Shown here: positions 1 to 64,000 of the stretch, one piece after another
How positions within the stretch are numbered: position 1 is the first letter of the stretch
Layout: each line of letters opens with the position of its first letter
Source: a bacterium
Lineage (GTDB): Bacteria; Acidobacteriota; Aminicenantia; Aminicenantales; Aminicenantaceae
Assembly: GCA_018335295.1 (NCBI GenBank)
Contig: JAGXKI010000005.1
Location: 20,658 to 84,657 of the forward strand
Direction: 5' to 3'
DNA: 64,000 nucleotides
Notes under the pieces: model-generated
The model's input: the letters and a program-made list of their open reading frames with translations, nothing else
Database searches by the model: none
Told to the model about the DNA's origin: nothing
Translations under genes and position numbers: made by a program

Positions 1-166
1 AGCCGTTTTCTTCAGCTTGAATCCTCGATTCCCGCTTCCGCGGGAATGACAAAAAGGAGCTATACAACAATTTTACAGTGATTAATTTTGACTTTTGAAT
101 TTCATCTTTCTTGATTCGCACGGAAATAACAACTAAACATTTTTATTCATGCCATAAGCAATGACC

Positions 167-1546
167 TTATATTTGTCCTCTTTTGGCTTTCCCCCATTTT
201 TTTCTCCGAAACTGGAAAGAAGCCCAAAAACGAAAGAATGAAATCATTTGTCTGTACCCCAACATTTCGATCAATCCAAAAACACATAGCTTCATCACAT
301 CTCTGAATCTTTTGTATCTTTTATACAATAACTCATCCACCAGAATAGAGCCGATGTTGATCCACATAGCCCACAGGATAGCCACCACAAAAAACAGCAG
401 GGCAAAGGTCCAGTTCAAGACGCCAAAAACAAGAAATAGGAGAAATCCCACATACCCCAGGAGTTCCACCATCGGTCCCAGTGTTTCCACAAATAAAAAA
501 TAAGGTACCCCGAACAATCCCACAGTTCCGTAGCGGGGGTTCAAAAACATTTTCCGGCTGAAATACAGACTGTCTACCAATCCTCTCTGCCAGCGGTTTC
601 TCTGTTTCCACAAAGATTTGAAATCAGAGGGAACCTGAGTGTAGCAAACCGGGTCCGGAACAAACAGGATTCGGTAAGGGATATGATTCTCCCGGCAGTA
701 TTTATGAAACCTCACTATCAAATCCATATCTTCTCCCACTGTCTCCCTGTAGCCGCCCACAGCTATAGCCAAATCTTTCCGAAACAGGGCGAAAGTTCCA
801 GAGATTATCAGAAGGCTTCCCAGATAGTTCCATGCGGTCCTGCCGGAAAGAAACCCACGGATGTATTCCACAACTTGAAAATTCTCCACCATTCGCCGAG
901 GAGGATGATAATCCACAATCTCTCCCTTCTCAACCTTTGAGCCGTTGAGGACTCTAATGATTCCACCTGTGGAAATCACTCTCTTGTCTATCACGAACTG
1001 TCGGGCTGCCCTTAAAAGTCCTTCTTTATCCAGGATAGAGTCGGCATCGATGCTGCAAAACAAGGGATAACTTGAGGCATTGATTCCGGCATTGAGGGCG
1101 TCTGTTTTTCCACCGTTTTCTTTATGGACCACGATCAAATGACCAAAATCAAGGGATAAATATACTTTTTTTATAGCTTTATGAGAAATTACCAATTTAA
1201 TGGGCTTTTGGGTTTCCACCAACCGGAATTCTTTTTTGAGCCTCTGCAATGTCCCATCTGTGGAGCCATCATCCACCACCACTACTTCATACTGAGGATA
1301 TTTCAAAGAAAGCAGTGACTTCAAATTATTAATTATAGTGGATTCCTCGTTATAAGCCGGAACAACAATAGTTATAGGCCGGTAATAAGAGGGAGAGAGA
1401 TGGCTCCGAATATCCTGGAAGGTGACTCGGGAGTAGTAGTTTCTCACTTGGACCAGAGAAATCAATGTAAAAAATGTATAGAATCCGTTTAAAAACAAAA
1501 AATAGGTCAAAATGACCGCTTGGAATACCAGAATAAGAATTTCCAA
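167..1546 (-). CDS. Family 2 glycosyltransferase, processive polysaccharide synthase type (PgaC/NodC/BcsA-like catalytic core), multi-pass membrane protein
   Basis: 459-aa ORF with the GT2 motifs VVVVDDGSTDGT, DADS and QRNRWQRG (Q-x-x-R-W). N- and C-terminal hydrophobic helices. Confidence 0.8.
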   Translation of the reverse strand: MEILILVFQAVILTYFLFLNGFYTFFTLISLVQVRNYYSRVTFQDIRSHLSPSYYRPITIVVPAYNEESTIINNLKSLLSLKYPQYEVVVVDDGSTDGTLQRLKKEFRLVETQKPIKLVISHKAIKKVYLSLDFGHLIVVHKENGGKTDALNAGINASSYPLFCSIDADSILDKEGLLRAARQFVIDKRVISTGGIIRVLNGSKVEKGEIVDYHPPRRMVENFQVVEYIRGFLSGRTAWNYLGSLLIISGTFALFRKDLAIAVGGYRETVGEDMDLIVRFHKYCRENHIPYRILFVPDPVCYTQVPSDFKSLWKQRNRWQRGLVDSLYFSRKMFLNPRYGTVGLFGVPYFLFVETLGPMVELLGYVGFLLFLVFGVLNWTFALLFFVVAILWAMWINIGSILVDELLYKRYKRFRDVMKLCVFGLIEMLGYRQMISFFRFWASFQFRRKKWGKAKRGQI

Positions 1547-1561
1547 AGGAGTCTCCTCCTC

Positions 1562-2656
1562 TTATTTTTCTATCATGTATTGAACAGTCTGGTTGACAAA
1601 TTCATCCCGCGAATTTTTCTCCTCTGTCAGGACAGAATGGCCTTCCTTTCCCAGACAAGATAAGGTGAACGCGGCATTGATTCTCACATAATAAGAATCA
1701 TCATACAATAAATTGCGCAGGTGCGAAACCACTTGTCCATCGCACATGGAAACGGAACGGGCTGCCACAGCCCGGACTCTCCAATCTTCATCAAAAAGAC
1801 CTCTGGATACCATTCCGCACAGTTCTTCGGTTCCCAATCTTCCCAAAACCCGAATGCAGGTAATCCTTATCTCTGGTTTTTCTCTATAATGAAAAAAATA
1901 ATCTTTAACCACCCAAGAAGCTTCCTTCAAGTGGGCATTTCCGCAGGATTCCAGAATGGATTTTTTTAATGAAAGAGGCATTTTTTCTGTATCTTTTATA
2001 GCCTCCATAAAAAACACAAATTCATAAAGAATCCCCTTTTGTCTGAAATTTTGAATCACATTCCGGTAAATCTGTTCGTAAAATTTCGCTGAATAGATAT
2101 CTGATGACAATTCTTCGGTTATTCTCTCCAAAGCCTCTCTATCCGCGATAAAACTCAACGCTCTGATCACTTCCCATTTGATTTCATCGGGCACATCCGA
2201 GGATAAAAGTTCCATCCAATAATCCTTCAATTCGGGGAGCTGCAGGAATCCCAATTTTTTGACCCCATAAATCCTTTTTCTACGGAAAAAAGACCGGGAT
2301 AGCTTTTTAAGATAAGGAACCAGTTGGATTTTCCGGATGTATTCCTTGATTCTTTCTTGTTCCTTTCCATCAGATTCAAAAAGGCATTGGATACACAGGT
2401 CAGCCACAACCTCGTATTCCGTTTTGGTTTGGGGAATGGGGGGATTATGTTCAATCTCTTGAAGGAATTTTCGAATTCTCAAATTGTTTCGGAATCGAAG
2501 ACGATTCTTCTTTCTTTCTTTGATTTTCAACTTTAATTTGTGAAAGATGAGAGCCAGAAAAAAACCCATCATTGAAATCAATAAAAAACCAATGCTCCAG
2601 AAAAGCACACTTTTTACAATCTGAGGAGGAAAAAATCTTTCGATCATGGGACTCAC
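1562..2656 (-). CDS. HEAT-repeat (PBS-lyase-like) protein with N-terminal transmembrane helix, co-oriented immediately upstream of the GT2 synthase
   Basis: 364-aa ORF with an N-terminal hydrophobic segment. C-terminal repeats such as DEDWRVRAVAARSV and DDSYYVRINAAFTL are typical of HEAT/PBS repeats. A 15-bp gap separates it from the GT2 gene. Confidence 0.5.
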   Translation of the reverse strand: MSPMIERFFPPQIVKSVLFWSIGFLLISMMGFFLALIFHKLKLKIKERKKNRLRFRNNLRIRKFLQEIEHNPPIPQTKTEYEVVADLCIQCLFESDGKEQERIKEYIRKIQLVPYLKKLSRSFFRRKRIYGVKKLGFLQLPELKDYWMELLSSDVPDEIKWEVIRALSFIADREALERITEELSSDIYSAKFYEQIYRNVIQNFRQKGILYEFVFFMEAIKDTEKMPLSLKKSILESCGNAHLKEASWVVKDYFFHYREKPEIRITCIRVLGRLGTEELCGMVSRGLFDEDWRVRAVAARSVSMCDGQVVSHLRNLLYDDSYYVRINAAFTLSCLGKEGHSVLTEEKNSRDEFVNQTVQYMIEK

Positions 2657-2968
2657 ATCTCTGAAAGGGTGTTATCATGACTCAACCAAAGTATAGGTTT
2701 AAAAGAAAAAGAATTCGCTTTCATAGTCTCTTCCCCTAAAGGAAAAAGACCCTTCTTGTCTGGGAAACAGAGAACTCATTCCAAATAAACACCTTACCCA
2801 TACCATTTCAAATAAAATTCTGTCATAGGCTAGGAAAGTCTACAATCGCCTTTTTAGGTGAAATTGGGGGGGATTCTATCTCTTTTTTTCTCACCTTTTG
2901 AGGTGAGATAGTGGAGATAAATTCATCTTTTGGTGATATAAAGAAAGAATTTTTCCTTCTATTTGGAT

Positions 2969-4249
2969 TCAAAAAGAAGGGTTATCTTTCATCCGAACCC
3001 GTATGGAGTTTGCGTGACCTTCCATTCCTTCCGCTTCAGCCATAAATCGGGCTACAGGAGCAATTCGCAAAAAGCCTTTCTCTTTGACCTTCAAATAAGT
3101 TTGGATTTTTAAGAAATCTTTAACTCCCAATCCTCCGGTGTAACGGGAAGCAAAGTGGGTAGGGAGGATATGATTGAGACCACTGCTGTAATCACCCAGC
3201 ACCTCAGCGGAATAGGGCCCCAAAAAAAGTGAGCCATAATTTTTTAAGAATGGGAGGTAATCCTGAGGATTTTTCACTTGAAGCTCTAAATGCTCAGGAG
3301 CCCTTTTGTTTGCCAAACCCACGGCCTCTTCCATATTGCGGACAAAAAGGATCAATCCATTATTGTCTAAAGACTCCTTAGCGACCGATGAAACTCTCAA
3401 CTCTTTAAGCTGTTTTTCGATGTTTTCTTCCACCTTAGAGGCTACAATATTGGAATCCGTTACCAAGAGCGGAAAAGCCTCGGAATCATGTTCGGCCTGG
3501 GCGATTAAGTCTGCCGCCACATAAACCGGATGGGCTTGTTCATCGGCAATAATCATCACTTCAGTGGGGCCCGCTGTGAAATCAATATCCACAACTCCCC
3601 ACACAGATTTTTTGGCCGCATTCACATATTTGTTCCCGGGACCCACAATTTTATCCACTCGAGGAACTGATTGAGTGCCATAAGCGAAGGCTCCCACAGC
3701 TTGGACCCCTCCCATTTTATAAAGAGAATCCACACCAGCCATATCGGAAGCCACCAGAATGGCAGGGTCCAGAGTCTCCTTCTGGGAAGGAGGGGAACAC
3801 ACATGGATCTCATTCACACCTGCGGTCCGGGCGGGAATCACTCCCATAAGCAAAGAAGAAAACAGAGGGTACCGTCCTCCGGGAACATAAACGCCCACAC
3901 TTTGGAGGGGGAAAATTTTTTGACCGGTGATCACTCCGGGTTCCATTTCATATTCAAATTCCCTGTAGTTTTCCAGCTGCTTTTGAGAAAATTTTTTTAT
4001 ATTTCGAGCTGCTTTTTTTAAGCTGGAAACCAAATCTTTCCCTACCTTAGAATAAGCCTGGCGTCTTTCCTTTGGGCTGACTTCAAACTTTTTGAGATAG
4101 ACTCTATCGTATCTTTGGGTGAGCTCCCGGATAGCTCGGTCCCCCTTTTCTTTTATTTCTTTCAACAAAGAAGAAACCTGAGGAAGCTCCGTGGGCTCCT
4201 CAGGCTCAAAAAAATCTTTTTCCAATTCATCACTTCTTATTTTTTTCAT
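2969..4249 (-). CDS. hisD: Histidinol dehydrogenase
   Basis: The ORF matches HisD over its full length ([32 protein letters not shown] regions). The start is placed at the internal Met (MKKIRSDE...) just downstream of the hisA-IE stop, because the longer ORF overlaps the upstream gene. Confidence 0.9.
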
Positions 4250-4262
4250 AAAATCCAACCTT

Positions 4263-5513
4263 TCATCTTTTTTTCTGTCTCCGTCTTCGCAATTCCTGCT
4301 CCACTTCCTGGAGAGAAACATGATTGGCGGACATCCATACCAAAGTAAAATAAATCAAATCAGCTGTCTCCCAGATAACATCCTCTTTCTCCTGCGCCTC
4401 TTTCAACTCAGCCGCCTCTTCTTCAATTTTTTCCTTCATCATCTGAGGTGTGAGCTGAGAGGTATAGGAGTCCGGAGAGGGATGGTCAAGGCGATCCTTC
4501 ACAACTTGATAGAGCTCCCCAAGAGAAAATCTTTTGTTCCCAAAACAGGAATACCGGCCGGTATGACAGGCCTTTCCTTTTTGATAAACAGTAAGAAGGA
4601 GAGTATCCAGGTCACAATCTGCACGAATTTGTTGAAATCTCTGGATATTCCCAGAGGTTTCTCCCTTCATCCATAGTTTTTCTCGGGAACGAGAATAGTA
4701 CCAGGCTTTTCCTGTTTCAAAGGTTTTCATCAAAGATTTCCGGCTGCTGTAAGCCAGCATCAGAACCTGACCGAAAGTATCCTGAGTTACAGTGGGAATC
4801 AACCCCTTTTTCCAGTCCAACGAAGCCGCAAAAGCCTGAGGAAGAGTGATTTCTCCTTTATACAGAGCCATCCCAAACTGGACATTCACCCCGAAACGGG
4901 ACAGAGTTTCAATTTCTCGAAGGGATGAAATTCCTCCCGCAACGGTGAGGGGGAGAGAGGTTCTCTCCTGAATATTTTGGACAGCCCGAAAATCAGGTCC
5001 CTTCATCATTCCTTCTTTTTCCACACAGGTAAAAAGAATCTCCGATGCATAAGGTTGGAACTCTTCCACAACGGCTTCCCCATCCCATTCGGTCTGGTGC
5101 TGCCATCCTTGGGTGACGATTTTCCCTTGAAAGGTATCCAAAGCAATAATAACTCTCTCTTTTCCTACTGCTGAGGCCAGCTCATTTAAAAAGGAATGGT
5201 TTACTGACCCTCCATCCAAGGCTCGGGTTCCAATAATCACTTTATCTGCTCCCCAATCCACCAACTGAACGGCTCTTTTAACATCCCGAATACCTCCCCC
5301 CACTCTAGCCTCAGCGAACCGACATATCTCCTTGATTTTATTGAGGTTATCTCCTTTCCCCATGGCTGCATCCAAATCCACCACAGCCACTGGTCCGAAC
5401 CGGGAGAATTTTTCAGCCAAACCGCAAACCTGAGAGTTTTCTAAAACCTTTTCTTTTCCCTGTCTGAGCTGCACAGCTTTCCCTTTACTTAAATCAATCG
5501 AAGGAATGATCAT
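4263..5513 (-). CDS. hisA-hisIE: Trifunctional fusion: ProFAR isomerase (HisA) + phosphoribosyl-AMP cyclohydrolase (HisI) + phosphoribosyl-ATP pyrophosphatase (HisE)
   Basis: The N-terminal ~235 aa is HisA-like ([16 protein letters not shown]..., GGGIR). It is followed by a HisI domain (TGNIQRFQQIRADCDLDTLLLTVYQKGKACHTGRYSCFG) and then a HisE MazG-like tail (SYTSQLTPQMMKEKIEEEAAELKEA...). The ORF is one continuous 416 aa. Confidence 0.85.
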   Translation of the reverse strand: MIIPSIDLSKGKAVQLRQGKEKVLENSQVCGLAEKFSRFGPVAVVDLDAAMGKGDNLNKIKEICRFAEARVGGGIRDVKRAVQLVDWGADKVIIGTRALDGGSVNHSFLNELASAVGKERVIIALDTFQGKIVTQGWQHQTEWDGEAVVEEFQPYASEILFTCVEKEGMMKGPDFRAVQNIQERTSLPLTVAGGISSLREIETLSRFGVNVQFGMALYKGEITLPQAFAASLDWKKGLIPTVTQDTFGQVLMLAYSSRKSLMKTFETGKAWYYSRSREKLWMKGETSGNIQRFQQIRADCDLDTLLLTVYQKGKACHTGRYSCFGNKRFSLGELYQVVKDRLDHPSPDSYTSQLTPQMMKEKIEEEAAELKEAQEKEDVIWETADLIYFTLVWMSANHVSLQEVEQELRRRRQKKR

Positions 5514-6262
5514 CTCACAGGAACTCCTTTTTCTTTCAAGTATTGTTTGATTTGATAGATAGTGAATTCTTTATAATGAAGAAGAGAAGCCATGAGAACC
5601 GCATCGGCTTTGCCTTTTTCCACCGCCTCCCATATTTGGAACAGGTTTCCAGCTCCCCCGGAAGCGATCACGGGTATGGAAGCTTGCCCGGAAACTTTTC
5701 GAGTTAACTCCAGATCATAACCGCCTCGAGTCCCGTCCATATCGATGGAATTGAGAAGGATTTCTCCAGCCCCCAAAGCTTCTCCTTCTTGGGCCCATTC
5801 CAGCACATCCTTCCCAGTATCTTCCCGTCCCCCTTTGACAAAGGCATGCCAGGAATGATTTACCCTTTGAGCATCAACAGATAGCACCACACACTGGGAG
5901 CCAAACATTTCCTTTCCCTCTTTTAAAATTTGAGGATGCTCAAGAGCGGCTGAACACACAGCCACTTTATCTGCCCCAGCATTGAGGAGGTCTCTCATAT
6001 CCTGTACAGACCGAATCCCACCCCCCACAGTCAAAGGAACAAACACAGATTGGGACACTTTCTCCACCACATCAATCATGATTTTCCGGCTTCGATAAGT
6101 GGCACCGATATCTAAAAAAATAATTTCATCCGCTTTTTGCTGGTTGTAAAAGTGAGCCAACTCCGCGGGGTCTCCAGCTCGACGGATGTCTTTAAACCGG
6201 ATTCCTTTTACCACCTGTCCATCTTCCACGTCCAGACAAGGAATAATCCGTACTGTCAGCAT
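5510..6262 (-). CDS. hisF: Imidazole glycerol phosphate synthase cyclase subunit
   Basis: [20 protein letters not shown]... is a canonical HisF N-terminus. It overlaps the neighbouring genes by 4 to 7 nt, indicating translational coupling. Confidence 0.9.
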
Positions 6263-6858
6263 AACTTTCCCCAGTTACTCAGCACTTTCAACCCCGCCGC
6301 TCCACTCTTTTCTGGGTGGAATTGGACACCACAAACTCTTCCTTGGGCCGCCGCTGATGTATATTCTTGACCATACTGAGTGAGAGCCAAAATATTTCTT
6401 TTCTCTTCTGGAAGGACATAATACCCGTGGACAAAATAGAAAAACTCTCTATCCTTAATTCCCTGGAAAAGAGGATTTTCTTTTTGGATTTGGATGTCAT
6501 TCCATCCTATCTGAGGAACTTTCTGGGCTTGAAACCGACAGCATTGTCCTTGAAACAAAGAAAATCCTTTCAATCCCGGCGATTCCTCACTGGATTCAAA
6601 CAAAAGCTGGAGACCTAGACAGATTCCCAGAAAAGGCTTGCCTGCCTGAAGCCAATCCTTTACAGGGTAGTACAGACCCCGCTGGCAAATTTTTCCCACA
6701 GCATACCCAAAAGAGCCCACCCCCGGAAGAACCAATCGGTTTATACCTGAAAATTCCTCGGCAGATGATATGATCTGATTGTCCATTTCCAGAAAATCGA
6801 AGGCTTTCTTTACCGACCGTAAGTTCCCCACCCCATAATCAACGATCCCGATCATCAA
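6256..6858 (-). CDS. hisH: Imidazole glycerol phosphate synthase glutamine amidotransferase subunit
   Basis: MIGIVDYGVGNLRSV... with the class I GATase catalytic Cys region (LGICLGLQLL) and the HPEKS motif. Confidence 0.9.
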   Translation of the reverse strand: MMIGIVDYGVGNLRSVKKAFDFLEMDNQIISSAEEFSGINRLVLPGVGSFGYAVGKICQRGLYYPVKDWLQAGKPFLGICLGLQLLFESSEESPGLKGFSLFQGQCCRFQAQKVPQIGWNDIQIQKENPLFQGIKDREFFYFVHGYYVLPEEKRNILALTQYGQEYTSAAAQGRVCGVQFHPEKSGAAGLKVLSNWGKLC

Positions 6859-7444
6859 TCACTCCTTTCACACTGGGCAGACCTTCCGGTCTTCGAGGGT
6901 CCAGAGAGCAGGCCATCCTCATAGCTCGTCCCCAGGCCTTAAATATGGACTCCATCCGGTGATGATCGCTTCTTCCAAAAGGCATCCTCACCACCAGATT
7001 TGACATGGAATGGACCGAAAAGGAATGAAAGAAATCTTCCAACACATCCGTATCCATTTCCCCGCAGAACCGACGGCGAAAAGTCACTTCATACTGCAGG
7101 TAAGGTCTCCCGCTGATATCCACAGCCACCACAGCCAGAGCTTCATCCATGGGATAAACAAAGTAACCGGCTCTACAGATTCCTTTTTTATCTCCTAAAG
7201 CCTGGTCAAAAGCTTTTCCCAAAATCATACCACAGTCCTCCACCAAATGGTGCTGATCCACATTCACATCTCCTCGGGCCTTCAGGTCAATATCAAACAT
7301 CCCATGGTGAGTAAACGTTTCCAGCATATGGTTGAAAAACCCTATGGGTGATGTCACCTGGGATTTTCCTTTCCCTTCCAACTGTAGGGAAACAGTAATC
7401 TCGGTTTCTTTGGTTTTTCGTTCCACACGGGAAGTCCTTTTCAT
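6839..7444 (-). CDS. hisB: Imidazoleglycerol-phosphate dehydratase
   Basis: RKTKETEITVSLQLEGKG and the HH/E metal-binding repeats typical of IGPD. It is monofunctional, with no fused phosphatase. Confidence 0.9.
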   Translation of the reverse strand: MKRTSRVERKTKETEITVSLQLEGKGKSQVTSPIGFFNHMLETFTHHGMFDIDLKARGDVNVDQHHLVEDCGMILGKAFDQALGDKKGICRAGYFVYPMDEALAVVAVDISGRPYLQYEVTFRRRFCGEMDTDVLEDFFHSFSVHSMSNLVVRMPFGRSDHHRMESIFKAWGRAMRMACSLDPRRPEGLPSVKGVIDDRDR

Positions 7445-8115
7445 TCCAGAACCTCCTCAATATTGTTTATATTTTTCAAGATCCTGGCGGCTCCATACCT
7501 TCGAAGCACTCCCTCCAGTTCCTCACTCTCTGGACCGCAGCTTACCACTCCTATGGGAACAACTCCGGCCCTCCAGGCCGCTTCCATATCATCCCTGGTA
7601 TCACCTAAGTACCAACAGCTTTCGGAATCAAGAATTTCTAAAGCCTTTCGGATTCCCCAGGGATGAGGTTTGGATTTATGAGGAGGAAAATCCTCCATAG
7701 CTACCACCGCAGAAAAATAGTTTTGTTTGTCGAATCTTTTCAGCACATAGGAAACTTCCCTTTGAGGACGTCCGGTCACCATTCCTAGAGGATATTTTCT
7801 CTTTAATTTTTCCAAGTATTTTGAATCCAGCAGCCATTTTTCATTTCGTATCAACCCATCAAAATTTTTTCCCAAGTATATTTCTTGGAAAATTTCCACC
7901 ACTTCCTCCCGACTCACTCTTTTTCCCCTATCCCAAAGAATGGCTCGAGTGAGGTCCCAGTCATTGTTGAAACCTCCCTTGTTTTTGTACTCTTGAATCT
8001 GAGAAAAAGAAATTTCATAAGAACCCAGCCTTTCCACTACTTTTTTTATGGTCAAACGGTAGGATAAAGAAACATCCACCAGAACTCCATCCATATCAAA
8101 AAGAACCGCTTTCAT
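7441..8115 (-). CDS. HAD-superfamily hydrolase embedded in the his operon (putative histidinol-phosphate phosphatase)
   Basis: The N-terminal FDMDGVLVD is the HAD motif I. It sits between hisC and hisB with 4-nt overlaps on both sides. HisB lacks a fused phosphatase domain and no PHP-type HisK is present in the operon. Confidence 0.6.
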   Translation of the reverse strand: MKAVLFDMDGVLVDVSLSYRLTIKKVVERLGSYEISFSQIQEYKNKGGFNNDWDLTRAILWDRGKRVSREEVVEIFQEIYLGKNFDGLIRNEKWLLDSKYLEKLKRKYPLGMVTGRPQREVSYVLKRFDKQNYFSAVVAMEDFPPHKSKPHPWGIRKALEILDSESCWYLGDTRDDMEAAWRAGVVPIGVVSCGPESEELEGVLRRYGAARILKNINNIEEVLE

Positions 8116-9170
8116 TTCTCTTCCTTTACAATCCGGCTGAGTTTTTCCAGAAAAAAGTCGTTCTCCGGCGGTTTTCCTACAGTGACCCTGAGCTTGTTTT
8201 TCAATTTCGGAACATCAAAATACCGAAGCACCACTCCTTCTTCATAAAGGCGCTCATAAAGTCTTTTTCCTGGGATTCTGGAGGATTCAAAAAGGATAAA
8301 ATTGGCTTCGGAAGGAACAGGGAAAACATCCGGCATTTTTTCAATTTCTCTGTACACTCTTTCCCTTTCTTTGACAATCAGATCCACATTCCGAGAAATG
8401 AAATCAGGATTTTCGAGCACCACTTCCCCGGCTAAAAGCTGAAAAACTCCTGTGGAAAAAGGGAGTTTGGCTTTAAACAGTTCTTTCACTACACCCGCCG
8501 GAGCTAATAGATATCCCAAACGGATACCGGCCAAACCTAAGGCTTTAGAAAAAGTCCGGAGGACCCATACATTATCTCTTCGAGATACAAGGGGAAAAAC
8601 AGAATCTTTACAGAATTCAAAATAAGCCTCATCCACCACCAAAATTCCTGGAATTTTCTGGGAAATTTCCTCCGCTTGGGGGGTCTTCAATAAGGTTCCG
8701 GTGGGGTTGTTCGGAGAAGCGAGGATGGTCAATCGACTCCCCTGACTTTTTTCTATGATGTTTTTCTCATTAAACTGGAAATCTTCATCCAAAGGAACTT
8801 CATGGACTTGGATATCCATCAATCCAGCAACCCTCTTATAAACAGAAAATCCGGGTTTCACCACAGTGATGGTATCTCCCGAATCACAGCAGGAATAGAT
8901 AAGGGTTTGGATGAGCTCGTTGGATCCGTTGCCCACCCCAATGTTTTCAGAAGGAAAAGAACTGTATTCACTGAGCTTTTCTACCAAAGACTGGGGGACA
9001 GCTGGGGGGTACCGATTCCACGGGATTTTCTTCAATCGGTTACAGATTTCTTTTTTCACGGAAAAAGGGATATCCAGAGGAGACTCGTTCTGGTTCAACT
9101 TGATTCGATTGAATCCCTGGGGGACCGAATAATCATTCATTTGAAGGACAGATTTCTTGATTTTCCTCAT
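8112..9170 (-). CDS. hisC: Histidinol-phosphate aminotransferase
   Basis: Class II aminotransferase architecture with a PLP-lysine region (RTFSKALGLAGIRLGY). Position is within the his operon. Confidence 0.85.
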   Translation of the reverse strand: MRKIKKSVLQMNDYSVPQGFNRIKLNQNESPLDIPFSVKKEICNRLKKIPWNRYPPAVPQSLVEKLSEYSSFPSENIGVGNGSNELIQTLIYSCCDSGDTITVVKPGFSVYKRVAGLMDIQVHEVPLDEDFQFNEKNIIEKSQGSRLTILASPNNPTGTLLKTPQAEEISQKIPGILVVDEAYFEFCKDSVFPLVSRRDNVWVLRTFSKALGLAGIRLGYLLAPAGVVKELFKAKLPFSTGVFQLLAGEVVLENPDFISRNVDLIVKERERVYREIEKMPDVFPVPSEANFILFESSRIPGKRLYERLYEEGVVLRYFDVPKLKNKLRVTVGKPPENDFFLEKLSRIVKEEK

Positions 9171-10021
9171 GCGATCACCTTCTTGAATTCGGTTTCCAGA
9201 ATGTCGGTAGCTCCCATCCTTTTGAGCAGAGGAATCAATTTAACCGTTTCCTCTTTCTTTACAGCCACTTTCACGGCATACCCTAGTCCTTTATACAGAG
9301 TGGAAACGGTGGGAGCTCTCATGCAAGGGAGGATGTTTACAATCTCCTCCAGTTTATGAGCAGGCACATTCATCTCCAGCATCACCCGGCTTCGGGCGTT
9401 CAGCACCGCCTCAAACAACATTTTCAGCTCATCGATTTTCTTCTTTTTCCATTCATCTTCCATTGCTTGAGGGTTGGCGATAAATCGGGTGGAAGAATCC
9501 ATAAGATTATGGATGATTTCCAAGTTATGGTCTTTTAATGTCTGGCCGGTAGAGATGTTATCGATGATCATGGTGGCATCCTGAGGAGGATAGGCTTCGG
9601 TGGCCCCATGAGTCCGGAGAAGAAGGTAGTCATATTGATACTTATTTAGAAATTGGCGGGAAATGTGTTCATACTCAGAAGCCACCACCATTTTCTGGTC
9701 TTTTAATTTTTTCCCTTTCATGAAGCAAGGAACGGCAGCCACAATCTTCACTCGATCCAAACCTAAATCCATAATTTCTTGGACTTTAGATTGGGTCTCC
9801 ACAACCCAGTCATACCCGGTAAAACCTACATCATGAGAACCCAGTTCCACGAGCTGAGCTATGTTTTGGGGTTTCATGATCTTTGCTTCAATTTCAGGAT
9901 CACCGATGTGGGGAATGTAGACCCGATCATTGGCCTTCACTTCTATTCCAGAATCCTTAAGAAGCTCAGCCACCTTCTTGAATATTCTCCCTTTGGGAAT
10001 GACCATTTTGATCTTTTTCAT
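9167..10021 (-). CDS. hisG: ATP phosphoribosyltransferase, long form with C-terminal regulatory domain
   Basis: MKKIKMVIPKGRIF... is a HisG N-terminus. The protein is about 285 aa, the long form. The start is chosen at the Met preceded by GGAGG 7 nt upstream. It is the first gene of the operon. Confidence 0.85.
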   Translation of the reverse strand: MKKIKMVIPKGRIFKKVAELLKDSGIEVKANDRVYIPHIGDPEIEAKIMKPQNIAQLVELGSHDVGFTGYDWVVETQSKVQEIMDLGLDRVKIVAAVPCFMKGKKLKDQKMVVASEYEHISRQFLNKYQYDYLLLRTHGATEAYPPQDATMIIDNISTGQTLKDHNLEIIHNLMDSSTRFIANPQAMEDEWKKKKIDELKMLFEAVLNARSRVMLEMNVPAHKLEEIVNILPCMRAPTVSTLYKGLGYAVKVAVKKEETVKLIPLLKRMGATDILETEFKKVIA

Positions 10022-10220
10022 CCTTATCCTCCGCACCTTTGGTTGGGTATTGAATCAAATTTTTTTGTTTTCCCTCGAAACTCAAAAGATTTAAAGGGAA
10101 TCTTACTGAAATTTTGAAATTAGAGGGAAAATAGATAGAGAGGTGTTAGTTCCGATGGAGGGAAGACTTTATGAAACAATATTTGATGAAATATTTTTCC
10201 ACGAAATCCATTTCCTACAC

Positions 10221-10249
10221 TTTATACCCAAAGATTTTTCCACTGTCAA
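10221..10249 (-). promoter_or_regulatory. Putative sigma70-type promoter for the his operon (TTGACA, 17-bp spacer, TATAAA on the minus strand)
   Basis: The reverse complement of 10221-10249 reads TTGACAgtggaaaaatctttgggTATAAA, about 175 nt upstream of the hisG start. Confidence 0.4.
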
Positions 10250-10533
10250 GCTATTTTTCTTTAAAAATAAGAAATCGGACCAAAGAAACCTATTCCCGAT
10301 TTTCGCGGAACAACGGAAGAAAAAATTGTTGACAAAACACGCGGATCTATTTATAATCTCTTCGATGTTGAAGACAGACTCTACTGAAACCAGGCTCAAA
10401 GCCTTTTTTTCTTCCCTCCTTCTCTGGTGGGCGGGTTCTTCCGCCCAATAGTCTGTCCATACCTCTATTAAACCTTCCAAAATTTTCACTGGATTAAAAA
10501 TCTATTCTTCAATCAATAAAGGAGATTTAAAAA

Positions 10534-11826
10534 ATGAAACGGTATGCCTTTCGAAAATCCGAATATTTACCTCAAAATTTTTATAATATCAAAGCAGATC
10601 TTCCCAATCTGCCTAAACCTCCCTTGAATCCCCGAAATAAATCCCCTCTGAAACCTCAAGACCTTTCCCCCATTTTTCCAAATGAATTCATCGTTCAAGA
10701 AACCTCCACTGAAAGGGAGTTGCCAATTCCCTCCCCTCTACAGGAAGCCTTTTCGGTTTACAGGCCCACTCCTTTGGTTTATGCTTCTGGGCTTAAAGAA
10801 TATCTTCACACCCCGGCCCATATTTTCTACAAATATGAAGGTGTGGGACCGACCGGAAGCCATAAAAGCAACACGGCCCTGGTTCAAGCCTATCTAGCAG
10901 CTAAAGAAGGAGTAGAAACTATGACCACAGAAACAGGGGCGGGGCAATGGGGCTCAGCCTTAGCTCATGCTGGTTCCATTTTTGGAATCAACGTGAGAGT
11001 CTTTATGGTGCGAATAAGCTACAGACAAAAACCGGGAAGAAGAATCTTAATGAACCTTTTCGGAGCCCAAGTCGAGGAAAGTCCAAGCCCTTCTACGGAA
11101 TCTGGAAAAAAATTCTACTCCCAAGACCCCAACCATCCAGGGAGTCTAGGTATGGCTATCTCGGAAGCTGTGGAACTGGCTGTCCAAAATCCAAACGCGA
11201 AATATTCTTTAGGCTCGGTCCTCGATTGTGTCTTGATGCATCAAACAGTCATTGGTCAAGAAGCTCAAAAACAAATGAAGGAAGTGGGGGCCAAGCCAGA
11301 TATGATTATCGGATGTGTGGGGGGAGGCTCCAATTTTTCCGGACTGGCTTTCCCTTTTGTAGGAGAAAAATTAAGAAAAGAAGAAGAGATTCATTTTATC
11401 GCTGTGGAACCTGAAGTTTGTCCCACTCTGACTAACGGGGATTTAAGGTACGATCATGGAGACAGTGTAGGAGTGACTCCTCTTCTGTATATGCACACTT
11501 TAGGGATGGATTTTGTCCCTCCTCCCATCCATGCTGGAGGTCTCCGCTACCACGGGATGGCTCCCCTGGTCAGTCATCTGGTAAATAAAGGAGAAATCGA
11601 ACCGCGGGCTTTTCCTCAGGAAAAAATCTTCAACGCAGCCCAAACCTTCCTTCAAACAGAAGGAATTCTCCCGGCTCCGGAATCTTCTCATGCTGTGGCT
11701 GCCTCTATCGAGGAAGCACTGAAAGCCAAAAAGGAAAATGAAGAAAAGGTCATTCTGTTTAACCTCTCGGGTCATGGGTTTCTGGATATAAGCGCTTTTG
11801 AGAAGAATTCCCAAAACACTCAGTAA
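10534..11826 (+). CDS. trpB2: Tryptophan synthase beta-chain paralog, TrpB2 type (stand-alone, no trpA or other trp genes nearby)
   Basis: The PLP lysine motif GSHKSNTA and the GGGSN loop are present. The ~430-aa length and N-terminal extension are characteristic of the TrpB2 clade. A good RBS (aaaggag) precedes the ATG. Confidence 0.85.
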   Translation: MKRYAFRKSEYLPQNFYNIKADLPNLPKPPLNPRNKSPLKPQDLSPIFPNEFIVQETSTERELPIPSPLQEAFSVYRPTPLVYASGLKEYLHTPAHIFYKYEGVGPTGSHKSNTALVQAYLAAKEGVETMTTETGAGQWGSALAHAGSIFGINVRVFMVRISYRQKPGRRILMNLFGAQVEESPSPSTESGKKFYSQDPNHPGSLGMAISEAVELAVQNPNAKYSLGSVLDCVLMHQTVIGQEAQKQMKEVGAKPDMIIGCVGGGSNFSGLAFPFVGEKLRKEEEIHFIAVEPEVCPTLTNGDLRYDHGDSVGVTPLLYMHTLGMDFVPPPIHAGGLRYHGMAPLVSHLVNKGEIEPRAFPQEKIFNAAQTFLQTEGILPAPESSHAVAASIEEALKAKKENEEKVILFNLSGHGFLDISAFEKNSQNTQ

Positions 11827-12043
11827 AAAATGGGGACAGTACACCTAATTTCGTTCGAAAATAGCTATTGGCGAATCATATTCTTTTTAAGGATTGAATT
11901 CTGTCACGGGAGGCATCTGATAAGCGAGAAAGGCGAGACGGGCGAAAAAGCGAGAAATGAAAACATCCATACTCCCCATTCTTTATAAAAAGGTATCAAC
12001 CCTCCTTCCCGAAGAAAAACCATTTCCCGTTATACTCCGGTGA

Positions 12044-12321
12044 GGGGGTGATGGGTGAAGAACCCGTATGGAAGCCTGAGTGGGCAGGGTTCCTTGAATG
12101 AAATGAAAGGAGAGCGAAACCGGAAATCGAGCGGATTTGTCTGATTTGTGAGTTTTCACAAATCAGTGGGGTTCCAAGGGGTATGGCCTCTTGGTCGCAG
12201 GGCCTCAGCCCGAGAAGGGAGGCAGGGAGCTTTAGCGACCGTCGGAAGGGGGAAAGGGGAGCTTTTCCCCTCCGAGTTCTCGATGTGGAAAATCCGGCGT
12301 GGTACTGAACCCATCACTCCC
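12044..12321 (+). ncRNA. Candidate structured non-coding RNA of unknown class (GC-rich island between two convergent genes)
   Basis: A ~280-nt tract of roughly 55% GC lies in an AT-rich intergenic space. 5' GGGGUGAUGGGU (12045-12056) pairs with 3' ACCCAUCACUCCC (12309-12321); on the + strand this forms a G·U pair, whereas the minus strand would give an A·C mismatch. Internal perfect hairpins occur at 12141-12166 (10-bp stem), near 12201-12212 (GGGC-cuca-GCCC) and around 12258-12275 (GGGGA-gcuuu-UCCCC). There is no credible ORF. Confidence 0.3.
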
Positions 12322-12394
12322 GAACCCTTTTCATTGGTTGAGGGTGGCGGAGCCGCCATGGGGAATTAGTAGTTCGAAAACAAATTTTTTTTGG

Positions 12395-14092
12395 TTAGGA
12401 AACAATGACCCTGTTTTTTCCCCGGCGCTTGGCTTCATAAAGAGCCCGGTCCGCCTTTTGGATGAGATTCTCTCCATTTTTAACCCGAGAATCGGGTTGA
12501 TAGGCAGCTACCCCAAGGCTCAGGGTGAGAAACAGAGTCTTCTTATCTATATGGAAAGGATTTTCCGCTACTTCTTTTCTTATGCGTTCTCCTATTTTTC
12601 CAGCCTGATCTTTATCAGTATGGGGCATTACCACCAGGAATTCCTCCCCTCCATACCGGCCCACCACATCGTAGGGACGGCAGGAATTTTTGATCCGCCG
12701 GGCGGTCTCCACCAAGATAGCGTCCCCAAACGTATGCCCGTATATATCGTTAGCCTTTTTGAAATCATCCAAGTCAGCCATCCCCACTGTCAAAGATTTT
12801 CCTTCACGTGAAGCCCTCTCTACTTCTTCATGGAGGCGCTTTCTTGATGCTCCGTGGTTCAATAAAGAGGTCAATGAATCCGTAATGGCTTGAATTTTTA
12901 ATTTCTCATTGGCTTTTTTTAACTTTTTCTCCATTTTGATCCGTTCGGTAATGTCCCTGGCCATTCCTTGGGCCGCATAGGGTTTTCCGTTCCGGTAGAT
13001 CACCGAGGCTTTGGTTTCCACATACACGTATGTTCCATCCTTTCTTTTTAACTTAAACTGAGTGAGTTCTTTCTGATATCCCTTTTTTTTCAATTCTTGG
13101 AGTATTTTATCGACCTTGGAGAATTGATCGGAAGATAAAAGTGAAGAAAAGTTTAAATTTCCTATCTCTTCCTTCTTGTAGCCCAATCCTTTCAATGCGG
13201 CCAAATTCGCATCCAGAAAATTTCCATCGAAATCATGAATGAATATCCAATCCATAGACCGGTCAAACAAAGCCCTGTATCTTTCTTGGCTCTCTTTCAC
13301 GGCCTGCTGAGCCTTTCGGCGTTCCGTAATATCTTTGGCTATTCCCTGAGAAGCCACAACTTTTCCTGATTTTACAATGGCGCGGGTGACTAGCTCCACT
13401 GGGATTCTGTATCCATCCTTGTGGAGGATTTCTACTTCAAACGGAGAGGACAAGTTTTCTTGTTTTTGGCGTGATTCCAAGCGCTTCTTGACTTCTTTCC
13501 CGTACCCCGGAGCCAGAATATCTTTCACATTCATGTTTAACAATTCTTTAAGTGAGTATCCAGTCACTCGTTCCGAAGATCGGTTACCAAAGATAAAATT
13601 TCCATCCAAATCAACCTGAAAAATCACATCCCAGGTGTTATCAAGAATTCTTTGGAGCTTTTCTTTCTCTATCTTTAATGAATTTTCCACTCTTCTTCTC
13701 TTGGAAATATCCCTGGCAATAGCGAGATACTCGTTTCGGCCCTCAATGGTTTGACTCTGAAGATTGACTTCAAGGGGAATTCTATTTTTGTTTTTGGAAA
13801 GAACCTCCATCTCCACAACCATTTTTCCCTTCCGGTCGAGCTGTTTTTTTAGAGAATCGATACGGCCTTTTTGTGAAGAAACCACAATATCCTGGGGCTT
13901 TTTCCCTAAAAGACCTTCCCTGGAATATCCCAACACCCTACAGGCTGTGTGGTTCACTTCCACGAAACACAGCCGATCATCCGCTACAAAAATCAAATCC
14001 GGAGCTTCTTCACATAAAATGCGGTACCGCTGCTCCTCGATCAAAGAAGCTTTTTTGGGATAACCTGGAGAACCTTTTTGTTTTTGAGACAA
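12395..14092 (-). CDS. Multi-PAS-domain diguanylate cyclase (GGDEF)
   Basis: Three or four PAS/PAC-like segments are followed by a GGDEF domain with an intact RYGGEEF active site. Confidence 0.85.
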   Translation of the reverse strand: MSQKQKGSPGYPKKASLIEEQRYRILCEEAPDLIFVADDRLCFVEVNHTACRVLGYSREGLLGKKPQDIVVSSQKGRIDSLKKQLDRKGKMVVEMEVLSKNKNRIPLEVNLQSQTIEGRNEYLAIARDISKRRRVENSLKIEKEKLQRILDNTWDVIFQVDLDGNFIFGNRSSERVTGYSLKELLNMNVKDILAPGYGKEVKKRLESRQKQENLSSPFEVEILHKDGYRIPVELVTRAIVKSGKVVASQGIAKDITERRKAQQAVKESQERYRALFDRSMDWIFIHDFDGNFLDANLAALKGLGYKKEEIGNLNFSSLLSSDQFSKVDKILQELKKKGYQKELTQFKLKRKDGTYVYVETKASVIYRNGKPYAAQGMARDITERIKMEKKLKKANEKLKIQAITDSLTSLLNHGASRKRLHEEVERASREGKSLTVGMADLDDFKKANDIYGHTFGDAILVETARRIKNSCRPYDVVGRYGGEEFLVVMPHTDKDQAGKIGERIRKEVAENPFHIDKKTLFLTLSLGVAAYQPDSRVKNGENLIQKADRALYEAKRRGKNRVIVS

Positions 14093-14371
14093 TCGAATCT
14101 ATCTTCCCCCACCGGAGTCTATGACAATCCGCTTTTTCACTACGGTGTGTTCCATTGATTTTTAGGATTTTTCACTCTATTTATATAGATTATTTACAAG
14201 TTTTGTCAAATCTAAAAAAAACCAGTCCCGTTTTTAGAAAACAACCTCATTCCAGCAAACAGTCCATAGCTTGTCTTATCTCCTAGCAACCCCTAAAATA
14301 AAAAGAAATGGATATGTTCGAATTCATGTATAAAGACCAAAAGACCCGAATTTTCAATATCAGGATATTTC

Positions 14372-15352
14372 ATGCCTAAAGAATACTGCCATTGGGTGAT
14401 GGCAGAAAAAATCAAACAAATCCTTCCTCCTTCCCCTATAAAAAATATTATCCAAAAAAATATAAATCTTTACCGTCTAGGGGCGGTCATCCCGGATTCT
14501 CCTCTATACCACATTCCCTGGAAAAAGAGGGAAAAATTCCAAAACACTGCCCCACGTCTTCACGGAAATCAGGGGGAAAACACCCTTTCTTTCATCCCTT
14601 CCACAGTGCGGCATTACGGCCTCAAGATGAACTCCCGCATCTGGGCTTTTTTATCGGGTATTGTGACCCATATCGCTACAGACAGTCAGTATCATCCTCT
14701 GGTGTTTTATTTCTGTGGAAATCAAAATTCTCACAATCCTCAGATCTCTCAGGGCGCCGTTTACCGTCACCGAAGATGGGAAACCAATCTAGACCTTTTC
14801 TACATGCAAAATTTTCCTCTGCCCCATAATCCCAAAGTGGATTCTTTATTCCGGAATATGGAAATGGGTCCTCTTGAATTTTTCAAGCTGGTTCATTTTT
14901 ATTACTTTCAAAACCAACCAATCCGGTTGAAAGCTGTTATCCAAACTTTGAATTGGCATCGATTCTTACAAAAATTTTTTTCAATCAAAAATTTCTTCCA
15001 CTTTTTTGACATCCTCAATCAATTTCCATCCGTCTATCTTGATGATTTTTTGGCTCTTTTCTACTTTCCCCGGAAAGAAATTCCCGCCAGTTTTCATCAG
15101 AAAATTATAAAATACCAACATCCTGTAACCGGAGAACCTCAAGCTAAATCTCTGAAAAACATCGAAGACCGGGTTGTGGAAAAAGCTGCAGTAACTTTAT
15201 CCATTATCGATCGATCCCTTTCCAACAAACACCCAGAAAGGAAGGTGGAGCAACTCAAGGGGCCTTCTCTCTCTACCGGATTGGATAACTCCTCAATTGA
15301 AGAAATGATTCACTTCAAAATAAAGCCTCCAGATACTCTTTTCAACATCTGA
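14372..15352 (+). CDS. Hypothetical protein, possibly zinc-dependent phospholipase C-like fold
   Basis: The N-terminus MPKEYCHWVMAEK and the internal HIATDSQYHP resemble the His/Trp zinc ligands of PLC-Zn family proteins. Assignment is from memory and not verifiable here. Confidence 0.3.
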   Translation: MPKEYCHWVMAEKIKQILPPSPIKNIIQKNINLYRLGAVIPDSPLYHIPWKKREKFQNTAPRLHGNQGENTLSFIPSTVRHYGLKMNSRIWAFLSGIVTHIATDSQYHPLVFYFCGNQNSHNPQISQGAVYRHRRWETNLDLFYMQNFPLPHNPKVDSLFRNMEMGPLEFFKLVHFYYFQNQPIRLKAVIQTLNWHRFLQKFFSIKNFFHFFDILNQFPSVYLDDFLALFYFPRKEIPASFHQKIIKYQHPVTGEPQAKSLKNIEDRVVEKAAVTLSIIDRSLSNKHPERKVEQLKGPSLSTGLDNSSIEEMIHFKIKPPDTLFNI

Positions 15353-15664
15353 GAGGTCTGAGGAAATCATCTTCTAAAAATTTTTTTTAAAGTCAAAGCA
15401 AACAATTGTCAAAAATCTCCCCTTCTGTACAGGGCTTTTTTGTATCTCCAGACTCCATTATGCATAAATAATTGTGCATTTTTTCATAAAATTAAAAATT
15501 TCAGAAAATTTTGAGCTGAACTTTTCTACTTTTTCACAAAGTTATCCACAATTTGAGTGGAAAATTGAGAAAATGAACAGGGTTGTGAATTCTTTTTGCA
15601 ATTTCTATAATAAGTGTGTGGGATGAAAATGAATTGATTTTAGTCCATTTCCACGGGAAATCTC

Positions 15665-15982
15665 ATGTTTTTCTTTATCGGAGGTATTCAGCCAAAGACC
15701 GTCACCTTAGATGAAAACCCCCGTATCTGCCCCGCTTGCGGTCGTTACCAACTTTATTTAAAAAGAAGAGATCAATACTTGAGTGTCTTTTTTATTCCAC
15801 TTTTTCCGGTCAAAAAAGGTTCCCTCTTATTGATATGTGAAAACTGCAGTTCTGTCTTTGACCAATATGGAAACCCCATGAATAGGCCCATTGACTCCAA
15901 ATCCAATAGGAAATGCCCTTCCTGCGGAAAAGAAATCTCCCCTGCTTTTTCTTTTTGTCCTTACTGTGGGAACAAACTCTGA
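15665..15982 (+). CDS. Double zinc-ribbon domain protein
   Basis: 105 aa with CPACG...CENCSS and CPSCG...CPYCGNKL Cys pairs, and a hydrophobic middle segment. Confidence 0.5.
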   Translation: MFFFIGGIQPKTVTLDENPRICPACGRYQLYLKRRDQYLSVFFIPLFPVKKGSLLLICENCSSVFDQYGNPMNRPIDSKSNRKCPSCGKEISPAFSFCPYCGNKL

Positions 15983-15987
15983 AAATA

Positions 15988-17373
15988 TCAACAGAAAAAT
16001 TCTTTGCTCGTTTTCACCACTTTTGAAGAAAGACCCAGCACACCCACCATATTGATGATAACCACAAGGCCCAAGAAAAAATCCAGAAAAATCCACATAA
16101 ACTTCAATCCCCCTATAGCTCCAATAAAGCAGCCCCCCACATAGATCAACCGCATGGCCACAGAGAATTTGTAACCAAAAAGATAATAAGCCAGTTTTTC
16201 TCCATAAAACCCGATCACATAAATGGTGGAAATTACAAAAAGAAAAAGAGATGAACTCACCAGAATCCCCCCGATGGTTCCATATAATTCTGAAAAAGCG
16301 GTCGCCGGCATGGCCGAAGCTTCAATCTCTTTGTTCTGCCACACTCCCGTACATAGCAATACCAGAGCGGACATGGTTCCGATCACGATGGTATCGAAAA
16401 AAACACTGATCACTCCCCATAACCCCTGTCTAGAAGGATGATCGGTTATGGCAGCGGCATGAGCAATGGGAGCACTTCCCATTCCTGCTTCATTGGAATA
16501 AGCTCCTCGGGCCATCCCCCATCTTAAGGCCAAAAGAACAGCGCCTCCGGCGGTTCCCCCAAAAGCAGCCTTTCCCGTCAAGGCTCCTTTGAAAATCATG
16601 ACAAACACTTGCGGAATCACTTGGATATGGAAAAGGATGATTCCCACACAACCCATCAAATAGAGACTGGACATGAAGGGCACAAATTTTTCAGAAACTT
16701 TTCCCACCCTTTTGACCCCTCCCATCAGGATAAGTCCGATCATCACAGAAATGATCAAACCCGAAACAATAGGGCTGATTCCCAAGGATTTCCCAGAACC
16801 TGATGCGGAGTTGGCTTGAACCATAATACTGGAGAATATCTCCAGCATAAAAATAAAAGCAAAAAGACTGGAAAGAAAAGGGGATTTGAGTCCTTTTTTC
16901 AAATAGTACATGGGGCCTCCCACGTATTCGCCCTTTTCATTTTTTTCCCTGTATAAGATACTCAACACAATCTCTGAATATTTGGTGGCCATCCCCACAA
17001 ACGCCGTAACCCACATCCAGAAAATGGCTCCGGGCCCCCCAAAAAACAAGGCCACAGATGGTCCGATGATGTTGGAAGCTCCCACTGTGGAACCCAGTTC
17101 AGCAGTGACCGCTTGAAAAGGAGTGATGGTTCCCTTTTTATTGCTTTCTCTCTTTGATCTCCTGAACAGAGCTCCTAAAGTTTGACTCCATACATAACCG
17201 AAACGGCGGAACTGGATAAACCTCAACCGGAAAGTAAGAAAAAGGCCTCCTCCGACCAGAAGGAAAAGCAGCGGCGCTCCCCATAAGAATCCGGTGATGC
17301 TGTTTATAAGAGTTTCCAATGACTCCATACTCAGGGCTCCGAAAAAGGAGAGATACATTGATTCTGAAATCAC
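15988..17373 (-). CDS. Alanine/glycine:cation symporter (AGCS family)
   Basis: The polytopic membrane protein has AGCS-typical N-terminal motifs (FLWGAPLLFLLVGGGLFLT, FQAVTAELGSTVG). The true start may be an internal Met. Confidence 0.85.
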   Translation of the reverse strand: MISESMYLSFFGALSMESLETLINSITGFLWGAPLLFLLVGGGLFLTFRLRFIQFRRFGYVWSQTLGALFRRSKRESNKKGTITPFQAVTAELGSTVGASNIIGPSVALFFGGPGAIFWMWVTAFVGMATKYSEIVLSILYREKNEKGEYVGGPMYYLKKGLKSPFLSSLFAFIFMLEIFSSIMVQANSASGSGKSLGISPIVSGLIISVMIGLILMGGVKRVGKVSEKFVPFMSSLYLMGCVGIILFHIQVIPQVFVMIFKGALTGKAAFGGTAGGAVLLALRWGMARGAYSNEAGMGSAPIAHAAAITDHPSRQGLWGVISVFFDTIVIGTMSALVLLCTGVWQNKEIEASAMPATAFSELYGTIGGILVSSSLFLFVISTIYVIGFYGEKLAYYLFGYKFSVAMRLIYVGGCFIGAIGGLKFMWIFLDFFLGLVVIINMVGVLGLSSKVVKTSKEFFC

Positions 17374-17483
17374 AACTATAACACAACATTTTCGGGAGAA
17401 AAATATTCTTACGGATTTGACCGTATTCTGAAGCTGTGATAAAAGGTTTCTTCATGGATTCAAATTTTTTCGAGGAGGAAAAG

Positions 17484-19682
17484 ATGAAACGATTTCTTCA
17501 CTTATCTTTCATCATTTCTTTTATGGCTTTTATTTTTCTATCCCTTGTACCTTTTACCTATGCTCAATTAAGAGGAAAAGCCCTTTATGAAAGATTGACC
17601 GAGGATGAAGATCTAATAAAATTTAAAGGAATTTCCAAATTTCACTGGACTCCTGATGGAAAAGCTATCTATGTTTATAAAGAAGGAACATTCCAAAAAA
17701 TCCATATCCTTACAGGCAAAAAATCTCCCCTCTTCGACCATAAAGCTCTCATTTCCGCCTATAATGAAATCACACACAAAAACCTGGATAAACTGCCCTT
17801 TAAGGATTTCACTTTTATGGATGAAGGACAAAAAATTCGTTTCAAAGTCCAAACCAAGGGCTATATCTATGATCAAAACACCCAAAAGATGATTTCTTAT
17901 GTTCCTAAAAAAAAGGTCAGGGGAGTCCGGGGAAGAGTGTATACCGAAGTCTTTTCTCCCAATCTGAAATACAGAGCCTATACAAGAGATTACAACCTGT
18001 ACATCCGAGATATGGAAGGAAAAGAAACACCCCTAACAACCAACGGCCATAAAGAGTTGCGGAACGGCTTTCCTGACTGGGTCTATCCTGAAGAACTCAG
18101 CCAGTACAAAGCTTTTTGGTGGTCTCCCGACTCCCAAAAGATTGCTTTTATGCAGTTTGATGAACATCCCGTAGTGAAATACCCCATTGTCCACGATACC
18201 GATCCGAACCCCCAGATGGAAATGCAGAGTTATCCCAAAGCAGGAACCAACAACCCTATCGTCAACCTGTTCATTGTGGATATTCAGAGTCAAAAAATCA
18301 CTCGCATTGAAACCGGTACTGAATCCAATGTTTACTTCCTGAGAGGAAAATGGACTCCAGACAGCAAAGAATTCACCTTTCAAAAAATGAACAGACTTCA
18401 AAACCAGATTGAACTATGGGCGGCTGACCCGGAAACAGGAAAAGTCCGGCATATCCTTAAAGATGAAGACAAATGCTATATTCAGGCTGACTTTGATCTC
18501 ACATTTCTTAAAAACAGTCCCCGTTTCCTTTGGACCTCTGAGAGAAGCGGCTGGAATGAAATTTATCTCTATGATTTGAAAGGGAACCTAGTCAAACAGA
18601 TCACTCATCAAAAATTACCGGTTCTTTCTCTAGTGGATGTAGATGAAGAAAACGGCTGGATCTATTTCACCGGAGCAGAAAACAGAGGGATGGAATTTCA
18701 TTTTTACCGGGTCAAAATGGACGGGTCTGAATTCACCCGATTGACCCAAAAACCAGGCTCTCACCGAATCAGTCTTTCCCCAGGAACTCAGTATTTTGCA
18801 GACACTTTCAGCTCCTTTGAGACTCCCAAAAAAATCACCCTTCATACAGCCAACGGAGAATTTATTAGAGAGTTAGGGCATTCTGTCGTCAGTGAAGAAT
18901 TTCAAAACTTCCAACTTATCAAACCTGAACATTTTGTTTTTAAGTCCGCTGAGGGGAACTACAATCTGGATGGACTCTTATACAAACCCGCCCACTTTGA
19001 TCCCCATAACGAATACCCTCTTATCCTCTCGGTTTACGGAGGACCTGGCTCCAAGATGATCCGAAACCGGTTCATTATGGATGACAGAAGGCAAGCTCTA
19101 TCCCAACTGGGTTTCATCGTCTTATCCATAGATCATCGAGGGGTCTCCAGACGAGGAAAGAAGTTCCAGAATTTGATGTACATGAATCTGGGAGAAATCG
19201 AACTGGCCGATCATACGGCAGCAGTGAAACATATCGGAGAACGGACCTATGTGGATCAAAATAGAGTCGGAATAACCGGACATTCCTACGGCGGATACCT
19301 CACCTGTATAGCGCTACTTAAAGCTCCCGAAATGTTTGATGTGGGAGTGGCAGGAGCTCCTGTTACTGACTGGAGAAATTATGACACTATTTATACCGAA
19401 CGCTACATGCGCAGACCTCAGGATAATCCTGAAGGTTACAAGAAAAGTTCCTGCATGAATTATGCCGAAAATCTCAAGGGGCATCTCTACATTCATCACG
19501 GGTGTGTGGACAACAACGTCCATCCCGGAAACACCATCCAGTTGATTCAAGCTCTGCTCAAACACAATAAAAAATTCGATCTGATGCTCTATCCAGAACA
19601 GCGACACGGAATCCGGTTTGAACGCTACCCGGAAGCCCGAGTGGAGTACTTTATTGAACACCTAAACCCCGAAGTAAAATAA
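17484..19682 (+). CDS. Secreted S9B-family serine peptidase, dipeptidyl-peptidase IV-like (beta-propeller + alpha/beta hydrolase)
   Basis: Signal peptide after the Met preceded by GAGGAGG. The catalytic Ser is in GHSYGGY. A C-terminal Asp/His region and the DPP-IV N-terminal propeller length are present. Confidence 0.85.
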   Translation: MKRFLHLSFIISFMAFIFLSLVPFTYAQLRGKALYERLTEDEDLIKFKGISKFHWTPDGKAIYVYKEGTFQKIHILTGKKSPLFDHKALISAYNEITHKNLDKLPFKDFTFMDEGQKIRFKVQTKGYIYDQNTQKMISYVPKKKVRGVRGRVYTEVFSPNLKYRAYTRDYNLYIRDMEGKETPLTTNGHKELRNGFPDWVYPEELSQYKAFWWSPDSQKIAFMQFDEHPVVKYPIVHDTDPNPQMEMQSYPKAGTNNPIVNLFIVDIQSQKITRIETGTESNVYFLRGKWTPDSKEFTFQKMNRLQNQIELWAADPETGKVRHILKDEDKCYIQADFDLTFLKNSPRFLWTSERSGWNEIYLYDLKGNLVKQITHQKLPVLSLVDVDEENGWIYFTGAENRGMEFHFYRVKMDGSEFTRLTQKPGSHRISLSPGTQYFADTFSSFETPKKITLHTANGEFIRELGHSVVSEEFQNFQLIKPEHFVFKSAEGNYNLDGLLYKPAHFDPHNEYPLILSVYGGPGSKMIRNRFIMDDRRQALSQLGFIVLSIDHRGVSRRGKKFQNLMYMNLGEIELADHTAAVKHIGERTYVDQNRVGITGHSYGGYLTCIALLKAPEMFDVGVAGAPVTDWRNYDTIYTERYMRRPQDNPEGYKKSSCMNYAENLKGHLYIHHGCVDNNVHPGNTIQLIQALLKHNKKFDLMLYPEQRHGIRFERYPEARVEYFIEHLNPEVK

Positions 19683-19707
19683 AAACTCGGGATTTCACTT
19701 GAGAATT

Positions 19708-22026
19708 TCATGAGGATTTCTTTTTTTTGATCTCCATCTTGGCTCCAATATGTTCTTCCTCTTTAAATATCTGTGTCAACTCAAAAGTGTATTGTTTCTC
19801 TCTGTATAAAAAAGGCTCATTCTTACCTGAAGAAAAAAGATTTCCCTCCAATTTTTTTAAAAGTTGAGGGTGAAGGTAATATTTAACCTGGTCACCCAAT
19901 TTTATCTTTTCTATTCCCAAATCAGCAGCGTACTCTTGAGCGGTCTTATTGAAGTACCTGATCCTTCCTTTCCTGTCGAAAACAAATAGGCCCACCTCTC
20001 TATTTTCCAGAGAATCTTGCAAAGCCTTGTTGACTAAGAATAAATTCCGGTAGTGCTTCCACAGTTTGATCTCTCTGAAAGGAAATACCAGCCGGAGTCC
20101 AAACCAGTACAGGGATGCCATCACCAGTCTGGGAATCTTTCCCACTTTGCCCAAAAATGAAAAAATTTTATTTTTGAAAAGCTCCCATTCCTTTTGAGAA
20201 AGAGGACTTTTTTTGGAAATAGAGACATTCCCGTATTTATTGCAAACACTTAAAACTTTATCAAGCAACTCCTCATTGTAGACATGAATATGAAGGTGAT
20301 GATGAATGATGGAAAGAGGACTTTCTATAGGATTGGGTAAAGATTCCAGTTCTTTTACCAATTCTTCTTTTCTCTTTAATCCTTCTATGTTTATCTTCAA
20401 ACAAAAACCCGGATGTTTGGCTTCTTCCCTCTTGTAATCAAGGCCTGATTTTTGAACTTTTATCTTATCTCGAAATTCTTTCATTAAACCTTCGATTTCC
20501 ATTTCCTTTCCCAAAGCCATCAGCCAACCTTCCAGGATATCTACGAAACCCAAAGCCCCTGCATCCACGATTCTTTTCCTTCTGAGAATGGGGATCTCTT
20601 GAACCTCTGGGTTTAAAACTTCTTGGAGCGTTTTTTGATAAGATCTTTTTAGGATTTCGGCGATGTCTTCTTCATTTTCAATCGCTTTTTTAGCTTCCTC
20701 TGAAGAGACTCTCATGGCGCTGAGGATGGTGCCTTCTTTAGGGTTTCGAAAAGAGTGGTAGGCAGACCGAGTTCCTTTTTCCATGGCTTTGACAAAATCT
20801 TGAGCTTGGAGAGAGTTCAGGTTGTTTTCTGAAATATAGGCAGCAAAGCCGGAAACATATGCCGACATAGCTGTTCCTGAAAAACCAGTTCCGTCCTCTC
20901 TAATGCGGGAAGCAATCCTTTGAATGGTTTGACCAAGAGTGGAAAAGAGAAGGTCGGAAGTCAAATTGTGGAAAGAAAAAAGAAAATTTTTCCCCGTATC
21001 TCCATCGATAACAGGATATATATTCAGCCTGTTCAAGGTACTCATATTCTTCCTTAATTTCTTTTTAACACAAGTGAACATCTTCCAAAGCACAGCATTT
21101 TCTATCTTTCTATAACCAAATTTTCGAAGGGCTACAGAAAGGACATGAGGCCCTGTATGGCACCCCACAACTTTTCCCATCTGATGGGATGAAATCTCCC
21201 TTATTTGTCCATCAAATTCTTCTATGAACCGTTTTTCAATCTTCTGAGCATTAAGTCTGGTTTTTTCTCCCCCATAATTGATCCTTATGGATATTTTTTC
21301 TTTATAGCCGACTACTTTTTTAGCTTCAGAAAATATTTTATTTTCTACATTAACCTTGGGAGTAGTGGCCACAGGGATAGGATTTCCTTCTTTTAAGGTA
21401 ATGATCGAACTCAACCCTAAAAAGTCCGAAAGTATGGATCCCCATTTCTTAAGTCTCTTCACTCTCCCGCTTCGCCGAAGATACCTCAGTTTATAAATGG
21501 CCGCATATAAGTGGACTTTTTCTCTTGCTTTTTTAACATGATCGACTACTCCGGAGACTTTTTTTCCTTCTGCAGCTAATTCAGCTGCCTCTTTGGCAAT
21601 AAAGTACTGAGCGCTGAATGCCTGCTTGGAGTCAACCACTTCGATATGATTATTTAAATCAGCACTCACTCTTTCTGCAGCTCTCTCTACATTTTTGAAG
21701 ATTTTGCTGAATTGTTTGGGGAAAAGGACACAAACCACATCTGTGGATCCCCGAGAAGCCTCTCTGAGAAACTGCTCGCTTTTTTCCAAAGAAATCGCCC
21801 CTGTCGTGGGTAAATCCTTTTTTTTGACCTTTTGAAGATATCTAAAAAAAGAATCTTTACTTTTAAAAACACCCCTATCAGGATTTTCCTGACGGGAAGG
21901 AGAAATGATGACAGAATTTCCGTTTTTATCTATGACTTTAAAAGGGATGACGAAGACTTGCTTTTCCCTAACAAAAGTTTCTTCCAGCCCTGAAGCCTCC
22001 TCGGCTACAACCTTTACCCTAACCAT
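19708..22026 (-). CDS. Unusual multidomain protein: DegV-like (fatty-acid-binding, EDD fold) + DAK2 (DhaL-like) domain + ~250-aa C-terminal region with a PAS-like segment
   Basis: DegV signatures are IEVVDSKQAFSAQYFIAKEAAELAAEGK and RYLRRSGRV. DAK2 signatures are IYPVIDGDTGKNF, KEGTILSAMR and IVDAGALGFVDILEG. The C-terminal part is of unknown function. Confidence 0.6.
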   Translation of the reverse strand: MVRVKVVAEEASGLEETFVREKQVFVIPFKVIDKNGNSVIISPSRQENPDRGVFKSKDSFFRYLQKVKKKDLPTTGAISLEKSEQFLREASRGSTDVVCVLFPKQFSKIFKNVERAAERVSADLNNHIEVVDSKQAFSAQYFIAKEAAELAAEGKKVSGVVDHVKKAREKVHLYAAIYKLRYLRRSGRVKRLKKWGSILSDFLGLSSIITLKEGNPIPVATTPKVNVENKIFSEAKKVVGYKEKISIRINYGGEKTRLNAQKIEKRFIEEFDGQIREISSHQMGKVVGCHTGPHVLSVALRKFGYRKIENAVLWKMFTCVKKKLRKNMSTLNRLNIYPVIDGDTGKNFLFSFHNLTSDLLFSTLGQTIQRIASRIREDGTGFSGTAMSAYVSGFAAYISENNLNSLQAQDFVKAMEKGTRSAYHSFRNPKEGTILSAMRVSSEEAKKAIENEEDIAEILKRSYQKTLQEVLNPEVQEIPILRRKRIVDAGALGFVDILEGWLMALGKEMEIEGLMKEFRDKIKVQKSGLDYKREEAKHPGFCLKINIEGLKRKEELVKELESLPNPIESPLSIIHHHLHIHVYNEELLDKVLSVCNKYGNVSISKKSPLSQKEWELFKNKIFSFLGKVGKIPRLVMASLYWFGLRLVFPFREIKLWKHYRNLFLVNKALQDSLENREVGLFVFDRKGRIRYFNKTAQEYAADLGIEKIKLGDQVKYYLHPQLLKKLEGNLFSSGKNEPFLYREKQYTFELTQIFKEEEHIGAKMEIKKKKSS

Positions 22027-22066
22027 TTTGATTTTTATTATCTCATAAATGGATAAAAATAGTTAA

Positions 22067-22221
22067 CCTGAATTATTCATAAAAAGGCTGATTTCTAACT
22101 TAGATACAAGTAAGGAGTCCATGAAACTGACTTTCTTTACGTACGCCTTGAGAAATTCTCTTAACTCATTCATACTCTTTGTGTTATTTATACGTATAGG
22201 CCTTTTTATGAATAATTCAGG
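22067..22221. repeat. Perfect 22-bp inverted repeat pair flanking a 111-bp spacer in the divergent promoter region (MITE-like or operator/hairpin element)
   Basis: 22067-22088 CCTGAATTATTCATAAAAAGGC is the exact reverse complement of 22200-22221 GCCTTTTTATGAATAATTCAGG. Confidence 0.6.
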
Positions 22222-22251
22222 CTAAAAAAGGTTATGATAATAATTTAAAAA

Positions 22252-22998
22252 ATGATTATCCACAGGATAAAAAAGTATGTAAAAAACTCCTCCATTTCTT
22301 TCAAAGTTAAAGCGGTGCGAATCGGTCTAGGTTACACTGCAGTCAGTCTTGAAAGCGGAGCTACAGGAGTGACCTATACATTTTCTCCGCATTCTTCCCC
22401 AGGCTGTTCTCTTTTTAAGGGAAAACGCCCCCTTTCTGGGAAAAGGGCTTCAGAACTCCTTGCTTATTTGGGGTCCAAAGATCGAATTGAGTCCGCTTTG
22501 GGACTGGCCACAGTCAATGCTCTAGTGAATACAAAATCGGAGAAGACAGTCTCAGGAGATATTCTCAAATTTTTGACTATTCAACCCGGTGAAAAAATGG
22601 TTATGGTGGGTTATTTTGCTCCTTTGATCCAGCCTCTTAAAGAAAAAGGGGTCAACCTGACTGTGTTTGATGAAAAAGAAAATCGGGATCTAGGGATCCT
22701 TCCTTATCAAAAATCATCCCAATACCTGCAAACCTGTAACACAGCTTTGATTAGCTCCACCAGCATCATCAATCACACCATTGATCCCCTTCTCGATTGT
22801 GTTCAAAATTGTCCTCAAGTGATCCTTCTCGGAGCTTCTACTCCCCTTATTCCACAGATCTTCGAGGATACTCCGGTCGATTATTTGGCAGGAATCCTGG
22901 TGACTCATCCCCAAGAGGTTCTCAAGGTTGTTAGTGAAGCCGGGGGAATGGGATTTTTTAAACCTTATGTCCAAAAGGTTAGGGTTCGGGTGGAATGA
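22252..22998 (+). CDS. Hypothetical protein, possibly DUF4213/DUF364 (Rossmann-like putative metal-chelation) family
   Basis: 248 aa with no TM segments. The overall pattern resembles DUF4213+DUF364 proteins, but the assignment is weak. Confidence 0.3.
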   Translation: MIIHRIKKYVKNSSISFKVKAVRIGLGYTAVSLESGATGVTYTFSPHSSPGCSLFKGKRPLSGKRASELLAYLGSKDRIESALGLATVNALVNTKSEKTVSGDILKFLTIQPGEKMVMVGYFAPLIQPLKEKGVNLTVFDEKENRDLGILPYQKSSQYLQTCNTALISSTSIINHTIDPLLDCVQNCPQVILLGASTPLIPQIFEDTPVDYLAGILVTHPQEVLKVVSEAGGMGFFKPYVQKVRVRVE

Positions 22999-23046
22999 AT
23001 CACCCTAATCTCTCTTGTCCTTCCTCCTTCCCCCATCCTCTTTGAA

Positions 23047-26000
23047 TTAATTTTTCTGCGACTCTATCTTTTCCAGCAATTTCTCTACTGCTCTCTTCAG
23101 CTGTTCATCCTTACCTTCAGCCTTACTGTCCGGATCGTTGTGAACAATAATATCAGGGACAGCAGGCCCGTGTTCCATGTTTTTGTCAGTGGCCTTGACA
23201 TACCAGGCCCGAAAGGGAACTCTCACATAAGATCCATCCATAAGCCCCTTTCCTCCGGTAGAAATGACAGCTCCAAAAGTAGGAGTTCCCACGAGGGTTC
23301 CGATTTCTAGAGTTTTATATGCATGAGAGAAAATTTCGGCGTTAGAGTAACTGTTGGCATTGCATATAGCTATAGACGGTTTGGTCCAGGGATAAAAGGG
23401 AAGTCTTTCAGCAAAGGGATAATAGTCTCTGAATTTTTTATGTTCCTTCTCCAAATCTTCCGCGGCCCCTCGAGGAATGGTATAGGAATGCTGATCAACA
23501 TTCAACACAGCCATCAAGTAATCGGTAGTCCATCCGCCCCCGTTGAAACGAACGTCGATCACGATACCTTCCTTCTTTTCTCCCACAGCTGTAAGCTCCC
23601 TTTCGAAACGCTCGAAACTCCTCATATTCATCCCCTGAATGTGCAGGTAGCCAAGTCGACCATCGGAATATTTTTCGGTAAGTCTCCGTCTTTCATCCAC
23701 CCATTCATTGTAAAGTTCTGAACGTAAATTTGAAGTGGGTCGGATAACCACCTCTCGCCTCTCCCCTTTTTTGCCTTCAACCTCAAGGATCACCTTTTGA
23801 GAATCCGTATTGGTTAAACGGGAATAAAAATTGACCTCTTGATTCACTTTTTCTCCCTCTACAGAAACGATCAGATCTCCTTTGTACAACCGGCTTTTCT
23901 CTCTGGAAGCCGGGGACTCGGGAATGACTCGCTTCACCCGCATTCCTTTTTCTTCTGGAACAATTTCAACTCCCAACAAACCAGTTGTTTCCTTCTGAGT
24001 TTCAGACCGGTCGGGACCATACAAACCCATATGACTTGAATTCAATTTACCCAGCATGATATTGAACATATCCCGGAAATCCTTATTGGTGGAAGCCTTC
24101 ATGGTCCACCCTTTGTATTTCTTTTTTAAAGCCAACCAATCTTCACCGTGAAAATCGGGGTCATAGAACCGTTTCTTAAGAGTGCGCCAGGCTTCTTCAA
24201 ATATCTGCTCACGTTCTTGGGGATGGTTTAGGCTCATTTTAGCCTTAAACGGCAAAGATTCCATTTTTTTACTCTGTGTTTCAATCCGAGCTAACCGTCC
24301 TTTCCTCAATAAATACAGGTGTTTTCCTTGAGGACCCAAGGTCACAGCATAGGGGTTCTGCCCGCCTTTAGTGAGGGCCTGGGTTTCTGTCCCATCCCAT
24401 TTGATACTGTACAAGTCCCGCCCATCACTGGTGTTGCTTCGAGCTACAAAATAAAAGGTCTTTCCATCTTTTGAAATCTCCAGATTGGATTCATTCCCAG
24501 GCAAAGAAGTCACCTGTTCCAAACGTTCATGAATATTCTTTAAATCGATCTCAAGAGGTTTGACCTTTTCCTTCTCTTTCTTTTTCTCTTTTTCTTCCTT
24601 TTCCTCCTTTTCTTCTTTCCAATCCCGTTGGGTCTTTTCCCAGTCCTCTTCTCTCAGCCAAGCAAACCAAATGTCGTTGTTCCGGTTGTTTCGAGCAGAA
24701 ATAAAGGCCAATTTGGAACCATCTCGACTCCAAACAGGATATACATCTCCCCGCGGGTGCATACTCACATTTACCGGACCTTTACTGTTATCCGCCGCAT
24801 GAATATAAATTTCACTGTTGAAGTTGAGGTCGTCCAATGAATAGGCCAACCATTGACTGTCTGGACTCCAGGTCACATGCCCGGGTTCAGCCCACCCCTT
24901 AAGGAGGGTCGTTTCATCGATGATTTTGCCTTCAGCCGAAATGTCGGCCACAATCAACCGGCTTCCATCCCGAAGAAAAGTAATCTTTTTCCCGTCCGGA
25001 GAAACCAATGGATGGGTTTCATTCTCTTTGGTTTCAGTCAAACGGATCGTTTGGTGTTTTAAACTTTCAAATATATCGGGTTCATCCTCCTCGGCTGATT
25101 GAACTAAATAAAGGTCATACTGACCTTTTCTATCAGAGGCAAAGATGAGTTTTTTTTCGTCTATCCATGTAGAGTTCATATCTCGGTATGAATGCTTACT
25201 CAGATTCACGGTTCGTTTATACTCTTTATCGTTTTCTTTTACAAAAACCTCTCCTCTGATGATCAGAGCGGAATATTTACCCTCTGGAGAAACCGCATAA
25301 TCCCGGACATTTTTAGTGAAGGTTTTATACTCAACGGGATAATAACGATAATCGGCTCCCAGCTGTATATCCACTTTATGGAGCTCTCCTCTGTTTGTAT
25401 TCAAAGTATAAAGGTCTATCTTTCTTTCCATTACTAAGAGGTTCCCTCGTTCGCTTACATCATAGTACCGAACTCCATCGTCTTTAAAATTAGTGAGCGG
25501 CTCCGGCTCCCCCACAATTTTTCCTTCCTTATCCATACTCAAACGGTAGATATTGTATTTTCCGGAAGCAGCGCTTATGTAGTACAAGGTCTGTGAATCT
25601 CCCCACTTTGGAAGATAATCCTGCCCCTTATAGTCGGTAATCTGAATATATTCCTCTTCTTCAATATCATACAGCCAAATATTTCGGTTCGCCGGCCCCT
25701 GATATTCTTCCCGAGTGATGCGGCAGGAACCTCTAACAAAGGCTATAAATCTTCCATCGGGAGATAAGGTGGGGTTAGATCCTAAAGCATCCAGTACTCG
25801 GACCGGAGTTCCTCCTTCCACGGAAACAGAATGAATCTCAGGTTCCCATTCTACCTGCTGAAATGTTCGGCGGGTGGTAAACAATAGATTTTTATTAGAA
25901 GTCCAATCACTCAACTGATCCCCTGTGGAATGGTGAGTCAATCTCTGGGGAGTTCCTCCGCCGGAGGGAATAAGGAAAAGGTCATTGTTACCGTAGCGGT

Positions 26001-26274
26001 TACTGGAAAAAGCAATCCTTTGACCATCCGGGCTCCATCGGGGATAACTTTCATAGGCTTCATGCAGGGTCAGTCTTACAGCTCTCCCTCCTGAAGAAGG
26101 TACAATCCAAATGTCTCCTTGGTAGGAAAAAGCAATCTTGGAGCCGTCTGGATTTAATGAGGGATAACGGACAAATAAAGAACCCTCCTTTCCATAAACC
26201 ATCGGTGATAAAACAACCAATACAAAAATAACCAAAGAAATCAAAGCCATTCGGTGGCCCTTTTGATTTTTCAT
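23047..26274 (-). CDS. Tricorn protease homolog (TolB-like beta-propellers + PDZ + S41 C-terminal peptidase), secreted, with a K/E-rich low-complexity insertion
   Basis: 1075 aa with a signal peptide. Repeated SPDG/WSPDG propeller motifs are present. The PDZ-like segment and the C-terminal S41 region resemble tricorn core. An internal KEEKEEKEEKEKKKEKEK insertion is present. Confidence 0.7.
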   Translation of the reverse strand: MKNQKGHRMALISLVIFVLVVLSPMVYGKEGSLFVRYPSLNPDGSKIAFSYQGDIWIVPSSGGRAVRLTLHEAYESYPRWSPDGQRIAFSSNRYGNNDLFLIPSGGGTPQRLTHHSTGDQLSDWTSNKNLLFTTRRTFQQVEWEPEIHSVSVEGGTPVRVLDALGSNPTLSPDGRFIAFVRGSCRITREEYQGPANRNIWLYDIEEEEYIQITDYKGQDYLPKWGDSQTLYYISAASGKYNIYRLSMDKEGKIVGEPEPLTNFKDDGVRYYDVSERGNLLVMERKIDLYTLNTNRGELHKVDIQLGADYRYYPVEYKTFTKNVRDYAVSPEGKYSALIIRGEVFVKENDKEYKRTVNLSKHSYRDMNSTWIDEKKLIFASDRKGQYDLYLVQSAEEDEPDIFESLKHQTIRLTETKENETHPLVSPDGKKITFLRDGSRLIVADISAEGKIIDETTLLKGWAEPGHVTWSPDSQWLAYSLDDLNFNSEIYIHAADNSKGPVNVSMHPRGDVYPVWSRDGSKLAFISARNNRNNDIWFAWLREEDWEKTQRDWKEEKEEKEEKEKKKEKEKVKPLEIDLKNIHERLEQVTSLPGNESNLEISKDGKTFYFVARSNTSDGRDLYSIKWDGTETQALTKGGQNPYAVTLGPQGKHLYLLRKGRLARIETQSKKMESLPFKAKMSLNHPQEREQIFEEAWRTLKKRFYDPDFHGEDWLALKKKYKGWTMKASTNKDFRDMFNIMLGKLNSSHMGLYGPDRSETQKETTGLLGVEIVPEEKGMRVKRVIPESPASREKSRLYKGDLIVSVEGEKVNQEVNFYSRLTNTDSQKVILEVEGKKGERREVVIRPTSNLRSELYNEWVDERRRLTEKYSDGRLGYLHIQGMNMRSFERFERELTAVGEKKEGIVIDVRFNGGGWTTDYLMAVLNVDQHSYTIPRGAAEDLEKEHKKFRDYYPFAERLPFYPWTKPSIAICNANSYSNAEIFSHAYKTLEIGTLVGTPTFGAVISTGGKGLMDGSYVRVPFRAWYVKATDKNMEHGPAVPDIIVHNDPDSKAEGKDEQLKRAVEKLLEKIESQKN

Positions 26275-26420
26275 GATCCCATCCTTTCTTTTTTTTCTCT
26301 CGTGAATACTGAGGAATTATGATAAAAATCAAACTCGAGAAAATCCATTTTCCCCTATTTTATGATATTTAATCTCGGATTAACAAGTGATTATCAGATC
26401 AAAAATACGGATAAAAAGTC

Positions 26421-26786
26421 TCAATGAGAATTTTCCTCAGAAGCTCCATAAAGGTGGCCGATAAGAGTTATATATTCAGCGGGCATGGCTTGTTCAAACT
26501 CCACTCCTATCTCGTAGAAATCCTTATGATGCGCCCTCACCCATTTAACCCTTCCTCTCATAACCAAGGTCTTTCGTGATTTAGATAATGTCAATTTCAT
26601 CCTTAACAGAGAGTCCACCGAAAAGGACACATCACTCTGGAGCCTTAACCCATTTAAAGAAATATCCTTAGTGAAAGCATAGCTCTGTTTTGTTGTTGAG
26701 GTATGATTTTTACCAGAAAAGGCCTCTATCTCTACCCTGTTTTCCTCTTTTCTTCTCTTCTGTTTTCTTCGGTCTTCCTTTTGCAT
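26421..26786 (-). CDS. PilZ domain protein (c-di-GMP receptor)
   Basis: RRKEENR (RxxxR) and DISLNG (D/NxSxxG) motifs sit at canonical spacing. It is 121 aa and lies directly upstream of the tricorn-like protease. Confidence 0.6.
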   Translation of the reverse strand: MQKEDRRKQKRRKEENRVEIEAFSGKNHTSTTKQSYAFTKDISLNGLRLQSDVSFSVDSLLRMKLTLSKSRKTLVMRGRVKWVRAHHKDFYEIGVEFEQAMPAEYITLIGHLYGASEENSH

Positions 26787-26991
26787 TTCAACTCCCTTTA
26801 TCCAAAAATCTCCCCTCCAAAATAGAGTGAATTCAAATTTTTCCTCAAAGCTGACTTGTCAATATAAAAAAAACCCCCTTTTTTGTCAAAATAAATCAAA
26901 GATAGGAGTTCCCCCAAAAATTAAGCGAAAAAGCCCATAATTTCTTTTATTTCTGATAATTATCTAAAATCCCAAGTGGAATCCTAAAAAA

Positions 26992-28048
26992 ATGGGGGAA
27001 CTTTTAACACTTTTTGAGCTAAAATGGGGCCTCACAAAGCCAAGCTTTCAAAGCTTTTGCCTAAAGATTTTACCCAAGAGGCCCCAAATGCATTATGCCA
27101 AAATCGCTTCCAAATTGCGAGAGAAAATTATCCAATTTTCGGGAGAACTTTCTCCAGGTTGGCCCAAAGTGGTGCGGCGTTTCCTCGCTGAGAGTCTCTA
27201 CGGCATTCAGGCGCGTCAATCTGTCCGTCTGACAGAGGTGGCCCGTGCGCTTGAGGAGAAGATTCCTTTACGAAAAACTCAGTATCGGTTGTGCCGTCAG
27301 TTAGGCCGTTGGGGACTTTGGTCCAAGCTCACCCATTCTTTACTGCGGATGGGTTCTTCTCGGGTCCAAGAGAAGACTCTTTTGGTAATGGATATCTCTG
27401 ATGTCGCAAAAAGGTATGCGCAGAAGATGGAATACATGGCCCGAGTGTGGGATGGCAGTGAGGGAGCAGTGGCCCATGGGTATTGGACATGTCATGTGGT
27501 GGGAGCTGAGGTGGGAGAGATGGCTCTCACGCCTCTTTACAGTCGTCTTTTCTCCCAGAGAGGACCTGATTTTCGGAGTGAAAATGCCGAAATTTGTAAA
27601 GCCATATCTCTGGTCTCCAAGTCTACACAAAAAGGAGGTATCTGAGTCTTAGACCGGGGTGGAGACAACAGAGAAATTATCAATCACTTCTTGGGTGAGA
27701 AGTTGGGGTTTATTCTTCGCTCCAAAGGCCAGCGTCATCTGATTTACAGGGGAAAGAAGGATTCGGTAAAATCGGCTTCTCACCTACCGCCGCCTTCAGA
27801 ATATGATGGCCTTGGTTTTGGCTCTCTCCTATTTTGCTATGGTTTACCTGGGAATGAAGACGAAATTGAGAGTGTTAGCCCGCCATGTTCTCACAGCAAC
27901 CCGGCGGTTGTTCGGAATCCCTGATTTTCGCTTCTATGCCCTATCCGATGGGATTCGCGAACTCCTTTTTAAACGTCAGAAAGGCTTAGAGAGCTTCACG
28001 AAAATGGTGAAATCGGAAACTTCCCAACTGAAACTCTTTGACCCTTAA
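26992..28048 (+). pseudogene. Transposase pseudogene (nonsense + frameshift)
   Basis: Same region as the mobile element above. Other genes in the window terminate with TGA, so TGA is a genuine stop codon here. Confidence 0.55.
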
Positions 28049-28065
28049 AATTTTTGGGGGAACTT
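26992..28065 (+). mobile_element. Decayed insertion sequence: DDE transposase (IS4/IS701-like) disrupted by an in-frame TGA and a frameshift; the segment is GC-rich relative to its flanks
   Basis: ORFs 26992-27645 and 27691-27924 are in the same frame, separated only by TGA at 27643-27645, directly before a VLDRGGD (DDE-like) motif. A third piece, 27803-28048, lies in another frame. Local GC is roughly 50-55% against ~42% background. An 11-bp direct repeat TGGGGGAACTT occurs at 26993-27003 and 28055-28065. Confidence 0.55.
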
Positions 28066-28151
28066 CAAATATTTTTTTTATTGATTTCGAATAAATAGGT
28101 GTTTATCCTGTAAAGTTCACAATAGGTCAAACATAAAAAAAGGAGGACCGC

Positions 28152-29411
28152 ATGAGGAAAAAGCTTTCATTGTTTTTAGCCATTCTGTTTCTCTTTGTTA
28201 CAACCAGCTTAGCTCAAAACCTGGTGCTCAAAGGAGGAACCATCCTGACCATCACTCAAGGGACCATCAAAAACGGAACTATAGTCATCGAAGACGGAAA
28301 GATTGCAAATGTAGGAAAAGATATCCCCATTCCCCCAGGAATTAAGGTTATCGATGTCTCAGGCAAGTATGTTATGCCCGGAATTATTGATTCTCATACC
28401 CATATTGCTCTCACCGATGTGAATGAAGCCACGGATCCTGTCACCCCTCAGATCTGGATGAAAGAAGCTTTGGAGCCCTCCGATGATTCCCTATTGAAGA
28501 CTCTGTCCGGAGGAGTAACTACGGTGAAAACCATGCACGGAAGCGCCAATGTGATCGGAGGAGTCAATGTCACTATAAAACTCAAGTACAACCGCCCTGT
28601 TGAAGAACTGATTGTGGATGATGTCCGCCAGCAGCTCAAAATGGCATTGGGAGAAAACCCCAAACGCCTCTATGGGGAAAGAAAGAACCAGATTCCTTCC
28701 ACCCGAATGGGAAACGCTCACGTGATGCGCAAGGCCTTCCTGAAAGCCAAAGAATACAAAGAAAAATGGGAGAAATACAAAAAAGCCAAAAAGGAAGGAA
28801 AAGAAGATCTCTCCAAGCCTAAAAAAGATTTAAAGATGGAAACTCTCAAAATGGTGCTTGAGAAGGATCTGGCCATCGACTGCCATGTGTACAGGGCTGA
28901 TGAAATCGTCTGGGTTATCAATTTCTGCCAGAAGCATGATCTTCCACTTAAACAGCTTAGCCACTGTGTGGATGGTTATAAAGTAGCCGACGTCCTGGCC
29001 GAATCTGGGGTCTCCTATGGAGGCTGGATTGATTGGTGGGGATTCAAAGAAGAAGCCTACGATGGATGTCCCTATGGATACGAAATCATGTATGATGCCG
29101 GAACCAATATTGTGATCAATTCAGACAGTCTAACAGAGGGCCGCTTTCTGTTTTTAAATGCCGCCAAGGTGCTCAAATACAACGATATCCCTAAAAATGA
29201 AGTGCTGAAGATGATCACTCTGAACCCGGCTGAGGCCTTGGAAATGGAAGACCGTGTGGGAAGTATCGAAGTGGGAAAAGACGGAGATATCGCTGTTTTC
29301 GATAAATATCCTTTAAATTCCACAACTAAATGTTTGATGACCATCATCGAAGGAGAAATCTTTTTCGATTATGAAAAAGACAGCGTCACCGCTGGAAGGA
29401 GGGCTCAATGA
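28152..29411 (+). CDS. Secreted amidohydrolase-family metallohydrolase
   Basis: Signal peptide, then GIIDSHTHIAL (HxH metal motif) and further His/Asp ligands such as DCHVY. 419 aa. Confidence 0.75.
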   Translation: MRKKLSLFLAILFLFVTTSLAQNLVLKGGTILTITQGTIKNGTIVIEDGKIANVGKDIPIPPGIKVIDVSGKYVMPGIIDSHTHIALTDVNEATDPVTPQIWMKEALEPSDDSLLKTLSGGVTTVKTMHGSANVIGGVNVTIKLKYNRPVEELIVDDVRQQLKMALGENPKRLYGERKNQIPSTRMGNAHVMRKAFLKAKEYKEKWEKYKKAKKEGKEDLSKPKKDLKMETLKMVLEKDLAIDCHVYRADEIVWVINFCQKHDLPLKQLSHCVDGYKVADVLAESGVSYGGWIDWWGFKEEAYDGCPYGYEIMYDAGTNIVINSDSLTEGRFLFLNAAKVLKYNDIPKNEVLKMITLNPAEALEMEDRVGSIEVGKDGDIAVFDKYPLNSTTKCLMTIIEGEIFFDYEKDSVTAGRRAQ

Positions 29412-30673
29412 GTCTTAAACATATCAAATCAATCTTTTTGGTCGTTTTGACTGTGATGAGTGTAAGCGTTCTGGCGGGGACCCAGGACGTTATCCTCATT
29501 AAAAACGGAACGGTGGTTCCGGTAGCCGGAGAAAGCATTTCGGAAGGAAATGTGCTGATTAAAGATGGAAAGATTGCCAAAATAGGACCCAACATCACCG
29601 CTCCTCCGGAAGCTGAGGTGATCGATGCTTCAGGAAACTATGTTTACCCTGGAATGGTCCATCCTTTAACCACCGTGGGATTGACTGCCTACCCAGGACA
29701 AAGAAGCGATGTGAATGAGAAGGGAACTTCCACGCCTCAGATAGACCCCTACGATGCTCTCAACCCGGAAGACCCCTGCATCAAAGTCACTCGGATTGAA
29801 GGAGTGACCACAGTGGTGGCCGTTAGTGGAACTCGAAGTCCCATCAACGGCAAGGCTGTGGCCATGAACCTGGAAGGACGCTTTGCTGAGGAGATGGTAA
29901 TCCAAAGGTACACCTGCCAAATATTCAATACCGGAGCCAAGAGACGAGAAAAATATCCTTCCACCTATCCGGGAGTGATGTCTTTTATCCATAAAAAGCT
30001 TTATGAGGCTCAAAGATACATGGAAAAGAAACAGAAAAAGAAGGAAGAGAACGAGGAATTCAATCAGGATCTGGAGAAAGAAGCTCTGATTCCGGTTTTA
30101 AAAGGCCAAGTTCCCGCTCTCTTCATCACCTATGATGAGGTGACCATCCGGAACGCCCTTAAAATTATTGATGAATTCAAACTGGACGGGATTATCCATG
30201 CCACTCAGAACATCCTCAAGTTTACAGACCAGTTGGCGGAAAAAGATATCCCCGTTTTATGGGGAGGAACCTCCAACGTCCCGGACAAAGATGAACCTTA
30301 TGATTTGAATTACCATACAGCTTCCATCCTTGCCGAAAAAGGTATCAAGTTTGCCTTTACTCAAGGAAGGCCGGAAAGTCGGAACGCCCGAAATCTGCCG
30401 GTTCCAGCCAGTTTGTCGGTAGCTCATGGACTCTCAGAAGAGGAAGCTGTGAAAGCCGTAACTTTAGCTCCGGCTGAGATTATGGGAATTGAAGAACAGG
30501 TGGGATCCCTGGAGAAAGGAAAGACCGCCAATGTGGTTATATGGAGCGGGAAACCTATTCAAATGAGCTCCAAGGCCCAAACAGTCATCGTCAACGGAAA
30601 AATCATCCCCCAAAAAAGCATCCAGACAGAACTTAGAGATGAATATAAAAACATCGTAGAAAAACGACAATAG
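29408..30673 (+). CDS. Secreted amidohydrolase-family paralog lacking the HxH motif (possible non-catalytic partner)
   Basis: Same length and architecture as the upstream gene, with a 4-nt overlap. The motif position reads PGMVHPLTTVGL rather than HxH. Confidence 0.7.
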   Translation: MSLKHIKSIFLVVLTVMSVSVLAGTQDVILIKNGTVVPVAGESISEGNVLIKDGKIAKIGPNITAPPEAEVIDASGNYVYPGMVHPLTTVGLTAYPGQRSDVNEKGTSTPQIDPYDALNPEDPCIKVTRIEGVTTVVAVSGTRSPINGKAVAMNLEGRFAEEMVIQRYTCQIFNTGAKRREKYPSTYPGVMSFIHKKLYEAQRYMEKKQKKKEENEEFNQDLEKEALIPVLKGQVPALFITYDEVTIRNALKIIDEFKLDGIIHATQNILKFTDQLAEKDIPVLWGGTSNVPDKDEPYDLNYHTASILAEKGIKFAFTQGRPESRNARNLPVPASLSVAHGLSEEEAVKAVTLAPAEIMGIEEQVGSLEKGKTANVVIWSGKPIQMSSKAQTVIVNGKIIPQKSIQTELRDEYKNIVEKRQ

Positions 30674-30698
30674 AAAAAAACGGCAATCCCCTTGAATA

Positions 30699-31700
30699 TC
30701 AAGATATTTTAAGGATGGCCGCTCCATCGATCTTGCTTTCCTTAAGGAGGCGGAGAACTTTGTTGGCTTCTTTCAGGGAGAATAACTGCGTGGTGGTGTG
30801 AATAGGGATTTGAGCGGCCATCTGGAGGAGTCCTTCCCCATCCTTTCGTGTGGCATTGGCTACACTGCGGAGAGCCCGTTCATGGTAAAGATAGCGGGTG
30901 TAATCCATCTGGGGAATAGGGCTCATATAGATCCCTGCCAAGGCCTGGGTTCCTCCTTTATCCAGATGATTCAGGGCATCCAGAACCACAGGTCCGGCGG
31001 GAGTGAAATTGACAGCACTGTCCAGTTTGTGAGGAGGTTCCTCTTTAGAGGAACCTGTCCACACAGCCCCTAGTTTTCGAGCTAAAGCCCGGTGTTCTTC
31101 GCTTCTTGAAAATACATAAACTTCACATCCCCAGTGGACTGCGACCTGGATGGCTACATGAGCTGAGGCTCCAAATCCATAAAGACCTAAGCGCTGACCC
31201 GGATGAATTTCACTCAGCTGGAGGGCCCTATACCCGATGATTCCTGCACAGAGAAGCGGGGAGGCTTCCTGATCGGAAAAAACATCCGGGATGGGATAGG
31301 CAAATTTTTCGGGAATGGTAATAAATTCTGCATAACCGCCGTTGACATTATATCCGGTAAAGCGAGCCTTCTCACAGAGATTTTCATTGCCCCTGCGGCA
31401 GTATCTACATGTCTCATCGGTAGAATAGAGCCAGGCCACTCCTACCCGGTCTCCCTTTCTAAAACGCTCAGCCTTTTCTCCTTTTTTTTCAACAGTCCCC
31501 ACAATCTGATGCCCAGGAATGACAGGGAGTGAAACTTCAGGAAGTTCCCCTTCTATTGTGTGAAGATCGGTATGGCAAACTCCGCAGACTTTGATTTTGA
31601 TTTGAATATCTGTAGGACCCGGTTGAGGAGTTGAGACCTCCGAGTACTCCAAGGGGCCCTTTTCGATCGGGCCAAATTCTTTTAAAACCATAGCTTTCAT
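30699..31700 (-). CDS. Zinc-dependent alcohol dehydrogenase (MDR family)
   Basis: GVCHTDLH zinc motif, the structural-zinc cysteines CRYCRRGNENLC, and the GxGxxG NAD-binding fold. Confidence 0.85.
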   Translation of the reverse strand: MKAMVLKEFGPIEKGPLEYSEVSTPQPGPTDIQIKIKVCGVCHTDLHTIEGELPEVSLPVIPGHQIVGTVEKKGEKAERFRKGDRVGVAWLYSTDETCRYCRRGNENLCEKARFTGYNVNGGYAEFITIPEKFAYPIPDVFSDQEASPLLCAGIIGYRALQLSEIHPGQRLGLYGFGASAHVAIQVAVHWGCEVYVFSRSEEHRALARKLGAVWTGSSKEEPPHKLDSAVNFTPAGPVVLDALNHLDKGGTQALAGIYMSPIPQMDYTRYLYHERALRSVANATRKDGEGLLQMAAQIPIHTTTQLFSLKEANKVLRLLKESKIDGAAILKIS

Positions 31701-31808
31701 AAGGTCATCTTCCTCCCTTAGATTTTACTTTTTTATCCTTATAAAGCCGGAGTTAGGGTAGAAAAAAGTAAATCCTGCTCTCCATCAACTGGCTCTGTAA
31801 GCAGATCG

Positions 31809-33116
31809 TTAAAGGATTTCTCCTAATTTTCGTTTGAGTCTCTGCAGGCGGTAGGAAAAATCCCTCTCATAGTAAGAAGAAATACCCCTGGAAAGAACCC
31901 ATCCCTCCTCTGCCAATCTCTTGGCCTCTTGGTAATCTTTTTCCCGATGCTCCAGGTACATAGCCAGCTCCCTAATGGAAAATAGCTGGATTCGAGGTGA
32001 AGTCTCCATGGAAGTGATTTCTTTCCATAAGGAAACCGCCTTGTTCCACTCCTGGGTTTTCTTGAAAAAAAGGGAAAGTTTTTGTTTGGCCTTTAAAGAG
32101 ACCTGAGGATTGAGCTTTCCTTCCAGAGCTTTTTTATAAAACAAAACGGACTTCTCGATCTCTCCCCTATTTTCCATGATCTTCCCCGCTCCAAAAAGAT
32201 CCATAGCATCGGCTATCTCCTCATCCCCTTCTTCGGAAAAAATCAAGGCTCCCCGAACGAGAATTCCCAAGAGAGAGAGGAGGTCCTCTTGGTTGTGATA
32301 AAGAACAGGCTCAACGAGCTCAAAATTTCCGCTGCGCAGATACTGAAAATACCGCCAGGGAACTTCAGCCGAAGGGATATCTTCGGTGCGGCCGGTCTTA
32401 AGAACATTGCAGGCCAGGTAAGAGAGGCCACAACTTTCATATTTATGCTTCCACAGACTCCTCGCCGGATAAAGGAAATCCAGGTGAGGAAGCTCAGAGA
32501 GGATAAAAGGACATCGGTTCAGAATGAACCGGGTTTCCATGAGAGGCATATCAAATCCTTTTCCATTAAAGGTAATCACAGACTGAAAATTCATTTGTTC
32601 AAAAAATTCAGCCAACTCCCCCACCATCCGTTCCTCTGCAGCCAGGTCACCCAAAAAGTATTGCACCACATAGAACTTATTCTCACTGTAATATCCCATC
32701 CCCACCAGAAAAGGGACCACTCCAGTCCCCCCGGAGAGTCCAGTGGTCTCCAAATCTAAAAAAAGAGCTGTGGATAAGTTCAATTCTTCAAAGGCCGGAT
32801 TTCCGCTGAAACCGGCCAAAATGTCACTGGCTACATCCAGGCCCCAAGAAAGGATAATTTTCCCGTAACGGTAATCCAGAGGGTAAGCATTCTCAAAATA
32901 CTGAACAGGCTCTCGAGATAAGGGTTCAAAAGAAGATTTTTGAGCTTTGGGAGACTTTTCCTCCTGGGTAAGATTGATGAGTTTTTGGAGCTTTTCTTTA
33001 ACCGATACGTCTTCATTTTTATCGATTTTTTTCCAATTATCCTGGATACGTTGTGATTTGGAACGGGTTTTTTTCTCTCTTTTAAGCTGCTCCAGCTTAT
33101 CTTTGAGATCGCTCAT
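31809..33116 (-). CDS. YprB-like RNase H-fold (putative exonuclease) domain protein with C-terminal TPR repeats
   Basis: FLDLETTGLSGGTGVVPFLVGMGYY is the signature opening of the RNase_H_2/YprB domain. The C-terminus has TPR-like helices. Confidence 0.5.
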   Translation of the reverse strand: MSDLKDKLEQLKREKKTRSKSQRIQDNWKKIDKNEDVSVKEKLQKLINLTQEEKSPKAQKSSFEPLSREPVQYFENAYPLDYRYGKIILSWGLDVASDILAGFSGNPAFEELNLSTALFLDLETTGLSGGTGVVPFLVGMGYYSENKFYVVQYFLGDLAAEERMVGELAEFFEQMNFQSVITFNGKGFDMPLMETRFILNRCPFILSELPHLDFLYPARSLWKHKYESCGLSYLACNVLKTGRTEDIPSAEVPWRYFQYLRSGNFELVEPVLYHNQEDLLSLLGILVRGALIFSEEGDEEIADAMDLFGAGKIMENRGEIEKSVLFYKKALEGKLNPQVSLKAKQKLSLFFKKTQEWNKAVSLWKEITSMETSPRIQLFSIRELAMYLEHREKDYQEAKRLAEEGWVLSRGISSYYERDFSYRLQRLKRKLGEIL

Positions 33117-33367
33117 CTTTTCTGATTATGCCTTAAGTTAGACTGAATGTTCAAGGCTCTTTTCCTTTAATTTAAACATCATTCATTCCATAAATTGCTT
33201 TGGTATCTAGACGTTATGGGTGTTTCCTGAAGATATTCCCCAAATTATTTTTATCATAATAAAAAGCCTTTATAAACCTCATTACCCCCCCCTCCATTCC
33301 TCCTCTTATCCTTTTTGATTCTAGGCAAAAAATTTTTCACTTTCTGGGATAAATCCCCTCTATCCCT

Positions 33368-33787
33368 TCACTCTCCCATAAACTGGAGGGTGAGGGTTCG
33401 AGAACGGGAGCGGTTATCAAAATCCACGAACACAATCTGCTGCCAGGTACCTAAGGTTAAGCGGCTGTGAGAAAAGGGAATGGTGAGAGAAGGCCCGATC
33501 AAGGATGCCCTGAGGTGAGAAAATCCATTGTCATCCCCCCAGGTAGCATCATGATGGTAAGACTTTTTTTGAGGGATCAGTTTTTCCATAAGTTCTGGGA
33601 AATCTTTTTGGAGACCCGGCTCGAATTCAATCGTAGTCACCCCCCCTGTGGAACCCGGAACAAACAGAGTCACTATACCGTTTTCCAATCTTGACTGGGA
33701 AAGAATCCGGGATACTCCGCTGGTCAAATCCTTCATGTCACTAAAACCAGAAGTGGAAAATTCCAAAGATTCATTGATCACTTTCAT
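33368..33787 (-). CDS. YjbQ/UPF0047 family protein (secondary thiamine-phosphate synthase)
   Basis: 139 aa. GIVTLFVPGSTGGVTTIEFEPG and HHDATWGDDNGFSHLRASL are characteristic of the YjbQ family. Confidence 0.8.
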   Translation of the reverse strand: MKVINESLEFSTSGFSDMKDLTSGVSRILSQSRLENGIVTLFVPGSTGGVTTIEFEPGLQKDFPELMEKLIPQKKSYHHDATWGDDNGFSHLRASLIGPSLTIPFSHSRLTLGTWQQIVFVDFDNRSRSRTLTLQFMGE

Positions 33788-33916
33788 GCTTCTTATCCTC
33801 CTTTTTAATCTTATTCCAAATCAAATAAAAGGATTATCCTCTGGCTGAGAAAGAAGGATGAAAAATGGATTCCTACATATTTAAAAGAGCTTAAAATAAC
33901 AGGACCATTCCCTCAC

Positions 33917-34948
33917 TTAAAGCACAGGCCAGGATTTGGGAAAGAAAATCTGACTGTAGAGACGAAGAGCATAGCGATCGGTCATTCCTGCCACAAAATC
34001 CCCTACTCTTAGAGTTAACGGATCCTCTTGGGGATAAGGTTTGATGTGGTCCTGAGGATGGTGGATAAGGAAATCAAAAAGTTCCCTCAACACTTTTCCA
34101 GTCTTTCCCAGCTCAGCTTTGGCTTCCGGGTTAAAATAAACCTGGGTATATAAAAAATCCCTGAGTTCGGTAACAGCCTTTTTAATCTCATCGCTCATCG
34201 TGATTCTTTGGAGATCTTCTTTCAAACTAGAATCCACAACATCTCCTACCATCCTATCGATTCGGTAACCATGAAAGTCTCCCAGAATTTTGGTCAGCCG
34301 ACCTGGAATATCCTTCTCTCTGATCACTCCAGCCCTTACTGCATCATCGATATCATGGTTAACATAAGCAATGACATCAGAAACTCTGACCACTTGACCT
34401 TCCAATGTAAGAGGGGTAACCCCTTTGTTTCCGACAAATATGTCCCCCATTCCTTTGGAATGTTTAAAGATGCCATCTCTTACCTCTTTGGTGAGGTTTA
34501 ACCCCTTTCCTTCGTACTCCAATTTTTCCACTACACGAAGGCTCTGGTGATCATGGGAGAAACCCCCAGGTAGGAGTTGGGAAAGAGTTTTTTCACCAGA
34601 ATGTCCGAAGGGGGTGTGCCCTAGATCATGGCCCAGAGCAATAGCTTCGGTTAAGTCTTCATTCAACCTCAAAGCTTTGGATATGGACCGAGCAATCTGA
34701 GAAACTTCCAAGGTATGGGTTAAGCGGGTTCGATAATGATCTCCGTATGGAGCCAGGAAGACTTGTGTTTTGTGTTTCAAACGGCGAAAAGACTTGCAAT
34801 GGATGATCCGGTCCCGATCCCTCTGAAATTCCGTTCGGAGTGGGTGCAGTTTCTCGGTCCGCTCTCTTCCTCGAGTCTGGGAAGCCAGACAGGCTTGGGG
34901 GGCAAGAGAGCGTTTTTCAATCTCTTCCAGTTGTTCCCTGACCATCAT
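33917..34948 (-). CDS. dGTP triphosphohydrolase-like HD-domain phosphohydrolase
   Basis: HDLGHTPFGHSGE HD motif with dGTPase-like overall length and flanking helices. Confidence 0.8.
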   Translation of the reverse strand: MMVREQLEEIEKRSLAPQACLASQTRGRERTEKLHPLRTEFQRDRDRIIHCKSFRRLKHKTQVFLAPYGDHYRTRLTHTLEVSQIARSISKALRLNEDLTEAIALGHDLGHTPFGHSGEKTLSQLLPGGFSHDHQSLRVVEKLEYEGKGLNLTKEVRDGIFKHSKGMGDIFVGNKGVTPLTLEGQVVRVSDVIAYVNHDIDDAVRAGVIREKDIPGRLTKILGDFHGYRIDRMVGDVVDSSLKEDLQRITMSDEIKKAVTELRDFLYTQVYFNPEAKAELGKTGKVLRELFDFLIHHPQDHIKPYPQEDPLTLRVGDFVAGMTDRYALRLYSQIFFPKSWPVL

Positions 34949-34972
34949 TTCTCTCTGCTCAACAGATTCGGC

Positions 34973-35683
34973 TTAAATCTCCCAGGGGGTGTTTTGTTGA
35001 GCCTGTTTGATAAGAAGACGGGAGATGGGAAAGTTGATCTCCTTTTTATGAGAAAGCTCCATTTTCTCTGTAACCATTTTCAGGGATTCCTTTATTCCTA
35101 TCCGGTTCATCATGGTAAAAGGACCTTCTTTCCACCCCAAATACTTTTGACATAATCTCTCCACATCCTTCATTTCCATGACTCCCGCTTGAACCACTTC
35201 AGAAGAAACCATAAAGGCGACCGCCTGAAACCTCTTTTTCAACATCTCAAGGACCATCAAATCAGAGGATTCCATCTGGGCCTTTTCCTCAGAAATCCAT
35301 TTCACTGACGATTTGTCATCTGTTTTCTGGTATCGATCATTCATATCAACAAGGGTCTGAGGGGGCTGGAAAAAATTTTGATAATATTTGAATATAGGAT
35401 CATCGGAAGAGGGATTGTATAAAGCCCCCACTTCTTCCATAAATTCAGGAATTCCCACTTCATCCATGAGGGTTAAAAACCCTTTGGAAATTCCAAACGC
35501 TTTCTTTCCTGAAGCTTCAATACTGATGACATCCATACCTTCTTCCTTCATCCTGGCTGCTTCCAGCATAAGAGAAATCAGAATCAATTTGACAGCCCCT
35601 CCCTTACGTTGTTTTTTTAAAGGTTCTTCAGGTATCCATTCCTTAAGCTTTTTTTTCTCTTTTCTATTCATACAAACTCCCAA
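34973..35683 (-). CDS. Hypothetical protein with 3-hydroxyacyl-CoA dehydrogenase C-terminal-like repeats (no NAD-binding domain)
   Basis: LGWKEGPFTMMNRIGI and ILISLMLEAARMKEEG resemble the 3HCDH_C helical domain. Assignment is weak. Confidence 0.3.
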   Translation of the reverse strand: MGVCMNRKEKKKLKEWIPEEPLKKQRKGGAVKLILISLMLEAARMKEEGMDVISIEASGKKAFGISKGFLTLMDEVGIPEFMEEVGALYNPSSDDPIFKYYQNFFQPPQTLVDMNDRYQKTDDKSSVKWISEEKAQMESSDLMVLEMLKKRFQAVAFMVSSEVVQAGVMEMKDVERLCQKYLGWKEGPFTMMNRIGIKESLKMVTEKMELSHKKEINFPISRLLIKQAQQNTPWEI

Positions 35684-35808
35684 TCAAAAAAAGTCAATCC
35701 ATCTTTAAAAATAATTCGATTTATTATAACACATAATCCCCGGAAGCGCCCAAATTTACCTTTTTCTTTTTCTTGAGCCTTCGGATTGATTGGAGTTAAA
35801 ATAGATAT

Positions 35809-36471
35809 ATGAGTATAAAAGAAAATGTCAATCAAATATTAAAAGAACTCCCCTCCTATGTGCAGTTGGTAGGAGCTGCCAAAACTCGAACCCCCCAGGA
35901 AATCCAGGAAGCCGCCCGAGCAGGGATAAAAATCATCGGGGAAAACTACGTTCAAGAAGCTGAAGAGGCCCTCCAAGTGGTAGGTCATCGAGTAAAGTGG
36001 CATTTCATCGGACATCTTCAGCGAAATAAAGCCAAGAAGGCTGTGCGAATCTTTGATGTGATCGAAACAGTGGACTCCCTCAAAATCGCCAAAGAAATCA
36101 ACAAACAGTGTGCCCGTATAGGCAAAGTTATGCCTGTCCTCATTGAAATCAACAGCGGAAGAGAAGAACAGAAATATGGAATTTACCCTGAAGACACTGA
36201 AGAATTTGCCAGCTCTCTCGGCAAATTCAATAATATCCATGTTCATGGGTTGATGACCATGGGTCCTTTTACTGGAAATCCCGAAAACGCCCGACCCTAT
36301 TTTCAAGAAACAAAAAAAATTTTTGATAAACTGAACTCTAAGAACCTACCCCGAATAGAAATGAAAATTCTGTCCATGGGAATGACCAATTCTTATAAAG
36401 TCGCCGTTCAAGAAGGAGCCAATATGGTCAGAATCGGCACCAAGATCTTTGGGATACGAGAGTATGAGTAA
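35809..36471 (+). CDS. yggS: YggS-family PLP homeostasis protein
   Basis: LVGAAKTRTPQEI holds the PLP lysine. The TIM barrel is of the alanine-racemase N-terminal domain type, at about 220 aa. Confidence 0.85.
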   Translation: MSIKENVNQILKELPSYVQLVGAAKTRTPQEIQEAARAGIKIIGENYVQEAEEALQVVGHRVKWHFIGHLQRNKAKKAVRIFDVIETVDSLKIAKEINKQCARIGKVMPVLIEINSGREEQKYGIYPEDTEEFASSLGKFNNIHVHGLMTMGPFTGNPENARPYFQETKKIFDKLNSKNLPRIEMKILSMGMTNSYKVAVQEGANMVRIGTKIFGIREYE

Positions 36472-36485
36472 ACTTCAGCTCAAAC

Positions 36486-37370
36486 TCAGATCAGGATTCC
36501 TTCTTTCCATCCCAATTTGATAAGATCGATTCTTTGGGGATCGCTCACTCCCAAATGATGACGAGTATCAGCCAAAAAAATGTGTTTAGGAGGAGGCTGT
36601 AAGGGTTTTTCTTCTCCAAAATACTGCTTCCGTTTGGCCTGCAAAATCCTCACCCCGGTCGAGTCCACAGCTACAGGATCCTTTCCCACCACCAGTCCTC
36701 TGTATTCCCACACGTATTTCCGGCTGTAATGATGAGGACCTATTCCATGGAAAAGCGGAGTCAACATCACTAAAATATTCAGCTTTGTTTTTTCCCGAAG
36801 ATTATACTCTTTCCATATTTTACCCAAATCGGCGCAAGAATCTCCATGCCAGGCTGAAGCTCGGGGAGTGAACATGATGTAATTTTTGATACAGCTTCCC
36901 ATACCCGACCAATGATGGGTCCGTCCAGGACGGGCATTAATCAAGACTGTGGCCTTCTCAAAGACAGGATTTCTCTTCACTCCTCGATCATCGATGCCGA
37001 TATTCTTTTCGGGAACTCCCGCATCCATCACTCGCTTCTTGATGGCCTTCTCCACTTCTGCGGGGGTGGGAATGTAGTGCCACACGTTAGATTTAATACC
37101 GACCACATCTGAAGGTTTAACCAAAGTTTTCCATGCATTCACTGGATCCTGTACATCAAGGAGAGTTGTCACTGCATCATCCAACATCTTCTGAATGACT
37201 TCTTGATCGGGATTCTTAAAGGCTTCCAGAGCATTCTTATCCCGAATCAAAACCACTTTAGATTTGGAAGATTGACTCTTTGAATAAGGTCCTGAAAGGA
37301 AAGCTCCTGCCAGCGGAGAAACGGCAGCCAGACGGAGAAAATCACGCCGGGTTAATCCCTTTTTTCTCAT
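36486..37370 (-). CDS. Tat-signal exported protein, DUF362-like
   Basis: RRDFLRLAAVSPLAGAFL twin-arginine signal. The remainder loosely resembles DUF362. Confidence 0.4.
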   Translation of the reverse strand: MRKKGLTRRDFLRLAAVSPLAGAFLSGPYSKSQSSKSKVVLIRDKNALEAFKNPDQEVIQKMLDDAVTTLLDVQDPVNAWKTLVKPSDVVGIKSNVWHYIPTPAEVEKAIKKRVMDAGVPEKNIGIDDRGVKRNPVFEKATVLINARPGRTHHWSGMGSCIKNYIMFTPRASAWHGDSCADLGKIWKEYNLREKTKLNILVMLTPLFHGIGPHHYSRKYVWEYRGLVVGKDPVAVDSTGVRILQAKRKQYFGEEKPLQPPPKHIFLADTRHHLGVSDPQRIDLIKLGWKEGILI

Positions 37371-37426
37371 TTCTTCCCTCCTATCCAGAGATCCAAATGA
37401 GGGCTTTTATCCAAAAAAAATTTCAT

Positions 37427-38329
37427 CTAGGGCAATTTGTTTTTAACAGCTTTCATGGTCTGTTCAACCACAGAAGAAGAAGGCGCCTCAAAAATCAGGA
37501 CCAGCCAGCTATCTTTCATCTTTTGGATGGCTGTCCATTTTCCCTCCCCAGTCTGAATCAGAGCCTTTTCTTTCGATTCGAACATATATGAGTCCAAAAA
37601 ATTCTGATGTGCCCGGGAGGTTTTTTGGACAGAAGGATAGTGCACTATTAAAAGAATATACTTTTGGCCGTCCTGCCTGTATTTTCCCAGAGCGGCATCT
37701 GTGTTTTCATCTAAAATAAGAATATTCTTATCGGCCAGAAAAAAATGATAATTCAAGATCAAATGGTTATAAAAATAATGAATTTTTTGATCGATGAGGT
37801 TCTGCTGGGGAAAACGCAAGACGATGGAAGGTTTTTTTCCTGGGTGAAGAATTCGAGAATCAACAATAGACCCCAGATCTTTAAGAGTTTTTGTGGCTTT
37901 TTCAGTCATTTCCTCAGCGTAAAGTGAGACAAAAAAACGCCCTTTCCAAAAGGAAAGAAGACCCCCTTTATAGGTGGAACCCTGTCCCAGCCCCATCTTC
38001 TTTCCTTCAAGATCATGGGTAAAAACTCCAAAGGCGTTCCTAGATTCACCCATATCAAAGACGTCTGCATGGATATGCGGTTGTCCCTTCTGAGAATATT
38101 TTCGAGCCAGCAGTTTTTTGAAATTGTAAGCTCTGTAGACTTCTCCAGCTCCATCAATGTAGTCAAAGATAGATTCGGGACCATAGAATTCCCCTTCTCC
38201 TTGGGCTTTCCAGCCGTTAATCCGTGAAGGAAGCAAATCTTGGAGTTGGGATTCTTTGTTCTCATGACTCTGGCACATAAAAACTCCTGCGGAGAACAAA
38301 AGGATAACTCCCCACACCCATTTCATCAT
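37427..38329 (-). CDS. Hypothetical secreted/lipoprotein
   Basis: Signal peptide with a Cys near position 19. No recognisable domain. Confidence 0.4.
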   Translation of the reverse strand: MMKWVWGVILLFSAGVFMCQSHENKESQLQDLLPSRINGWKAQGEGEFYGPESIFDYIDGAGEVYRAYNFKKLLARKYSQKGQPHIHADVFDMGESRNAFGVFTHDLEGKKMGLGQGSTYKGGLLSFWKGRFFVSLYAEEMTEKATKTLKDLGSIVDSRILHPGKKPSIVLRFPQQNLIDQKIHYFYNHLILNYHFFLADKNILILDENTDAALGKYRQDGQKYILLIVHYPSVQKTSRAHQNFLDSYMFESKEKALIQTGEGKWTAIQKMKDSWLVLIFEAPSSSVVEQTMKAVKNKLP

Positions 38330-38351
38330 ACTCGAATTTTACCAAAATCGT

Positions 38352-40688
38352 TTATCTTTGAAAACAGAACTGACGGAGAAATTTAACAGCTTCATCACAT
38401 CGACGGAAGGTGGGAACACCGGATTTTTCAAGAAGTTCAGCCATAGGATTATAAAGCACTCCCGAATCGATGTTCACCACAAAAGGCTTATCGGTTTTCC
38501 TGAATACATCCACCAATCTTAAAGCAATACTTCCCTTCTGAGTGACGTTTTCTTTATGGTAAGGGGAAGTTTCTAGGGTCTGCATAGCGGGCGTCATGGG
38601 AACCGGAGAAACCACCGCACAATCTACCCCCGGATCCTCCAGGATAAGCTGAACACAACAGCTAAAGGTCAAATCATCGGCCACTGGAGTCACGTCTAGG
38701 GGATTCTTAATATCTTGAAGACGGTCAATACCCAAAGGCTCCAGGACCTGGGACAATTTTTTCATAGTCTGAGGAGAAAAGCGGGCCAGTTTCAATTTTT
38801 TTTCGTTTTCCAGATTATCGGACATGATCACACATTCAAAACCTGCATTGCTGATCAATCCCACCCGGGAACCCTTGATTGGTTTATCCTTCAAGAAACA
38901 CAGGTTCCGGATATTGTTTTCAAACTCTAACAAACTGTCAGCAAGAATCACTCCGGATTGTTCTAACATCCATCGGGTAACCCGGTAATTTCCGGCCACC
39001 GAAGCAGTGTGGGTGGAAGTAGCATTCTGTCCTTCCTGGCTTCTTCCTGCTTTATACACCAGGATCTTCTTTCCTTCCCTAACCATTTCCTGGGCGGTTC
39101 GAACAAAAGTTAACCCTTCCGAAGGAAGAAATCCCTCCACATAAACAGCTATTATCTGAACCTCTTCCTTCCTTCTCAAATAATTCAGGTAATCCGGTAT
39201 ACTCAGGTCTATTTGATTTCCCACAGAAATGGCATATACAGGGTCAATATAAGGAATTTTGCTCATCCGTGAAATCATAAACGCGCCACTCTGACTTATA
39301 TAGGCCAATTTGGATGGAAACACATCTTTCCGGGGTGGATGGTAAAGCTTATACTTAGGAATGAAAGTGGTATCATACTTTCCCGGCCTGGAATATATTC
39401 CCAAACAGTTCCCCCCATTCACCACTGGAGTTTTCTTCCCCTTTTTTCTTCCTGACTCCAGAAGAGATTTAATGTCTTTCTCTAAAGAATAAGTTCCCGC
39501 TTTCTCTCCGATTCCTCCTGAAATGATGATGGCGGAACGGGCTTTCTCCATCTCCACCGCTTCTCTCATCACCTTATAACTCTGATCAGCTGAGACAGCC
39601 AGGATAAATAAATCCACACACTGGGGAATTTCGGAAACAGAAGGCACACAAGGACATCCCTCCATTTCACTGACTCCGGGTTTGACCACATAAATCCGAG
39701 ACTTAGAAAAACCTTGGCGGAGGACATTGTTCAGTATGATGTGTCCGGTATTCATTTTTTCCGAAACTCCAATGATGGCCAGGGTTCGAGGATGGAGTAG
39801 GTGATGGATTTGTTCCAGGGGTCGAAGTCTTGATTTCTTGTGTTTTCGAGAGAAACGGCAAGTCCCATCCAGAGGAACCAGTTTTTTCTCACTCACCACA
39901 AAAGGATTCACTTCTGCTTCCTCGATGACATATTCACTTTGGTTATTAAAGGGAGAGAAATACCTTCCCAGCCTTTGAAACTTTTGATAAATGTTTTCCA
40001 GTTCCTTCGAAGAAATCAGAGGTTTCCTTCCCCTATATACACCTGTGAGCTTATCATAGAAAGCCAGAGACTTCAGCATCTTTGGGATATCCTTTTTCTG
40101 GAAAAGATGAACCGAGGCTATAGATGAGGCCTTCCCTAGTCTAAGCTTTTTATGGAGAAATTCCACATCCACCCCTCCTATTCCCACAGTCAGTACAGGC
40201 CCAAATTCCCTGGTTGATCTCAAACCCATGAGGAGTTCAGACCCAAAACCTACTTTTTCAAAATCCACTTCTTCACACACCAAGACCCCAAGAATTCCCT
40301 TCTTCACCTGATCCAAAGAAATGCTGGGGAGTCCTTTCTGATTTCTTCTCTGACCACTCCAACGGATACAATTTTCAGGTACATTTTTAAGCATTTTCTG
40401 GATAGTTTGGTTCACTTCCCGCACATTTTTGGAGACAAGCTTGACTCCTCCCACATCAGACTTATGGAAAATGTAAGGAGAAACAATTTTAATCACCACC
40501 TTTGGGGATCGGATGGAAGAGAGTTCATCCTTTTTTACTTCTTTTCCTTTTTCCACAAATAAAAAATCAGGAGTCCGGATTCCCAATTCCTTAAGCACAT
40601 TGTAGACCTCATGCTCCAGAAAAAAAGACCTGTCTTTTTTCTCCGCCGTTCTGAATAGTTTTTCTATCCTATCAAAATAGGGTTTCAT
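38352..40688 (-). CDS. acd: ADP-forming acyl-CoA synthetase (ACD), fused alpha/beta form (ATP-grasp + CoA-binding + ligase-CoA domains)
   Basis: 778 aa. The N-terminal ATP-grasp is of ACD beta type. The central CoA-binding Rossmann region reads RTLAIIGVSEK...GHIILNN and succinyl-CoA-synthetase-like regions follow. It is the last gene of the iorAB operon. Confidence 0.8.
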   Translation of the reverse strand: MKPYFDRIEKLFRTAEKKDRSFFLEHEVYNVLKELGIRTPDFLFVEKGKEVKKDELSSIRSPKVVIKIVSPYIFHKSDVGGVKLVSKNVREVNQTIQKMLKNVPENCIRWSGQRRNQKGLPSISLDQVKKGILGVLVCEEVDFEKVGFGSELLMGLRSTREFGPVLTVGIGGVDVEFLHKKLRLGKASSIASVHLFQKKDIPKMLKSLAFYDKLTGVYRGRKPLISSKELENIYQKFQRLGRYFSPFNNQSEYVIEEAEVNPFVVSEKKLVPLDGTCRFSRKHKKSRLRPLEQIHHLLHPRTLAIIGVSEKMNTGHIILNNVLRQGFSKSRIYVVKPGVSEMEGCPCVPSVSEIPQCVDLFILAVSADQSYKVMREAVEMEKARSAIIISGGIGEKAGTYSLEKDIKSLLESGRKKGKKTPVVNGGNCLGIYSRPGKYDTTFIPKYKLYHPPRKDVFPSKLAYISQSGAFMISRMSKIPYIDPVYAISVGNQIDLSIPDYLNYLRRKEEVQIIAVYVEGFLPSEGLTFVRTAQEMVREGKKILVYKAGRSQEGQNATSTHTASVAGNYRVTRWMLEQSGVILADSLLEFENNIRNLCFLKDKPIKGSRVGLISNAGFECVIMSDNLENEKKLKLARFSPQTMKKLSQVLEPLGIDRLQDIKNPLDVTPVADDLTFSCCVQLILEDPGVDCAVVSPVPMTPAMQTLETSPYHKENVTQKGSIALRLVDVFRKTDKPFVVNIDSGVLYNPMAELLEKSGVPTFRRCDEAVKFLRQFCFQR

Positions 40689-40741
40689 CTCATCCCCTTT
40701 TTTTCAATCCAACTCTATTTATCGCTAAGGCATACTTTTAT

Positions 40742-41320
40742 TCAAGTTTTCACGGCTTCCTGACCTAAATAGAAAGCCTGGATATTCATATCCACTAAAC
40801 TCCTCCCCCGGGATTCAAATAAAACTTGAATGAAACGGAGAAGATTTTTTTCTTTTATGATCAAATGACGAGAAGCCGCGCCTAACATCACCATATTCTG
40901 AGTTTTAGCAGATCCAGCTTTCCGGGCCAGCTTCAAAGAATCAATCAGTCTCGCCTCATTCACCTTTCTTACTTGGTTGATGACTTTGTCCCTATCTGGG
41001 TAATCAGGAATATTCTCATAAGGAGATTGACTGGTGATGATTAAGCCTTCAGGAGCGAGATATTCAAGGTACCGGAGGGTTTCCAGAGGTTCCACACTTA
41101 AAATCATGTCCGCTTTTCCCTTGGGGATAAGATCACTGTAGATAGAAGAATCGGAAAGGCGAAGATGAGACTGCACAGCCCCTCCTCTTTGGGCCATTCC
41201 GTGCACTTCTGCCTGCTTAAAATTTAAACTTTCTTTCAAAGCGGCATTGTCGATCACAAAGGCAATGGAAAGGATTCCCTGCCCTCCAACTCCAGCTAAT
41301 ATCACATCTTGTTTCATCAC
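40742..41320 (-). CDS. iorB: Indolepyruvate:ferredoxin oxidoreductase beta subunit (2-oxoacid:Fd oxidoreductase gamma-type)
   Basis: MMKQDVILAGVGGQGILS N-terminus. About 190 aa, immediately following iorA. Confidence 0.75.
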   Translation of the reverse strand: MMKQDVILAGVGGQGILSIAFVIDNAALKESLNFKQAEVHGMAQRGGAVQSHLRLSDSSIYSDLIPKGKADMILSVEPLETLRYLEYLAPEGLIITSQSPYENIPDYPDRDKVINQVRKVNEARLIDSLKLARKAGSAKTQNMVMLGAASRHLIIKEKNLLRFIQVLFESRGRSLVDMNIQAFYLGQEAVKT

Positions 41321-42922
41321 TCAGCCTCTTTTTTTCTTCCTTTTCCGTGCTTCCTGCACACATTCCCGGGATGCTATGATTACAGAAAGACCCTTGTAAT
41401 CAATTTCTTCCTTCATAACTCGGATATTTTTCTCTTTATTTTTAGGAAGAGGAGTGATCACCCGGATATGTTTTTCCTCCACTCCCACTCCCCGGGCAAT
41501 CCGATCCAATTCTTCTCCGCTAGCAAAAGTGGGTTGCCCTCCGGTCATGGCCACAACTTCGTTGTCCAGGATGATCACGGTCATATTGGCTTTCACTCGA
41601 GCGGCATCCAAAAGAGGCGTGATCCCTGAATGGGCAAATGTGGAATCTCCGATCACCGCAATTGAAGGATCCACTCCTGCATCGGCTCCTCCCTTAGCCA
41701 TACTCACACTGGCTCCCATGCATACGCAGGTATGAACTGCATTATAGGGGGGGAGGGCTCCCAGAGTATAACATCCTATGTCACTAAATACGTTAGCCCC
41801 GCTCCGAGACCGGAGAACTTCATTCAATGCATGAAAGGTATCCGCATGGGGACATCCCTGACAGAGTTTGGGAGGACGAGAAGCCAAAGGGCTATCTTCT
41901 AAAAAATGAGTGGAATAAGGGGGCATTTCCAAAGCTTTGCGTACCAGGTCAGGAGACAATTCTCCAGTTAAGGGAAGATCACCGCTTAACTTACCTTTAA
42001 TTTTTTTTCCAGAAATCCCAAATTGACCTCTCAAATTTTTTTCAATGAAGGGGTATCCCTCTTCCACTATTAAGAGGGTTTCCACCTGTCTGACCAGGTC
42101 CTGAATCAAATTTGCCGGCAAAGGGTAGGCACCTATTTTCAAAAGCGAAGGAATGGCGTTATTTTGAAGATAATTTTCTAAAACATAATTATAAGCAATT
42201 CCCGAAGTGATAATTCCCAGTTGGGAATTTTTCTTGTTAAGGGTTAAGGAATTAAATTCGCTGCGGTTGGATAATTCAACTAGGTTAGGCTGCTTTTCTA
42301 CTAATATTTTAAACCTCCGTCGGGCATTCACAGGAAGAAGAGTCCAGTCTTCCCACTTTCCGTATTGAATAGAATCTGGCTTTTGCGAGGGATAGGGTTG
42401 GACCCTGGAACGACTGTGAGAGAGACGAGTGACCAGTCGAACCATCACCGGAACATTCGTTTTTTCAGAAATGTCAAAAGCTTTCCGGGTCATTTCATAG
42501 GCTTCCTGAGGATTGGAAGGCTCAAAACAAAAAACTTGGGCAAAGTGAGCGTAGTACCGACTGTCCTGCTCATTTTGAGAGCTGTGCATACTGGGGTCAT
42601 CCGCAACAGCTACTACCAAACCTCCGTTTGTACCGGTAACGGCTGAATTCATGAAGGGATCTGCCGCCACGTTCAAACCCACATGCTTCATGGATACTAA
42701 GCTTCTTCTTCCTGCAAAAGAAACGCCCAGTGCTTCTTCATAAGCCACTTTTTCGTTCACACACCAGGAGGCATGGAAATTTTTCCTTTTTTGACTTGCC
42801 TTTATCAAATACTCCATGATTTCAGAGGCGGGGGTTCCAGGATAAGAATAGGCTTTATAGAGTCCCGCGTGAATGGCTCCTAAACCCACAGCCTCATCAC
42901 CAAGCAAAATTTCTGATTTCAT
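41321..42922 (-). CDS. iorA: Indolepyruvate:ferredoxin oxidoreductase alpha subunit (TPP-binding, with Cys-rich ferredoxin-like segment)
   Basis: TPP-binding GDG-type region (DDPSMHSSQNEQD and VAVIGDSTFAHSG), and Cys clusters CQGCPH...C and C-terminal CVQ. 533 aa. Confidence 0.8.
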   Translation of the reverse strand: MKSEILLGDEAVGLGAIHAGLYKAYSYPGTPASEIMEYLIKASQKRKNFHASWCVNEKVAYEEALGVSFAGRRSLVSMKHVGLNVAADPFMNSAVTGTNGGLVVAVADDPSMHSSQNEQDSRYYAHFAQVFCFEPSNPQEAYEMTRKAFDISEKTNVPVMVRLVTRLSHSRSRVQPYPSQKPDSIQYGKWEDWTLLPVNARRRFKILVEKQPNLVELSNRSEFNSLTLNKKNSQLGIITSGIAYNYVLENYLQNNAIPSLLKIGAYPLPANLIQDLVRQVETLLIVEEGYPFIEKNLRGQFGISGKKIKGKLSGDLPLTGELSPDLVRKALEMPPYSTHFLEDSPLASRPPKLCQGCPHADTFHALNEVLRSRSGANVFSDIGCYTLGALPPYNAVHTCVCMGASVSMAKGGADAGVDPSIAVIGDSTFAHSGITPLLDAARVKANMTVIILDNEVVAMTGGQPTFASGEELDRIARGVGVEEKHIRVITPLPKNKEKNIRVMKEEIDYKGLSVIIASRECVQEARKRKKKRG

Positions 42923-43154
42923 ATCTTTATCCTTAATAAAGAAGACTGGAAAAAAAGCTTCTGATATAAATTTTCTTTCCCCATGAAAACGAAAGGCGGA
43001 AACATTTTCTGTTTAAATCAAACAATTTTAAACCAGAAACAAGAGGTTTTTAAGAAGTGTAAGAATACCTTTTCAAAATTCAAGTGTCAAGCAAGTCTCT
43101 TTTGTATTCTTATAATTTCTATCTATTTATGTTGAAAAATAAGGACAAATCAGC

Positions 43155-43178
43155 TAATATAATATTAACATTATATTA
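43155..43178. promoter_or_regulatory. Imperfect 24-bp palindrome immediately upstream of the Rrf2 gene (candidate operator)
   Basis: TAATATAATATTAACATTATATTA matches its reverse complement at 22 of 24 positions. It ends 5 bp before the Rrf2 ATG. Confidence 0.35.
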
Positions 43179-43182
43179 AGAG

Positions 43183-43626
43183 GTGCTACTCATGATAAGG
43201 CTTTCAACAAAAGGACGGTATGGAACCCGGTTGATGCTGAATCTAGCCCATCATTACGACAACGGAAATGAATCAGTAATTCTCAAAAATGTTTCCCATG
43301 AAGAAGATATATCCATCCGCTATTTAGAACAAATCATCATTCCGCTCAAAATCAACAAATTGGTTAAAAGCATTCGGGGGGCCGGAGGGGGGTACACTTT
43401 GTCCCGTTCTCCTTCCAAAATTAAACTCAGTGATATTCTTGAAGCTCTAGAAGGCCCCTGCTGCCTGGTGGAATGTGTGGATGATGAAGACTATTGCGAC
43501 CGCATTCCTACCTGTGCCACTCATGAAATTTGGGAGAAAGCCAGCCACATGCTCAAGAACTTTTTCGAAAGCACAAGTCTCCAAGACCTCATTGAAATCA
43601 GCAGAAAAAAGAATCCAGAAACTTGA
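43183..43626 (+). CDS. Rrf2-family transcriptional regulator (IscR/NsrR-like, 3-Cys cluster ligands)
   Basis: MIRLSTKGRYGTRLM is a winged-helix N-terminus. C-terminal CCLVEC...C cysteines are present. Confidence 0.8.
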   Translation: MLLMIRLSTKGRYGTRLMLNLAHHYDNGNESVILKNVSHEEDISIRYLEQIIIPLKINKLVKSIRGAGGGYTLSRSPSKIKLSDILEALEGPCCLVECVDDEDYCDRIPTCATHEIWEKASHMLKNFFESTSLQDLIEISRKKNPET

Positions 43627-43738
43627 AGTAGAGGGATTTAATCCTGAAATTCGAGAGCGTGGGCAAAGGTCGGATAAACTCTCATTTTCTTTTGAATGAA
43701 CATATTTTTTGTCTTTATCCCAGCAAAAAAGTTAAAAA

Positions 43739-44563
43739 TCACAACATTTCATTCATAGTTCCAGATTGATAACCTCTTAAATCTAGAGTGACGTAGATAA
43801 ACCCAAGTTTTTTCAACGTTTGAACAATTTCTTCCCTGCAGTCCTTTTGAAAAAAGAAATGCATTTCCTGTGGAGACACTTCAATCCTCGCTGTTTTTCC
43901 ATGATGGCGCACCCGAAGCTGTTTCAATCCTTTCTTCTGAAGAAACTGTTCCGCTTTTTCCACCTGAGAAAGTTTATCTAGAGTTAAAGTCACTTTATAA
44001 GGAAACCTGGAAGCCAGACACGCCATGCTGGGTTTATCCCAGGTCCGAAGTCCTCGTTGTTTAGAAAGTTTCCTTATTTCGATTTTGGTCAATCCGGTTT
44101 TTTTCAAAGGGGAATGCACCTTCATCTCCGCCGCTGCTTGCATTCCTGGTCTGTAATCGTCCTTATCCTCATAATTGGCCCCATCCACCACATGATTTAA
44201 TTTTTTGGCATGCGCTAGACTCCATAGTTTTTTAAAAAGTGCTTTTTTGCAGTAATAACATCTCTCAGGCAAGTTTTGGGAAATTTCCGGGATTTTCAAT
44301 CCTTCCAAAGGGAAGCTTTCATGAAGAATCCCTATTTCTCGGGCTAATTTTTGAGCTTCCTCAATTTCCCTACCGGGAAAAAGAGGAGATTCAGCCGTGA
44401 CAGCTAAAGCTTTCTTTCCTAAAGATTCGAAAGCCACACTGGCGAGGAAACTGCTGTCCACTCCTCCCGAATAGGCTATCACCACACTTTCTAAAGACTG
44501 AAGGAATTCTCGAAGATGATGAAATTTTTTTTCGAGAGCCTCTCTGTTCCGACCTAGATCCAT
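43739..44563 (-). CDS. PP-loop ATP pyrophosphatase of the LarE/TIGR00268 family (ATP-dependent sulfur transferase-like)
   Basis: The SGGVDSS PP-loop sits in the VIAYSGGVDSSFLASVA context, followed by C-terminal Cys residues. 274 aa. Confidence 0.75.
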   Translation of the reverse strand: MDLGRNREALEKKFHHLREFLQSLESVVIAYSGGVDSSFLASVAFESLGKKALAVTAESPLFPGREIEEAQKLAREIGILHESFPLEGLKIPEISQNLPERCYYCKKALFKKLWSLAHAKKLNHVVDGANYEDKDDYRPGMQAAAEMKVHSPLKKTGLTKIEIRKLSKQRGLRTWDKPSMACLASRFPYKVTLTLDKLSQVEKAEQFLQKKGLKQLRVRHHGKTARIEVSPQEMHFFFQKDCREEIVQTLKKLGFIYVTLDLRGYQSGTMNEML

Positions 44564-44581
44564 TTTCCTTTTTTATCCAAG

Positions 44582-45490
44582 TTAGCCAGTATAATTGAGC
44601 ATGGCTTCCAGCGATCTTCTTGCTCTCTTCATTATGGCCTCAGGAATTTCCACAGGATTCAGCTCGTCCTTTAAAGCCAGGTATACATCTTGGAGAGTGG
44701 GGCGTTTCATTCCCGCACACATTTTTGGAGTTCCTGCCGTGTAGAATTCCTTTTGAGGATTCTCTTTTTTCAAACGATAAAGGATTCCCTCTTCTGTTCC
44801 AATCAAAAACTTATTTCTGGAGGATTCTTTAGCTCTCCGAACCATCCCTCCAGTGGAAAGAACTTCATCGGCTAAATCAATCACTTCAGGACGGCATTCG
44901 GGATGGACAATGAGGAGGGCCTCTGGATATTCTTCTTTCGCCCTAAGGACTTCTTTCTTGGTGATTCTCTCATGCACATAGCAGAAACCATTCCAGGGAA
45001 TAATTTCCTTTGTTACAAACCGCTTCACATAAGAAGCCAAATTCTTATCGGGGACAAAAATGATTTTCTCCGCATCTATGTTTTTTACCACTTCAACCGC
45101 GTTGGAGGAAGTGCAGCAAACATCTGTCTCTGCTTTCACATCGGCGTTGGTGTTCACATAAGACACCACTTTGGCTTCCGGATGTTCGTCTTTTAATTTT
45201 TTTAATTGGGGGGCTGTCACCATATCAGCCATGGGACAACCCACTTCCAATTCGGGTCGGGGAAGGAGCACTGTTTTCTGAGGAGAAAGGATTTTTGCTG
45301 TTTCAGCCATAAATTTCACTCCGCAGAACACAATCACCTCCGCATTTGTCTTTGCAGCTCTTCGGGATAATCCCAAAGAATCGCCCAGTTCATCCGCTAT
45401 ATCTTGGATTTCTGGCTTTTGATAATTATGGACCAGCAATACAGCATTTTTTTCTTTCTTCAATTGAGTTATTTCGTTTTTTAAATTCAT
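44582..45490 (-). CDS. nadA: Quinolinate synthase
   Basis: LVHNYQ, VIVFCGVKFMAETAKIL and three conserved Cys regions. 302 aa. Confidence 0.9.
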   Translation of the reverse strand: MNLKNEITQLKKEKNAVLLVHNYQKPEIQDIADELGDSLGLSRRAAKTNAEVIVFCGVKFMAETAKILSPQKTVLLPRPELEVGCPMADMVTAPQLKKLKDEHPEAKVVSYVNTNADVKAETDVCCTSSNAVEVVKNIDAEKIIFVPDKNLASYVKRFVTKEIIPWNGFCYVHERITKKEVLRAKEEYPEALLIVHPECRPEVIDLADEVLSTGGMVRRAKESSRNKFLIGTEEGILYRLKKENPQKEFYTAGTPKMCAGMKRPTLQDVYLALKDELNPVEIPEAIMKRARRSLEAMLNYTG

Positions 45491-45625
45491 GTTCTTTTCC
45501 TCTTATTATTTATCCAGCTATCTCCCATATATCATAACTTTCTTATTATAGCCCTTATTCCCGTTATCGGGCAATCAGGAATGGTGTGCTTTCTTCTTTT
45601 TTATAAAAATGTTTTGATGAAGTTT

Positions 45626-46804
45626 TTAATTTCCGGAAGTTTTTCCTTTTCCTAAAGGCGACATTTCCCGAAGTCTTTCCACAATCGGGGGAAGAAGGTC
45701 AATCACTTTCTCTACATGTTCTTCGGTATTGTCCTTCCCTAGACTAAACCGAAGAGAGCCATGAGCTGTTTCTGAATCCACACCGATAGCTGTCAGCACA
45801 TGGGAAGGTTTTAGAGAACCAGATGTGCACGCAGAACCACTGGATGCCGCTATCCCTTGGGCATCCAACTGAAGAAGCATAGACTCTCCTTCGATGTAGC
45901 GAACACAGATATTAAGGATACCCGGCAGCCGCCGTTGAGGATGACCATTGAGCTTTACATCTTCAATTTTTTCTTTTAGGCTTTTTTCCAACCTATCTCT
46001 TAGTTTCTGTATCCTTTTTTCCTCTTCTTTCCCTTCCTCCATGGCAATCTCGACGGCTTTTCCTACTCCCACAATACCGGGAATATTCTCAGTCCCAGCT
46101 CTTTGGTTATTCTCATGATGCCCTCCGTGAAGAAGGGAATGAATTTGAGTTCCTTTCCGTATATACAAAGCCCCCACTCCTTTAGGACCATACAATTTAT
46201 GGGCCGATAAAGAGAGAAGGTCTGCATTCAGTTTATTGACATTGACGGGGATTTTCCCCACACTCTGGACCGCGTCAGTATGGAAGTAGACCCCTTTTTC
46301 TTTGGCTAATTCCCCTATTTCTTCCAAGGGTTCAATCGTTCCCAATTCATTATTGGCATGCATAATGGAAATAAGACTGGTTTTATCAGTGATTGAATTT
46401 TCAAGCTGTTCCAAATCCACTATACCGTTTTGATCCACTTCTAAATAAGTCACTTCAAAACCTTGTTTTTCCAGCCATTTACATGTATTTAAAACAGCAT
46501 GATGTTCGATAGAAGAAGTGATGATATGATTTCCTTTCTCTTTGTTGGCAAAGGCTATTCCCTTGAGGGCATGATTATCTGATTCGGTACCACATCCAGT
46601 GAACACGATTTCTCCCGGTTTTGCACTGAGCAACCTGGCAACTTTCTCCCGGGCCTCCTCTCGAGCTTTTTGAGCCTCTTGGGCTAATCTGTAAAGGCTT
46701 GATGGGTTCCCGAATTTCTTATCAAAATAAGAAAGCATGGCCTCAATCACCCGTCTGTCCGTAGGAGTGGTGGCACTATGATCTAAATAAATCTTCTGTT
46801 TCAT
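45626..46804 (-). CDS. iscS: Cysteine desulfurase (NifS/IscS class)
   Basis: IYLDHSATTP, the PLP lysine in SAHKLYGPKG, and the active-site SSGSACTS. The start is set at the Met whose ATG overlaps the upstream Rrf2 TGA (ATGA). Confidence 0.85.
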   Translation of the reverse strand: MKQKIYLDHSATTPTDRRVIEAMLSYFDKKFGNPSSLYRLAQEAQKAREEAREKVARLLSAKPGEIVFTGCGTESDNHALKGIAFANKEKGNHIITSSIEHHAVLNTCKWLEKQGFEVTYLEVDQNGIVDLEQLENSITDKTSLISIMHANNELGTIEPLEEIGELAKEKGVYFHTDAVQSVGKIPVNVNKLNADLLSLSAHKLYGPKGVGALYIRKGTQIHSLLHGGHHENNQRAGTENIPGIVGVGKAVEIAMEEGKEEEKRIQKLRDRLEKSLKEKIEDVKLNGHPQRRLPGILNICVRYIEGESMLLQLDAQGIAASSGSACTSGSLKPSHVLTAIGVDSETAHGSLRFSLGKDNTEEHVEKVIDLLPPIVERLREMSPLGKGKTSGN

Positions 46805-47238
46805 TTCCTTCTCCTGTTTATAAATGTCCAAGGTTCCATCTTTTCTTGAGATAATGCCAGGTCTTTTAGAGTTTTGGACTGTAAAGTGTTTTTTATAGAT
46901 TCCCGAACCGATTTCCACAGATCCACGGTGACGCATCTCTCCGATTTTTCACACGCTACTGGATTCTCCATACAGTCCATTGTAACCAAGGATCCCTCCA
47001 GAATTTTAACGATTTCATAGCACCGCAATTCCTCTGGAGGCTGAGAAAGAATATATCCTTCTTTTTTTCTTTGAATCAACCCCTCAGCTCGGATAGTTTG
47101 AAGGATATGGTCCAAGTACTTCATAGAAATTCCTTCCTTTTCTGCAATTTCTTTGAGCAGTAAAGGACCTTTTCTGTAATGCCGGGCCAAAATCACCATA
47201 GCCCGCATCCCATAACGACTTCGTGTGGAAATCTTCAT
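46801..47238 (-). CDS. iscR: Rrf2-family regulator, IscR-like, first gene of the iscS-nadA operon
   Basis: MKISTRSRYGMRAM..., cysteines in CMENPVACEKSERC, and translational coupling to iscS. Confidence 0.8.
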   Translation of the reverse strand: MKISTRSRYGMRAMVILARHYRKGPLLLKEIAEKEGISMKYLDHILQTIRAEGLIQRKKEGYILSQPPEELRCYEIVKILEGSLVTMDCMENPVACEKSERCVTVDLWKSVRESIKNTLQSKTLKDLALSQEKMEPWTFINRRRK

Positions 47239-47244
47239 TTTTTT

Positions 47245-47267
47245 CTACTATTCTAGTAGAATACTAG
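47245..47267. promoter_or_regulatory. Near-perfect 23-bp palindrome in the iscR promoter (candidate IscR autoregulatory operator)
   Basis: CTACTATTCTAGTAGAATACTAG has a core TATTCTA-G-TAGAATA that is exactly palindromic. It lies 7 bp upstream of the iscR start, in the divergent region shared with the cytochrome operon. Confidence 0.45.
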
Positions 47268-47385
47268 ATTTTAAAATCTTCTTCCTTCACTGTCAAGTTT
47301 CCAAGGGCCGATTTTTAAAATCCTCGACTTTTTATAAATTATTTTGTTAATTTCTTGACAGTTCATTAAACTTTTTATTAAAAAC

Positions 47386-48285
47386 ATGGAAGGAAAATCA
47401 TATAAAATGGATAGGAAGGAAATTTATATCACTCTTCTCACCTCTTTGGTGATCCTTTTTGGCTTAATATTCTTTTTAAAAAGTCTCAAGGGAGAGGATC
47501 AAAAAAATAAAAAATCCTATGCAGGGACAAAAATGTGCCGTTCTTGCCATGAGGAACAATATCAAAATTACAAATCATCCGTTCATTTTCTCATTGAACA
47601 AAATAAAACCCCTGGTTATGGCTGTGAAACCTGTCATGGTCCCGGAAGCAGCCATGTGGAGTCCGGAGGAGGGATAGACAACATTTTCTCCTTCAAAGCC
47701 CCCATTTCTTCAGCCAAAAAATCCGAAAAATGTCTTCAGTGTCATTCCAGCGATAACGTCAATTTTACTTTTCGGGAAAGCGACCACATGAATGCATCGG
47801 TGGCCTGTTCTGACTGTCACCAATCTCATCCTTCTCCAGGTAAGGCTATGCTTTCCGGCGAGGAGGGTTATAAACTTTGTCTCGAATGTCATCCAGCCAT
47901 CAAGTCGAAACTGTTGCTTAATGAGAGTCACCGGATTCTCGAAGGAATAGTCAAATGTGTTGATTGTCACAAAATCCATCAAAATTCCCTCAGAAAGCAT
48001 TTAGGAGGATTCAAACAAAAAATATGCTTTCAGTGCCATACAGAAAAGCAAGGACCTTTCCTTTTCGAACATCCAGCCGTCCAAACAGAAGGATGTGTCA
48101 TCTGTCATGAACCCCATGGTTCAGTCAACCGCCATATGCTGAGTTATCAGAATACGGCGGACCTGTGTTATTCTTGTCATATCTCTGTTCCTTTCTGGCA
48201 TTCCAGGTTTACTTCTCGGTCCATGTGCACTAACTGCCATACAGCCATTCACGGTTCCCATCTGGATCCCTTTTTTCTTAAATAA
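47386..48285 (+). CDS. Decaheme c-type cytochrome, MtrA/PioA/MtoA-like (periplasmic/porin-inserted electron conduit)
   Basis: Ten CxxCH motifs in ~300 aa (CRSCH, CETCH, CLQCH, CSDCH, CLECH, CVDCH, CFQCH, CVICH, CYSCH, CTNCH). There is an N-terminal signal/anchor. Confidence 0.85.
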   Translation: MEGKSYKMDRKEIYITLLTSLVILFGLIFFLKSLKGEDQKNKKSYAGTKMCRSCHEEQYQNYKSSVHFLIEQNKTPGYGCETCHGPGSSHVESGGGIDNIFSFKAPISSAKKSEKCLQCHSSDNVNFTFRESDHMNASVACSDCHQSHPSPGKAMLSGEEGYKLCLECHPAIKSKLLLNESHRILEGIVKCVDCHKIHQNSLRKHLGGFKQKICFQCHTEKQGPFLFEHPAVQTEGCVICHEPHGSVNRHMLSYQNTADLCYSCHISVPFWHSRFTSRSMCTNCHTAIHGSHLDPFFLK

Positions 48286-48302
48286 AAGAATGAGAGGATA
48301 AA

Positions 48303-50192
48303 ATGAGAAAAGTTAGTTGGATCTTTTTCTTTTTCATCCTTTCTTTCATCACGGGTCCATCTTTTCTAAAAGCCCAAGAAGAGGATTGGAAGATAAAGGG
48401 TCGATTTCAACTGGGATACCGTTATGTAGAGGTTAAAGGAAACACCCATAAATACTATGAAGATTTAAACCTCCGGCAAGGACCCCGCCTCCTTGATTTA
48501 GATTTTAACCTTCACTCTTCTGAAAAATTCAAAAAATATTTCGATTTTTTTAATGTGTATGCCTCCAAATTGGGAGGAGATCCCTTTGAAAATTATGGAG
48601 TAACGATTAAAAAATACGGCCACTTCAATTTTCGTTACGGACATCGAAAATCAACATACTTTTATAAAGACACTCTCCTTCCTGAAAATAAAAGTGATTT
48701 CCATTTGAGCACAGGAGGAGATTTTCATACATTTAACTTCCGTAGGTTTTTTGACAATTTCTACTTTGATGTGAAACCTTTGAACAACGTAAAGTTCATT
48801 CTCTCTTTCAATCGACAAAAAAAATCAGGGGAAAGCACCACTACTCTTGATTACAGCAGAGATGAATTTGAATTGAAACAGCCTCTCCATGAAATCAAGA
48901 ATACTTACAGTGCGGGAGTTCAGATTAATTCTCAATGGATGGATTTATTCATGAAAGGAAGCTATTGGGATTATGAAAACAAATCTCATCTTTTCCTTCC
49001 CGGCTTTTCTCCAGGAGCGGATGCAAAAAACATTTCTCATCCCACCGAACTTCTCTCCTATGAACTGAGAACTCCCTATCAATTCTCCATGCCCATGTTA
49101 ACAGCTAAAATCAATACCAATCCTCTTCCTCAACTGCAGACCACCTGGAACTTGGTTTATTCCCTTATGGATATGGAACTGGATTATGAAGAAGAAGCTC
49201 AGGGAACTAATTTTCAAGGATTCTCCACTCGATACGAGTATACAGGCACTTCCCAACTCAAACGTCAGAGCCTCTTGATCGACTTGGACCTTTCTTATAG
49301 GGCTTCGGAAAATCTTTATCTTCTTGGAAATTACCGTTCTCAGAGCTTGAATCAGGAAGGAGATTTATCCATCGATGAGAATTCAATCCATTCCTGGTAT
49401 GACCTCTCTACTTCAATTTTCGAGCTGGGGACTCAAATCATCCCTTTTGATAATTTCCAAGTGAGTGGAGGTATTCTGTTCCAATCCAGAGAATCATCTT
49501 ATCAAATAAAAGAAGAACAAACACGACACACAGAAAGGACCACTTTTTTCATTAACTCCTCTTATCATTTATCATCGATTGTAAACATCAAAGGAAAGTA
49601 CGAAAAAGGATCTTTTCATCAGCCTTATACTCTTATTAGCCCGACCGATTTGGATGAGTTCAAATTAAGGATGAAATTCTCTCCTTTAAAGAAAATGAAA
49701 CTTCTTCTTTCTTTTTCCCATAAAGACTTGACCAACCAGGATTCAGGCGGAACCCTTACCTCCCTCTCTTACGGTTTCGACTTAAACTACCAATGCCTTC
49801 CCAATCTGAGCATAGATGGAGGATACTCCAGGCAAAAATTCAAGACCTCGGTGGTAAATTTAGTGGTTTACGAAGCTCCAGCCTGGGCTCCCCTTTTGGG
49901 AAGCGAAAAATCCTGGAACAGCACTTATCAAAGTTCCACGAACATGTTTCGGGGAAGCCTGAATTATCAAGCCTTCAAAAACCTCTCCTTAAAGGGATGG
50001 GTGTACCACTATAAAAATTCAGGAACATGGAAACTGGATTGGACCACCTTTCAGGTTTATGCCGGCTATACCTTTCCCAATGGTTATCTTTTGTCTTTTT
50101 CTTACAGATGGACAGCCTATAATGAAGCCATGTTTGACTTTGATGATTATTCTTCCCATATCTTTACGGTAGGGTTTGGTTACAAATTCTGA
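48303..50192 (+). CDS. Outer-membrane beta-barrel protein, MtrB/PioB-like porin partner of the decaheme cytochrome
   Basis: Signal peptide MRKVSWIFFFFILSFITGPSFLKAQE. 629 aa rich in alternating aromatic/polar beta-strand patterns. The C-terminal GFGYKF ends in Phe, an OMP signature. It begins 18 nt after the cytochrome stop. Confidence 0.55.
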   Translation: MRKVSWIFFFFILSFITGPSFLKAQEEDWKIKGRFQLGYRYVEVKGNTHKYYEDLNLRQGPRLLDLDFNLHSSEKFKKYFDFFNVYASKLGGDPFENYGVTIKKYGHFNFRYGHRKSTYFYKDTLLPENKSDFHLSTGGDFHTFNFRRFFDNFYFDVKPLNNVKFILSFNRQKKSGESTTTLDYSRDEFELKQPLHEIKNTYSAGVQINSQWMDLFMKGSYWDYENKSHLFLPGFSPGADAKNISHPTELLSYELRTPYQFSMPMLTAKINTNPLPQLQTTWNLVYSLMDMELDYEEEAQGTNFQGFSTRYEYTGTSQLKRQSLLIDLDLSYRASENLYLLGNYRSQSLNQEGDLSIDENSIHSWYDLSTSIFELGTQIIPFDNFQVSGGILFQSRESSYQIKEEQTRHTERTTFFINSSYHLSSIVNIKGKYEKGSFHQPYTLISPTDLDEFKLRMKFSPLKKMKLLLSFSHKDLTNQDSGGTLTSLSYGFDLNYQCLPNLSIDGGYSRQKFKTSVVNLVVYEAPAWAPLLGSEKSWNSTYQSSTNMFRGSLNYQAFKNLSLKGWVYHYKNSGTWKLDWTTFQVYAGYTFPNGYLLSFSYRWTAYNEAMFDFDDYSSHIFTVGFGYKF

Positions 50193-50434
50193 AACTTAAT
50201 GTCATTTATCTTTGCGTAAAGCTCTTGTTCCTTTTGATGATTTTTCAGAATATAAAGATCCCAAAAAAAAGCATAATTTGCTCCGAAAGCTTTAAAAAGT
50301 GAACTCTCTGAAGATAATTACAAGCGTGAAAGAAACATTTTTCCCTTCCTCCAAAGTCTGCTTAATGGAAGGAAAGCTCCTATTGGCAAAAATAGGGCGC
50401 TTCTTTATTATAAAAAAATCAGAATAATAAAATC

Positions 50435-51790
50435 ATGACCTCAAAATCAATCATTCGAGCCTTCAGTTCGGTTAAACTCACCCTTTTCCTGATCATTATA
50501 CTGGTAGTTTCTCTTGGGATAGGGACTTTGATTCCTCAGCAAAAGTCTTCTTCATTCTACCACTCCCATTACGGCCCCTGGAGTCCTCTCTTTTTGAATC
50601 TTCAGTTGAACGATCTTTATCATTCGGTATGGTTCTTAACTCTTCTCGGAATGTTGATCTTGAATACGGTGGCGTGCACTATCCGGAGGCTAAGTCCCAA
50701 ATGGAACAGAATTTTCAGACCTCAAGTAATTAAAGAGAAAAAAAATATCCAAACTTTATCCCTCTGCGATCATTTCATCAGTTCAAGGAATATAAAAAAA
50801 GTAAAAAGGTCTATCCAAGAAAACCTTTCTTCCTATCATTATCGGCTTCGCGAGGCTGGGCAAGGGGCCAAGATATATTTCCTAGCAAGAAAAAAGATCA
50901 TGGGGCTGTGGGGGCCCGAAATAGTTCATACAGGCATTCTTATCATTCTCCTCGGTGGAATAGTGAGCGGATTGGGAGGGATGACAAAATATCTTTCTCT
51001 TCGTCCTGGTGAGGTGGCATCCATTCCTCAATCTGAATATAAAATCCAACTAAAAAATTTTGATATCGAGCGCTATCCTGGAGGAAACATTAAAGACTGG
51101 AAGAGCACTCTTTCTATTTTGAATAACGGAAAACCTGTCTTAACTCAAACCATTGAAGTGAATCATCCTCTTTCCTACAAAGGTTTCCTTTTTTATCAAA
51201 ACAGCTGGGGACGGGATTGGAAAAATCCATCCTTAGAAATCTGGGCCCAAAAAAAAGATGGGTCTTCTTCTCCCAAAACGCTCCATCTCAAACTGAGAAA
51301 GAAGGTGGAGTTGGAGGAGGGACTTTACCTTTCTGTTAGACGATTTCTGCCCGACTTCGTTCTGACCGCTCAAAACAAAGCTACCTCTCGTTCCGATCAA
51401 CCCAGAAATCCTGCCGCTTTTATCCAGGGATGGAGAGGAAATAAAACGGAATTTTCTGGATGGATTTTTGCACGGTTTCCTCAAATGAATATGATCAACT
51501 CCGAACATTCCCTTTCCTGGCAGTTCAAACTCCAAGATTACTCCCCCAACCGTTTTTCCGTCATTCAGGTTTCCAAAGACCCGGGAGTAAACTTTATCTG
51601 GGCCGGGTCTGCCGTGATTATGATAGGGCTGCTTTTGGCTTTTTACTGGCATCACAGAGAAATCAGAATCATCATTGAAAAAATCAACGGCCAAATCCAC
51701 ATCTGGATGGGAGGAACCACACCTAAGGGAGCCGAAACATTCAAGCGTGAATTCAAAGAAATTGTAAAGTCTATAAGGAGGAAAAATTGA
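50435..51790 (+). CDS. ccsB: System II cytochrome c biogenesis protein ResB/CcsB
   Basis: N-terminal MTSKSIIRAF...LTLFLIIILVVSLGIGT, with a large periplasmic domain and a C-terminal TM segment. It is paired with ccsA. Confidence 0.8.
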   Translation: MTSKSIIRAFSSVKLTLFLIIILVVSLGIGTLIPQQKSSSFYHSHYGPWSPLFLNLQLNDLYHSVWFLTLLGMLILNTVACTIRRLSPKWNRIFRPQVIKEKKNIQTLSLCDHFISSRNIKKVKRSIQENLSSYHYRLREAGQGAKIYFLARKKIMGLWGPEIVHTGILIILLGGIVSGLGGMTKYLSLRPGEVASIPQSEYKIQLKNFDIERYPGGNIKDWKSTLSILNNGKPVLTQTIEVNHPLSYKGFLFYQNSWGRDWKNPSLEIWAQKKDGSSSPKTLHLKLRKKVELEEGLYLSVRRFLPDFVLTAQNKATSRSDQPRNPAAFIQGWRGNKTEFSGWIFARFPQMNMINSEHSLSWQFKLQDYSPNRFSVIQVSKDPGVNFIWAGSAVIMIGLLLAFYWHHREIRIIIEKINGQIHIWMGGTTPKGAETFKREFKEIVKSIRRKN

Positions 51791-52599
51791 ACATTTCCCT
51801 TTATTTTCTGGGTTCTTTTCTCATTTATATTCTTTCTACCGCTTTCTATTATGGTTATTTGTTCTCACAGAAAAACAAGCTGGCCCGGATAGGTTCAGCT
51901 ACTGCTGGAGTAGGATTGATTATCCACACACTCGCTCTCATTTTAAGAACCTTCCAAAGCGGCCATGCTCCTTTCACCAACATGTATGAATCCTTATCTT
52001 TTCTGGCTTGGTCTTCTGTTCTTGCCTACTTGATTGTGGAGAAAAAATACGCTTTCAAAAAAGCCGGGCCTTTTCTTATGCTCATCGTTATCGCGCTGAT
52101 GGCTCTGGCTTCCTCACCTTTAATGTCCAGCGAAGCCACTCCATTGGTCCCCGCTCTTCAAAGTTATTGGTTATGGCTTCATGTTTCCGTCACCCTTCTA
52201 GGAGAAGCATTTTTCGCTGTAGCCTTTGTGACCAGTATCCTCTATCTTTATGTAAGATCAAAAGATAAAAGGGGGGCTTCTTCCCCCTTATCGGCTCAAA
52301 AATTGGATTTCATCAGTTACAGAGCTATCGCCCTAGGATTTCCTCTTTTTACTTTAGGGGGTCTTGTCTTCGGTATGATTTGGGCTTATAAAGCCTGGGG
52401 AAGCTACTGGAGTTGGGACCCTAAGGAAACCTGGACTCTCATCACTTGGTTTGTATTTGCTCTTTACCTTCATACTCGAATTGTTTGGAGATGGAGGGGA
52501 TTTCGTTCTGCGCTGATCGCCGTTCTTGGCTTTTTAACAGCCATGTTCACCTACTTCGGAGTGAATTATTTGATCACGGGGCTACACAGCTACACTTAA
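51787..52599 (+). CDS. ccsA: System II cytochrome c biogenesis heme-handling protein CcsA/ResC
   Basis: The WGSYWSWDPKETW tryptophan-rich WWD motif is present, with flanking His-containing TM helices. A TTG start overlaps the ccsB stop. Confidence 0.85.
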   Translation: MNISLYFLGSFLIYILSTAFYYGYLFSQKNKLARIGSATAGVGLIIHTLALILRTFQSGHAPFTNMYESLSFLAWSSVLAYLIVEKKYAFKKAGPFLMLIVIALMALASSPLMSSEATPLVPALQSYWLWLHVSVTLLGEAFFAVAFVTSILYLYVRSKDKRGASSPLSAQKLDFISYRAIALGFPLFTLGGLVFGMIWAYKAWGSYWSWDPKETWTLITWFVFALYLHTRIVWRWRGFRSALIAVLGFLTAMFTYFGVNYLITGLHSYT

Positions 52600-52691
52600 C
52601 CGCAGAAACATTTCTCAATCAGATCCTTTTGCTTGATTGAGGGGTACTGAATTGATAAAATAAGTTAAGTCCATTGGAAAGGGGAATAAAA

Positions 52692-52985
52692 ATGATATTA
52701 GCCGAATTAGCCATTTTTCCCACAAGTGAAGGGACATCGGTCAGTCGGTATGTGAAAGAAGTGACCCAAATCATTCAAAGATCGGGATTGAATTATGAAA
52801 CGGGAGGAATGGCCACTTCTATCGAAGCTCCCGATATGGAAACTTTATTCAAGGTAGTGGAAAAAACACACCAGAAGTTGGTCCAGATGGGGGTGGAGAG
52901 AATTCACATAGATCTTCGAGTAGACCATAGACTGGATAAGGACGCCACCCTGAAGTCCAAAATGGAGTCTTTGAAGAAAGAATAG
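52692..52985 (+). CDS. MTH1187/YkoF-family (UPF0045) small thiamine/ligand-binding protein
   Basis: MILAELAIFPTSEGTSVSRYV is typical of the family. The start is at the Met preceded by aggggaa. Confidence 0.75.
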   Translation: MILAELAIFPTSEGTSVSRYVKEVTQIIQRSGLNYETGGMATSIEAPDMETLFKVVEKTHQKLVQMGVERIHIDLRVDHRLDKDATLKSKMESLKKE

Positions 52986-52988
52986 TTT

Positions 52989-54080
52989 TTAATCTAATGC
53001 TTTCTCGATAATTCCTCCTCCTAACACTGTATCACCTCGGTATAAAACCACAGATTGGCCTGGAGTTATAGCTCTCTGAGGTTTCTTGAATTCAACCCAT
53101 GCTTGAGAGGAATTTTTTTTCTTCAGACAAGCCGGCGCCTCTTCATGTTTATAACGAATCCTTGCCTGAATTTCCATCTCCGAAGGGATTTCATTCTGAA
53201 CAATCATGTTCACTGAAGATATCAAAAAGTTCTTTTTATAGAGTTGATCTTGAGTTCCAACCACTACCGACTGATCCTCACTTCGAATATCCACTACATA
53301 AAGAGGATGAGATGCCGAGATTCCCATACCTCTGCGTTGACCGATAGTGAAGTGCAAAATTCCTTGATGAAAGCCCAGAATGTTTCCGTTGAGGTCTTTG
53401 ACCGGACCCGGAATGAAACTCTCCGGCCTTCTTTTTTTTAGAAAACCCACATAGTTATCCTCGGGGATAAAACATATTTCCTGACTTTCAGTGTCCTTCT
53501 TTAACGGAAGATTGAGCTGAGATGCTTTTTTTTGAACCTGGTGTTTGGTCATAAAACCCAGAGGCATCAATAGGAAAGAAAATTGTTTCTGATTCAAGGG
53601 GTAAAGAAAATAAGACTGATCCTTTTCCCGGTCTTTTCCCTTTTTAAGAAGATAACGCTTCACATCCCTTTGATAAACCACCTGAGCATAATGACCTGTG
53701 GCCAAATAGTCCGCTCCCCTCTCTAGAGCCTTATCCATTAAAAGGCCCATTTTTATAAATTTATTACACCGGATACAAGGATTTGGAGTTCGCCCTTGAG
53801 CATACTCATTGCAAAAATTGGATATGACTTTTTGTTCAAACTCTTTTTTCAAGTTCAATCTCTCATGAGGAATGTTCAGAAACCGAGCTACTTTTTGGGC
53901 CTTTTCAGTGACACCAACTCTGGGAATTGCTTCATCCTCTTCTTTAAGGGAAAAATTCTTGAGGGGAACAACTTCCATGGTCATCCCCTGTACTTCATAC
54001 CCCCTCTCTTTCAGAACAGATGCGGCCACAGAAGAATCCACGCCTCCGCTCATGGCCACAACCACTTTTTGACGGCTCAT
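52989..54080 (-). CDS. mnmA: tRNA-specific 2-thiouridylase
   Basis: VVVAMSGGVDSSVAA PP-loop, catalytic Cys residues, and about 360 aa. Confidence 0.9.
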   Translation of the reverse strand: MSRQKVVVAMSGGVDSSVAASVLKERGYEVQGMTMEVVPLKNFSLKEEDEAIPRVGVTEKAQKVARFLNIPHERLNLKKEFEQKVISNFCNEYAQGRTPNPCIRCNKFIKMGLLMDKALERGADYLATGHYAQVVYQRDVKRYLLKKGKDREKDQSYFLYPLNQKQFSFLLMPLGFMTKHQVQKKASQLNLPLKKDTESQEICFIPEDNYVGFLKKRRPESFIPGPVKDLNGNILGFHQGILHFTIGQRRGMGISASHPLYVVDIRSEDQSVVVGTQDQLYKKNFLISSVNMIVQNEIPSEMEIQARIRYKHEEAPACLKKKNSSQAWVEFKKPQRAITPGQSVVLYRGDTVLGGGIIEKALD

Positions 54081-54585
54081 ATTCTTAGAATAGCAAACTA
54101 TAGTCTTTTCTCAAAAAAAGAAAGCCTCTGTTTAGGTTATTTTTTAAGAAAATATCCGTTTACCAGGACAATCATAAGAATCCCCTCACGCCCCCATTCT
54201 GGTTAACCCGGGAGACTCCTTTTAAAAACTTAATTTCGTCCTCTTTAACCTTAAAGAATTGGAAACCCCCGAAACCGAACTGAAGACCATAGCGAGTGCA
54301 GCAAACACAGGATTTAAAAGAACTCCCATTAGAGGATAGAGGCCCCCCGCAGCCACAAGAATTCCTACAGAATTGTAAAAAAGAGCCCCAAAAGATTCTG
54401 GTTGATGGTGTTCATGGTCTTTTTACTCAATTTCAATGCGGAAGCCACTCCTTTCAATATTTTTGGATTCTGCTTTCTTTCTCAAGTTTTCCTGAAGAAT
54501 TATACATCATTGAGAAAACTCTATCTCTTTATTTAATTAAATTTTTATGGTAAAATTTTTTTAGCAATTTATCCAAGGAGTTCAT

Positions 54586-55335
54586 ATGTCGGGTCATTCT
54601 AAGTGGCATTCCATCAAACATAAAAAAGCTGCCCAGGATGCCAAAAAGGGAAAAATATTCACTAAAATAATCAGAGAAATCTCTGTAGCTGCCCGCATGG
54701 GTGGAGAAGATCCAGATACAAATCCCCGCTTGAGAAATGCTATCGAAGATGCCAAGGCCGTCAATATGCCTAATGATAATATCAAAAAAGCCATCCAGAA
54801 GGGAACCGGACAGCTGGAAGGTGTCTCTTATGAAGAGACAGCTTATGAAGGTTATGGTCCAGGGGGGGTGGCTATTTACGTGGAAGTCCTCACTGACAAT
54901 AAAAACAGAACCATTTCCGAATTGAGGCACATATTTTCCAGAAATGGAGGAAATATTGGCGAATCTGGGTGTGTCGCATGGATGTTTGACCGGAAAGGAT
55001 ATATAGTGGTGGAAAAATCGAACGCTTCTGAAGACGATCTATTGGACCTTATTTTGGAGGCTGGAGCTGAAGACCTTAGAGAAGATGGAAGCAATTATGA
55101 AATATTCACCCCTCCAAAAAGCTATGAATCTGTGGTCAAATCTCTTAAAGAAAACAACATTGACATTGCTGCTTCCAACCTGGGCTACATTCCTCAATCC
55201 TATGTAAAACTCACCGGAAAACAGGCCCAACAGCTTCTGAGACTGATCGATGAGCTGGAAGACCATGATGATGTGAAGAACGTTTGGTCTAACTTTGATA
55301 TAGATGAACAAGAAATCACCCAATATTCTGCTTGA
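54586..55335 (+). CDS. yebC: YebC/PmpR-family transcriptional regulator
   Basis: MSGHSKWHSIKHKKAAQDAKKGKIFTK is a canonical N-terminus. Confidence 0.9.
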   Translation: MSGHSKWHSIKHKKAAQDAKKGKIFTKIIREISVAARMGGEDPDTNPRLRNAIEDAKAVNMPNDNIKKAIQKGTGQLEGVSYEETAYEGYGPGGVAIYVEVLTDNKNRTISELRHIFSRNGGNIGESGCVAWMFDRKGYIVVEKSNASEDDLLDLILEAGAEDLREDGSNYEIFTPPKSYESVVKSLKENNIDIAASNLGYIPQSYVKLTGKQAQQLLRLIDELEDHDDVKNVWSNFDIDEQEITQYSA

Positions 55336-55346
55336 ATAATGTGGGA

Positions 55347-55865
55347 ATGAGGATCCTCGGTATCGATCCCAGTGTCAGGTACACAGGATTTGGTATCATT
55401 CAATGTAGTCAAAATAGCTGCGAAGTGGAAACCTTTGGTGTAATTAAGCCTTTTTCTCACCAGTCTTTTCCTTATAAAATAAACCAAATAAAAAACCGAA
55501 TTGAAGAATTAATCACCCAATACAGACCTGAAGAAGTGGCTGTTGAGAGCCTTTTCTATGCCCAAAACATTAAAACAGCCATCACCCTCGGTCAAGCTAG
55601 AGGTGCCGCCCTTATAGCTGTGGCTTCTCAAAACTGCAGCCTCTTTGAATACTCTCCCCTGGAAATCAAAAAGGCAATCACAGGTTATGGACAGGCTGAC
55701 AAAAATCAGGTGAAATTCATGATTCGATCTCTGCTTCATATTCAGAATGAAAAAATACCCACGGATGCATCTGATGCACTAGCCGCCGCCCTCTGTCATG
55801 CCCATTCTCGTATTTATCATCAAACTTTAAGGAAAAACCTCCAAAGGAATAAAAAAAATAAATGA
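55347..55865 (+). CDS. ruvC: Holliday junction resolvase
   Basis: MRILGIDPSVRYTGFGII with catalytic Asp/Glu positions. Gene order is yebC-ruvC-ruvA-ruvB. Confidence 0.9.
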   Translation: MRILGIDPSVRYTGFGIIQCSQNSCEVETFGVIKPFSHQSFPYKINQIKNRIEELITQYRPEEVAVESLFYAQNIKTAITLGQARGAALIAVASQNCSLFEYSPLEIKKAITGYGQADKNQVKFMIRSLLHIQNEKIPTDASDALAAALCHAHSRIYHQTLRKNLQRNKKNK

Positions 55866-56449
55866 TCGCTTATCTTAAAGGGAAAATGATCCAAAAATCT
55901 CCGGATCAAATCATACTGGATATCGGAGGTGTGGGTTACCAAGCCTGGATTCCTCTTTCCACATACCTTAAAGTGGGAGAGGTCCAGGACACAGTGGAAC
56001 TCTTCATCTACACCCAGCTTTCAGATAACTCTCTATCCCTCTACGGATTCTCTACTGAGGAAGAAAAGGAAATTTTCAAAAAATTAATTTCTATTTCAGG
56101 AATCGGTCCTAAAATCGCCCTGAATATCCTCTCTGGAATCCAAACTTCAGACCTGGAAAAAGCCATTAAGCAGAGCGATGTCACAAGGATATCGCTGATT
56201 CCAGGAATCGGTAAAAAAACCGCTATGCGCATCGCTATGGAGCTCCAGGAAAAACTGGATAAAAAGGAAAAAATCATCCATTCTCCTGGTTTCCAAGAAA
56301 AGGAAAATCTGATATCGTCTCTTATGAATATGGGATTCAAGAGAAAAGAAGTAGTAAAAATCGTGGACCACACCCTCCAAACCCTTTCACCCGAAGCCGG
56401 ATTTGAAAAATTGCTTAGAGAAAGTTTGAAAAGGCTTTCCAAAGTCTAA
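55862..56449 (+). CDS. ruvA: Holliday junction DNA helicase subunit
   Basis: MIAYLKGKMIQKSPDQIILDIGGVGYQ with HhH motifs (GIGPKIAL and GIGKKTA). Confidence 0.9.
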   Translation: MIAYLKGKMIQKSPDQIILDIGGVGYQAWIPLSTYLKVGEVQDTVELFIYTQLSDNSLSLYGFSTEEEKEIFKKLISISGIGPKIALNILSGIQTSDLEKAIKQSDVTRISLIPGIGKKTAMRIAMELQEKLDKKEKIIHSPGFQEKENLISSLMNMGFKRKEVVKIVDHTLQTLSPEAGFEKLLRESLKRLSKV

Positions 56450-56561
56450 ACGTTCCAGAACGATGAGGCGGATAAATTCAACATCGAGAATAAATCCTTC
56501 TGGCTCCCTATTTCCAATTCAAATCCAGATCTCCCTGAAATCTCTTCCATGAACTGATATA

Positions 56562-57611
56562 ATGAATAAAACAAAAATGGACACAATTCTCAATCCTGTT
56601 CGGACCAAAGAAGACCTTCTGTTTGAAGATAATCTTCGTCCTCAAAAGTTTGACGAGTTTATCGGACAGGAAAACATCAAAACCAATCTAAAAATATTTA
56701 TTCAGGCAGCCTCTCAGAGGAATGAACAACTCGACCATGTATTACTCTACGGCCCGCCCGGCTTAGGTAAAACCAGCCTGGCCTATCTCATTTCCAAAGA
56801 GATGGGGGTGGGGATTAAACCCACTTCAGGCCCTGTTCTGGAAAGAGTAGGAGACCTTTCGGCCATCCTTTCCAACCTTCAGGATAAAGACATCCTGTTT
56901 ATCGACGAAATCCACCGCCTCCCCCCCGCCGTTGAGGAAATCCTTTATTCAGCTATGGAAGACTACACTCTGGATATCGTCATCGGCCAAGGACCCAGTG
57001 CCCGAAGTCATAAACTCCAACTCAAAAAATTTACCTTGATCGGAGCAACCACCCGCCCAGGGAAAATAACAGCTCCTTTGAGAGGGCGATTCGGGATCAT
57101 TCATAGACTGGACTACTACAGTGGGGAAGAACTCCAAAATGTCATTCAGCGATCCGCTTCAATTTTGAGTATCCCTATTGTAAAAAAAGGAGCTTTACAA
57201 ATCGCTAATCGTTCCAGAGGAACTCCAAGGGTTTCTAACCGGCTGCTGAGAAGGGTCCGCGATTTTGCCGATGTCTTGGGAGAAGGAAAAATCACCTCGG
57301 AACAAGCCACTCAGGCTTTGGACACCATGGAAGTGGATGCTATAGGTCTAGATGAAGTGGACCGAAAAATCCTCATGACCATTATCGAAAACTTCAATGG
57401 AGGCCCCGTAGGCATCAACACCATCGCTGCAGCCATAGATGAAGATAAAGATACCATTGAATTCATCTATGAACCTTTTCTTATGCGGATCGGGTTCCTG
57501 GAGCGAAGCATAAGGGGCCGGATGGTTTCTCCCAAAGCCTATGAACACTTTGGATTGAGTCCACCTTCTCCTTCTCAAAAAAAACTATTCCAAAAACCGA
57601 AAAAAGATTGA
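56562..57611 (+). CDS. ruvB: Holliday junction DNA helicase ATPase subunit
   Basis: Walker [15 protein letters not shown], Walker [11 protein letters not shown], and a winged-helix C-terminus. Confidence 0.9.
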
Positions 57612-57641
57612 TTCCAACCCGTTCATCTCTCCAGAGTTGGA

Positions 57642-58694
57642 ATGAAAACAGGAAAAGGATTCATGTGGATCTCCGAATTTGATTATCATCTTCCTCCTGA
57701 ACTCATCGCTCAAAGACCCCTTCCCCGGAGAGACCAATCCAGAATGATGGTTCTCTACCGTCATAGCGGAGAAATAATCCACAGCCACTTCTCCAAATTC
57801 CCCCACTATCTTCATAAAGGGGATATCCTGGTCCTCAATACTTCTAAAGTCATCCCCGCTCGGGTGTGGGGGAAAAAAGGAAACCAAACCATTGAATTCC
57901 TTTTCCTCAAACAGCGCAGTCAAAACACCTGGGAAGTCCTCTGCCGTCCTGCAAAAGATGCAAAAGAAGGAGATGTCATCACCTTTTCTCCCCGTTTCAA
58001 AGGCCGAGTGATAAGACAAGAAAAAGAGGGAAAAAGACTTCTCCGCTTTTCTTCCAAGGAGGTCCTCTCCTTTCTCAAAAAAATCGGGTTCCCTCCCCTT
58101 CCTCCTTACATCAAACGTCCCCATTATTCAGAAGAACTCAGGTCTTTGGATTTAAAAAGATACCAGACCGTCTATGCCCAAGAGGAAGGCTCCATTGCCG
58201 CTCCCACAGCGGGTCTCCATTTTTCACCTCAAATATTAGGACAACTCCAAACCAAAGGGATAGAAATTATTCCCCTCTCTTTGGATGTGGGACTGGCTAC
58301 GTTCCAACCTGTGAGAACGGAACGGGTGGAAGACCATCAAATGGGCGAAGAAACTTACACCCTAACTAAAGAGTCTGCCCAGTCAATCCAAAAAGCCAAG
58401 AAAGAAAATCTTCCTGTAGTGGCTGTAGGGACTACCTCTGTCAGGGCTCTAGAGAGCTCTTTTAATGGAAAAAATCTTCAGCCAGGGACCCATTCCACCG
58501 ATCTTTTCATCTATCCCGGCTATCGTTTCAAGGTTGTGGAGAGGCTTCTCACCAATTTTCACCTTCCTAAATCCACTCTTCTGATGCTGGTCTCAGCCTT
58601 TGCAGGAGTGGATCTCATAAAAAAGGCTTACAGAGAAGCTGTGGAACATAAATACCGGTTCTACAGCTATGGGGACTGCATGCTCATTCTGTAG
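57642..58694 (+). CDS. queA: S-adenosylmethionine:tRNA ribosyltransferase-isomerase
   Basis: ISEFDYHLPPELIAQRP is a canonical QueA N-terminus. The true start may be an internal Met. Confidence 0.9.
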   Translation: MKTGKGFMWISEFDYHLPPELIAQRPLPRRDQSRMMVLYRHSGEIIHSHFSKFPHYLHKGDILVLNTSKVIPARVWGKKGNQTIEFLFLKQRSQNTWEVLCRPAKDAKEGDVITFSPRFKGRVIRQEKEGKRLLRFSSKEVLSFLKKIGFPPLPPYIKRPHYSEELRSLDLKRYQTVYAQEEGSIAAPTAGLHFSPQILGQLQTKGIEIIPLSLDVGLATFQPVRTERVEDHQMGEETYTLTKESAQSIQKAKKENLPVVAVGTTSVRALESSFNGKNLQPGTHSTDLFIYPGYRFKVVERLLTNFHLPKSTLLMLVSAFAGVDLIKKAYREAVEHKYRFYSYGDCMLIL

Positions 58695-58785
58695 AATCTT
58701 TTGGGATAGTGCTTTCCCATTGACAAATAGGTAAAGATTTCCTATATACTAACTTTTAGTTAAAATTTTCTGAGAGGAAACAGCC

Positions 58786-59133
58786 ATGGCAGAGACCAAA
58801 AATCAAGAGTCAGAAGAAAAACTGGATTCCATCCTTCATCCCCAAACTCAAGCTAAAACATTCAAAATCACGGTGGAGTTCGGGTATAAATCTTCTCCCG
58901 ATTATAAAAAAGCTGTGGAACTGGCTAAAAAAAACCCCACTTATAAAGAGAATGGAAGCGGAGAATGGATCCGCCACTCCGCCACATACACCCCCCAGGA
59001 GGTGGATGATCTGTTTGAACTTTTCTCTCTAGTCCATGAATGGAAATCCACAGAAATCCGGGTGAACCATAAAAGAATCCCTTATGCCCATCAGCTATGG
59101 CTTCCTTTGATGTGGTTTTACAGAGTTAAGTAA
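58786..59133 (+). CDS. Hypothetical small protein
   Basis: 115-aa ORF with an RBS-like aggaaacagcc upstream. No recognisable motif. Confidence 0.3.
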   Translation: MAETKNQESEEKLDSILHPQTQAKTFKITVEFGYKSSPDYKKAVELAKKNPTYKENGSGEWIRHSATYTPQEVDDLFELFSLVHEWKSTEIRVNHKRIPYAHQLWLPLMWFYRVK

Positions 59134-60511
59134 GCTCTTTCATTCGGACTGTAAAATGTCTCAAATAGGGGGGTTCATAAGCAATTTTCAACCCTTTGAT
59201 TTTATCTCTCTTTTTATAAATTTTTTCCAATGCTTCAGCCACATAATGAAGATGGGAGGCTGTGTAAACCCTGCGGGGGATAGCCAGCCGGACCATTTCC
59301 AGCGGAGGAAAAACTTTTTTTCCTGTTTGAGGATCTGTAAAAGCAAACATCACTCCCCCGATTTCCACCGCTCTTATTCCAGATTCTCGGTATAAAGCTA
59401 CCGTAAGGGCCCATCCTGGAAATTGATGCCGGGGGATATGGGGGAGAAATTGGTCCGCTAAGATATATACGGCATGACCTCCTACCGGTTTATACAGGGG
59501 TATTCCTGCTTCTTGGAGAAGTTTACCCAGGTAATGGACCTGCTGAATCCGGTGTTTCAGATATTCTTCCTCTATCACTTCATCCAAACCTGCGGAAATG
59601 GCCTCCATATCTCTCCCGGCCAAACCTCCATAAGTGGGAAATCCTTCACTGATGATAAGGATATTTTTGATCTTTTGGACCAAGTCATCATCTTGAAGAG
59701 CGATGAATCCTCCTATATTGACCAAAGCATCTTTCTTGGCGCTCATCGTCACTCCCTGGACATAGGAAAACATCTCTCGGGCGATATTCAATAGAGATTT
59801 TTGCCCGTATCCTTTCTCCCTCTTCTTGATGAAATACACATTTTCAGCGAATCGGCAGGCATCAAAAAAGAAAGGAATCCCAGCCTCCCTACAGATCTGG
59901 CTCACCTCTCGGATATTCGCCATAGAGACCGGCTGCCCCCCACCGCTGTTATTGGTTATGGTCATCATCACAAGGGGAATATTCTCCTTTCCTTTTTCCT
60001 GGATGAAACGGCGCAATTTATTTACATCCATATTTCCTTTAAACGGTGATTGGACTGATGGATTGTAAGCTTCATCCACAACCAAATTCACCGGGTAAGC
60101 TTCTCTCACCTTCACATTGGCTTGAGTGGTATCAAAATGGATGTTGTTGGGAACATAATCTCCTTTGCGAAGTAAGACTTGGAACAAAATTCTTTCAGCC
60201 GCTCTTCCCTGGTGGGTAGGGATCACGTGTTTGAATCCGGATATTCGCTGGACCGACTTTTCAAATCGAAAATAGCTCTGAGACCCCGCATAGGATTCAT
60301 CCCCTCTCATCATCCCCGCCCATTGATTGTGACTCATAGCCGAGGTGCCGCTATCTGTAAGGAGGTCGATGAAAATCTTTTCTCCCGGAATGTTAAATAT
60401 ATTCAATCCTGCATCCTGTATGATTCTTTCTCTTTCTTTCGCACTGGGTTTATGGATAGGCTCAACAGATTTAATTTTGTAAGGTTCCACCGGCATTTTT
60501 CCTTTTTTCAT
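59126..60511 (-). CDS. tnaA: Tryptophanase (beta-eliminating lyase family; tyrosine phenol-lyase not excluded)
   Basis: The N-terminus closely resembles TnaA (PVEPYKIKSVEPI, FIDLLTDSGTSAMS, AGMMRGDESYAGS). The PLP lysine region is present. Confidence 0.85.
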   Translation of the reverse strand: MKKGKMPVEPYKIKSVEPIHKPSAKERERIIQDAGLNIFNIPGEKIFIDLLTDSGTSAMSHNQWAGMMRGDESYAGSQSYFRFEKSVQRISGFKHVIPTHQGRAAERILFQVLLRKGDYVPNNIHFDTTQANVKVREAYPVNLVVDEAYNPSVQSPFKGNMDVNKLRRFIQEKGKENIPLVMMTITNNSGGGQPVSMANIREVSQICREAGIPFFFDACRFAENVYFIKKREKGYGQKSLLNIAREMFSYVQGVTMSAKKDALVNIGGFIALQDDDLVQKIKNILIISEGFPTYGGLAGRDMEAISAGLDEVIEEEYLKHRIQQVHYLGKLLQEAGIPLYKPVGGHAVYILADQFLPHIPRHQFPGWALTVALYRESGIRAVEIGGVMFAFTDPQTGKKVFPPLEMVRLAIPRRVYTASHLHYVAEALEKIYKKRDKIKGLKIAYEPPYLRHFTVRMKELT

Positions 60512-60566
60512 CTTTCTCTCTCCTTACAGAAATGGAATCAACCAGGGCTAAAAATCTCTTCCCGAC

Positions 60567-61466
60567 TTAAAAAGAAACCATATGCCGGAATTCTTTAAAT
60601 CTTTGTGTGATTTGGGAAAAGGATAAGTTTTTAAATCGGTTGATCCCAAAATCCTCAATGGCATAAGAAGCCTGAACACTGCCAAACACGGCCGCTTCAC
60701 GAATATTCTTCCATTCATAAGATTGAATTTTATCCAAATACCCCAAAAAACCTCCGGCAAAGCAGTCTCCGGCGCCAGTGGGATCAATCACTTCCTCACA
60801 GGGATGGGCGAGGATACCAAATACAAAATCTCTGCCTAAAAGGAGAGCTCCGTGTTCTCCTTTTTTGATGACCATCAAAGAGGGGCCCTTTTCCACCAAT
60901 TTCCTCCCTGCTTTCACCAAATTTTTTTCTTGGGCCAGCATCTTCACTTCTTCATCGTTGGCAAAAAACACATCAACTTTTTCCATTACCTCCAGTAAAG
61001 ATTGAGGCTTGTTTTGAATCCAATGATCGATTGTATCCATGGCTATCAGTTTGGGCTTTTCCACCTGGGAGACAATATCCAGCTGGAGATCTGGGTCTAT
61101 ATTACCAAGAAATATGATCTCCTGTTTCCTGTATTCAGGATGAAGTTGAGGCTTAAAATTCTTGAACACGTTGAGTTCGAGCTTCAAGGTGGTCCTTTTG
61201 TTAGGATCTTCTCCGTATTTCCCTTCCCAGTGAAATGTCTTTCCTGATTTAAGTTGAACTCCTCGGGTATCAATCCCTCTTGATTTCAAAAATTGAAGAG
61301 TTTCAGATGGAAAATCTTCTCCCACCACAGCCACAATTTTCGGGTTTGTGAAAAAACTCGCAGCCAAAGCACAGTAAGTGGCCGAACCACCCACAGTTTT
61401 TTCTCTTCTTCCATACGATGTCTCTATGGTATCAAAAGCGACCGAACCTACCACAATTAAACTCAC
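60567..61466 (-). CDS. PfkB-family carbohydrate/nucleoside kinase (adenosine-kinase-like)
   Basis: The GG motif VGGSATY is at the N-terminus and the C-terminal DPTGAGDCFAGGF anion hole is present. Confidence 0.7.
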   Translation of the reverse strand: MSLIVVGSVAFDTIETSYGRREKTVGGSATYCALAASFFTNPKIVAVVGEDFPSETLQFLKSRGIDTRGVQLKSGKTFHWEGKYGEDPNKRTTLKLELNVFKNFKPQLHPEYRKQEIIFLGNIDPDLQLDIVSQVEKPKLIAMDTIDHWIQNKPQSLLEVMEKVDVFFANDEEVKMLAQEKNLVKAGRKLVEKGPSLMVIKKGEHGALLLGRDFVFGILAHPCEEVIDPTGAGDCFAGGFLGYLDKIQSYEWKNIREAAVFGSVQASYAIEDFGINRFKNLSFSQITQRFKEFRHMVSF

Positions 61467-61482
61467 AGATCATTTCTCCTTT

Positions 61483-62367
61483 TTAAATTTCTACATACTT
61501 TTGAATGATAAAACGGAGTCTTTTCTTGGCATCAGAAGAAATATGGTCAGGTTGAGTAACAATACAATTTTTTAAAGCCTCCACACATTCACACTTTCCA
61601 CTTCTCTCATCAGAAAGTGAGACCACAGCTTTTTTGATTACTGCCTTCGCATTATGAATATTCTGACGCAAATTTTCAATAATCATCTCTACAGATACAG
61701 ATTCTTCCTTTTCATGCCAGACATCATAGTCTGTGACCAGATTCATGGTGGCATAGCAAATTTCGGCTTCTCGGCACAGCTTGGCTTCGGACACACTGGT
61801 CATTCCAATAACATCAAATCCCCAAGACCGATAAAGGTTGGATTCAGCCACAGTGGAAAAAGCAGGTCCTTCGATGCAAATATATGTTCCTCCCAAATGA
61901 GCTTTCAAGCCAAGGTCTCTGGCTCCCTCATAAAGCACTTTGGAAAGCTCTGAACATACAGGATGAGCAAAACTGATATGAGCCACAATTCCATCACCAA
62001 AAAAGGTGTTCAGTCGGTGTGTTCGATCAAAATACTGATCGGAAAACACCATATCTCTGGGTTCGATAGATTCTTTAAGGGACCCTACTGAATTTACTGA
62101 TATCACCCTCTCTACTCCTATCATCTTGAAGGCGTAAATGTTAGCTCTGTAGTTTATCTCGGAAGGTTGGAGGCGATGGCCCGGCCCATGTCGGCTGAGA
62201 AAAGCCACTTTTTTCCCTTCTAAGACACCGATAACCACAGAAGAAGAGGGACTTCCGAAGGGAGTCCGAAGATCTATTTTTTCTTTGACCTCCAGGCCTT
62301 CCATTTCATAAAGTCCTGTTCCTCCCAAAATACCAATTTTGACTAGGGGAAGTTTTTCTTGATTCAT
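61483..62367 (-). CDS. mtnP: S-methyl-5'-thioadenosine / purine nucleoside phosphorylase (PNP/MTAP family)
   Basis: KIGILGGTGLY with MTAP-like phosphate- and purine-binding regions. The start is at the Met preceded by GGAGG. Confidence 0.8.
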   Translation of the reverse strand: MNQEKLPLVKIGILGGTGLYEMEGLEVKEKIDLRTPFGSPSSSVVIGVLEGKKVAFLSRHGPGHRLQPSEINYRANIYAFKMIGVERVISVNSVGSLKESIEPRDMVFSDQYFDRTHRLNTFFGDGIVAHISFAHPVCSELSKVLYEGARDLGLKAHLGGTYICIEGPAFSTVAESNLYRSWGFDVIGMTSVSEAKLCREAEICYATMNLVTDYDVWHEKEESVSVEMIIENLRQNIHNAKAVIKKAVVSLSDERSGKCECVEALKNCIVTQPDHISSDAKKRLRFIIQKYVEI

Positions 62368-62480
62368 TTTTCCTCCTGTTCCAAGATTATTGATATATAA
62401 TTTATGAGAAGCCAAGTCAAGGAATCAAAACTTTACTCTTCATTTCTTTTTGGGTATCCTATTGGCCAGAGGAAGGAAAA

Positions 62481-63233
62481 ATGACTCTTCAGTCCAGTAT
62501 ATCTTCTTTAGTGAAACAACTTGCTTCCACCCAAAAAGTGACCGTGCTCTCAGGAGCCGGCATTTCAGCTGAATCAGGAATCCCTACATTTCGAGGAAAA
62601 GAAGGACTCTGGAAAAAATATAGAGCTCAGGATCTGGCAACTCTTTCGTCTTTCATGAAAGACCCCAAATTGGTTTGGGAATGGTATGATTGGCGGAGAA
62701 AAATCATCGCATCAAAAGAACCCAACCCTGGACATAAAATACTCGCAAAATGGGAGAACTATTTTCCTTCATTCGTCCTCATTACCCAGAATGTGGATGG
62801 CCTCCATCAAAAAGCAGGATCCCAAAATGTCCTAGAACTTCACGGAAATATCTGGAAGCTTCGGTGCACCCAAGAAGGAACTTTATTTGAAAATCATGAA
62901 GTCCCCTTAAAAGAACTCCCTCCCCGTTGCCCCCAGTGTGGAGGTCTTTTAAGGCCCCATGTAGTCTGGTTTGGTGAATCCCTTCCCACAACCACCTTAA
63001 ATAAGGCTTTTACAGAAAGCAGCCGGTGTGAAATGATGTTTTCGATCGGCACCTCTGCCGTGGTCCAACCTGCTGCATCACTCCCTCTAAAAGCTGTAGA
63101 ATCAGGGGCTAAAGTCGTGGAGATAAACCCGGTTTCTACTCCCGTTACTTCTTACTCTGAATTTTCATTCAGAGGGAATGCCGGAGAAATACTCCCCCAA
63201 ATCGATAAGAAGCTCCCCTCGGAGCATCTCTAA
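62481..63233 (+). CDS. cobB: NAD-dependent protein deacylase (sirtuin, CobB-like)
   Basis: GAGISAESGIPTFRG, a catalytic His in the HG context, and a Zn-ribbon CPQCGG. Confidence 0.85.
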   Translation: MTLQSSISSLVKQLASTQKVTVLSGAGISAESGIPTFRGKEGLWKKYRAQDLATLSSFMKDPKLVWEWYDWRRKIIASKEPNPGHKILAKWENYFPSFVLITQNVDGLHQKAGSQNVLELHGNIWKLRCTQEGTLFENHEVPLKELPPRCPQCGGLLRPHVVWFGESLPTTTLNKAFTESSRCEMMFSIGTSAVVQPAASLPLKAVESGAKVVEINPVSTPVTSYSEFSFRGNAGEILPQIDKKLPSEHL

Positions 63234-63255
63234 GTTAAAAGGAGAAAAGAAGGAA

Positions 63256-64000
63256 TGTATTATGTGCACCTGGATGCCTCCTCAGGGGTAAGTGGAGATA
63301 TGCTTCTAGCGGCTTTTCTCGACCTGGGGGTATCCCCTTCTCTTTTCAAGCAGGAAATGGACAAGTTAGGTCTTTCTGTAAAGATAGAAATCAAGGAGAC
63401 CCAAAGAACTTCTTTAAGAGGCTTGAAAGTGGATGTTCAACTTCTGGAACAAAGGCAAATGGCTCGAAAGTGGGCTGACGTCAAAAAACTCATCCAGGAA
63501 AAACCTCTTCCTGACTCAGTTATAAAAAACGCCCTGAGGGTATTCAAAAATCTTTTTCAAGCTGAATCCAAAGTCCATGGCTGCCCTTTTCATGAAGTGC
63601 ATCTCCATGAAGTCGGAGCGGATGATGCCATCATCGACATTGTGGGCTTTTGTTATTTGTATCATATTCTCAAAATAAAGGATTTCTATTCTTCTCCTTT
63701 AAACTTAGGAAAAGGATGGGTTAAGACCGATCATGGCCTTCTTCCGGTTCCTCCCCCAGCTGTTGCGGAACTTTTAAAGAATAAACCGGTTTATTCTGCC
63801 CATGCACAAAATGAACTAGTTACTCCCACGGGAGCCGCCATTGTTTCCACCCTCTGCAAACAATTCATTCAATCTCCTGAACTTTGCTATGAAAAAATTG
63901 GCTACGGTGCAGGGACTCGAAACATTCCTGGTTTTCCCAATATTCTCCGGGCATTCTACGGAAATATAAAAAAATCTCCATCCGATCACAAAATATATAT
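63256..64000 (+). CDS. larC: LarC-family nickel insertion protein (UPF0272), 5' partial (runs off the window end)
   Basis: The open frame is not in the supplied ORF track because no stop falls within the window. The translation MYYVHLDASSGVSGDMLLAAFLDLGV...HLHEVGADDAIIDIVG matches the LarC N-terminal domain. Confidence 0.7.

Follow-up and report, generated by a model that had tools for sequence, protein, structure and literature searches.

What is the GC-rich, structured segment that lies between two convergent genes, a trpB2-like gene and a diguanylate cyclase gene, in the 64 kb of DNA analyzed here (the window)? The sequence-only reading took it for a discrete, unclassified noncoding RNA of ~300 nt, with ~55% GC, no credible open reading frame (ORF), and flanking genes that both end facing it. 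The composition and setting are as described there: trpB2 (+) and PAS-GGDEF (−) converge on a spacer of 568 nt, in which the segment 12040–12326 has a GC content of 55.7% vs 42.7% for the window, and holds the highest 150-nt GC value of the entire 64 kb (0.62). ORFs of 67 and 73 aa are present within this interval, but homologous copies shift frame relative to one another, and these ORFs are thus noncoding; a small protein-coding gene is ruled out by these frame shifts and by the loss of the ORF in L080, the orthologous site of a relative. We find that the segment is one copy of a dispersed, unclassified, noncoding structured repeat family of Aminicenantes-like sediment bacteria, and that the window copy is a nest of two elements, each from a dispersed multicopy family.

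To recover the family, an antisense ORF was translated and used as a query, and one pattern scan of metagenomes was then run. The translated query matched 11 “proteins” with a common block (...FPLPTVASLPASPSR...) that are frame-shifted among themselves, and the pattern scan yielded at least 120 contigs. A profile HMM detects at least 134 copies in 837 kb of pattern-scan loci, with 8 loci carrying 2–3 copies, and none in 619 kb of other Aminicenantes-like loci; where the family is present, its density is about one extra copy per 80 kb. The same HMM matches the window at 12168–12279 (80.9 bits, E = 3e-23), and no second copy was found elsewhere in the 64 kb. Common to the copies is a 113-nt core preceded by a hairpin of differing sequence, and for 35 of 129 cores a contig end is no more than 150 nt away. 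Gene contexts are unrelated: no recurrent neighboring gene was found in the flanks of the copies, no conserved promoter or terminator was seen around them, and the downstream genes are functionally diverse (TonB receptor, cysS, cobO-like, PAS kinase, DUF1846). An apparent TonB receptor/DUF5916 leader, suggested by 38–39 loci with a large ORF overlapping the core, was discarded, as these ORFs read through the core and the association is gone after masking. Searches of phage, plasmid, and IMG/VR sequences gave no similar sequence, exact look-up of the ORFs of the window and of TrpB2 returned no record, and a literature search found no papers on structured RNA in Aminicenantes. Synteny comparison with 79 trpB2 loci from GTDB genomes, used as a negative background only, showed no similarity and no conserved gene order.

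The features of the locus are collected in Table 1. An outer “chassis” (12040–12140 and 12281–12326), in the family a unit of ~150–170 nt in which a long closing helix, P1, encloses a few hairpins, holds in one of its hairpin loops an inner unit (12141 to ~12280), in the family ~140–175 nt long and made up of the variable hairpin H0 and then the 113-nt core. Sixteen “long” copies from other contigs align by nhmmer over ~12049–12316, and share ends at ~AGGCGAAGGGTATGGG ... CCCATACCCCGAGCCT in the MAFFT alignment. The terminal closing helix with one G·U pair that had been proposed at this site is present as 13 bp of GGGGGUGAUGGGU/ACCCAUCACUCCC (12044–12056/12309–12321), and extends into inverted-repeat arms at 12039–12064/12301–12326; likewise, the perfect internal hairpin proposed at 12141–12166 was found, with a stem of 11 bp. 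The chassis 5′ module comprises a hairpin (12070–12093) bearing the conserved CUGAGYGGGCAKGGUUCC, a GGAGAGCGAA block at 12110–12119, and, at 12129–12140, the 5′ half of the hairpin that carries the inner unit in its loop, while the 3′ module also aligns to the type-B consensus GACGAUGUGGGAAAC..GCGGGC. Pseudoknots that involve GAGAAGGGGAGGCAG are possible. The minimum free energy of 12040–12326 is about −132 to −136 kcal mol–1; the + strand fold has −135.9 kcal mol–1 (z = −5.2, with 0 of 100 shuffles as good), and the − strand fold −106.8 kcal mol–1 (z = −3.6).

Table 1. Features of the nested element and its flanking genes, in positions of the window
Feature	Position	Strand	Evidence or remark
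trpB2-like PALP gene	10534–11826	+	flank, converges on the element
Whole composite element (chassis and inner unit)	12040–12326	+	nhmmer, MAFFT, GC, MFE
P1 closing helix, 5′ arm	12040–12067 (main segment 12044–12056)	+	pairs with 12297–12325
Chassis 5′ module	12068–12140	+	kept in type-B copies, chassis-only L202, and L145
H0 variable hairpin, 5′ end of inner unit	12141–12166	+	perfect 11-bp stem 12141–12151/12156–12166, 4-nt loop
Conserved core of inner unit	12166–12282	+	profile HMM, covariation
Core helix H1	12173–12181/12186–12194	+	
Core helix H2a	12200–12203/12208–12211	+	
Invariant purine tract CGAGAAGGGAGGCAGGGAGC in core	12211–12230	+	
Core small hairpin	12225–12230/12235–12240	+	
Core helix H3	12242–12252/12266–12275	+	
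Chassis 3′ module (CUCGAUGUGGAAAAUCCGGCG, 3′ half of interrupted hairpin), then P1 3′ arm	12281–12326 (P1 3′ arm 12297–12326, main segment 12309–12321)	+	aligns to L202, L145
PAS-GGDEF (diguanylate cyclase) gene	12395–14092	−	opposite flank, convergent

The comparative check for covariation that the sequence-only reading had called for gives a clear result. In an alignment of 103 distinct core copies (A3), 96.0% of cells in the core helices are paired, compared with 48–64% when the partners are slid, with 115 double-change cells vs 8–29 for slid partners, and none of 500 shuffles reaches the observed value. As core pairs on the G-rich strand include 101 G·U but 27 A·C, the + strand of the window is the meaningful one, which bears out the orientation originally assigned. 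An alternative CCCCCU/GGGGAG pairing suggested by RNAalifold is less favored, given the compensatory changes of H1 at 63–84 and 68–79. H0 differs in sequence between copies, and 61 of 98 copies vs 13 of 98 shuffled have a perfect stem, 7 bp or longer, whose end is no more than 4 nt away from the core; for stems of 10 bp or longer, the counts are 41 vs 0. The P1 arms of the chassis also differ in sequence yet stay complementary (for instance GGCTAATTGGTTCGAAAAC/GTTTTCGAACCAATTAGCC in L152, and likewise in L136, L181, L092, and L202), indicating long-term selection on pairing, not recent copying.

The chassis also occurs by itself, as in L202, where it folds with −85.2 kcal mol–1 (z = −8.4), and L145 has undergone a deletion between AGCGAAGC repeats. 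At the orthologous site L080, in a relative whose GGDEF and TrpB2 proteins are 83% and 90% identical to those of the window, only the P1 hairpin is left and the entire interior is missing. Of the claim of a discrete ~300-nt unclassified RNA, the structure and the lack of an Rfam 15 match stand; the segment is instead a composite of two nested dispersed repeats, with an interior missing in L080 and an insertion-polymorphic inner unit. The window copy lies between convergent genes and has degenerate junctions (ATTTGT/ and GAGTT/CTCG, where the slash marks the junction). It is probably old and immobile, and would serve at most as a stable 3′-end structure for trpB2.

Insertion of the inner unit can be followed in a Y2 transposase gene, which is intact in L111 (empty site CCATGAC/CTGCCC) and interrupted in L087, L105, and L157 by 153–159 nt of H0 and core, such that CCATGAC/CTG in the empty state corresponds to ...GTGAC/unit...GGAGAC/CTG in the filled state. 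The unit lies antisense to the gene and in frame. In three copies, the antisense ORF starts within this Y2_Tnp gene; since the L111 gene is uninterrupted, this reflects insertion, and a link to the IS91/Y2 transposase was rejected. The 5′ flanks of type A copies show no relationship as far as TT, which is followed by GACGAGCGG, with TT ahead of GAC in 24 of 33; at the 3′ end, GTTGACT follows CCCUCCAA in 37 copies, with the three bases of GAC conserved in 95, 74, and 103 of 123 copies, and the tandem copies of L108 join exactly at TTGAC. The ends of the inner unit (GACGAGCGG... and ...CUCCAAGUUGAC) are not inverted repeats, and its flanks show no variable duplication, only the fixed TTGAC. A clean TTGAC is absent at the junctions of the type-B copies, including the window copy.

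The −35 promoter box has TTGAC at its core. A −10-like hexamer occurs 16–18 nt past the terminal TTGAC in 16 of 47 copies vs 2–3 of 47 at control offsets, with a peak spacer of 17; only some one-third to one-half of type A copies have this signal. Downstream genes share the strand of the element in 68 cases and lie on the opposite strand in 39, upstream genes lie on the opposite strand in 51 vs 27, and many copies are followed by start codons 30–150 nt downstream.

Sites with and without the unit, its tandem arrangement, a TTGAC at each of the two junctions, and the lack of terminal inverted repeats and target-site duplications together suggest a nonautonomous element of the IS200/IS605 “PATE” type, and we give an even chance to the reading of the window copy as nested noncoding structured repeats with such a mobile element as the inner unit. 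The unit would then move as a single strand, namely the G-rich strand (+ in the window), and would insert directly 3′ of TTGAC without target duplication, carrying its own TTGAC at the 3′ end. The inserted element would re-supply the −35 box, such that insertions into promoters would be harmless and could accumulate there. The multihelix core would most likely serve as a guide (omega-type) RNA scaffold, as a fold recognized by a mobilizing enzyme supplied in trans, or both, and would be conserved because the element needs it. No gene for TnpA, TnpB, IscB, or a reverse transcriptase adjoins any of the ~134 copies in the flanking sequence, and thus no autonomous partner is known. Further points against this reading are the type-B junctions, which have no clean TTGAC, the covariation of the P1 arms, and the restriction of the −10 signal to part of the type A copies.

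IS200/IS605 left- and right-end subterminal hairpins are usually similar to each other and are recognized by TnpA. Hairpins also adjoin both ends of the inner unit, H0 and H3, but these are dissimilar, and the free sequence variation of H0 is odd for a transposase recognition site. The omega RNA of TnpB consists of a scaffold and a 3′ guide from the flank, bound by TnpB; the core of the inner unit, which lies on the TAM strand and stops a few nt short of the element boundary, has what appears from its sequence to be a comparable geometry. The family resembles PATEs in that the inner unit lacks coding capacity, terminal inverted repeats, and target-site duplication, inserts 3′ of a fixed pentanucleotide (TTGAC, as TAM) that is repeated at its own 3′ end (as TEM; the window copy excepted), inserts into itself in tandem, has a strand-specific, structured RNA-like module abutting its 3′ boundary, and occurs as many orphan copies per genome. 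It differs in that no tnpA or tnpB is found in the flanks examined, the TAM is a −35 promoter core regenerated by the element, the core is unmatched by the Rfam IS605-orfB and HEARO models, and the junctions of the window copy are degenerate. Insertion of IS200/IS605 elements takes place downstream of a TAM and leaves no target-site duplication; their right end bears a transposon-encoded motif, and gene-less PATEs often encode omega RNAs that are used in trans (PMC10055086).

DDE-type MITEs have terminal inverted repeats and a fixed-length target-site duplication, neither of which is seen at the inner unit; the P1 arms of the chassis are like terminal inverted repeats, but are covarying rather than conserved in sequence, and no target-site duplication is visible in 12 chassis flanks. 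An integron attC site is a single imperfect hairpin with paired R″/R′ (RYYYAAC/GTTRRRY) core sites in cassette arrays, whereas here the ends are unpaired with each other, and neither core-site motifs nor a cassette context was found. ERIC/IRU, BOX, Correia/NEMIS, RUP, REPIN, and Rickettsia RPE repeats are essentially single long imperfect palindromes, or have terminal inverted repeats with target-site duplications; some of them (Correia) carry promoter boxes, and some (RPE) insert in frame into genes, as do the family copies in the Y2 transposase gene. With ERIC, BOX, Correia, RUP, REPIN, and RPE, the family has in common small size, lack of coding capacity, multiple copies, strong secondary structure, and the occurrence of modular or nested forms and of variants with internal deletions; it differs in the multihelix fold of the inner unit, with invariant single-stranded tracts, compensatory substitutions, and no inverted ends, and it resembles no phage or plasmid record searched. 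Large orphan structured RNAs known from comparative genomics, such as the HEARO, raiA, ROOL, and GOLLD classes of Rfam, are likewise GC-rich islands in AT-richer genomes, with multistem covariation, discovery in metagenomes, and an unexplained biochemical role; none of these classes matches the present family, which differs from them in being multicopy, nested, presence-polymorphic, and tied to an insertion motif.

Several other explanations must be weighed against the PATE-type reading. The constraint on the 113-nt core, visible in invariant purine tracts and in compensatory changes, goes beyond what the ends of a classic MITE or PATE need, and would also fit an RNA that serves the host, either a multicopy sRNA or a modular domain (a protein-binding platform or ribozyme), with the copies as paralogous genes and a functional core. 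A fold under strong purifying selection, with hairpin tips that vary, pairs that are compensatory, and single-stranded purine tracts that are invariant, the bias of G·U to one strand, the covariation of P1, the very low folding energies, and the lack of a mobility gene nearby are all in line with such a role. We nevertheless consider it rather unlikely, as a close relative has deleted the entire interior at L080, the unit is inserted antisense in a transposase ORF, copies are found in tandem and nested, the related genomes hold no copy in 619 kb despite the density reached elsewhere, no conserved promoter or terminator surrounds the copies, and the type A element lies upstream of the −35 box, and thus outside the downstream transcript. 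The same position, together with the opposite-strand downstream gene in 39 of 107 copies and the convergent gene faced by the window copy, speaks against a riboswitch or 5′ leader. If the copies were instead a promoter-proximal regulatory module, a portable upstream element supplying a −35 box and a binding platform and selected for driving the adjacent gene, this would account for the terminal TTGACT with −10-like boxes at 17 nt, the bias toward same-strand downstream genes, and the frequent start codons 30–150 nt downstream; it would account poorly for the copies that face a convergent gene (39 of 107, including the window copy), for helix covariation and a G·U strand bias that fit a single-stranded fold rather than duplex DNA binding sites, and for downstream genes of unrelated function, making this account quite improbable.

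It is very improbable that the segment represents a known RNA (RNase P, 6S, SRP, tmRNA, cobalamin riboswitch, HEARO, or group I/II intron) in divergent form, or a GC-rich remnant with a chance fold. For the former one can point to short strings (GUACUGAACCC and GGGGUUC..AAGG) that, judged by eye, presumably resemble E. coli M1 RNA, and to weak subthreshold Rfam scores (Clostridiales-2 at 16.2 and 19.8 bits, gathering threshold 58.6; whalefall-1 at 16.2 bits, gathering threshold 37; RsaJ at 11.8 bits). However, the Rfam/Infernal scan proposed earlier assigns no known family, self-cleaving ribozymes and IS605-orfB motifs included: Rfam 15 at gathering thresholds has no match in the whole window or in L084–L086, nothing credible appears in 11780–12480 at E ≤ 10, and cmscan of nine family loci and of the de-nested chassis gives no family at threshold. 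ARAGORN finds no tRNA or tmRNA in the window. Chance folding is excluded by more than 130 homologous copies with covariation. Finally, the core could be a new functional RNA class that makes the element mobile, alone or with a partner, either as the guide-RNA scaffold of an uncharacterized RNA-guided nuclease or recombinase elsewhere in Aminicenantes genomes, or as a ribozyme-like module targeting the single-stranded TTGAC of −35 boxes. We regard this as improbable; if true, the family would represent an RNA-based mobile system that homes to promoters, and not a decayed relative of IS200/IS605.

The family is large and previously undescribed, with none of its at least 134 copies recognized by Rfam 15, and it joins two traits that are usually separate, namely structural conservation of riboswitch grade and the behavior of a small mobile repeat, which nests, inserts in tandem, has entered a gene in frame, and shows lineage-specific bursts. 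In practical terms, such repeats break assemblies, as seen at contig ends, and create spurious “hypothetical proteins” in databases. Should the core be a guide-RNA scaffold, it would point to an RNA-guided enzyme that has gone unrecognized in these genomes. Under the proposed mechanism, if correct, the element would home to the −35 box and swap in its own copy, which would make it a parasite invisible to its host, and would supply portable promoters within a little-studied, uncultivated phylum.

The element at window 12040–12326 lies in the 568-nt spacer separating the trpB2-like and GGDEF genes, and the description given of this interval in the sequence-only reading is correct. The roughly 55% GC reported there was measured as 55.7% over 12040–12326 (compared with 42.7% for the whole window, the element also holding the GC-richest 150 nt of the 64 kb), the terminal closing helix, described as 12–13 bp with a G·U pair, comprises 13 bp with one G·U (12044–12056 with 12309–12321) and extends to arms 12039–12064/12301–12326, the internal hairpin at 12141–12166 is perfect, with an 11-bp stem, and the flanking genes do converge on the element. 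Folding gave –135.9 kcal/mol (z = –5.2) for the + strand and –106.8 kcal/mol (z = –3.6) for the – strand. That no known RNA class is recognizable also held: Rfam 15 gave 0 matches at gathering thresholds over the entire window and, at E ≤ 10, no credible ones over 11780–12480, and ARAGORN found no tRNA or tmRNA. A simple consensus scan of 11700–12500 returned no terminator and a sole promoter-like site, on the – strand at 11907–11880, outside the element.

Coordinates of the genes and element parts discussed in the text (window positions unless a locus is named)
Feature	Position	Strand	Remark
trpB2-like PALP gene	10534–11826	+	upstream of spacer
PAS-PAS-PAS-GGDEF gene	12395–14092	–	convergent with trpB2-like gene
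Chassis, 5' part	12040–12140	+	L202 comparison
Inner unit	12141 to ~12280	+	inside chassis hairpin
Chassis, 3' part	12281–12326	+	L202 comparison
Interrupted Y2_Tnp genes	L087:266–820, L105:657–1165, L157:5447–5834

The remainder of the spacer (11830–12039) is A-rich, with direct repeats AAGCGAGAAA at 11922 and 11948, a palindrome at 11847–11882 and an inverted pair at 11824–11836/11973–11985, and is partly conserved in a relative (L083 tail, L080), both of whose contigs break within it. Directly downstream of the GGDEF stop codon (– strand), a hairpin GGTGGCGGAGCCGCCA at 12343–12359 is replaced at the equivalent site of L080 by a different palindrome, GAATTCTCCATGGAGAACC, and an A/T run precedes both (AAAAAAAATTTG in the window, palindrome AAAAAAATTTTTTT in L080); the site is likely to be the terminator region of the GGDEF gene, with replacement as its mode of evolution. 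The true start codon of the GGDEF gene is uncertain, its 100%-identity database ortholog P0001 being annotated as 549 aa and the longest window ORF (TTG start) having 565 aa. An ORF of ~102–107 aa between hisG and trpB2 (window 10143–10451, +; L083:1883–2206, the latter copy having no recorded Pfam hit) could be a genuine small gene.

Searching phage, plasmid and viral collections directly at the DNA level gave no hits. When 1.84 billion protein representatives were searched with a translated 67-aa antisense ORF (12359–12159), 11 "hypothetical proteins" matched via the block ...LEGESxAFPLPTVASLPASPSRA..CDQRGHPPWNP, and frame shifts among them indicate that what is conserved is the nucleotide sequence. 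A profile search yielded 15 such ORFs, several in Aminicenantes MAGs, the contigs of which (L084–L087) contain DNA that is clearly homologous, in gene neighborhoods unrelated to one another; a pattern drawn from these, GAGAARGG N0-1 AGGCAGNNAG N9-12 GTNGGAAGGGG, was found in at least 120 JGI metagenome contigs. We note that at least 22 database "hypothetical proteins" (P0241–P0262) are spurious translations of the repeat, on either strand, and that ORFs running through the core mis-extend real genes, for example those for a TonB receptor and a DUF5916 protein, whose apparent linkage to the family was rejected as an artefact of such ORFs. After core masking, no neighbor gene family recurs among the ~120 listed loci: the commonest is present at 7 of them, more than 1 kb off, every one being a commonplace gene of metabolism or transport. 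Across 837 kb of family loci a profile HMM recovered at least 134 copies (8 loci with 2–3 copies), and across 619 kb of other Aminicenantes-like DNA it recovered 0, which is the pattern of a lineage-specific expansion. For 35 of 129 cores a contig end is no more than 150 nt away.

By nhmmer, the universal core corresponds to approximately window 12168–12281, with 16 "long" copies alignable over ~12049–12316. In an alignment (A3) of 103 distinct copies among the matches listed, 27 columns are invariant and 39 nearly so, the tracts CGAGAAGGGGAGGCAG and GUUGGAAGGGG among them, and the hairpin tips differ in length and sequence. In the four-helix structure tested (H1, H2a, a small GA-flanked hairpin and H3), pairing extends to 96.0% of cells, compared with 48–64% when partners are slid by 1–3 columns, and the covariation among related sequences that the sequence-only reading had suggested seeking is present as 115 cells changed on both sides, compared with 8–29 after sliding; 0 of 500 shuffles attain the observed values. 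Examples are A3 pairs 95–113 (GC65/AU25/CG9), 131–144 (GC44/CG30) and 63–84 (AU82/GC12). Core pairs comprise 101 G·U against 27 A·C, and thus the fold is that of the G-rich strand, the window + strand. Immediately 5' of the core, in every subtype, stands a hairpin of arbitrary sequence, H0 (window 12141–12166), with a perfect stem at least 7 bp long that ends no more than 4 nt from the core in 61/98 copies (13/98 shuffles) and stems of at least 10 bp in 41 copies (0 shuffled). Nine family loci gave no Rfam match, six of these having also been searched at a relaxed E-value threshold, and neither did the chassis-only copy at E ≤ 10. The family is new and multi-copy, with a strand-specific fold supported by covariation. 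A recurrent weak cmscan match to Clostridiales-2 RNA (RF02937; window 12160–12230 and L163:991–1053), at 16–20 bits against a GA of 58.6 over the GGGGUUCCAAGGGG...CCUCUUGG hairpin, could reflect coincidence or a very remote relationship.

Copies of the window's subtype, type B, have in common a three-part closing helix, P1, whose internal loops are GA-rich, together with a 5' block CUGAGCGGGCAYGGUUYC and a 3' block GUGGGAAA..GCGGGC, with P1 varying in sequence and keeping its complementarity (e.g., L152, L136, L181, L092). The same outer element occurs at L202 without H0 or core, as a 146-nt "chassis" with a 25-bp P1 (–85.2 kcal/mol, z = –8.4). Since its hairpin GCGGGAUUUCC^UCGCUGGGGAAAUUCCGC is unbroken and the window counterpart, GCGGAUUUGU[...]CUCGAUGUGGAAAAUCCGGC, is interrupted by the inner unit, the window element divides into three parts and is a nest of two elements. 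In a variant, L145, most of the unit is deleted between two AGCGAAGC repeats. In type C copies (L138, L144, L123, L202, L173, L090, L099, L140, L186), a third context, the core is embedded in a GC-rich inverted repeat of more than 40 bp (...GGCCGCCCCCAGCCCCCGAACCCCGGGGAACCA and GGGCCCCCCTCCGCTACGGGGGCTTGAGGGCGGCC...), probably another repeat family hosting the unit.

The source organism is Aminicenantes-like; the best GTDB-genome matches to TrpB2 are Aminicenantes MAGs at no more than 75% identity, and the 79 GTDB-genome trpB2 loci have neither spacer sequence nor gene order in common with the window. Protein searches of Logan assemblies gave a closer relative (GGDEF ortholog 83% identical, TrpB2 90%) with the window's gene order: hisG, small ORF and trpB2, then GGDEF and a phospholipase C gene. 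In its contig L080 the flanks align, yet the site is a simple hairpin, GGGGGGGTGAGGGGTGAAATCCCATCACTCCC, lacking ~245 nt spanning window ~12059 to ~12308; two further contigs terminate at or near the element. Comparison at the orthologous spacer, as the earlier reading had proposed, thus finds the closing hairpin kept and the interior lost, the latter being dispensable or variable in presence. Because the L080 hairpin is similar to P1 of other type-B copies, we read it as an internal deletion derivative rather than a pre-existing terminator, and the repeats found at both window junctions (TGAA and GAACCC) would fit slippage.

Insertion is polymorphic, with fixed junction motifs. A Y2 (IS91-family) transposase gene, uninterrupted in L111 (L111:691–1017), is split at three other loci by H0 plus core (153–159 nt), antisense to the gene, in-frame and stop-free over 51–53 codons, between ...HIPDKGQV and (T)VRYYG.YANAHRGK, which is reminiscent of the likewise in-frame Rickettsia palindromic elements. 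In the G-rich orientation (slash, junction), the empty site reads CCATGAC/CTGCCC and the filled site ...GTGAC/GGCTTTGG...CTCCAAGGAGAC/CTGG. In type A, the commonest subtype, 5' flanks are unrelated until TT/GACGAGCGG (24/33), and the 3' end is CUCCAAGUUGAC(U), with GTTGACT in 37 copies and its GAC kept in 95/74/103 of 123; the junction of a tandem pair (L108) falls exactly at TTGAC. The inner unit has neither inverted termini nor variable duplication.

The –35 hexamer has TTGAC as its core, and the element ends in –35 geometry: –10-like hexamers 3' of the terminal TTGAC peak at a 17-nt spacer, a strict rule (spacer 16–18) is satisfied by 16/47 copies compared with 2–3/47 at six control offsets, and by eye about half of the copies have a TATA-type box at the expected spacing. 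Downstream genes are on the same strand in 68 cases vs 39, and upstream genes divergent in 51 vs 27; as this bias is not absolute, the element is not a 5'-UTR regulator, and the type A element lies upstream of the transcription start. Most simply, insertion would occur after TTGAC, with the element bringing TTGAC back, and such insertions would survive because the promoter is left intact. At L207:1608–1760, an element-terminal TTGACA is followed by a 17-nt spacer and TAGAAT, and only 7 nt further on comes the ATG of the gene for a TonB-dependent receptor, a spacing that would give a leaderless mRNA from an element-supplied –35 box.

IS200/IS605 elements insert downstream of a TAM without target-site duplication and carry a right-end transposon-encoded motif, and the gene-less PATEs among them frequently carry omega-RNA scaffolds that serve in trans (PMC10055086). 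The family's junctions bear the same signature (a fixed 5' motif, no duplication, its own right-end motif), and we regard the family as mobile elements with about even confidence. Such an element would move single-stranded, via an HUH-type enzyme supplied in trans, with the core acting as an omega-type guide-RNA scaffold and/or an enzyme recognition fold. Against this mechanism, however, neither tnpA nor tnpB is found near any of the at least 134 copies, the end hairpins are unlike each other, and the H0 sequence is freely variable. The strength of the core constraint would also suit an RNA family serving its host, which we consider unlikely. A portable promoter module, the alternative that the terminal –35 geometry brings to mind, is distinctly improbable, and a known RNA or chance, to be set beside the negative Rfam scans and the covariation, extremely so. 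The window copy, with its degenerate junctions and position between convergent genes, is probably old and immobile, and at most its P1, with CCCUUUUC after it, may contribute to terminating or stabilizing the trpB2 transcript.

The kind of element is already known, among small non-coding structured repeats and non-autonomous IS200/IS605-like elements; for the family itself, a literature search found no description, and it is also absent from Rfam 15. It is rather doubtful that the core represents a truly novel class of functional RNA. What is unusual is the complexity and conservation of the core, the nesting habit, and the apparent homing to, and regeneration of, a –35 box.

Follow-up and report, generated by a model that had tools for sequence, protein, structure and literature searches.

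A predicted MtrAB-type porin-cytochrome conduit in an Aminicenantia genome with fermentative gene content

Bacteria of the Aminicenantes abound in anoxic sediments and aquifers, and most accounts describe them as fermenters. The stretch of DNA analyzed here, a 64-kb window from the genome of an uncultured member of the Aminicenantaceae, fits that description in much of its gene content, which includes a 2-oxoacid:ferredoxin oxidoreductase, an ADP-forming acyl-CoA synthetase and peptidases, all pointing to peptide and amino-acid fermentation. The window also contains a decaheme cytochrome gene and a gene for a large outer-membrane barrel, which together look like a route for electrons across the outer membrane. 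A preliminary description, made from the sequence, had considered an extracellular electron transfer (EET) module unexpected in a fermenter. The fermentative character of the window holds, but the gene pair is common in Aminicenantes and, in a host from that group, the conduit is no oddity. The features discussed below are collected in Table 1.

Table 1. Features of the conduit locus and its flanks, in window coordinates
Feature	Coordinates	Strand	Basis or remarks
Rrf2-B, Rrf2-family regulator	43183..43626	+	PF02082 119 bits; start probably 43192
Rrf2-A, Rrf2-family regulator, divergent from mtrA	46801..47238	-	PF02082 96 bits; the "iscR" of the preliminary description
Rrf2-A promoter-like site and palindrome	47243..47296	-	TTGACA-17-TAAAAT (47296..47268), then inverted repeat 47244-47268
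Candidate mtrA promoter	47355..47384	+	TTGACA and AT-rich -10 region; read from sequence, missed by consensus scan
MtrA/DmsE-family decaheme c-type cytochrome	47386..48285	+	299-aa ORF; 292 aa from ATG 47407
MtrB-like outer-membrane beta-barrel, 629 aa	48303..50192	+	signal peptide ending FLKA, mature protein from QEE; no plug domain
Promoter-like site before resB-ccsA	50383..50411	+	TTGGCA-17-TATTAT, 10/12; consensus match only
ResB/CcsB (Ccs1), system II cytochrome c maturation	50435..51790	+	PF05140 262.3 bits, full length
CcsA (ResC-type heme handling/lyase subunit)	51787..52599	+	PF01578 169 bits; TIGR03144 259.8 vs cut-off 187.6

The decaheme cytochrome and its barrel

The cytochrome ORF, the sole multiheme ORF in the 64-kb window, contains exactly ten CxxCH motifs. 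Its true start is probably the internal ATG, because the closest homologues are 292 aa long, the same start is called in the related locus L086, and a GGAAGGAAA site lies ahead of it; the N-terminus is a signal peptide, with cleavage probable after SLKG. The secreted protein of about 300 aa with ten heme sites reported in the preliminary description is thus borne out. The NCBI DmsE/MtrA decaheme model TIGR03508 matches it with 209.8 bits (cut-off 192.2), spanning profile positions 1–256 of 258, and alignment to Shewanella MtrA (PDB 6R2Q chain A, 6r2q_A; E 1.1e-35) pairs residues 44–292 with 60–324, placing all ten CxxCH in register from end to end. Across 36 homologues, the ten motifs are invariant, together with 9 invariant and 2 near-invariant additional histidines. 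An AF2 model of the protein without hemes (pLDDT 60.7, pTM 0.39) was too poor to judge whether it forms a rod.

The barrel gene begins after a gap of 17 nt (48286–48302), rather than the 18 nt given before, which holds a GAGAGGA ribosome-binding site. Its product opens with MRKVSWIFFFFILSFITGPSFLKA, followed by QEE, and closes with FTVGFGYKF, in which GFGYKF is a beta-signal. The structure model of the barrel (pLDDT 90.1, pTM 0.81) has the Shewanella MtrB chain (6r2q_B) as its best Foldseek match (E 6e-18, TM 0.70), with every other target at or below 0.50. MtrB was the best structural match by two methods and the sole target aligned over 540 residues, whereas 22-strand transporters fit the model much more poorly. 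DSSP yields 27–28 strand segments and does not settle cleanly on 26. With strand 1 beginning at residue 30, there is no plug. In the model, then, the protein is a large, plug-less MtrB fold of about 26 strands. The outer-membrane barrel proposed from the signal peptide and the GFGYKF terminus is supported by the modelled fold, and a FadL- or TonB-dependent type, which the preliminary description had named as a finding that would speak against a conduit, is not what the model shows.

The relationship to MtrB is established by fold, because at the sequence level the family profile, searched against the PDB, did not find 6r2q_B and returned only a chance match to natterin (E 0.31). Pfam assigned the barrel no family, PF11854 included, TIGR03509 gave no match, and all curated MtrB/PioB models failed. 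Among 51 homologues of the barrel, 19 match PF11854, all below threshold (best E 2.8e-10), and ten distant representatives of the family searched with NCBIfam provided no bridge to TIGR03509 above noise. The GenBank record lists the barrel, under locus tag KGY73_02615, as a "hypothetical protein". Gene-marker surveys probably undercount this barrel subfamily, since it escapes the curated models and is filed under that label.

The partial matches of the cytochrome to NrfB, NrfH and c3 models, and the lack of a Pfam family for the barrel, could suggest instead a periplasmic NrfB- or c3-type carrier that happens to lie beside an unrelated general porin or transporter. We regard this as extremely improbable: the NrfB match covers only the N-terminal half of the cytochrome at a far lower score (E 2e-10), which places the protein with MtrA/DmsE rather than with the periplasmic carriers, and the structural match of the barrel to MtrB and the conservation of the gene pair described below both contradict an unrelated porin.

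The pair thus belongs to the known and widespread MtrAB-type system, in agreement with the MtrAB/PioAB/MtoAB architecture originally proposed, and it probably forms a porin-cytochrome conduit. In such a conduit, the decaheme protein would be exported by Sec, loaded with ten covalent bis-His hemes by the ResB and CcsA proteins encoded next door, and threaded into the lumen of the barrel, where the heme chain, insulated from lipid, would move electrons between the periplasm and the cell exterior. As in the Shewanella MtrA-MtrB core of MtrCAB (6R2Q), a DmsE/MtrA-family decaheme with alignable heme motifs precedes, in adjacent genes ordered A then B, a barrel of about 630 aa with a superposable fold. 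The differences are that the barrel shares only 14% identity with MtrB and a sequence profile does not connect the two, that the host is a member of Acidobacteriota/Aminicenantia instead of Gammaproteobacteria, that system II ccsBA genes are co-located, and that mtrC is missing. No MtrC/OmcA-family surface decaheme is encoded with mtrAB in the 64-kb window, as the preliminary description had noted, so that there is no three-component MtrCAB at this locus.

Another point of comparison is the Geobacter sulfurreducens pair OmcK (GSU2203)/GSU2204, which is induced with iron oxides (PMC4070692) and whose barrel family has been listed as MtrB/PioB-family (PMC13188914). Against the GSU2203 model the cytochrome reaches 190 bits, and the GSU2204 family is the only curated model that the barrel matches, but both scores fall far under the thresholds set for these families (325 and 350 bits). 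Moreover, GSU2204 family members carry a CxxCH or Sec motif, and the barrel in the window has neither.

Conservation and loss of partner genes in Aminicenantia

Of 74 related loci from several phyla, 72 have a multiheme gene as the immediate upstream neighbor of the barrel gene, and in 69 this neighbor has ten hemes. Comparison with a relative that is 90% identical and also retains the pair shows purifying selection on both genes (dN/dS 0.205 for the cytochrome, 0.078 for the barrel). The window protein occupies a basal position in an Aminicenantia clade, and the barrel groups with other Aminicenantia. We considered recent horizontal acquisition and rejected it on that grouping and on the GC content of the cluster, which is unremarkable and within the range of the window. 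The conduit pair is common in Aminicenantes and apparently vertically inherited.

The clusters of other Aminicenantia metagenome-assembled genomes (loci L004–L009) share the gene order of the window and encode orthologues of the cytochrome (53–56% identity), the barrel (44–49%), ResB, CcsA (about 70%) and Rrf2-B (68–79%). In contrast to the window, they additionally encode a 17-heme NrfH-like protein, a Rieske protein, a cytochrome b, and 9-, 8- and 4-heme cytochromes; conversely, a minus-strand block of Rrf2-A, cysteine desulfurase and nadA separates Rrf2-B from mtrA in the window. The absence of the downstream cytochrome genes is no assembly artefact, as an independent Logan assembly (SRR14023877, L087) has the same resB-ccsA-thiamine-BP-mnmA-yebC-ruvCAB order. 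Bare pairs lacking nearby multihemes recur in 9 of 42 related loci.

The absence of all these extra cytochrome, Rieske and cytochrome b genes from the locus might mean that the pair no longer functions and is what remains of a larger EET cluster now disappearing from a fermentative lineage. This seems very unlikely, given that both ORFs are intact, the ten heme motifs are kept, the dN/dS values are low and ccsBA is complete down to the CcsA signature motif. The promoter-proximal DNA is likewise preserved: the 98 nt ahead of the cytochrome start are identical to L086 at 97 of 98 positions, against 21% divergence at the synonymous sites of mtrA.

Across Aminicenantes, then, MtrAB-type conduits are widespread and often embedded in large cytochrome/Rieske-cytochrome b clusters. 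A literature search found no description of an Aminicenantes MtrAB conduit, which is not proof that none exists. These observations suggest that the ability of this group to exchange electrons with the cell exterior has largely been overlooked, which bears on iron and carbon cycling; for the window itself, the gain is mainly a better annotation and an example of a stripped-down cluster.

Direction of electron flow

Our best guess, held with only modest confidence, is that electrons flow outward, in which case reducing equivalents from amino-acid and peptide catabolism would pass to extracellular Fe(III), humics or a partner cell. We favor this direction because close relatives hold the pair in clusters resembling quinol-oxidizing respiratory chains, with Rieske/cytochrome b genes, an NrfH/NapC-like anchored 17-heme protein, and 9- and 4-heme cytochromes. 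The 64-kb window itself encodes no inner-membrane quinol dehydrogenase, periplasmic shuttle or surface cytochrome, so either the partners are encoded elsewhere in the genome or the pair is a bare two-component conduit like PioAB and MtoAB.

The hosts of PioAB and MtoAB are photo- or chemolithoautotrophic Fe(II) oxidizers, whereas the context here is amino-acid fermentation. Like the pair in the window, PioAB of Rhodopseudomonas palustris and MtoAB of Sideroxydans and Gallionella consist of a decaheme and a barrel, and their loci do not encode a surface decaheme dedicated to them (PMC6831781, PMC7005843). They differ in that the window contains no PioC/HiPIP- or CymA(ES-1)-like partner and its 292-aa cytochrome does not have the long N-terminal extension of PioA. 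As two-component systems for uptake or oxidation (PMC6831781; 10.1101/2024.09.20.614158; PMC7005843), they nevertheless suggest that the same conduit could run inward, supplying the periplasm with electrons drawn from extracellular Fe(II), from minerals or from a syntrophic partner. The absence from the window of surface multiheme genes, MtrC-like or otherwise, and the recurrence of bare pairs among the related loci are consistent with inward flow. Set against it are the fermentation genes and the absence from the window of CO2 fixation genes, a photosystem or a terminal oxidase that could receive the electrons, and we consider it possible though doubtful. Either direction is a guess because the MtrAB phylogeny does not separate oxidizing from reducing homologues (PMC8805035), which also deprives the inward reading of support from the trees.

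Maturation genes, Rrf2 regulators and non-respiratory roles

The genes downstream of the barrel encode a predicted system II maturation pair, consisting of a ResB family protein and a CcsA whose translation carries the WWD motif (WGSYWSWD); ccsA overlaps resB by 4 nt. Orthologues of ResB at the same position in Aminicenantes relatives are 41–49% identical. In the preliminary description, these genes came next after the barrel and were dedicated to the conduit. They are indeed present downstream, but a 242-nt gap containing a promoter-like site makes them non-contiguous with the barrel gene, and while the adjacency is conserved in 13 of 42 Aminicenantes loci (those with enough flank), exclusive service to the conduit cannot be shown.

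On the other side of the pair, the regulatory picture departs from the initial proposal of an iscR gene sharing a divergent promoter and a palindromic operator with the cluster. The adjacent gene, Rrf2-A, is a generic Rrf2-family regulator, and it is the first gene of a minus-strand operon continuing with cysteine desulfurase, nadA and a PP-loop ATPase. On the IscR model TIGR02010 (equivalog cut-off 207.55), it scores 81 bits and Rrf2-B 117.5 bits; the CymR model likewise leaves Rrf2-B under its cut-off. Both regulators have three conserved cysteines arranged as C-X6-C-X5-C. Rrf2-A is only about 33% identical to the mtrA-linked Rrf2 of relatives, whereas Rrf2-B is 65–80% identical to co-directional Rrf2 genes upstream of mtrA in 22 related loci and is the orthologue of the regulator conserved with mtrA. 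The cluster-linked regulator is the more distant gene and not the adjacent one.

The palindrome, a 12+12 nt inverted repeat of TCTACTATTCTA and TAGAATACTAGA (repeats I1, I4 and I5), sits just downstream of the -10 element of the Rrf2-A promoter-like site, the best promoter match of the region (11/12), and its position fits a role in which Rrf2-A regulates its own gene and not mtrA. None of the related loci contains the motif of this palindrome, TAGWATWCTA, and the TATAGAATCTATA-type palindrome found at mtrA promoters of some relatives is absent at mtrA here. No operator common to the Rrf2 genes and the mtrA promoter was found in the window, and a search with Rfam revealed no RNA elements there.

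These regulators are relevant to an assimilatory or housekeeping role, in which a stand-alone MtrAB, kept after its respiratory partners were lost, would acquire iron by reducing extracellular Fe(III), or would serve as a redox vent of low flux, under Fe-S-sensing Rrf2 regulators. The synteny of the three-cysteine Rrf2 with mtrA in the 22 Aminicenantes loci (the orthologue being 3.7 kb upstream here), the insertion beside mtrA of a second Rrf2/cysteine desulfurase operon that includes the Fe-S enzyme NadA, the missing downstream Rieske, cytochrome b and multiheme genes, and the continuing purifying selection on the pair are all consistent with such a role, although this evidence comes from context alone. 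The lack of a common operator and the chance that partner genes sit elsewhere in the genome argue against it, and on balance we think it quite unlikely. Likewise unlikely, to our minds, is the broader proposal that a deep-branching, peptide-fermenting Aminicenantia lineage lost the respiratory module of Rieske/cytochrome b and multihemes at this locus while purifying selection kept a bare MtrAB for a non-respiratory purpose. That purpose may be the venting of fermentative reducing power, or reductive iron acquisition under the class-wide, mtrA-syntenic Rrf2 of Fe-S type.

The candidate promoter of mtrA falls inside the highly conserved stretch upstream of the gene.

Identity of the cytochrome and the barrel

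A six-frame scan found a single multiheme ORF in the 64-kb window, the cytochrome gene mtrA, with ten CxxCH motifs exactly as the preliminary description had counted. Its account of the cytochrome, barrel, ResB and CcsA genes likewise agrees with the ORF map after minor corrections: the spacer between the first two is 17 nt rather than 18 and contains a GAGAGGA ribosome-binding site, and the maturation genes ccsBA do come after the barrel, but across a 242-nt gap with a promoter-like site inside. The probable start codon of the cytochrome is ATG 47407, for a product of 292 aa, because its nearest homologues have that length and the gene of L086, the locus of a 90%-identical relative, is called from there. 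Downstream of ccsA lie a thiamine-binding-protein gene, mnmA, yebC and ruvCAB; an independent assembly confirms this junction.

Features of the conduit region and of related loci (window positions unless a locus is named)
Feature	Position	Strand	Remarks
mtrA (cytochrome)	47386-48285	+	299 aa, ten CxxCH
Barrel gene	48303-50192	+	629 aa; classical signal peptide …FLKA|QEE; C-terminus …GFGYKF
ResB-family gene (resB)	50435-51790
ccsA	51787-52599		4-nt overlap with resB
Rrf2-A	46801-47238	-	divergent from mtrA; heads Rrf2 - cysteine desulfurase - nadA - PP-loop ATPase operon
Rrf2-B	43183-43626	+	orthologue of the Rrf2 upstream of mtrA in Aminicenantes
Promoter-like site	47296..47268		TTGACA-17-TAAAAT, facing Rrf2-A
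Palindrome	47244-47268
Segment before mtrA	47309-47406		aligned to L086 1-98
Oxidoreductase/acyl-CoA synthetase module	38352-42922	-	4 kb from the conduit genes
Extended mtrAB-ccsBA cluster parts of Aminicenantia relatives	L006 12383-17748; L008 10084-17119; L001 6909-17284
mtrA-mtrB-decaheme loci	decaheme about 9840-12000 in most		L030, L037, L040, L042, L046, L057, L058, L067, L069
Loci with Rrf2 upstream of mtrA, same strand (22)			L005, L006, L008, L009, L010, L027, L029, L030, L032, L037, L040, L045, L046, L048, L049, L052, L057, L060, L067, L069, L073, L083

The cytochrome scored 209.8 bits against TIGR03508, the NCBI DmsE/MtrA decaheme family, exceeding the curated cut-off of 192.2, and its best match among solved structures, at E 1.1e-35 over residues 44-292, was in the Mtr complex of Shewanella baltica (6R2Q, chain A), with 10/10 heme motifs in register. 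NrfB matched the N-terminal half only (E 2e-10). The cytochrome groups with DmsE/MtrA and not with NrfB/c3-type proteins. The ten CxxCH motifs are invariant among 36 homologues, in which nine additional histidines are invariant and two nearly so, predicted to be enough for bis-His ligation. The heme-free AF2 model of the cytochrome reached a pLDDT of just 60.7 and was set aside as poor.

A Pfam search of the barrel found no family, and its sole curated-model match was a weak one (32.7 bits) to the Geobacter GSU2204 family, listed as MtrB/PioB-type in a recent review (PMC13188914). The AF2 model of the barrel, built from a 51-sequence alignment, was confident (pLDDT 90.1, pTM 0.81) and all-beta, with strands running from residue 30 to the C-terminus, and thus shows no plug domain. 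Foldseek against the PDB ranked MtrB (6r2q_B) first (E 6e-18, TM 0.70/0.68), all other matches being TonB-dependent transporters with TM ≤0.50, so that the barrel is not of the FadL or TonB type. DSSP assigned 27-28 strand segments, a count that does not fix the exact strand number; the model superposes on a barrel of 26 strands over 540 residues, which implies about equal size. Because identity to MtrB is only 14% and a search with the barrel-family sequence profile did not detect MtrB, membership in the curated MtrB/PioB family is indicated by modelled fold and genomic context, not by sequence models.

Distribution, pairing and selection

The exact barrel protein is deposited in GenBank as "hypothetical protein KGY73_02615" on an 87-kb contig. 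Its family comprises 1361 clusters at 50% identity at E ≤1e-3, or 243 under the stricter limit of E ≤1e-30, and the 80 genome loci collected span Aminicenantes, Thermoanaerobaculia, Vicinamibacterales and other Acidobacteriota, as well as Gamma- and Alphaproteobacteria (e.g., Woeseia). Of the 74 loci with enough sequence, 72 have a multiheme gene immediately ahead of the barrel gene, and in 69 of these it carries exactly ten motifs. Together with TIGR03508, the heme register and the MtrB fold, this pairing makes an MtrAB-type conduit the best supported reading; fold and synteny rule out an NrfB-like carrier in the periplasm that merely neighbors an unrelated porin. In such a conduit, CcsBA would mature the decaheme, which would be housed inside the barrel and pass electrons across the outer membrane.

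Comparison with L086 gave a dN/dS of 0.205 for the cytochrome gene and of 0.078 for the initial part of the barrel gene. Of the 98 nt before the cytochrome start codon 97 match, although 21% of the synonymous sites of mtrA differ, which indicates that constraint acts on both conduit genes and on their promoter region. A decaying remnant is therefore disfavored. The barrel falls at the base of an Aminicenantia clade in a neighbor-joining tree, and the GC content of the cluster (0.40) is inside the range of the window.

We consider this conduit a divergent addition to MtrAB-type systems. A full-text literature search for MtrAB in Aminicenantes found no describing paper; the MtrCAB survey of Baker et al., which required an adjacent mtrC, extended to Acidobacteriia and Gemmatimonadetes (PMC8805035). 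Some relatives are already labelled in GenBank as DmsE-family cytochromes and MtrB/PioB-family barrels. Many of the records that carry Aminicenantes-type clusters go under the title 'uncultured Eubacteriales bacterium' (binchicken co-assemblies; L005-L007, L009, L030, L032, L040 and others), and these titles, along with the "hypothetical protein" annotation, hide the system in public data. 

Separately, some family members carry fused N-terminal heme domains: two CxxCH lie within the ~330 N-terminal residues of P0412 (941 aa), and P0458 (738 aa) has one. These MtrB-like barrels with a built-in cytochrome recall, in concept, Cyc2 and the GSU2204 family.

Rrf2 genes and upstream elements

The divergent neighbor, originally named iscR, falls short of the IscR model (81 bits; cut-off 207.55) and is assigned to the Rrf2 family only (Rrf2-A). 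The strongest promoter-like site of the region faces this gene, and the palindrome, once proposed as an operator shared with the conduit cluster, sits immediately downstream of its -10, a placement that suggests autoregulation of Rrf2-A rather than control of mtrA. A search of the window and related loci found no operator shared by the Rrf2 genes and mtrA. What survives of the proposed Fe-S or redox-linked regulation is a plausible input, as both Rrf2-A and Rrf2-B keep a C-X6-C-X5-C motif.

The mtrA-linked Rrf2 of 22 Aminicenantes loci shares 65-80% identity with Rrf2-B but only ~33% with Rrf2-A; for this reason, the minus-strand four-gene block headed by Rrf2-A appears to have been inserted between Rrf2-B and mtrA. 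Rrf2-B orthologues are better conserved than MtrA or the barrel.

The segment before mtrA holds a TTGACA box and a GATTTT-T-AAAATC palindrome (47310-47322) and may be an unrecognized regulatory element. In 7 of the 22 relatives (L006, L009, L030, L040, L048, L060, L069), TATAGAATCTATA-like palindromes occur ahead of mtrA, just downstream of a TTGACA box, at ~10x their density in the rest of these loci, but the promoter regions are AT-rich. The mtrA promoter of the window lacks the motif.

Host metabolism, related clusters and direction of electron flow

The window RuvB is ~79% identical to that of several Aminicenantales/Aminicenantes MAGs. The window encodes DPP-IV and tricorn-type peptidases, a Na:alanine symporter, a tryptophanase-like lyase, and an indolepyruvate-type 2-oxoacid:ferredoxin oxidoreductase (533 aa + 192 aa) adjoining an ADP-forming acyl-CoA synthetase (778 aa), the latter two enzymes forming a classic, ATP-yielding amino-acid fermentation module that makes reduced ferredoxin. 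These genes fit a peptide and amino-acid fermenter, in line with the fermentative, peptide-degrading host previously proposed; the accompanying view that an extracellular electron transfer module is unexpected there does not hold, since the conduit is common in the host class and hence no foreign oddity.

In close relatives, unlike in the window, the pair is part of far larger clusters. In L006, the order is Rrf2 - mtrA - barrel - resB - ccsA - 17-heme protein (with an NrfH/NapC-like N-terminus) - Rieske - cytochrome b - 9-heme - 4-heme; L008 additionally has a histidine kinase, a sigma-54 response regulator and an 8-heme protein, and L001/L004 encode 8-, 11-, 9- and 19-heme proteins with two cytochrome b genes. 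Judged by gene content, these clusters resemble a full chain from quinol to the cell surface. None of the extra multiheme, Rieske or cytochrome b genes occurs in the 64-kb window, whose bare pair is not unique, as among 42 loci flanked by ≥6 kb on each side, 9 likewise lack a further multiheme gene nearby.

Published trees do not separate oxidizing from reducing homologues (PMC8805035), so the direction of flow is not readable from sequence, and electron uptake in the manner of PioAB/MtoAB is a serious alternative. We lean toward outward flow because the sister clusters resemble quinol-oxidizing chains and the metabolism encoded in the window would make reductant.

In a second Aminicenantes clade, a ~720-aa decaheme gene directly follows the barrel. 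Its product matched no MtrC/OmcA family in Pfam (MtrC/MtrF domain) or NCBIfam and may represent an unrecognized kind of surface cytochrome.
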